A stretch of DNA of 62,952 nt, counting the filler, from Octopus bimaculoides (Eukaryota): assembly GCF_001194135.2 (NCBI RefSeq). It is 7 parts of 7 records of this genome, joined end to end, with 100 filler letters (N's around TTAATTAATTAA, not from the genome) between each part and the next. Parts side by side here need not be neighbours in the genome. Positions count along the whole stretch, not along the records: positions 27,352 to 41,660 come from NC_068987.1; 6 more parts are not named here. One strand, given 5' to 3'. How positions within the stretch are numbered: the stretch's first letter is position 1; each line of letters begins with the position of its first letter. Positions 1 to 62,952 of this stretch are shown piece by piece. The notes beneath the pieces are model-generated. The model was not told where the DNA came from. It saw only the letters and a program-made list of their open reading frames with translations, and made no database searches. A program made the translations under genes and the position numbers.

Positions 1-184
1 GCGGGTGACATGTAAAAGCACCCACTACACTCTCTGAGTGGTTGGCGTTAGGAAGGGCATCCAGCTGTAGAAACTCTGCCAAATCAGACTGGAGCCTGGT
101 GTTGCCATCCGGTTTCACCAGTCCTCAGTCAAATCGTCCAACCCATGCTAGCATGGAAAGCGGACGTTAAACGATGATGATGAT
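1..184 (+). mobile_element. 3' end of RTE-like LINE (or RTE-dependent SINE) with (GAT)n tail
   Basis: Motifs GTTAGGAAGGGCATCCAGCTGTAGAAAC and TCCAACCCATGCTAGCATGGAAAGCGGACGTTAAACGATGATGA. The same motifs terminate the RTE-like ORF at 4860-5040 and recur at 41483-41659. Confidence 0.75.
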
Positions 185-199
185 ATATATATATATGTG

Positions 200-1305
200 A
201 GATGAGGAGAATGAAAGGCTCCTGAAGTTTTTTGATGCAAGTGATCCAATAATTTATAATGCATACTTCAAGAAATACCTACCTGGTGAAACTAACCAAT
301 CACCTCATCACCTATCTGGCAAACACACAAGTCAAATAGATTTCATTCTCACCAGAAAATGGGAGAAAGAAAGAAATTTGCACATATCCTGCAATGAGGA
401 GATCAGTGGCATGAGATATTTGACAGTGCGTTAGCGAGAGCCAAAACATTCTGGGGAAGAAATGTATCCAAAAGAATGACAGTACACTCACCATTGAAAG
501 ACAAGAAAGTGGAATGAAAGCGCTGTTTTGAGAAGCTGTTGAGCATGGAGGGTGCATGGGTTAAAGAGATGCTACCTGATGCTTATCTTACAGAGAGACC
601 AGTAATTCAAGTTGACATCAGTATGATAGATAAAGCTATTTAGGACATGGAGACAGGGAGAGTTGCTGGACCATCAGGGATAGTTACAGAGATGTTCAAA
701 ATGTCTGGTGACATAGGGTACATGATAATCACTTGGTTGTATCATTATACTTAGCTGTATTATTATAAACTGCTACAAAAGCAATGGAGATGCCTCAAAG
801 AGAGAGAGAGAGATAATTATAAGGAAATCAAACTGCTGGATCAGATTATGAAGGTCACTGAGAAAGACATAGCACAAATGATTCATAACACAATATATGC
901 AGATGAGATGCACTTTGGCTTCATGCCCAGTAGAGCTACCATGGATGAAATTTTCCTAGTGAGGAAACTGCAAGAGAAATACTTGGTTAAGAGTAAACCA
1001 CTATTCCTGACATTTGTTACCTTAGAGAATGTCTTTGACTGGGTGCCATGCTCAGTAAGATGGAGGTGTCTAAGGAAATTAGGTGCACAGGAATGGCTTG
1101 TGAAAACTATACAAGCTATGTACAAAGTTGCAGTAGATAAAGTTAGAGTCAACAATGATTTCAGTGACAAATTTAGCATGAAAGTGGAGTAAGAGAGCAT
1201 CAAGGTTCAGTCCTCAGCCTTCTCCTATTCATTATAATCCAATAGGCCTTCACACAAGAGTTTCAGACTAACTATCAATGGGAACTCCTATATATTGATG
1301 ATTAT
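200..1305 (+). mobile_element. Degenerate RTE-clade LINE fragment (end of endonuclease plus part of reverse transcriptase)
   Basis: Broken frames give NEENERLL..F, SQIDFILTRK, NYKEIKLLDQIMKVTEK, QFGFMP-like HFGFMPSRATMDEIFLVRKLQEKY and WELLYIDD. Many stops and deletions. Confidence 0.85.
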
Positions 1306-2449
1306 GCAAGGAAATTTATTTTAATTTCTCTTTATGCCATTTACATTTGATTTTCTAGTTTCCTGTATTTTTAATCTTTTGTTTATTTTAAAAAAACCTT
1401 TCATACTTCTAATACCCTTTCTTCTTGGAATATTTATCAGTTCAAATATTCCTTTTTCAAGTAAATGAAAAAGTTTCTATTTAGTTCTTCAGTTTGCCCC
1501 AAAATAAATCCTCTACTTTTTTTAAAGACAAACCACAATTTTAATTAAAATGAAGTGATCACATTTAAAAATACTATTGGAATACTTCATTTCATCAGTT
1601 ATTCTCATACCATTAGTATTCTCAAGGAAAAATGATATGGGTTACCTAACAACAATATCTCTTTACCTAGAGACTTATCTATGTTTATTTTTATTTATCT
1701 ATTCCAGTCTGAGATCCATACTGACCAAATAAATTCGGTATAAACAACCAGCCAAGAGAGTGACAATTTCTATCCTCCTATCAGTGTTGCATTATCTCTT
1801 ACCAAGTCATTTAACTTTTATTAGTCCAGTCTAACTAGGTGCACACTGGTACCACAGAGTATAATAGCTTAATGATGTAAAATTGATAATTATCTTGTTA
1901 GCTTGTAGAATTGAATTCAGGTTCACTTTGCAGCTTGGACTCAGCTAAATCTGCAAATAATGTAATCCTTCTTTCAATTTTATCTCCCATAGTGAACTTG
2001 AAAATTAATTAAATTATTACATTTGCTTGCTTTATTAAGTATATTTTATTTGTTTATATTCCCTAATGTAATTCAGATACTTGATTGTATTTAGTCTTTC
2101 TAATTTGCATTTATCCACTTGAACACATTATAACTATAATTTATTATAGGAACAGCTGCCTTGACTACTTGTCTATCATTAAAGTGTCACTGCTGTGGTG
2201 AAGAAGTGACACTGTAATTGATTTATGCTGTATTGGCTTACAGTGCCTAGCTGAAAACATCCTGAGGACAATCCCAATGTAAGAAGGTGATGCAAAAAGA
2301 ACAACTGCTTCAGTATATAGCCACCTTGCACATCATATAGTTGATGAGCAAGACTTCTTAACAACTTTGAGAATGTTGCAGTCAAAAACAATGCAAAGAA
2401 GTTTGAGTACATGATCAGCAATGAAAATGAAGCATAGACAAGTTTTGCA

Positions 2450-5040
2450 AAGTGGAACTGCAACTATTATTTCTGCCTACACTCCTCAACCAGAACTATC
2501 TGATGAACAGAAAGATCAATTTTATGACACCTTCTTGCAGACTACCTTGTCAACAAATGACTGGTGACTTCAATAGACACGTTGGACAGCATCCTGATGA
2601 GAAAGAGGGAGACATAGGAACATATAACAGAGAATAATGGGACACTTACCAAATGTGTGGCTGGTGCAAAGTCCCTTCCAGATCTAGGGTGGTATGGTGG
2701 TGTAACAATGTAGAAAACAGGGTCATAAGAACAAAAGAAAAGGTCAGGAAGGAATGGAAGAGTGGTGGTAGAAGGAGGTTAGAAGACAGGTATATTGAGA
2801 CAGAGAAGCAGAAAGGAAGAAGTTTGCCAATTTTCTGTGGCGTGAAGACCAGAGGCTTGAGGTGTTTCAGATTGCAAGACTGTCAGAGAAAATCATGCTG
2901 TTGTAGGAGAGAAATGCATTCACATGGATGATGGTTCATTTGCACTTAGTGATTCTGCAAAGAAAGAGGCATGGAAATGCCACAACAAAAGGCTACTAAA
3001 TATTGAAAATGCATAGGAGAAGGAGAGTCTGCCCAATGTGGACCTAACAGAGGGACCAGCTATCTGAATTGACAGTAGCTTGGTAGATAAAGCAACTGAG
3101 AAAAACAGAGAAAGCTCCCAGCCCATCAGGAGTCACTGCTAGGATGCTTAAAATATTTGGTGGAGCTAGATATTGTCTAGTTATCCATATAGTTAATCAG
3201 GTTGCCCACGGTGGTGAGTCATACTCAATGACTGGTGTAGCAGCATTATAGTCAAGTGCCTTAGACAGAAATAATTACAGAGGTATCAAATTGCTGGACC
3301 AGGTCATGAAAGTTACAGAGAAATTCATAGCTCAACTAATTAGGAAGAGGATTAGCCTGGATGTGATGCAGTTTGGTTTTGTGCCAGGGAAAAGCAACAT
3401 TGATACTATTTACTTGTAAGGCAAAAGAATAAACCTACATACTTGGCTTTTGTAGACTTATTGACTTTGTCCTGCACTCTTTCATCTGGTGATCAATGTG
3501 GAAGCTAAAGATAGATGAGTGGTTTGTGAGAGCAGTACAAGCCATGTACGAGGATGCTGTCACTAAAAGGAAGGTCAGTAATGAGTATAATAATGAATTT
3601 AGTGTACAAGTAAGGGTTTACCAAGAGTTTACCAAGAATTTAGTGTACAAGTAAGAGTTTATCAGCCCCCTCTTATCATTGTCCTCCAGGTCATAACAGA
3701 GGACTTTAAAACTGATTGCCATTGGGAGCTCCTCTATGCTGATGACCTTGTTCTTATAGCTAAATCACTACCAGAATTAGAGAGGAAATTTCAAGTATGG
3801 AAGCAAGGTTTGGAATTTAAGGGCTTGAGTGTTAATTTAGCTAAGACCAAAATCCTAGTAAGAAAACAAACAAATCACAAATCCATTCAGGGAGATGGCC
3901 CTGCTTGATATGTAGATAAGGTATTGGTAGAAACTCCATATGGTACCCAGTGCAAGCTATGGACACATTAGAGGTGCAGCAGTATCATAGGAAGGTTAAG
4001 AGAGAAAGTAGTTTTTATGTGTAGCAGATGTGTGAGTACAGTAAACACTAAGAACGTACAGCAAACAGACTTCTTCAGATATCCAGGTGAGATCCTTGGA
4101 AGTGGTAGACAGCTTCCCTTAGCTAGGCAACCAAGTTAGCAGTAAAGGAGGAAGTGCAGAAAGTGTAGTTGCTAAAATAAGGACAGTGGGCAAAGTTCAT
4201 AGAGTTACTACCTTTGCTGGTAACAAAGGGCCTCTCCCTAAGAGTGAAAGGTAGATTGTAAGATGCCCATGTATGTACAACTATGCTACATAGTAGTGAA
4301 ACATGGCCTATGACTACAGAGAACATGCAAAGGCTTGAAAGAAATGAAGCAAGCATGCTCTACTGGAAGGTTTGTGTCAGTGTGCATGTACAACAGAGTG
4401 TGAAGGATTTAAGAGAAAAATTGGGTATAAGAAGCATCAGTTGTAGTATGCAAGAGAGAAAACTGGGCTGGTTTAGTCATGTGATACATATGGATGAGGA
4501 CAGCTGCAGAAAGAAGTGCCAATCTCTCATTGTGAAGGGAACCTGTGGAAGAGGTAGACTCAGGAAGACGTGAGATAAAGTGGTGTGAAAGGATCTTCTG
4601 ATACTGAGCCTCACAGAGATGACAAGGGACCAAGACTTCGGGTGCTTTGCTGTGCTTGAGAAGACACATCAAGCTAAGTAAAATCGTAGCCATCCATACA
4701 TACAGGCATGTGCTTTACAGCCACAATTCCCATGCCTCTTCTCAACTGAGAAGTCCTTGTCTTAAAAGCAAATAATAGCACCTGTGCTGGTGCCACATAA
4801 TAACACCTGTGCTGGTGCCACATAAGAGCACCTATGCTGATACCACGTTAAAGTACCCAGTTCACTTTGTAAAGTGGTTGGCATTAGGAAGCACATCTAG
4901 TCATAGAAATAATGCTAAAACAGACAATCAGAGCCTGAGCAGCTCTCTGGCCAGCCAGTTCCTGTCAAGCCATCCAACCCATGCCAGTATGGAAAACAGA
5001 TATTAAATGATGATGATGATGGTGACAATGATAGTGATGG
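2450..5040 (+). mobile_element. Degenerate, internally deleted RTE-clade LINE running from endonuclease through RT and C-terminus to 3' UTR and (GAT)n tail
   Basis: Motifs in order: AYTPQPELSDEQKDQFYD, NYRGIKLLDQVMKVTE, QFGFVPGKS, WELLYADDL, LHSSETWPMTTENMQRLERNEASML, GRGRLRKT. These are followed by the shared RTE 3' end. Confidence 0.9.
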
Positions 5041-5094
5041 CAGCAGTAGCAGTGATAACAACAATGATGACGATGATGATGTCTTGGGTTCTAC

Positions 5095-5370
5095 TTTGCT
5101 GACAGTAAGAAAGACATTTTGACATACAAGGGTGTAGCCTGGAGTGCTTGTAACAAGCTTCAAAACATCTGGCAATCAAGCATTTCAAAATCAACATGGC
5201 TGGTTTTTCTTCAGGGCATGTGTAAAGAGAATTCTCCTCTATGGACCTGAAACTTGGACTATGCAGAAGAAGCTTGATAGAATATACACCAGGCTTCTCA
5301 TGAAAGGTTAGAACCTTTCTTGACATGAACACATGACCAAAAATTTATAGGCACATTCTGCTCATCACTA
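5095..5370 (+). mobile_element. LINE C-terminal fragment (RTE-like, different subfamily)
   Basis: Frameshifted peptide AWSACNKLQNIW..FFRACVKRILLYGPETWTMQKKLDRIYTRLL; LLYGxETW is typical of the post-RT region. Confidence 0.7.
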
Positions 5371-6277
5371 GTATTGTTACTCAATGTTGAGTAGGCTTTG
5401 CTAGCTGCTGCTATCAAGTCATATCAGATGTTATCTTTTGGAGATTTCTGTGCCTCAATATAAAACAAAATCCATTCAACTTGTTATTAGCAGAGACATA
5501 CAACATGAACTTGAGGACAATGGAGGGTAGAGATTCCTGGTGTGATGTAGTGAAATGCAACTTGCTAGAAAGAAGTAGGATAGATACCTAGCAATTCATT
5601 CTGGTTATCAATTTTGTCTAAAATGTCTTTTGTTCTCTGTTCTAATTTTTCTACATTAGTTTTAGATAATATTTAAATGATTTTTCTTGATTTAGTTCAG
5701 AGGTATTTTATTCCTTACCTCATATTTTCTTTTTGTTTTTGCATGAGTTTTTTTTTTTCTTTTTTTGGTTATGGTATATTTTTCTAAATATATTTTCATA
5801 TGAATATCCTGTTCTGCATAGGACATTCCCATAAAGATCATCACATTAATGTCATCCATAAATGCAAGAAAAATTATTATCTCCAAAAGTCCTGTTTAGT
5901 GTATTTCTTAAAGTTGTTATCACTTGAAAGGAGACAAACAAGGAAATTGAGTCTCCTTGAGATATTTCCCTCAGAATGAGGATTGGTTTCTTGAAATAGT
6001 TCTTTGTTTAGATGTGTGAAGTACTTTCCTTTTTTTCTTCATGACATTTTTTATACTTGCATATTATTAGCACTAATTTGGCCATTGTCCATGTTTTCAG
6101 AATTTAAAACCATGTACGTCATAAAAGGCTCTCTGATGATTAATACATATTATGTAACTAAGAATTTTTTTTTTATAAAATGAAACTTCAAAAATAGTAT
6201 TGTCAGTATCATTAATTTGCAGCCCCAGAAATAATTCCAGCAACCAAAGTGTTCTTCTGACAAAATACTTTATATTA

Positions 6278-6318
<41 letters not shown>

Positions 6319-6564
6319 CGCGTGCATGCATGGATTTGTGCAAAATTCCTAAGAAGGTTGTAAGTAGCAAATTTGTTGGCCTGAAATTCCTGAAGTCTGC
6401 AAGTATTGTTCTGTGTTCTTTGACAAAGTTAATTATTTTAGCAATTAGTTTTTGACAACTTACTAAGTGTTACATCTAGATATTTGATATTATGTCATGA
6501 TCAAGAAAGCATCCTGTTGTTGATGCATTCTAGTTTCAAGGTTACTTTCTACATTATTTTATGA

Positions 6565-6925
6565 TATATCTTTGATTGTCTCCCCAGCACTTATTAAGTC
6601 TTTTACTTAATTTATTACTCTATTTTCCTGAGCTGTTATCTTATGGGGACATAAACAAACCCACACCAGTTGTCAAGCAGTGGGTAAGGGCAGCTACACA
6701 CACACACACACGCACATGCACACACACACACATTCACACAGACACACACACACTCACACACACAACAAGCTTCCAGAGTTTCTGTCAACCAGATTGACTC
6801 ACACAGCATTGGTCAGTCCAGGGCTATAATAGAAGACACTTGCCCAAACTGCTGCACAGTGGGACTGAACCTGAAGCCATATGGTTGCAAAAATGAGCTT
6901 CTTAACTGCACAGTCATACCTATAC
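6565..6925 (-). mobile_element. SINE family B (tRNA-like head, central CA/GT microsatellite)
   Basis: Minus strand reads GGTTCAGGTTCAGTCCCACTGTGCAGCAGTTTGGGCAAGTGTCTTCTATTATAGCC; matches the plus-strand copy at 22138-22320. Confidence 0.75.
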
Positions 6926-7159
6926 CAATATATTTAACTCTATTTCTCTATCTTTTCATATACAATCTTTTATAACTTTCCATCTGTCCCACAAACCATT
7001 GGGCTGTAGTGGTAGCACTGCAGGCTTCATCTTCATGATGTGTCACAAGAACAAGTCAACTTGACAAGAACCATTTTTCTTCAAGCCATATTTATGGAAA
7101 GACTTGAATTCAGCATTACAAATGCATGAAGCACATCAATTTTCCAGTGACCTTTCTAC

Positions 7160-7488
7160 TTGTAACATGAACTGTATTATTGTGGTACCTACTTGCAGTT
7201 TGGTGGACTGACTCATTGTCTTGATATGTAAAGTTAAGTAAAGTTTTCCTTCTTGAATCATACTGACTCATAAGGACCAGTTTCCTGGTTTCCATGGTGT
7301 ATATACTCCTCAAATGGATGGGACGCCAGTCCATCTCAGGATCATTCATTTTTGCCAGCTGAGTGAACTGGAGCAACGTGAACTGAAGTGTTTTGCTCAA
7401 GAACACAATGTGTTGCTTAGTCCGGGAATCAAAACTACAATCTTACAACCATGAGTCCGACACCCTAACCGCTAAGCCACATGCCTCC
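7160..7488 (-). mobile_element. tRNA-derived SINE (family C) with conserved central domain
   Basis: Minus strand has A-box-like GTGGCTTAGCGGTTAGG, a degenerate B box, then GTGTTCTTGAGCAAAACACTTCAGTTCACGTTGCTCCA, which is shared with 57445-57710. Confidence 0.7.
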
Positions 7489-8522
7489 ACTGTCTTGACA
7501 TGGGTACACTTTCATGCTAATAACAAACTGATCATTTGCAACTATCATCTTCCATATAATATCCTATACTTATTTTTCATTTGTTGTCTATGTAGAGTTG
7601 CTAGCCAAGATGAGAAAATGTCAATCTGCCAGCTGAAGTGTTGCCCAATCAGTGCCCTTCACCAGTGATGGACTGCATCTATGAACACATTTGTCCAATC
7701 TATAGCTACTATATGGAACTTCTAATGGTATCTATATTCAGTAGGGGCACTGTATAATAAATAAATATGTCATTTAAGTTGAAAGTGCAAAATCCTAGCA
7801 TGTGTTTAGCTAGAAAACATAACCTCATAAAATCAATAAGAACTTAATGTCAGTCTTTGATTAAATGAGCATCTAATTGGGAAATAACAAGTAGTTATTA
7901 TTTATTGATGGATTTGACAAACTGATTGATGGTTGGTATCTATTTTGATTTTATTCAATTCCTAAAATAATTGTTTTAGAAAGCATTTAGTTTGATATAT
8001 ATAGTCCAAAGCTTGACCTATTGTATGTGGAAACCACCAAAACATACATTAGCTTCATCACACTATTTGATTCAAATGTTCTGAGTTTGAAGTTGGTTTT
8101 ATTTTTTATTTGATTTATTTATTTATTTATTACAGTGTATTTATTTTAAATTTTTAACCTTCCAGGCGAAGTTATAGTCAATAAACTGAGGCTAATTCAA
8201 TTGGTAATATATCACTGCTTAGCAAAAATTATCATTATATTTAACCAAATGTAATCATCATTGTCTATCCATCCATCCATCTTTTCTACCCAATATTCTT
8301 GAGATGGTCATGGAGACACCTCCTCCATAGAGTCTTATCAAAAACAGCCATCACTAGACTTCCCAACTGGTTCCCCATTTTGTTTTTTGGGCCCTAAGGT
8401 CTCCTACTAGTTGGCTCGGCTTGAAGGATCTGTCTTGAAATTCTTGCCAGCAACACTCTTATTCATATTCTTATTCTTATTCTTCTTATAATAATAATAA
8501 TAATAATAATTAGTAGTAGTAT

Positions 8523-8597
<75 letters not shown>

Positions 8598-8818
8598 AAG
8601 TTGTTAGGCAGTGAGCTGGCAGAATCATTAGCATGCTGGACGAAATGCTTAGCAGTATTTCGTTTGTCACCATGTTCTGAGTTCAAATTCCGCCAAGGTC
8701 ACCTTTGCCTTTCATCCTTCTGGGGTTGATAAATTAAGTACCAGTTGTATACTGAGGTTGATCTAATTGACTGGCTCTCTTCCCCCAAATTTCAGGCCTT
8801 GTGCCTATAATAGTAAGG

Positions 8819-8889
<71 letters not shown>

Positions 8890-9269
8890 CATCAGGTGGT
8901 GAGCAGGCAAAATTGTTAATGTATCAGGTAAAATGCTTAGCTGCATTGCTTCCAGCTCTTTACATTCTGAGTTAGAATTTTGCTGAGGTCAACTTTGCCA
9001 TTCACCTTTTCAAAGGTGATAACTAAGTACCAGTTGAGCACTGGTGTTAATGTAATTAAATTCTCCCCTGAAAATTTCTGGCCTTGTGCCAAAATTAGAA
9101 AGAACTATTATTATTATTATTATTATTATGGTGGTGAGCTGACTGAATCGTTAGCATGCTGGGTGAAATGCTTAGCAGTATTTCATCCATTCTTATGTTC
9201 TGAGTTCAAATTCCACCGAGGTCAACTTTGCCTTTCATCCTCTCGGGGTTGATGAAATAAGTACAAGTT

Positions 9270-9670
9270 ACACATTACACTGTGTTCTCCTTTGTTTACA
9301 ATCTTGCATTACCATTTTGTCTATCAATAATTGATCTTTGGTACCTCTGCATCTCTTTCTACAGCCTTTTTGTTCTGGCAGTAATATATCGTTTTCATCA
9401 AGATATTTGTACAGTTCTTCTGCAATTCCTCCTGACAGTAACTTCCACATTAATGAGAGGTAAGAAATTGGTCTGTAATTGTTACTAGCATTTCCCTTTG
9501 ATGTATCCTTCAGACACAACACCATTCGTCTTTTTGTTAACTAGCTCAGGATTTCTTCTTTTCCATTGATCAATGCATTAAATTGCTCTGCGATCAATTT
9601 ATAGCAACTACCAAACTTTTTTATCCAACACCCCTGTACACCATCAGATCCTGCTACTTTCCAATTGCTT
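9270..9670 (-). mobile_element. R4/Dong-type non-LTR retrotransposon RT fragment
   Basis: Peptide SNWKVAGSDGVQGCWIK...[15 protein letters not shown]...[20 protein letters not shown] covers the N-terminal RT motifs. Abuts (ATT)n. Confidence 0.85.
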
Positions 9671-9697
9671 ATCATTATTATTATTATTATTATTATT

Positions 9698-10269
9698 GAA
9701 TGAGAGAGTTGTGCATGCTATCAAAGTGACACTGCGGTTAAATATATGAAACCCAACATACCTATCAAGACTACCCGTCTGATAAGGGTACACCAGGCAC
9801 ATGCATCACAACCATATGTGCGTGACATGATGATCTCATACTAAAATAAACAGCACATGACCTTGCAGGTGAGGCCCAGTTAGAATTTTCTTCAGGTCAA
9901 GTTGCCCATCCTACTCAAAAGTTCCTTGAATAAGGCTTGTTTAAGGATATTGAACGAAACACCCATGTTTCCAGAGGAAAAATTATCCAAACCCTCTCAA
10001 AACATAGTTATGATGCTCCCCCACTACTTCTGCTCATGATCAGAGATGCACATATTGTCAGCCACTAAGGGACATGCTCAAATGGTTACGGTCAAACAAC
10101 TGACGAGCAAATCTGTGGTATTGAGCAGAATATTTGCTGTAGCCCATCTTTCATACCAAGACAAAAGAATGTACATGATAACACATCTAATCAGTTAAGA
10201 TAAGAAGCCATGAGAGCCACTGTCTAGTACTGCATCAGGGCATAACCACTGTCTGGTACTGCATCAGGG

Positions 10270-10272
<3 letters not shown>
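9698..10272 (+). mobile_element. Non-coding interspersed element of about 570 bp (family F) embedded in (ATT)n
   Basis: A second copy at 36105-36583 (minus) has the same 5' boundary. Both are flanked by ATT/AAT tracts. A 27-nt 3'-terminal duplication lies at 10217-10272. Confidence 0.8.
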
Positions 10273-10303
<31 letters not shown>

Positions 10304-10740
10304 GCAGTAATATAAAAGAAATCATTATTATTATTATTATTGCAGTATTTCTTCTGATTCTTTAAGTTCTGAGTCCAAATTCCACCAAGGTCAACTTTGC
10401 CTTTACATCTCTCTGCAGTAAATTAAAAAAAAAAAGAACATATTAGTTAAATCCTGAGCTTTATGTAATAAACTTGTCCCCTCCCCTCTCCTCAAAATGG
10501 TGGTCTTGTGCCAAAATTTGAATATCTATTATTATTATTTATTTATTTATTTATTTCACCTGTCACTACATTCTGAGTTCAAATTTCCATCGAAGTCAAC
10601 TTTGTCTTTCATCCTTTTGGGGTCGATAAAATAAGTATCAGATGAACACTGGGGTCGATGTTATCGACTTATCCCCTCCCCAAAAATTGCTGCCCTTGAG
10701 GCAAAATTTGAAACCATTATCATCATCATCATCATCATTA

Positions 10741-10782
<42 letters not shown>

Positions 10783-10986
10783 CGCCCATTGCTACATTCT
10801 GAGTTCAAATTCCATCGAGGTCAACTTTGCCTTACATCCTTTCTGGGTTGATAAATTAAGTACCAGTGAAACACTGGCGTCAATGTGATCGACTAGTCCA
10901 CTTCCCCGAAATTTCAAGCCCTGTGCCTGTAGTAGAAAGGATTGGTGGTGGTGGTGGTCGTCGTGGTGGTGGTGGTGTTGTTGTTG

Positions 10987-11018
<32 letters not shown>

Positions 11019-12933
11019 GTTATTATTATTGTTGTTATTATTATTATTAAGGAAGTGAACTAAGGTGGTGAGCTGGCTGAATCAGCATTTTGTCTGTCTT
11101 TACATTCTCAGTTCAAATTCCGCTGAGGTTGATTTTGCCTTTCATCCTTTTGGTGTTGATAAAATAAGAAGCAGTTGAAAACTAGGGTCAATTTAATTGA
11201 CTTAGCCTCTCTACCAAACCTGCTGACCTCGTACCAAAATTTAAAAACATTATTGAGGTGAACTGATAGAATTGTTATCACACCAGATAAAATACTTAGC
11301 AATAGTTCTTCTGACTCTTTACATTCTGAGTTCAAATTCCACCAAGGTTGGCTTTATGTGTCATCCTTTCAGGTACTTTATTTTTAAGCTGGTAAGTGAC
11401 AGAATGAACAGTGTGTTTAGTTACATCCTTTTGCATTCTAAATTCAAATTCTGCCAAAGTTAACTTTACCATTCTTTCTCCCCGTATAAGTATCATTCAA
11501 GTACTGTTATCAACTGAATTGGTTATACTTCTTCCCTAATGTGTGCAGCTTTGTGCTTATGCTTATTTATGAACTTGTAAAAATGACATACAGTATTTAG
11601 ATTCATGCATCTACATTTTATAAACGCAAATCCTGCCAAGGTCAACTTTGCTTTTCATTTCTCACTTTCTCTCTCAGGTCAATAAAATAGGTAATTACAG
11701 TTCTCTTCCTCAACAGACTTGCAATACAGTCTTAAGAAACTGTTCAAAATTTGGTTTCACTTCCAATTTGGACCTATTTTCTTTGAGTTGAGTATAGAGT
11801 GGACAGAAGCAGTACAAAAGTCTGAAAGAGGACGGTACTTATTCTTGAATAGTAGATGTATGGAATTTGTTGCCCATTCGAGCACCACTACTTTCACCAC
11901 CTTGCCCCCCGAGTGCCTTTAGCGGATTTGACTGTAGGTCCCTGATTTGAGAATAACTTAGGCGTTGTGGTTTATTCCTTCCCCCCCCCCCTCATACACA
12001 CAAATCTCGGAAGTCCTGCAATTAAGTCATAGGTGCCAGCCTTACTCCTAAGGCATAATTTTGTTTTTCAATACCATAGGAAAAGCTCTGAATGGGGTAC
12101 CTTCCGATTTATACTCCACCAAAATTCAAAATCTCCCTTATATATATAACAAATCAATATCAGCCTTTCCTCCCTTCCTCCCTTTATTAGTTGCCACCAC
12201 TTAAAGAAATCTGCTTCCTTCGATGATCGGCTATGTTAATTATTTGTTGATGTTAGTATTGCAAATATCAAATCAACAAGTAGAGTTAGTGGTAGTAGTG
12301 GCTGTCTAGCTGCATGTCGAATTAAAACAATATTAAGAGCTTTTCAAGACATAGTGACGTTCGTAATAATAGCATCCACAACAGTACGTATTTTCAAGTA
12401 AACAGATTGCTCATTTAAAGCTTATATATGTCATTTTTTTAAAAAAAATTTACATTATTAAAGATAGGATTATATTAGAAAATATACAAAGCTAAAGGAT
12501 TTAAAATTGTATTCGTCAACTAAATTCATAACGTTACACAAGTTTAATAACCAGAAAGTTGTACTTTCGAAAAATTGTAATTTTGGAAATGATTATTGAA
12601 TAGAGAGAGGAAAAAGAAATAATTGCAGTAAATATACAGCGTCACCGACACTCTCAGCAAGAAATATTTTTATCTGAAGCTGTTCATTGAACGTTTCCTT
12701 CTATTCTTTCTATCCACAACAAAGCAAACAAGATCAAGCGTTTAAACCTTCTGCACTAGCCTATTCAATTTATTACAGATCAAAAGAAGGAAGGCTATTG
12801 CTGCCACTAGAGAAAGAAAAAGACGTCAAGCATTGAACAGCCTTAAATAGCTATCAGATAAGAGATACAGTTACTGTATTCTATGAACCGATTGCGGTCA
12901 GTTCCTTAAACGTGACTATAAACCCAAAGTAGC

Positions 12934-12949
12934 ACTTCCTGTGACGTCA
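12934..12949. promoter_or_regulatory. Abutting ETS-like (ACTTCCTG) and perfect CRE (TGACGTCA) motifs; candidate promoter
   Basis: Motifs read directly from the sequence, in a CpG-retaining and largely repeat-free segment. No transcript evidence. Confidence 0.3.
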
Positions 12950-27351: not shown

Positions 27352-27770
27352 GCGGTTATTGAACTGAGGCTAAGCTTGGGCATCACCTTGAAAGGGTTTA
27401 GTCAAACAAATCAACACCAATTTCTTTTTTCCTTTTTTTTTTTTTTTTGAAGTCTGGTACTTATTCTAGCAACATCTTTTGCCAAACTGCTAAGTAATGG
27501 GGACACAAACAAACCAACATTGGTTGTCAAGTGGTAGTGAGGGACAAAGAACACACACAAAGAACACACACAAAGAACACACAGACACACATGCATACAT
27601 ATAAGACAGGCTTCTGCACACTTTCTGCCTACCAGATTCACTCACAAGACATTGGTCTGCCCAGGGCTTATAGTAGAAGACAGACACTTGCCCAAGGTGT
27701 CACATGACAGGAGTGAACCCAGAATTACATGGTTGCAAAGTGAGCTTGTCATCCACACAGCAATACCAGC
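27352..27770 (-). mobile_element. SINE family B, near full length, decayed
   Basis: TATAGTAGAAGACAGACACTTGCCCAAGGTG, AAACCAACATTGGTTGTCAAG and TTGAAAGGGTTTAGTCAAACAAATCAAC are reverse complements of family B segments. Confidence 0.8.
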
Positions 27771-28409
27771 ACCATAAATTCTTTATTGAGTTCTTTTTTT
27801 TTAAATGAGGAACCTACTGTTCACAGGGACAACAGGTTCAAGTTCAGCCACATATTTTTTTTCTCATATGAAAATAAAGGTGCAATCCAACATATAAGAT
27901 TTCTTAAAGCATTGCTACCAGAGTTGTACCGTAGCAACATAAAACATTAAATTATGCCTTTGAATTCCTTCCATTATTAAGATTGTTTAAGGTATTTCCT
28001 TTATACATTATTCATTCAACACATTTTCAAGCATTTTAAATAATGTTATCACAATGTAAATGTGAAGAGACATGAACTGGTATTTTCTTATGAACAATTG
28101 TATGTTATTCTTTCTAGAGCACACTCACTTATTGACATAAAGATAAAAATAAGATAACTCTCAAGGCAGAAGAGGTGACAAGTGTATAACAAAGGAAATA
28201 TAACAAAGAAAATAATCTTCAAAGATTTTCTCTCTTAAAATTGGAAATTTAATACTGTGAACTTTGAACCATCTCAAAAATCAAATACTTCAGAAAAAAT
28301 AAAATTTCAAAAGAAATTACATATTTCATAGTTCCTTATAACCTTCAAACAATGTTATAGTTTTCAAAATAATTGTGGAATTTTCACAGATACTGCCCAT
28401 ATAATTTAA

Positions 28410-28623
28410 TACAGTTATATATTTAAGAGATGAGGACTTATATACATTATTTACATTTGACGGATATTTGTTCTCATCTTGTTTGTTGTTAACACAACGT
28501 TTCGGCTGATATACCCTCCAGCCTTCATCAGGTGTCTTGGGGAAATTTCAAACCTGGATTCTCATTTGTATGGTATTTTTCGATGTTGTTGTTATTATTA
28601 TTGTTGTTGTTGTTGTTGTTGTT

Positions 28624-28701
<78 letters not shown>

Positions 28702-28762
28702 ATTATTATTATTATTATTCAGGTCACTGCCAGGAATCCAACTCGGAATATTGGGGTTAGTA
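28410..28762 (-). mobile_element. Family D element, copy 2: partial tRNA-like head, (AAT/AAC/AGC)n linker, hammerhead body and tail
   Basis: Minus strand reads TACTAACCCCAATATTCCGAGTTGGATTCCTGGCAGTGACCTGAAT (B-box-like), microsatellite, then the body ending CCTCATCTCTTAAATATATAACTGTA, which is collinear with copy 1. Confidence 0.9.
28491..28536 (-). ncRNA. Minimal type I hammerhead ribozyme motif, best-preserved copy
   Basis: Minus strand: GACAC (stem I) CTGATGA (core) A GGCTG-GAGGGTATAT-CAGCC (5-bp stem II) GAAACGTT (core, ACGT palindromic stem III, GUU triplet) GTGTT (stem I). Predicted cut between 28496 and 28495. Activity untested. Confidence 0.75.
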
Positions 28763-29394
28763 NNNNNNNNNNNNNNNNNNNNNNNNNNNNNNNNNNNNNN
28801 NNNNNNNNNNNNNNNNNNNNNNNNNNNNNNNNNNNNNNNNNNNNNNNNNNNNNNNNNNNNNNNNNNNNNNNNNNNNNNNNNNNNNNNNNNNNNNNNNNNN
28901 NNNNNNNNNNNNNNNNNNNNNNNNNNNNNNNNNNNNNNNNNNNNNNNNNNNNNNNNNNNNNNNNNNNNNNNNNNNNNNNNNNNNNNNNNNNNNNNNNNNN
29001 NNNNNNNNNNNNNNNNNNNNNNNNNNNNNNNNNNNNNNNNNNNNNNNNNNNNNNNNNNNNNNNNNNNNNNNNNNNNNNNNNNNNNNNNNNNNNNNNNNNN
29101 NNNNNNNNNNNNNNNNNNNNNNNNNNNNNNNNNNNNNNNNNNNNNNNNNNNNNNNNNNNNNNNNNNNNNNNNNNNNNNNNNNNNNNNNNNNNNNNNNNNN
29201 NNNNNNNNNNNNNNNNNNNNNNNNNNNNNNNNNNNNNNNNNNNNNNNNNNNNNNNNNNNNNNNNNNNNNNNNNNNNNNNNNNNNNNNNNNNNNNNNNNNN
29301 NNNNNNNNNNNNNNNNNNNNNNNNNNNNNNNNNNNNNNNNNNNNNNNNNNNNNNNNNNNNNNNNNNNNNNNNNNNNNNNNNNNNNNNNNNNNNN

Positions 29395-29750
29395 ACTTGG
29401 CTTGCCGGGTCTTCTCACGCACAGCACATTTCCAAAGGTCTCGGTCAGTAGTCATCGCCTCGGTGAGGCTCAATGTACGAAGGTCTTGCCTCACCACCTC
29501 AGCCCAGGTCTTCCTGGGCCTACCTCTTCCACGGGTTCCTTCAACTGTTAGGGTGTGGCACTTTTTCACGCAGCTATCCTCATCCATTCTCACCACATGT
29601 CCATACCAGCGCAATCGTCTCTCTTGCACACCACAACTGATGCTTCTAATGTTCAGCTTTTCTCTCAAGATACTTACACTCTGACGGGTATTCACATTGA
29701 CATTACACATCCAACGGAGCATACTGGCTTCATTCCTTGCGAGCTTACGT
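29395..29750 (-). mobile_element. 5'-truncated RTE-like LINE, C-terminal ORF intact in the visible part
   Basis: RKLARNEASMLRWMCNV...QERRLRWYGHVVRMDEDSCVKKC...GRGRPRKTWAEVVRQDL...EKTRQAK with no stops. The 3' end runs into gap 28763-29394. Confidence 0.92.
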
Positions 29751-29975
29751 AATAATAATAATAATAATAATAATAACAACACCAACAACAGCAACAACAA
29801 CAACAACAACAATAACAATAACAACAACAACATTGAAAAATATCTTAGGGATGAGAACCCAGGTTCAAAATTTCCCCAAGACACCTGATGAAGGCTGGAG
29901 GGTATATCAGCCGAAATGTTGTGTTAACAGTAAACAAGATGAGGACAAATATCCGTCAAATGTAAATAATGTATA
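29751..29975 (+). mobile_element. Family D element, copy 3 (linker plus hammerhead body), inverted relative to copy 2
   Basis: Near reverse complement of 28441-28720. Confidence 0.9.
29880..29925 (+). ncRNA. Hammerhead motif with a single stem III change (GAAACGTT to GAAATGTT)
   Basis: GACAC-CTGATGA-A-GGCTG-GAGGGTATAT-CAGCC-GAAATGTT-GTGTT. Confidence 0.6.
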
Positions 29976-30103
29976 TAATTTAATGTTGTACAGTAGTTTT
30001 ATCCTTGTAAATTCTGAGTTCAAAGTATTAACCTCTTCTCTCAGAGCTTAATACACTAAATACCTGTCATCATCATCATCATCGTCATAATAATAAATAC
30101 TGA

Positions 30104-30166
<63 letters not shown>

Positions 30167-30214
30167 GTGAGACATAAAGTATTAAAGGCAGAAATAAAAT
30201 TTGTTTCTTCTTAC

Positions 30215-30313
30215 CACACAAGTAGATGAGGCCTGATCCATAAATGGTATTAAATTTTCCAGAAATGCTATCAGAAATATAACCGCCAATGATTGGCATC
30301 ACATAACTCATAC
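30215..30313 (-). CDS. Internal coding exon (99 nt, phase 1-1) of a POT/PTR2 family (SLC15-like) proton-coupled oligopeptide transporter
   Basis: Acceptor TTGCAG|GT and donor G|GTAAG. Peptide MSYVMPIIGGYISDSISGKFNTIYGSGLIYLC(G) fits the PTR2 TM2-TM3 signature (GGxxxDxxxGxxxTIxxxxxxYxxG). Length is a multiple of 3. No other exons were found by eye. Confidence 0.85.
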
Positions 30314-30356
30314 CTGCAATTAAATAATGAATTAATTAGAGGCACACCTAAGCAAT

Positions 30357-30643
30357 ATAAAATGAAATGTAAGTGTCCTATAAAATGAAATGTAAGTGTC
30401 CGATAAAATGAAATGTAAGTGTCCTATAAAGTGTCCTATAAAATGAAATGTAAGTGTCTTATAAAATGAAATGTAAGTGTCCTATAAAATGAAATGTAAG
30501 TGTCCTATAAAATGAAATGTAAGTGTCTTATAAAATGAAATGTAAATGTCCTATAAAATGAAATGTAAGTGTCCTATAAAATGAAATGTAAGTGTCCTAT
30601 AAAATGAAATGTAAGTGTCCGATAAAATGAAATGTAAGTGTCC
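30357..30643. repeat. 23-bp minisatellite (ATAAAATGAAATGTAAGTGTCCT), 12 units plus one 12-nt partial unit
   Basis: Units counted directly; variants end CCT, CCG or CTT. No spacers. Confidence 0.95.
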
Positions 30644-30926
30644 AATCATATTTAACTGTAAGTTTCTGTCTTGCAACCATACTCCTCCTGGAATCAACTA
30701 TGGTTTCCCATGCAGGCTCCCTGTTGTGTCACAGAAGCAAATGTCAGTGGCGTACCAGTCGGTATTGTTTACAGTTGGAACAACAATGCTTTCTGATCAT
30801 CTTTGAAAGGAAAAGGCACACAACACATTTAGTAGGAGTTACATGTATTGTTTAGTTTGATTCCACTTCTGTTAGAGGCCTGCGAAGCTTTAAGTTGTAT
30901 GGATCCAAATCAACCTCTTTAAAGTA

Positions 30927-30961
<35 letters not shown>

Positions 30962-30978
30962 TTATGTATGTATGTGTA

Positions 30979-31024
<46 letters not shown>

Positions 31025-31824
31025 NNNNNNNNNNNNNNNNNNNNNNNNNNNNNNNNNNNNNNNNNNNNNNNNNNNNNNNNNNNNNNNNNNNNNNNNNNNN
31101 NNNNNNNNNNNNNNNNNNNNNNNNNNNNNNNNNNNNNNNNNNNNNNNNNNNNNNNNNNNNNNNNNNNNNNNNNNNNNNNNNNNNNNNNNNNNNNNNNNNN
31201 NNNNNNNNNNNNNNNNNNNNNNNNNNNNNNNNNNNNNNNNNNNNNNNNNNNNNNNNNNNNNNNNNNNNNNNNNNNNNNNNNNNNNNNNNNNNNNNNNNNN
31301 NNNNNNNNNNNNNNNNNNNNNNNNNNNNNNNNNNNNNNNNNNNNNNNNNNNNNNNNNNNNNNNNNNNNNNNNNNNNNNNNNNNNNNNNNNNNNNNNNNNN
31401 NNNNNNNNNNNNNNNNNNNNNNNNNNNNNNNNNNNNNNNNNNNNNNNNNNNNNNNNNNNNNNNNNNNNNNNNNNNNNNNNNNNNNNNNNNNNNNNNNNNN
31501 NNNNNNNNNNNNNNNNNNNNNNNNNNNNNNNNNNNNNNNNNNNNNNNNNNNNNNNNNNNNNNNNNNNNNNNNNNNNNNNNNNNNNNNNNNNNNNNNNNNN
31601 NNNNNNNNNNNNNNNNNNNNNNNNNNNNNNNNNNNNNNNNNNNNNNNNNNNNNNNNNNNNNNNNNNNNNNNNNNNNNNNNNNNNNNNNNNNNNNNNNNNN
31701 NNNNNNNNNNNNNNNNNNNNNNNNNNNNNNNNNNNNNNNNNNNNNNNNNNNNNNNNNNNNNNNNNNNNNNNNNNNNNNNNNNNNNNNNNNNNNNNNNNNN
31801 NTATATGTATACACACACACATAC

Positions 31825-31995
31825 ACACATGAGCACGTGGACGGGATTTTTCAATTTCTGTCTACCAAATCCACTCACAAGGTTTTAGTGAAACTGAGGC
31901 CATAGTAGACAACACTTGCCCAAGATGTCACACAGTGAGACTGAACCTGAAACAATATGACTGGAAAGTGAATGTCTTAACCACACAGCCATGCT
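31825..31995 (-). mobile_element. SINE family B, 5' half
   Basis: TCTACCAAATCCACTCACAAGG...ACACTTGCCCAAGATGTCACACAGTGAGACTGAACC. Confidence 0.75.
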
Positions 31996-33191
31996 TGTAC
32001 CTAGTTAAAGACTAATATCATTTTTCTGTTTTCTAATAAAATTAATTTGAGAAAATAATGAAATGACAAGTGACAGACACATGATTTGAACTCTAAATGC
32101 AGAGTCGCTGCTACTTTTCGAATTTAGATACATGCTTGTGTGCTGGTATTGCCCTATTTTGAAGACGTTCACATCACAGCTGTGTGGTTTGGGGCTTTGC
32201 GTTCTGAATTCAGTCCTACCATGTAGTAATTTGAGTTAGTGCCACCTACTTATAGTATATCTCGGACACAGACCATGTGTCAATAAACCAGCTGGAAAAG
32301 TTGTTTTCCTGGGGTTAAAAAGTAGTCCTATATAGTACTGCCCCGTTACGTTGGCAAATAAACTTTAATAATCATCTACTATTGTTGACTGGGTTTGGTT
32401 AGTGCCTTGTGAGTGAAATTTGGCAGATGTGTGTGTACATGCTTGTGTATGTGAGAGTGTGTTTGTGTCTCTGTGATGAGTAGTGTGTGTATGTACATGT
32501 GTGTGTGTGTTTGTCATTGTGTGTCATTGCATTGACCCCCTCTCATCTATATTGCATCACTACTACTTGGGGAGTGGTGATATACAAGGTGTGATTATAG
32601 CTGTTGTTGTTGTTGGCACTATTATATCAAGCAAGGTTACTGGAAAATGTTCTACTGGTGTTTACAATTCAACAGAACTTCTATTTGTCTAAGGAGGAGA
32701 AGACAATGCAACCTGGAAATCCTGTTTCAAGTTTTTGTTTGCATCAATTACTATACACAGTAGTAGTAGTAGTAGTAGTAGTAGTNNNNNNNNNNNNNNN
32801 NNNNNNNNNNNNNNNNNNNNNNNNNNNNNNNNNNNNNNNNNNNNNNNNNNNNNNNNNNNNNNNNNNNNNNNNNNNNNNNNNNNNNNNNNNNNNNNNNNNN
32901 NNNNNNNNNNNNNNNNNNNNNNNNNNNNNNNNNNNNNNNNNNNNNNNNNNNNNNNNNNNNNNNNNNNNNNNNNNNNNNNNNNNNNNNNNNNNNNNNNNNN
33001 NNNNNNNNNNNNNNNNNNNNNNNNNNNNNNNNNNNNNNNNNNNNNNNNNNNNNNNNNNNNNNNNNNNNNNNNNNNNNNNNNNNNNNNNNNNNNNNNNNNN
33101 NNNNNNNNNNNNNNNNNNNNNNNNNNNNNNNNNNNNNNNNNNNNNNNNNNNNNNNNNNNNNNNNNNNNNNGTAGTAGTAGTAGTAGTAGTA

Positions 33192-33297
<106 letters not shown>

Positions 33298-33738
33298 TAG
33301 TAGTAGGTGTTGTCACTGTCATACAGTGTTATTTCATTGGCTGTCATTCATTCAGGGTTTGAAGTGTAACTGCCTCGCAATCAAAGACTATTTGACATAA
33401 AGATGTTATAAATTAGGGTAAACAAAGTAAACACAGTTACTAAGCAAAGAACCAAAATATTGCTGTTGTTGTTGTTGCTGTGTTGGCAACTGACCAATCA
33501 AATAATCAGGAACCAACAATACACCTGGCAATTATATAGATCTGCTTTGCTTCAATCTCATTCATTCATTCGTTCATTTTCATTTTTGCCAATTTTTCCT
33601 CGTTGGCATGAGTTAGCTTCTTTATCTTTTACTTTTTTCAGTCATTGGACTATGGCCATACTGGAGTACCACCTTGAAGGGTTTTTAGTTGAACTAACTG
33701 ATTCTCAGTACTTAGTTTTTTTAAAAGTCTCGTATTTA

Positions 33739-33956
33739 CAAGGGGGTGCAGAAAAGTTCTTGGCTCTGGGTAAAAAAAAAATACAGGAGGATTGGTTAAT
33801 TATGATTTTATTCAACATATTTCCCTCTCAGATTCACACATTGTGCAGTGGTCCTTCGATTTTTCTAAGCCCTGTAAAAGAACTTGAAAGGTTGGGACTC
33901 CAACCGGGCCTTTCGCATCACCCTTAAAACCAGGAACTTTTCAGCACCCCCTCATG
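33739..33956. mobile_element. Mariner-derived MITE (family E) with TIRs of about 27 bp and TA flanks
   Basis: Left end TA-CAAGGGGGTGCAGAAAAGTTCTTGG, right end CCAGGAACTTTTCAGCACCCCCTCATG-TA. The interior minus strand resembles a mariner C-terminus (FLQGLEK..CVNLRGKYVE*). Confidence 0.85.
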
Positions 33957-34544
33957 TATGTATATGTATAGATATATATACATATACATGGAAAGTTTAA
34001 AAGAATTTTTAAACAAATAGCATGAGACCTTTTGGTTTTCTCTTCTCTCAAATTCTAGCCTTCCTGTTGTTTTAGATCTATGTATAGATGTATATATATA
34101 TATATATATNNNNNNNNNNNNNNNNNNNNNNNNNNNNNNNNNNNNNNNNNNNNNNNNNNNNNNNNNNNNNNNNNNNNNNNNNNNNNNNNNNNNNNNNNNN
34201 NNNNNNNNNNNNNNNNNNNNNNNNNNNNNNNNNNNNNNNNNNNNNNNNNNNNNNNNNNNNNNNNNNNNNNNNNNNNATATATATGTAAGTATACTGTAAA
34301 GTATTAATATTTTTAATATATGATATATATATTATAAAAATATGTTAGTGTTATTTAATTTCTGAATGGTTTTGCTGCCATTTGTTTATGTAGTTTGATT
34401 TCTTTATCCATCAGTTTCTACTAAGATAGAGATAAGAGTAAAATTAATAACAGAGAAACGAAAATAAAACTTCGAAAGCAGCCTAAAGCGAAATAATTGA
34501 GAAAGACTTAAAAGTCAATGTAAGATCATAATCATGTAAAGTAA

Positions 34545-34748
34545 ATATAACAAATAATTCAGAATCCTTCTCCAGTACCGAATCGATCCCAAAATCTAAT
34601 CAGTTCGTGCCAGTCATAAAGCCAAACATCCCTGAAAGTTCCATCCGAATCCATCAAGCAGTTCTTGAGATATCTTGTTCACAGACAAACAAACAGACAA
34701 ACAAATATGACTGGAAACAATACCTCTACCTTCACTAAGGTAGAGGTA
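34545..34748 (+). mobile_element. 3' half of a non-autonomous Helentron/HINE-like element with terminal hairpin
   Basis: (CAAA)n-like tract, then a perfect 12-bp hairpin TACCTCTACCTT-CACT-AAGGTAGAGGTA (34721-34748). Overlaps in sequence with 36971-37188. Classification inferred from architecture. Confidence 0.6.
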
Positions 34749-34799
34749 ATAATAATAATAATAATGATAATAATAATAATATTAATTCATTGTATGATA

Positions 34800-35355
34800 A
34801 GCACAAGACTTAAAGCTTTGGCAGATGGGGCTCGCTGACTCTAGTGCTCAGCTCATACTTAATTTATTGACCCTGAATGGATGAAAGCCAAAGATGACCT
34901 CAGCTGAATTTGAACTCAGAATGTAAAGATGGTTGAAATGTTGCTAAGCATTTTGCCAAGTGTGCTAATGGTTTTGCTAGTTTGCTGCCTTAAAACCCAT
35001 GAATATATCAGATAAAAGAGCAGAGATAAGAAAGTTAGTTGAAGCAACGCCTTTGCAATATTTAGAAATAGACATATATAACATGTAAATACATGAAAAT
35101 GGTTAATAACATTATATGAATATTTAATTAATACTTAAAAGAGGATTTAATACAAAAACAACAACAACAATTCTTTTTACTATAAGCACAAGATATAAAA
35201 TTTTATGTTGATTCCAATGCTCAACTGGTACTTAATTTATTAATTCTTAAAGGATGAAAGGTAACACTGACCTCAGTAGAATTTGAACTCAGATTGTAAA
35301 ACCAGAAGAAATTCCACTAAGTATTTTGTCCAGTTGGCTAGTGATTCTGCCAGCT
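34800..35355 (-). mobile_element. Two decayed SINE family A copies (about 34800-34995 and 35180-35355)
   Basis: GAATTTGAACTCAGAATGTAAAG and GAATTTGAACTCAGATTGTAAAA cores. Confidence 0.75.
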
Positions 35356-35374
35356 GACAAAAATATGTCTTTGA

Positions 35375-35600
35375 AAACATTTGAGAAATTGAACAAATAT
35401 AAGGAGCTAGAAGATGAAATCAGAAGAACGTAGCATCTCAAAGCAACAACATTATTTATCCTCATTGGGATACTTGGAATGACATCAAAAGAAGCAAACA
35501 AATATGTAGACCAAATCCTTGGCAGCTTCAAAATAAGTGAATTGCAAATAATAATACTTATGAGCACCTCTCATATTCTACATAAAAATCTCTCCATGTA
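35375..35600 (+). mobile_element. R4/Dong-type LINE C-terminal fragment
   Basis: KYKELEDEIRRT*HLKATTLFILIGILGMTSKEANKYVDQI...LMSTSHILHKNLSM resembles the end of the RLE domain. Confidence 0.65.
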
Positions 35601-36010
35601 AATGCAACCTAACACATTTTTTTTTCTCTCCCACAGACATCAATTGCATGAAACTTCACCTGTTAGCATCTTCGGATGCAAAACTTTGTTGTCCCTTGAT
35701 GACTCTGGTTGAAACTTGGGTGCAACTTGTGTAAATTAAATCAGTGGTTCCTAAAGTGGGCGGTATTGCGCCCCTGGGGGGCAATGGAAAAGTGGGGTGA
35801 TAATGGGGTAGCGATTCATGTAAAAACAACAAAATAACAGGTTCACTAGGTTAAGTTTTATTTATGAAATACAGTTGCTTTGAATTTGCTTCAGAAAGAG
35901 GTCTGTGTGATGGTTAGTTGGGGTGGGAGCACTAGGAATGTGGCCTGTGTGTCAAGGGGGCAACACCCTGAAAAAGTTTGGGAACCACTGAATTATAGCA
36001 AAGCCAAAAC

Positions 36011-36077
<67 letters not shown>

Positions 36078-36104
36078 TGATGACGACAATAATTATAATA
36101 ATAC

Positions 36105-36583
36105 TGCCCTGGTGCGGTACCAGGCAGTGGCTCCCATGGGTTCTGATCAATACCACAGATTTGCTTGTCACTTGTTTGACCTTAACATGTTGAGCATGTC
36201 CCTTGGTGGTTGACGATATGTGCATCTCTGATCACAAGCAAAAGCAGTGGGGGAGCATCATAGCCATGTGTTGAGAGGAATTCTTTGGGGTTTGGATAAT
36301 TTACCTTTGGAAACATGGGTGTTTCTTTCAACATCCTTAAACAACCTTTATTCAGGGACCTTTTGAGTGGGTGGGGTTTGTAACCTGAAGAAAATTCTTA
36401 CTGGGCCCCACCTACAAGGTCATGCGCTGTTTATCTTGATATGAGATCACCATGTCACGCACACATGGCTGTGATGCATATGTCTGGTGTACCCTTATCA
36501 GACGGGCAGTCATGATGGGTATACTGGGCTTCGTATATGTTACTGCAGTGTCACTTTGATGGCATGCATTGCTCTCTCACTCA
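36105..36583 (-). mobile_element. Family F element, copy 2 (internal deletion near its 3' end)
   Basis: Reverse complement aligns with 9698-10270. Flanked by (AAT)n. Confidence 0.8.
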
Positions 36584-36597
36584 ATATTAACAATAAT

Positions 36598-36955
36598 AAA
36601 GCCAAATATAGCAACTTTTAGGAAAGACAAACAATAGTGCCTAATAATCGATGTGGTAGTGCCAGGTGATCATGAAAGGAAGGAAAAAGATTAATATGAA
36701 GACCTCAGAATTGAGATGTGCCAAGATGTGACAGCTACAAGAGTCAAACATAAAGGTTATCCTTGTTATCAGCAGAGCATTGGGTTCAATACCACCCAAC
36801 CTGAAGAAACAACTGGAAACTTTAGGAATACTCTACAATCCATCTGTTTGAGGTCCTTGTTGTGACTTGACAGACAGTACAAACCCCGGTAGACAGAATA
36901 TCTTCAATCAACAACATCATGATATTGGAAACTGTGCAACGTCTTCAGTAATAAT
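36598..36955 (+). mobile_element. R4/Dong-type LINE restriction-like endonuclease fragment plus 3' UTR ending in (TAA)n
   Basis: KPNIATF..CLIIDVVVPGD...YEDLRIE...LGSIPPNLKKQLETLG. Confidence 0.75.
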
Positions 36956-36970
36956 AATAATGAGGATAAT

Positions 36971-37188
36971 AATAAGAGCACTCAGTGAGTGCAAACCTCC
37001 ACCAAAGCAATACTATTGTCCTCTCAATGATTAGCTGGAGATGATTTTTAAAATGAGAATATCTGAAATAAACTCGACTGCTCTCATAAATGAGAATATT
37101 AAAAATGAATCTGACTGCTCTTAAAAATTAAATAAAAAAAAACGGAAATATAATCCAGAATCCTTGTCTGGTACCTGATTGATCCCAA
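36971..37188 (+). mobile_element. 5' half of the Helentron/HINE-like element
   Basis: Starts AATAAGAGCACTCAG..AAACCTCCACCAAAG, with a subterminal motif resembling the hairpin arm. Ends CAGAATCCTTGTCTGGTACCTGATTGATCCCAA, matching 34560-34592. Confidence 0.6.
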
Positions 37189-37282
37189 TGGTAGTCATGG
37201 AATGTTAATGTGGATGTGTGGGCCATGTTTGTAATGCTGTGTGTTGTCTGCAGTGGGAACAGGGACAGTTTTCTCTATGAAG

Positions 37283-62952: not shown

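What the first reader, a model, noticed from the sequence alone, without database searches (positions are those of the whole stretch)
28491..28536. Intact hammerhead in sense orientation inside the SLC15-like transporter intron
Seen: the best-preserved hammerhead is on the minus strand, about 1.7 kb downstream of the donor of the minus-strand exon (30215), with no artificial linker between them (one N gap intervenes). The predicted cut is after GUU, between 28496 and 28495. Inference: if the intron spans this site, the pre-mRNA carries a potential self-cleavage site that could compete with splicing. Intronic hammerheads are known in amniote genes such as RECK. Activity may be low because stem III is only a palindromic stub, which typically needs dimerisation.
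Basis: partly seen in the sequence, partly recalled or inferred. Interest (0 to 1): 0.7.

Follow-up and report, generated by a model that had tools for sequence, protein, structure and literature searches.

The report
Transposon-type minimal hammerhead relic in intron
The hammerhead ribozyme motif is really there, but it is the stripped-down kind carried by Penelope-like retroelements, one of two inverted repeat copies sitting by accident in a probable intron of an octopus-like peptide-transporter gene, and it is unlikely to cut the transcript.

Summary
Minus strand 28536..28491 reads GACAC-CUGAUGA-A-GGCUGG[8 nt]UCAGCC-GAAA-CG-UU|GUGUU. The catalytic boxes are intact, helix I has 5 bp, helix II has 6 bp, and the predicted cut lies between 28496 and 28495. 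This is 1.68 kb downstream of a POT/SLC15-like exon (30313..30215, minus strand). A strict descriptor found no such motif in 2000 shuffles.

It is not a RECK-type intronic ribozyme. It has no helix III in cis, and no Rfam hammerhead model matches it even at E<=10. It shows every hallmark of the "min-HHR" of Penelope-like elements:
- an extra nucleotide between A9 and G10.1
- a G10.1-C11.1 pair
- a palindromic 15.2/16.2 pair
- a short helix I

It lies in a 146-nt unit preceded by an (AAT)n(AAC)n microsatellite. A second copy, 91% identical, sits inverted at 29750-29978. Between the two copies are a 5'-truncated LINE fragment and an assembly gap.

Folding predicts that the active fold is disfavoured. 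A competing hairpin takes the cleavage-site strand. A transcript spanning both copies would lock 45 of the 46 ribozyme bases into a roughly 250-bp duplex.

No Penelope-like element ORF lies nearby, and no further copies could be retrieved, so the element family is inferred from architecture alone.

Verdict: an ordinary retroelement relic and a new member of a known kind, of low interest.

The parts
28491..28536 (-). Minimal type-I hammerhead motif (sense copy). It has helix I, CUGAUGA, an extra A, helix II, GAAA and CG-UU. The predicted cut is between 28496 and 28495.
   Evidence: Sequence read and regex scan. The strict descriptor matched only here, with 0 of 2000 shuffles matching. There is no Rfam hammerhead hit.
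28438..28583 (-). 146-nt unique part of repeat copy 1, which carries the hammerhead. It has a sharp 3' end at ...AAATGTAAATAATGTATATAA.
   Evidence: Inverted repeat I1, pairwise alignment and a count of 13 differences in 146 nt against copy 2.
28584..28720 (-). (AAT)n(AAC)n(AGC)n microsatellite directly 5' of copy 1. Copy 2 has the same layout.
28763..29394 (.). Assembly gap of 632 N between the two copies. Its content is unknown. It probably hides the 3' UTR of the LINE fragment.
   Evidence: A related LINE in L002 has about 650 nt between its stop codon and its tail.
29395..29749 (-). 5'-truncated C-terminal fragment of a LINE ORF2 (...RLRWYGHVVRMDED...GRGRPRKTW...). It abuts the microsatellite of copy 2.
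   Evidence: Homologues include an Octopus vulgaris predicted protein at 80% identity. DNA identity is 86-87% to L001 and L002, and the alignment ends exactly at 29749.
29750..29832 (+). (AAT)n(AAC)n microsatellite directly 5' of copy 2.
29833..29978 (+). 146-nt unique part of repeat copy 2, inverted relative to copy 1. Its hammerhead is at 29880-29925 and carries C15.2->U (GAAAUGUU). It is antisense in a minus-strand transcript.
30215..30313 (-). 99-nt exon encoding (x)MSYVMPIIGGYISDSISGKFNTIYGSGLIYLC(G). It is POT/SLC15-like (TM2-TM3 region), with an AG acceptor at 30315-30314 and a GT donor at 30214-30213.
   Evidence: A PDB sequence search matched SLC15A1/A2/A3/A4 and bacterial POTs at the equivalent residues, best E 0.0016. 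It is the only POT-like segment in the piece. There was no Pfam hit and no word-sharing homologue in the protein database.

Best explanation
The site is a genuine minimal hammerhead motif (min-HHR) of the kind carried in the terminal repeats of Penelope-like retroelements and their non-autonomous derivatives.

It sits in a 146-nt unit that follows an (AAT)n(AAC)n microsatellite. The unit is present twice, head to head in inverted orientation. A later LINE insertion and an assembly gap lie between the copies.

In the life cycle of such elements, two ribozyme copies on a longer-than-unit or tandem transcript pair through the palindromic ACGU to build a shared helix III. Each core then cuts the other strand after U17, trimming the transcript to unit length (inferred from the literature, not shown here).

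At this locus that condition is not met:
- There is only one sense copy.
- Its cleavage-site strand is predicted to be held in a competing hairpin.
- On a minus-strand pre-mRNA the upstream antisense copy would pair with it into a long duplex.

It therefore most likely does nothing, or next to nothing, to the transporter pre-mRNA. Its intronic, sense position is an accident of insertion.
For: Motif is real:
- Core boxes, helix I (5 bp) and helix II (6 bp) are present.
- The strict descriptor matched in 0 of 2000 shuffles.

Class features that Cervera and De la Pena list as emerging without being searched for (PMC4209133) are all present:
- a nucleotide between A9 and G10.1 (A28524)
- a G10.1-C11.1 pair
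- palindromic 15.2-16.2 (CG)
- no helix III or loop 3
- helix I of 4-5 bp
- helix II longer than the canonical 4 bp

The same paper reports 'dual min-HHRs close to each other but in opposite strands' and mostly solo motifs from truncated elements.

The motif is repeat-borne. Two copies share 133 of 146 nt, have an identical 3' end, and each has a microsatellite on its 5' side.

Penelope-like insertions are described as 5'-truncated, often with an adjacent inverted copy. They are biased to microsatellites and troublesome for short-read assembly, with the hammerhead near the 3' end (PMC8557442).

Penelope-like elements are present and recently active in Octopus vulgaris (PMC13282606). The LINE fragment points to an octopus-like genome.

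The same core and stem II recur in 21 unrelated metagenome contigs. 14 of these also carry a palindromic 15.2/16.2 with U16.1 and H17, which the search pattern did not require.

Predicted inactivity:
- The hammerhead monomer fold is -13.0 kcal/mol against an MFE of -13.6.
- The double hammerhead is -24.3 against -27.2 for two monomers and -31.4 for the dimer MFE.
- Helix I probability is about 0 in the 146-nt unit.
- The inverted-repeat duplex is -320 kcal/mol and pairs 45 of the 46 ribozyme bases.
- Min-HHRs showed no detectable cleavage as monomers in vitro.

Intronic copies of such elements are common: about 44% of Xenopus retrozyme copies overlap introns.
Against: - No reverse-transcriptase or GIY-YIG coding remnant was found anywhere in the 14.3-kb piece. 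The link to Penelope-like elements therefore rests on motif architecture and arrangement, not on homology.
- Only two copies are known, and they may descend from one event, so a dispersed repeat family is not demonstrated. No copy occurs in 20 kb of O. vulgaris sequence or in a related 1.6-kb contig. A translated search found nothing.
- Both copies begin at the same point after the microsatellite, which is not what independent random 5' truncations would give.
- Energy predictions ignore tertiary contacts, co-transcriptional folding and protein factors.
- The gap (632 N) hides part of the locus.
Confidence: 0.7

Rival explanations
1. The motif is an active intronic ribozyme that cleaves the SLC15-like pre-mRNA and competes with splicing, in the manner of the RECK and CTCL hammerheads of amniotes.
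For: - The catalytic boxes are intact and in sense orientation downstream of a plausible exon.
- No other POT-like exon lies between the donor and the motif.
- The hammerhead stretch differs at only 1 of 46 positions between the two copies, against 12 of 100 in the rest of the unit (one-sided Fisher p 0.044).
Against: - There is no helix III in cis and no sense partner within the piece.
- No HH9, HH10 or Hammerhead_1 match was found at E<=10.
- The motif is part of a duplicated repeat, not a unique conserved element.
- The low divergence is shared by the whole 3' 111 nt of the unit, so it is not specific to the ribozyme.
- A competing hairpin and the antisense copy are predicted to sequester it.
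- This class shows no monomer cleavage in vitro.
Confidence: 0.07
2. The unit is not Penelope-derived. It could be the tail of a SINE or LINE that carries an internal microsatellite. It could also be a locally duplicated piece of unique DNA, in which case the hammerhead-like motif belongs to a so far undescribed short non-autonomous element of cephalopods.
For: - Both copies start at the same position after the same kind of microsatellite.
- A LINE fragment lies directly between them.
- The 42 nt before copy 1's microsatellite (…GAGTTGGATTCCTGGCAGTGACC) loosely resemble a tRNA B-box region (read by eye).
- No Penelope ORF lies nearby.
Against: - Two related LINE copies with their 3' ends (L001, L002) lack the unit.
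- The LINE alignment stops exactly at the microsatellite, as expected for a separate 5'-truncated insertion.
- No tRNA or SINE-head signal appeared in Rfam at E<=10.
- The motif's detailed features are those published for Penelope-type min-HHRs.
Confidence: 0.18
3. Chance resemblance: an AT-rich repeat that happens to contain CUGAUGA and GAAA.
For: - Loose CTGANGA...GAAA matches occur by chance in the piece and in L001.
- Thermodynamic z-scores of the region are unremarkable, at -0.5 to -1.0.
Against: - The strict descriptor matched in 0 of 2000 shuffles.
- Four features that were not searched for agree with the published class.
- The motif is kept in both copies.
Confidence: 0.03

Closest known systems
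Minimal hammerheads (min-HHR) in the pseudo-LTRs of metazoan Penelope-like elements (Cervera and De la Pena 2014, PMC4209133)
   Same: - Type-I topology with no helix III or loop 3.
- An unpaired nucleotide between A9 and G10.1.
- A G10.1-C11.1 pair.
- Palindromic 15.2-16.2, allowing a dimeric helix III.
- Short helix I (5 bp) and a longer helix II (6 bp).
- A second copy nearby on the opposite strand.
- Flanking microsatellite and an assembly gap, as described for Penelope-like insertions (PMC8557442).
   Different: - No RT or GIY-YIG ORF and no direct pseudo-LTR pair lie within 14 kb.
- Only two copies are known.
- Both copies start at the same point.
- Sequence homology to any Penelope-like element could not be tested.
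Non-LTR retrozymes and satellite hammerheads of newts, Schistosoma, corals and mussels (PMC7229834; bioRxiv 10.64898/2026.07.22.740005)
   Same: - A short (about 150 nt) AT-rich unit carrying a type-I hammerhead that depends on dimerisation.
- Monomeric derivatives are scattered through genomes, many of them in introns.
   Different: - Retrozymes are head-to-tail tandem arrays with canonical hammerheads (helix III of 1-2 bp plus a palindromic loop, and loop1-loop2 contacts).
- Here there is an inverted pair, no tandem array and no helix III.
[quoted passage not shown]
   Same: Sense orientation inside a probable intron of a protein-coding gene.
   Different: - Those are single-copy, conserved across species, have a stable helix III and match Rfam RF02275/RF02277.
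- This one is repeat-borne, lacks helix III and matches no Rfam model.
CChMVd (+) hammerhead with an extra A between A9 and G10.1 (De la Pena and Flores 2001; cited in PMC4209133, otherwise from my own knowledge)
   Same: The same extra A at the 5' base of helix II, which shows the insertion is compatible with catalysis.
   Different: That is a viroid type-III hammerhead with all three helices and replicates by rolling circle. There is no sequence relation.

Membership tests
Hammerhead ribozyme (general) | Conserved core boxes C3-U4-G5-A6-N7-G8-A9 and G12-A13-A14 | tested here: met
   CUGAUGA lies at 28531-28525 and GAA at 28503-28501, followed by A15.1 at 28500.
Hammerhead ribozyme (general) | Three helices around the core, including helix III with an A15.1-U16.1 pair, and cleavage after H17 | tested here: inconclusive
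   Helix I (5 bp) and helix II (6 bp) are present. U16.1 and U17 are present. The sequence ACGU has no loop, so helix III cannot form in cis and needs a second molecule.
Hammerhead ribozyme (general) | Self-cleavage activity | not testable with these tools
   This needs in vitro transcription or in vivo end mapping. Thermodynamic prediction disfavours the active fold.
Rfam hammerhead families (Hammerhead_1, _II, _3, HH9, HH10) | Covariance-model score at or near the gathering threshold | tested here: not met
   No hammerhead family is listed at E<=10, either in the whole piece or in a 201-nt search around the site.
Penelope-like-element min-HHR | No helix III or loop 3; palindromic 15.2-16.2 for a dimeric helix III | tested here: met
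   GAAA-CG-UU in copy 1 gives an ACGU palindrome. Copy 2 has UG, which allows wobble pairs only.
Penelope-like-element min-HHR | Unpaired nucleotide between A9 and G10.1, and a G10.1-C11.1 pair | tested here: met
   A28524 is the extra nucleotide, and G28523 pairs with C28504. The features are as listed in PMC4209133.
Penelope-like-element min-HHR | Short helix I (4-5 bp) and enlarged helix II | tested here: met
   Helix I has 5 bp and helix II has 6 bp (output).
Penelope-like-element min-HHR | Located in the pseudo-LTR of an element encoding RT and a GIY-YIG endonuclease | tested here: not met
   No Pfam domain was found in any stop-free segment of >=35 aa on either strand of the piece. The literature says most genomic copies are solo motifs from truncated elements, so this does not exclude derivation from such an element.
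Penelope-like-element min-HHR | Genome-wide consensus families with covariation in helices I and II | not testable with these tools
   Only two copies are available and their helices are identical. No eukaryotic genome search tool was available, and the indirect searches failed.
Non-LTR retrozyme | Head-to-tail tandem repeats of 150-450 bp, each with a canonical type-I hammerhead | tested here: not met
   The two copies are inverted, not tandem. No direct repeat of the unit exists in the piece.
Amniote-type conserved intronic hammerhead (HH9/HH10) | Single-copy, with a stable helix III and conserved at the orthologous intron | tested here: not met
   The motif is duplicated in a repeat, has no helix III and has no Rfam match. 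Orthologous conservation could not be tested.
POT/SLC15 transporter gene (context) | Exon peptide homologous to the TM2-TM3 region of POT proteins, with splice signals | tested here: met
   14 of the 15 PDB hits listed are POT/SLC15-type peptide transporters, aligned at about residues 48-125, and the best E-value is 0.0016. AG and GT signals flank the exon. Support is modest: there was no Pfam hit and no database homologue sharing words.

The most novel reading that the evidence does not exclude
The evidence does not exclude two more novel readings.

First, the 146-nt unit with its internal microsatellite could be a cephalopod-specific, non-Penelope short element that has recruited a minimal hammerhead.

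Second, the sense copy could be cleaved in vivo and so modulate the SLC15-like transcript. This would need host factors or pairing in trans with transcripts of other copies.

A related possibility is that the inverted pair acts as a roughly 250-bp intronic dsRNA, serving as a substrate for A-to-I editing or small-RNA production in an animal known for heavy RNA editing.
Probability: 0.05. Interest if true: 0.55.

Novelty: new member of a known kind. Interest (0 to 1): 0.2.

Why it matters
If the explanation is right, this is one more solo copy of a ribozyme class already known to occur by the thousands in invertebrate and lower-vertebrate genomes. It adds a cephalopod example and little else.

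It is useful as a caution. An intact hammerhead core in an intron is not evidence of a regulatory ribozyme when three things hold: the motif lacks helix III, it is repeat-borne, and it is paired with an antisense copy.

It would matter more if cleavage were detected in vivo. The in vivo activity and role of Penelope-type minimal hammerheads is still an open question (PMC4209133, PMC8557442).

Tried and rejected
- **Rfam scans.** I scanned the whole piece and a 201-nt sub-window at E<=10. No hammerhead family matched. The mir-297 and similar hits are microsatellite artefacts far below gathering scores.
- **Is the unit the LINE's 3' tail?** I fetched an O. vulgaris locus (L001, 20 kb) and an ENA contig (L002) through LINE homologues. 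Both have the LINE 3' region but not the unit. Rejected.
- **Getting more copies.** All attempts failed.
  - A six-frame translation alignment of the unit, searched against the protein database, gave nothing at E<=10.
  - Exact-pattern scans of bacterial/archaeal genomes and of viral contigs gave nothing.
  - The metagenome scan returned 21 contigs with the same core and stem II but unrelated flanks.
  - Looking up a window ORF to locate the source contig failed.
- **Orthologous gene.** I tried to reach it through the exon peptide. The query was first rejected as too short, and then no word-sharing homologue was found.
- **More POT exons.** I searched concatenated stop-free translations against PDB sequences. 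Only the known exon was recovered.
- **Supplementary files.** None are held for the two key papers.
- **Literature search for the motif string.** Only an unrelated primer turned up.
- **Ribozyme-specific conservation between the two copies.** The nominal p of 0.044 comes from a variable 5' end of the unit, not from the ribozyme itself. Rejected as evidence of selection.

Full report
**Observation**

On the minus strand, 28536..28491 reads GACAC CUGAUGA A GGCUGG AGGGUAUA UCAGCC GAAA CG UU GUGUU (regex scan).

In hammerhead numbering:
- C3-A9 occupies 28531-28525.
- An extra A is at 28524.
- Helix II pairs 28523-28518 with 28509-28504. It has 6 bp, starts with G10.1-C11.1 and ends with a G.U.
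- G12-A14 occupies 28503-28501.
- A15.1 is at 28500, C15.2 at 28499, G16.2 at 28498, U16.1 at 28497 and U17 at 28496.
- Helix I pairs 28536-28532 with 28495-28491 (5 bp).

A strict descriptor of a minimal hammerhead matched only this site in the 14.3-kb piece. It matched nothing in 2000 dinucleotide-preserving shuffles scanned on both strands.

There is one qualification. No helix III exists in cis, because ACGU cannot fold on itself. No Rfam hammerhead family (types I, II, III, HH9, HH10) is reported at E<=10, either for the piece or for a 201-nt search around the site.

**Gene context**

The minus-strand exon is 30313..30215 (99 nt). It has an AG acceptor at 30315-30314 and a GT donor at 30214-30213.

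Its peptide, MSYVMPIIGGYISDSISGKFNTIYGSGLIYLC, matches solved POT/SLC15 transporters at the equivalent position. These include residues 63-94 of human SLC15A1 and 68-98 of PepTSo. The best E-value is 0.0016, and 14 of the 15 hits listed are peptide transporters of this kind.

Support is modest:
- Pfam gives nothing for so short a peptide.
- The large protein database holds no sequence sharing three 5-residue words with it.

Concatenated stop-free translations of the minus strand were searched against PDB sequences. They gave no POT match between the donor and the low end of the piece. In the rest of the piece only the known exon was recovered.

The motif is therefore 1679 nt downstream of the exon, in sense, with one N gap (28763-29394) in between. 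It probably lies in the intron. The next exon is outside the piece, so this cannot be proven here.

**The motif is part of a repeat**

A second copy lies on the plus strand (core 29885-29916, whole motif 29880-29925). It carries one change, C15.2 to U, giving GAAAUGUU.

The two copies belong to a 146-nt unit, at 28438-28583 on the minus strand and 29833-29978 on the plus strand. The units share 133 of 146 positions and end at the same base (...AAATGTAAATAATGTATATAA). Each is preceded on its 5' side by an (AAT)n(AAC)n microsatellite of similar layout.

The copies are head to head, with their 3' ends pointing outward. Between them lie two things:
- A 5'-truncated C-terminal fragment of a LINE ORF2, at 29749..29395 on the minus strand.
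- A 632-N assembly gap.

The LINE fragment's closest named relative is a predicted protein of Octopus vulgaris at 80% identity. DNA identity to an O. vulgaris chromosome locus and to an ENA contig is 86-87%, and the alignment stops exactly at the microsatellite. The source is therefore very probably an octopod.

The two related LINE copies that include their 3' regions lack the 146-nt unit. The unit is therefore not the tail of that LINE.

**What kind of hammerhead it is**

Cervera and De la Pena (PMC4209133) defined a minimal hammerhead found in the terminal repeats of Penelope-like elements. It is scattered by the thousands, mostly as solo motifs, in invertebrate, fish, amphibian and reptile genomes. 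They list features that emerged without being part of their search descriptor:
- a conserved G10.1-C11.1 pair
- palindromic 15.2-16.2
- a short helix I of 4-5 bp
- a long helix II

All of these are present here. They also report pairs of such motifs close together on opposite strands.

Craig et al. (PMC8557442) describe Penelope-like insertions as strongly 5'-truncated and often accompanied by an adjacent inverted truncated copy. They are biased to microsatellites and prone to break short-read assemblies, with the hammerhead near the 3' end. This matches the present arrangement.

Penelope-like elements are present and recently active in O. vulgaris, with 31 families and 336 recent insertions (PMC13282606).

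A metagenome scan for the same core and stem II with any loop returned 21 contigs with unrelated flanks. Two are GC-rich and look bacterial; the rest are AT-rich and look like animal host DNA. 14 of the 21 also have a palindromic 15.2/16.2 followed by U16.1 and H17, which the pattern did not require. This hammerhead design therefore recurs widely.

**What could not be shown**

No reverse-transcriptase or GIY-YIG domain is detectable in any stop-free segment of 35 residues or more in the piece.

I could not obtain further copies of the unit:
- A search with six-frame translations of the unit found nothing.
- Scans of prokaryotic genomes and viral contigs found nothing.
- A look-up intended to locate the source contig failed.

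Assignment to the Penelope class therefore rests on architecture and arrangement. The two copies could descend from a single event, because they start at the same point. A dispersed family is inferred, not demonstrated.

**Likely activity at this locus**

All of this is inferred from folding predictions.

For a 66-nt construct:
- The hammerhead monomer fold (helices I and II) is worth -13.0 kcal/mol, against an MFE of -13.6.
- The double hammerhead, with a shared ACGU/ACGU helix III and swapped helices I, is worth -24.3 kcal/mol. Two separate monomers give -27.2, and the dimer MFE is -31.4.

Within its own 146-nt unit:
- Helix II has probability about 0.8.
- Helix I has probability about 0. 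Its 3' strand, including the cleavage site, is taken by a hairpin GUUGU-GUUA-ACAAC with probability 0.98.
- Copy 2 has lost that hairpin, but it is antisense to the gene.

A minus-strand transcript spanning both copies would contain the antisense copy first. The two arms, with their microsatellites, are predicted to form a duplex of -320 kcal/mol. That is 239 kcal/mol better than the arms folded apart, and 45 of the 46 ribozyme bases would be paired to the antisense copy.

Experimentally, a single min-HHR showed no detectable cleavage, and dimers or trimers showed only low cleavage.

No sense partner exists in the 13 kb upstream or the 1.1 kb downstream that are available.

Sequence conservation gives no sign of selection on the ribozyme. 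The 1-in-46 against 12-in-100 contrast (p 0.044) reflects a variable 5' third of the unit. The whole 3' 111 nt is equally well kept.

The RECK-type hammerheads are single-copy, conserved ribozymes with a stable helix III and their own Rfam models. None of these features is met here.

Intronic copies of hammerhead-bearing retroelements are commonplace. About 44% of retrozyme copies overlap introns in Xenopus, even though they are somewhat depleted there.

The mechanistic suggestion of self-cleavage competing with splicing is improbable.

**Verdict**

This is a genuine but minimal, retroelement-type hammerhead motif. It is one of an inverted pair, lying by accident in a probable intron, and is most likely inert there. 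It is a new member of a known kind, and interest is low.

The residual interesting possibilities need wet-lab or whole-genome data. They are in vivo cleavage with host factors, a cephalopod-specific non-Penelope carrier element, or a role of the inverted pair as intronic dsRNA.

Noticed in passing
window 30356-30643: A 23-nt minisatellite (TATAAAATGAAATGTAAGTGTCC, about 12 copies, with 46- and 69-nt higher-order periods) starts about 40 nt upstream of the exon's acceptor, inside the upstream intron.
   Followed up: no
window 30102-30166: A perfect (GAAA)16 tract lies about 50 nt downstream of the exon's GT donor. Read on the gene strand it is (TTTC)16, a long pyrimidine-rich tract early in the intron.
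   Followed up: no
window 35434-35598 (+), 37565-37837 (+), 40020-39748 (-), 37488-37198 (-), 39656-39459 (-), 41406-41652 (+): By eye and by BLAST, the piece is a patchwork of retroelement and transposon remnants.
- Two ...PIIVGSLGT...LLGTARIIRKAL-type LINE C-termini.
- A LINE RT C-terminal fragment (…FCYLGDQIS…ILHGSET…).
- An integrase-like C-terminus (…ISVDRLKKAFIE).
- A pogo/Tigger-like C-terminus.
- A copy of the LINE/SINE tail seen in the L002 3' UTR.

None reaches a Pfam hit.
   Followed up: partly
window 30941-31012, 41272-41342 and others: Rfam 'mir-297', 'mir-1277' and similar matches all fall on (TATG)n, (TA)n or (TGCA)-rich simple repeats. They score far below the gathering thresholds and are artefacts of low complexity.
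   Followed up: yes
L002 1491..1469 (minus strand): The ENA contig with the related LINE carries, just past the LINE tail and a (TG)n tract, a hammerhead-like string: CUGAUGA-A-GAG[CUCCA]CUC-GAAA-CAUU-GUGUGU. Its 3' part (GAAACAUUGUGU) differs by one base from the octopus motif. However, 15.2/16.2 is not complementary and helix I is poor. It may be a decayed relative or chance.
   Followed up: partly
L003-L023 (metagenome contigs): At least five distinct families of minimal hammerheads share the core and stem II CUGAUGA-A-GGCUG...CAGCC-GAAA. Their helix III stubs differ: GC, UA, CG or CAUG. They occur in AT-rich contigs of several metagenomes, and each family has its own conserved flanks. Two further contigs (L009, L019) are GC-rich and bacterial-looking, and lack the 3' features.
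   Followed up: partly
window 28721-28762 (minus strand): The 42 nt between the gap and copy 1's microsatellite (TACTAACCCCAATATTCCGAGTTGGATTCCTGGCAGTGACCTG) match nothing else fetched. The stretch contains a string loosely like a tRNA B box (AGTTGGATTCC). What element it belongs to is unknown.
   Followed up: partly
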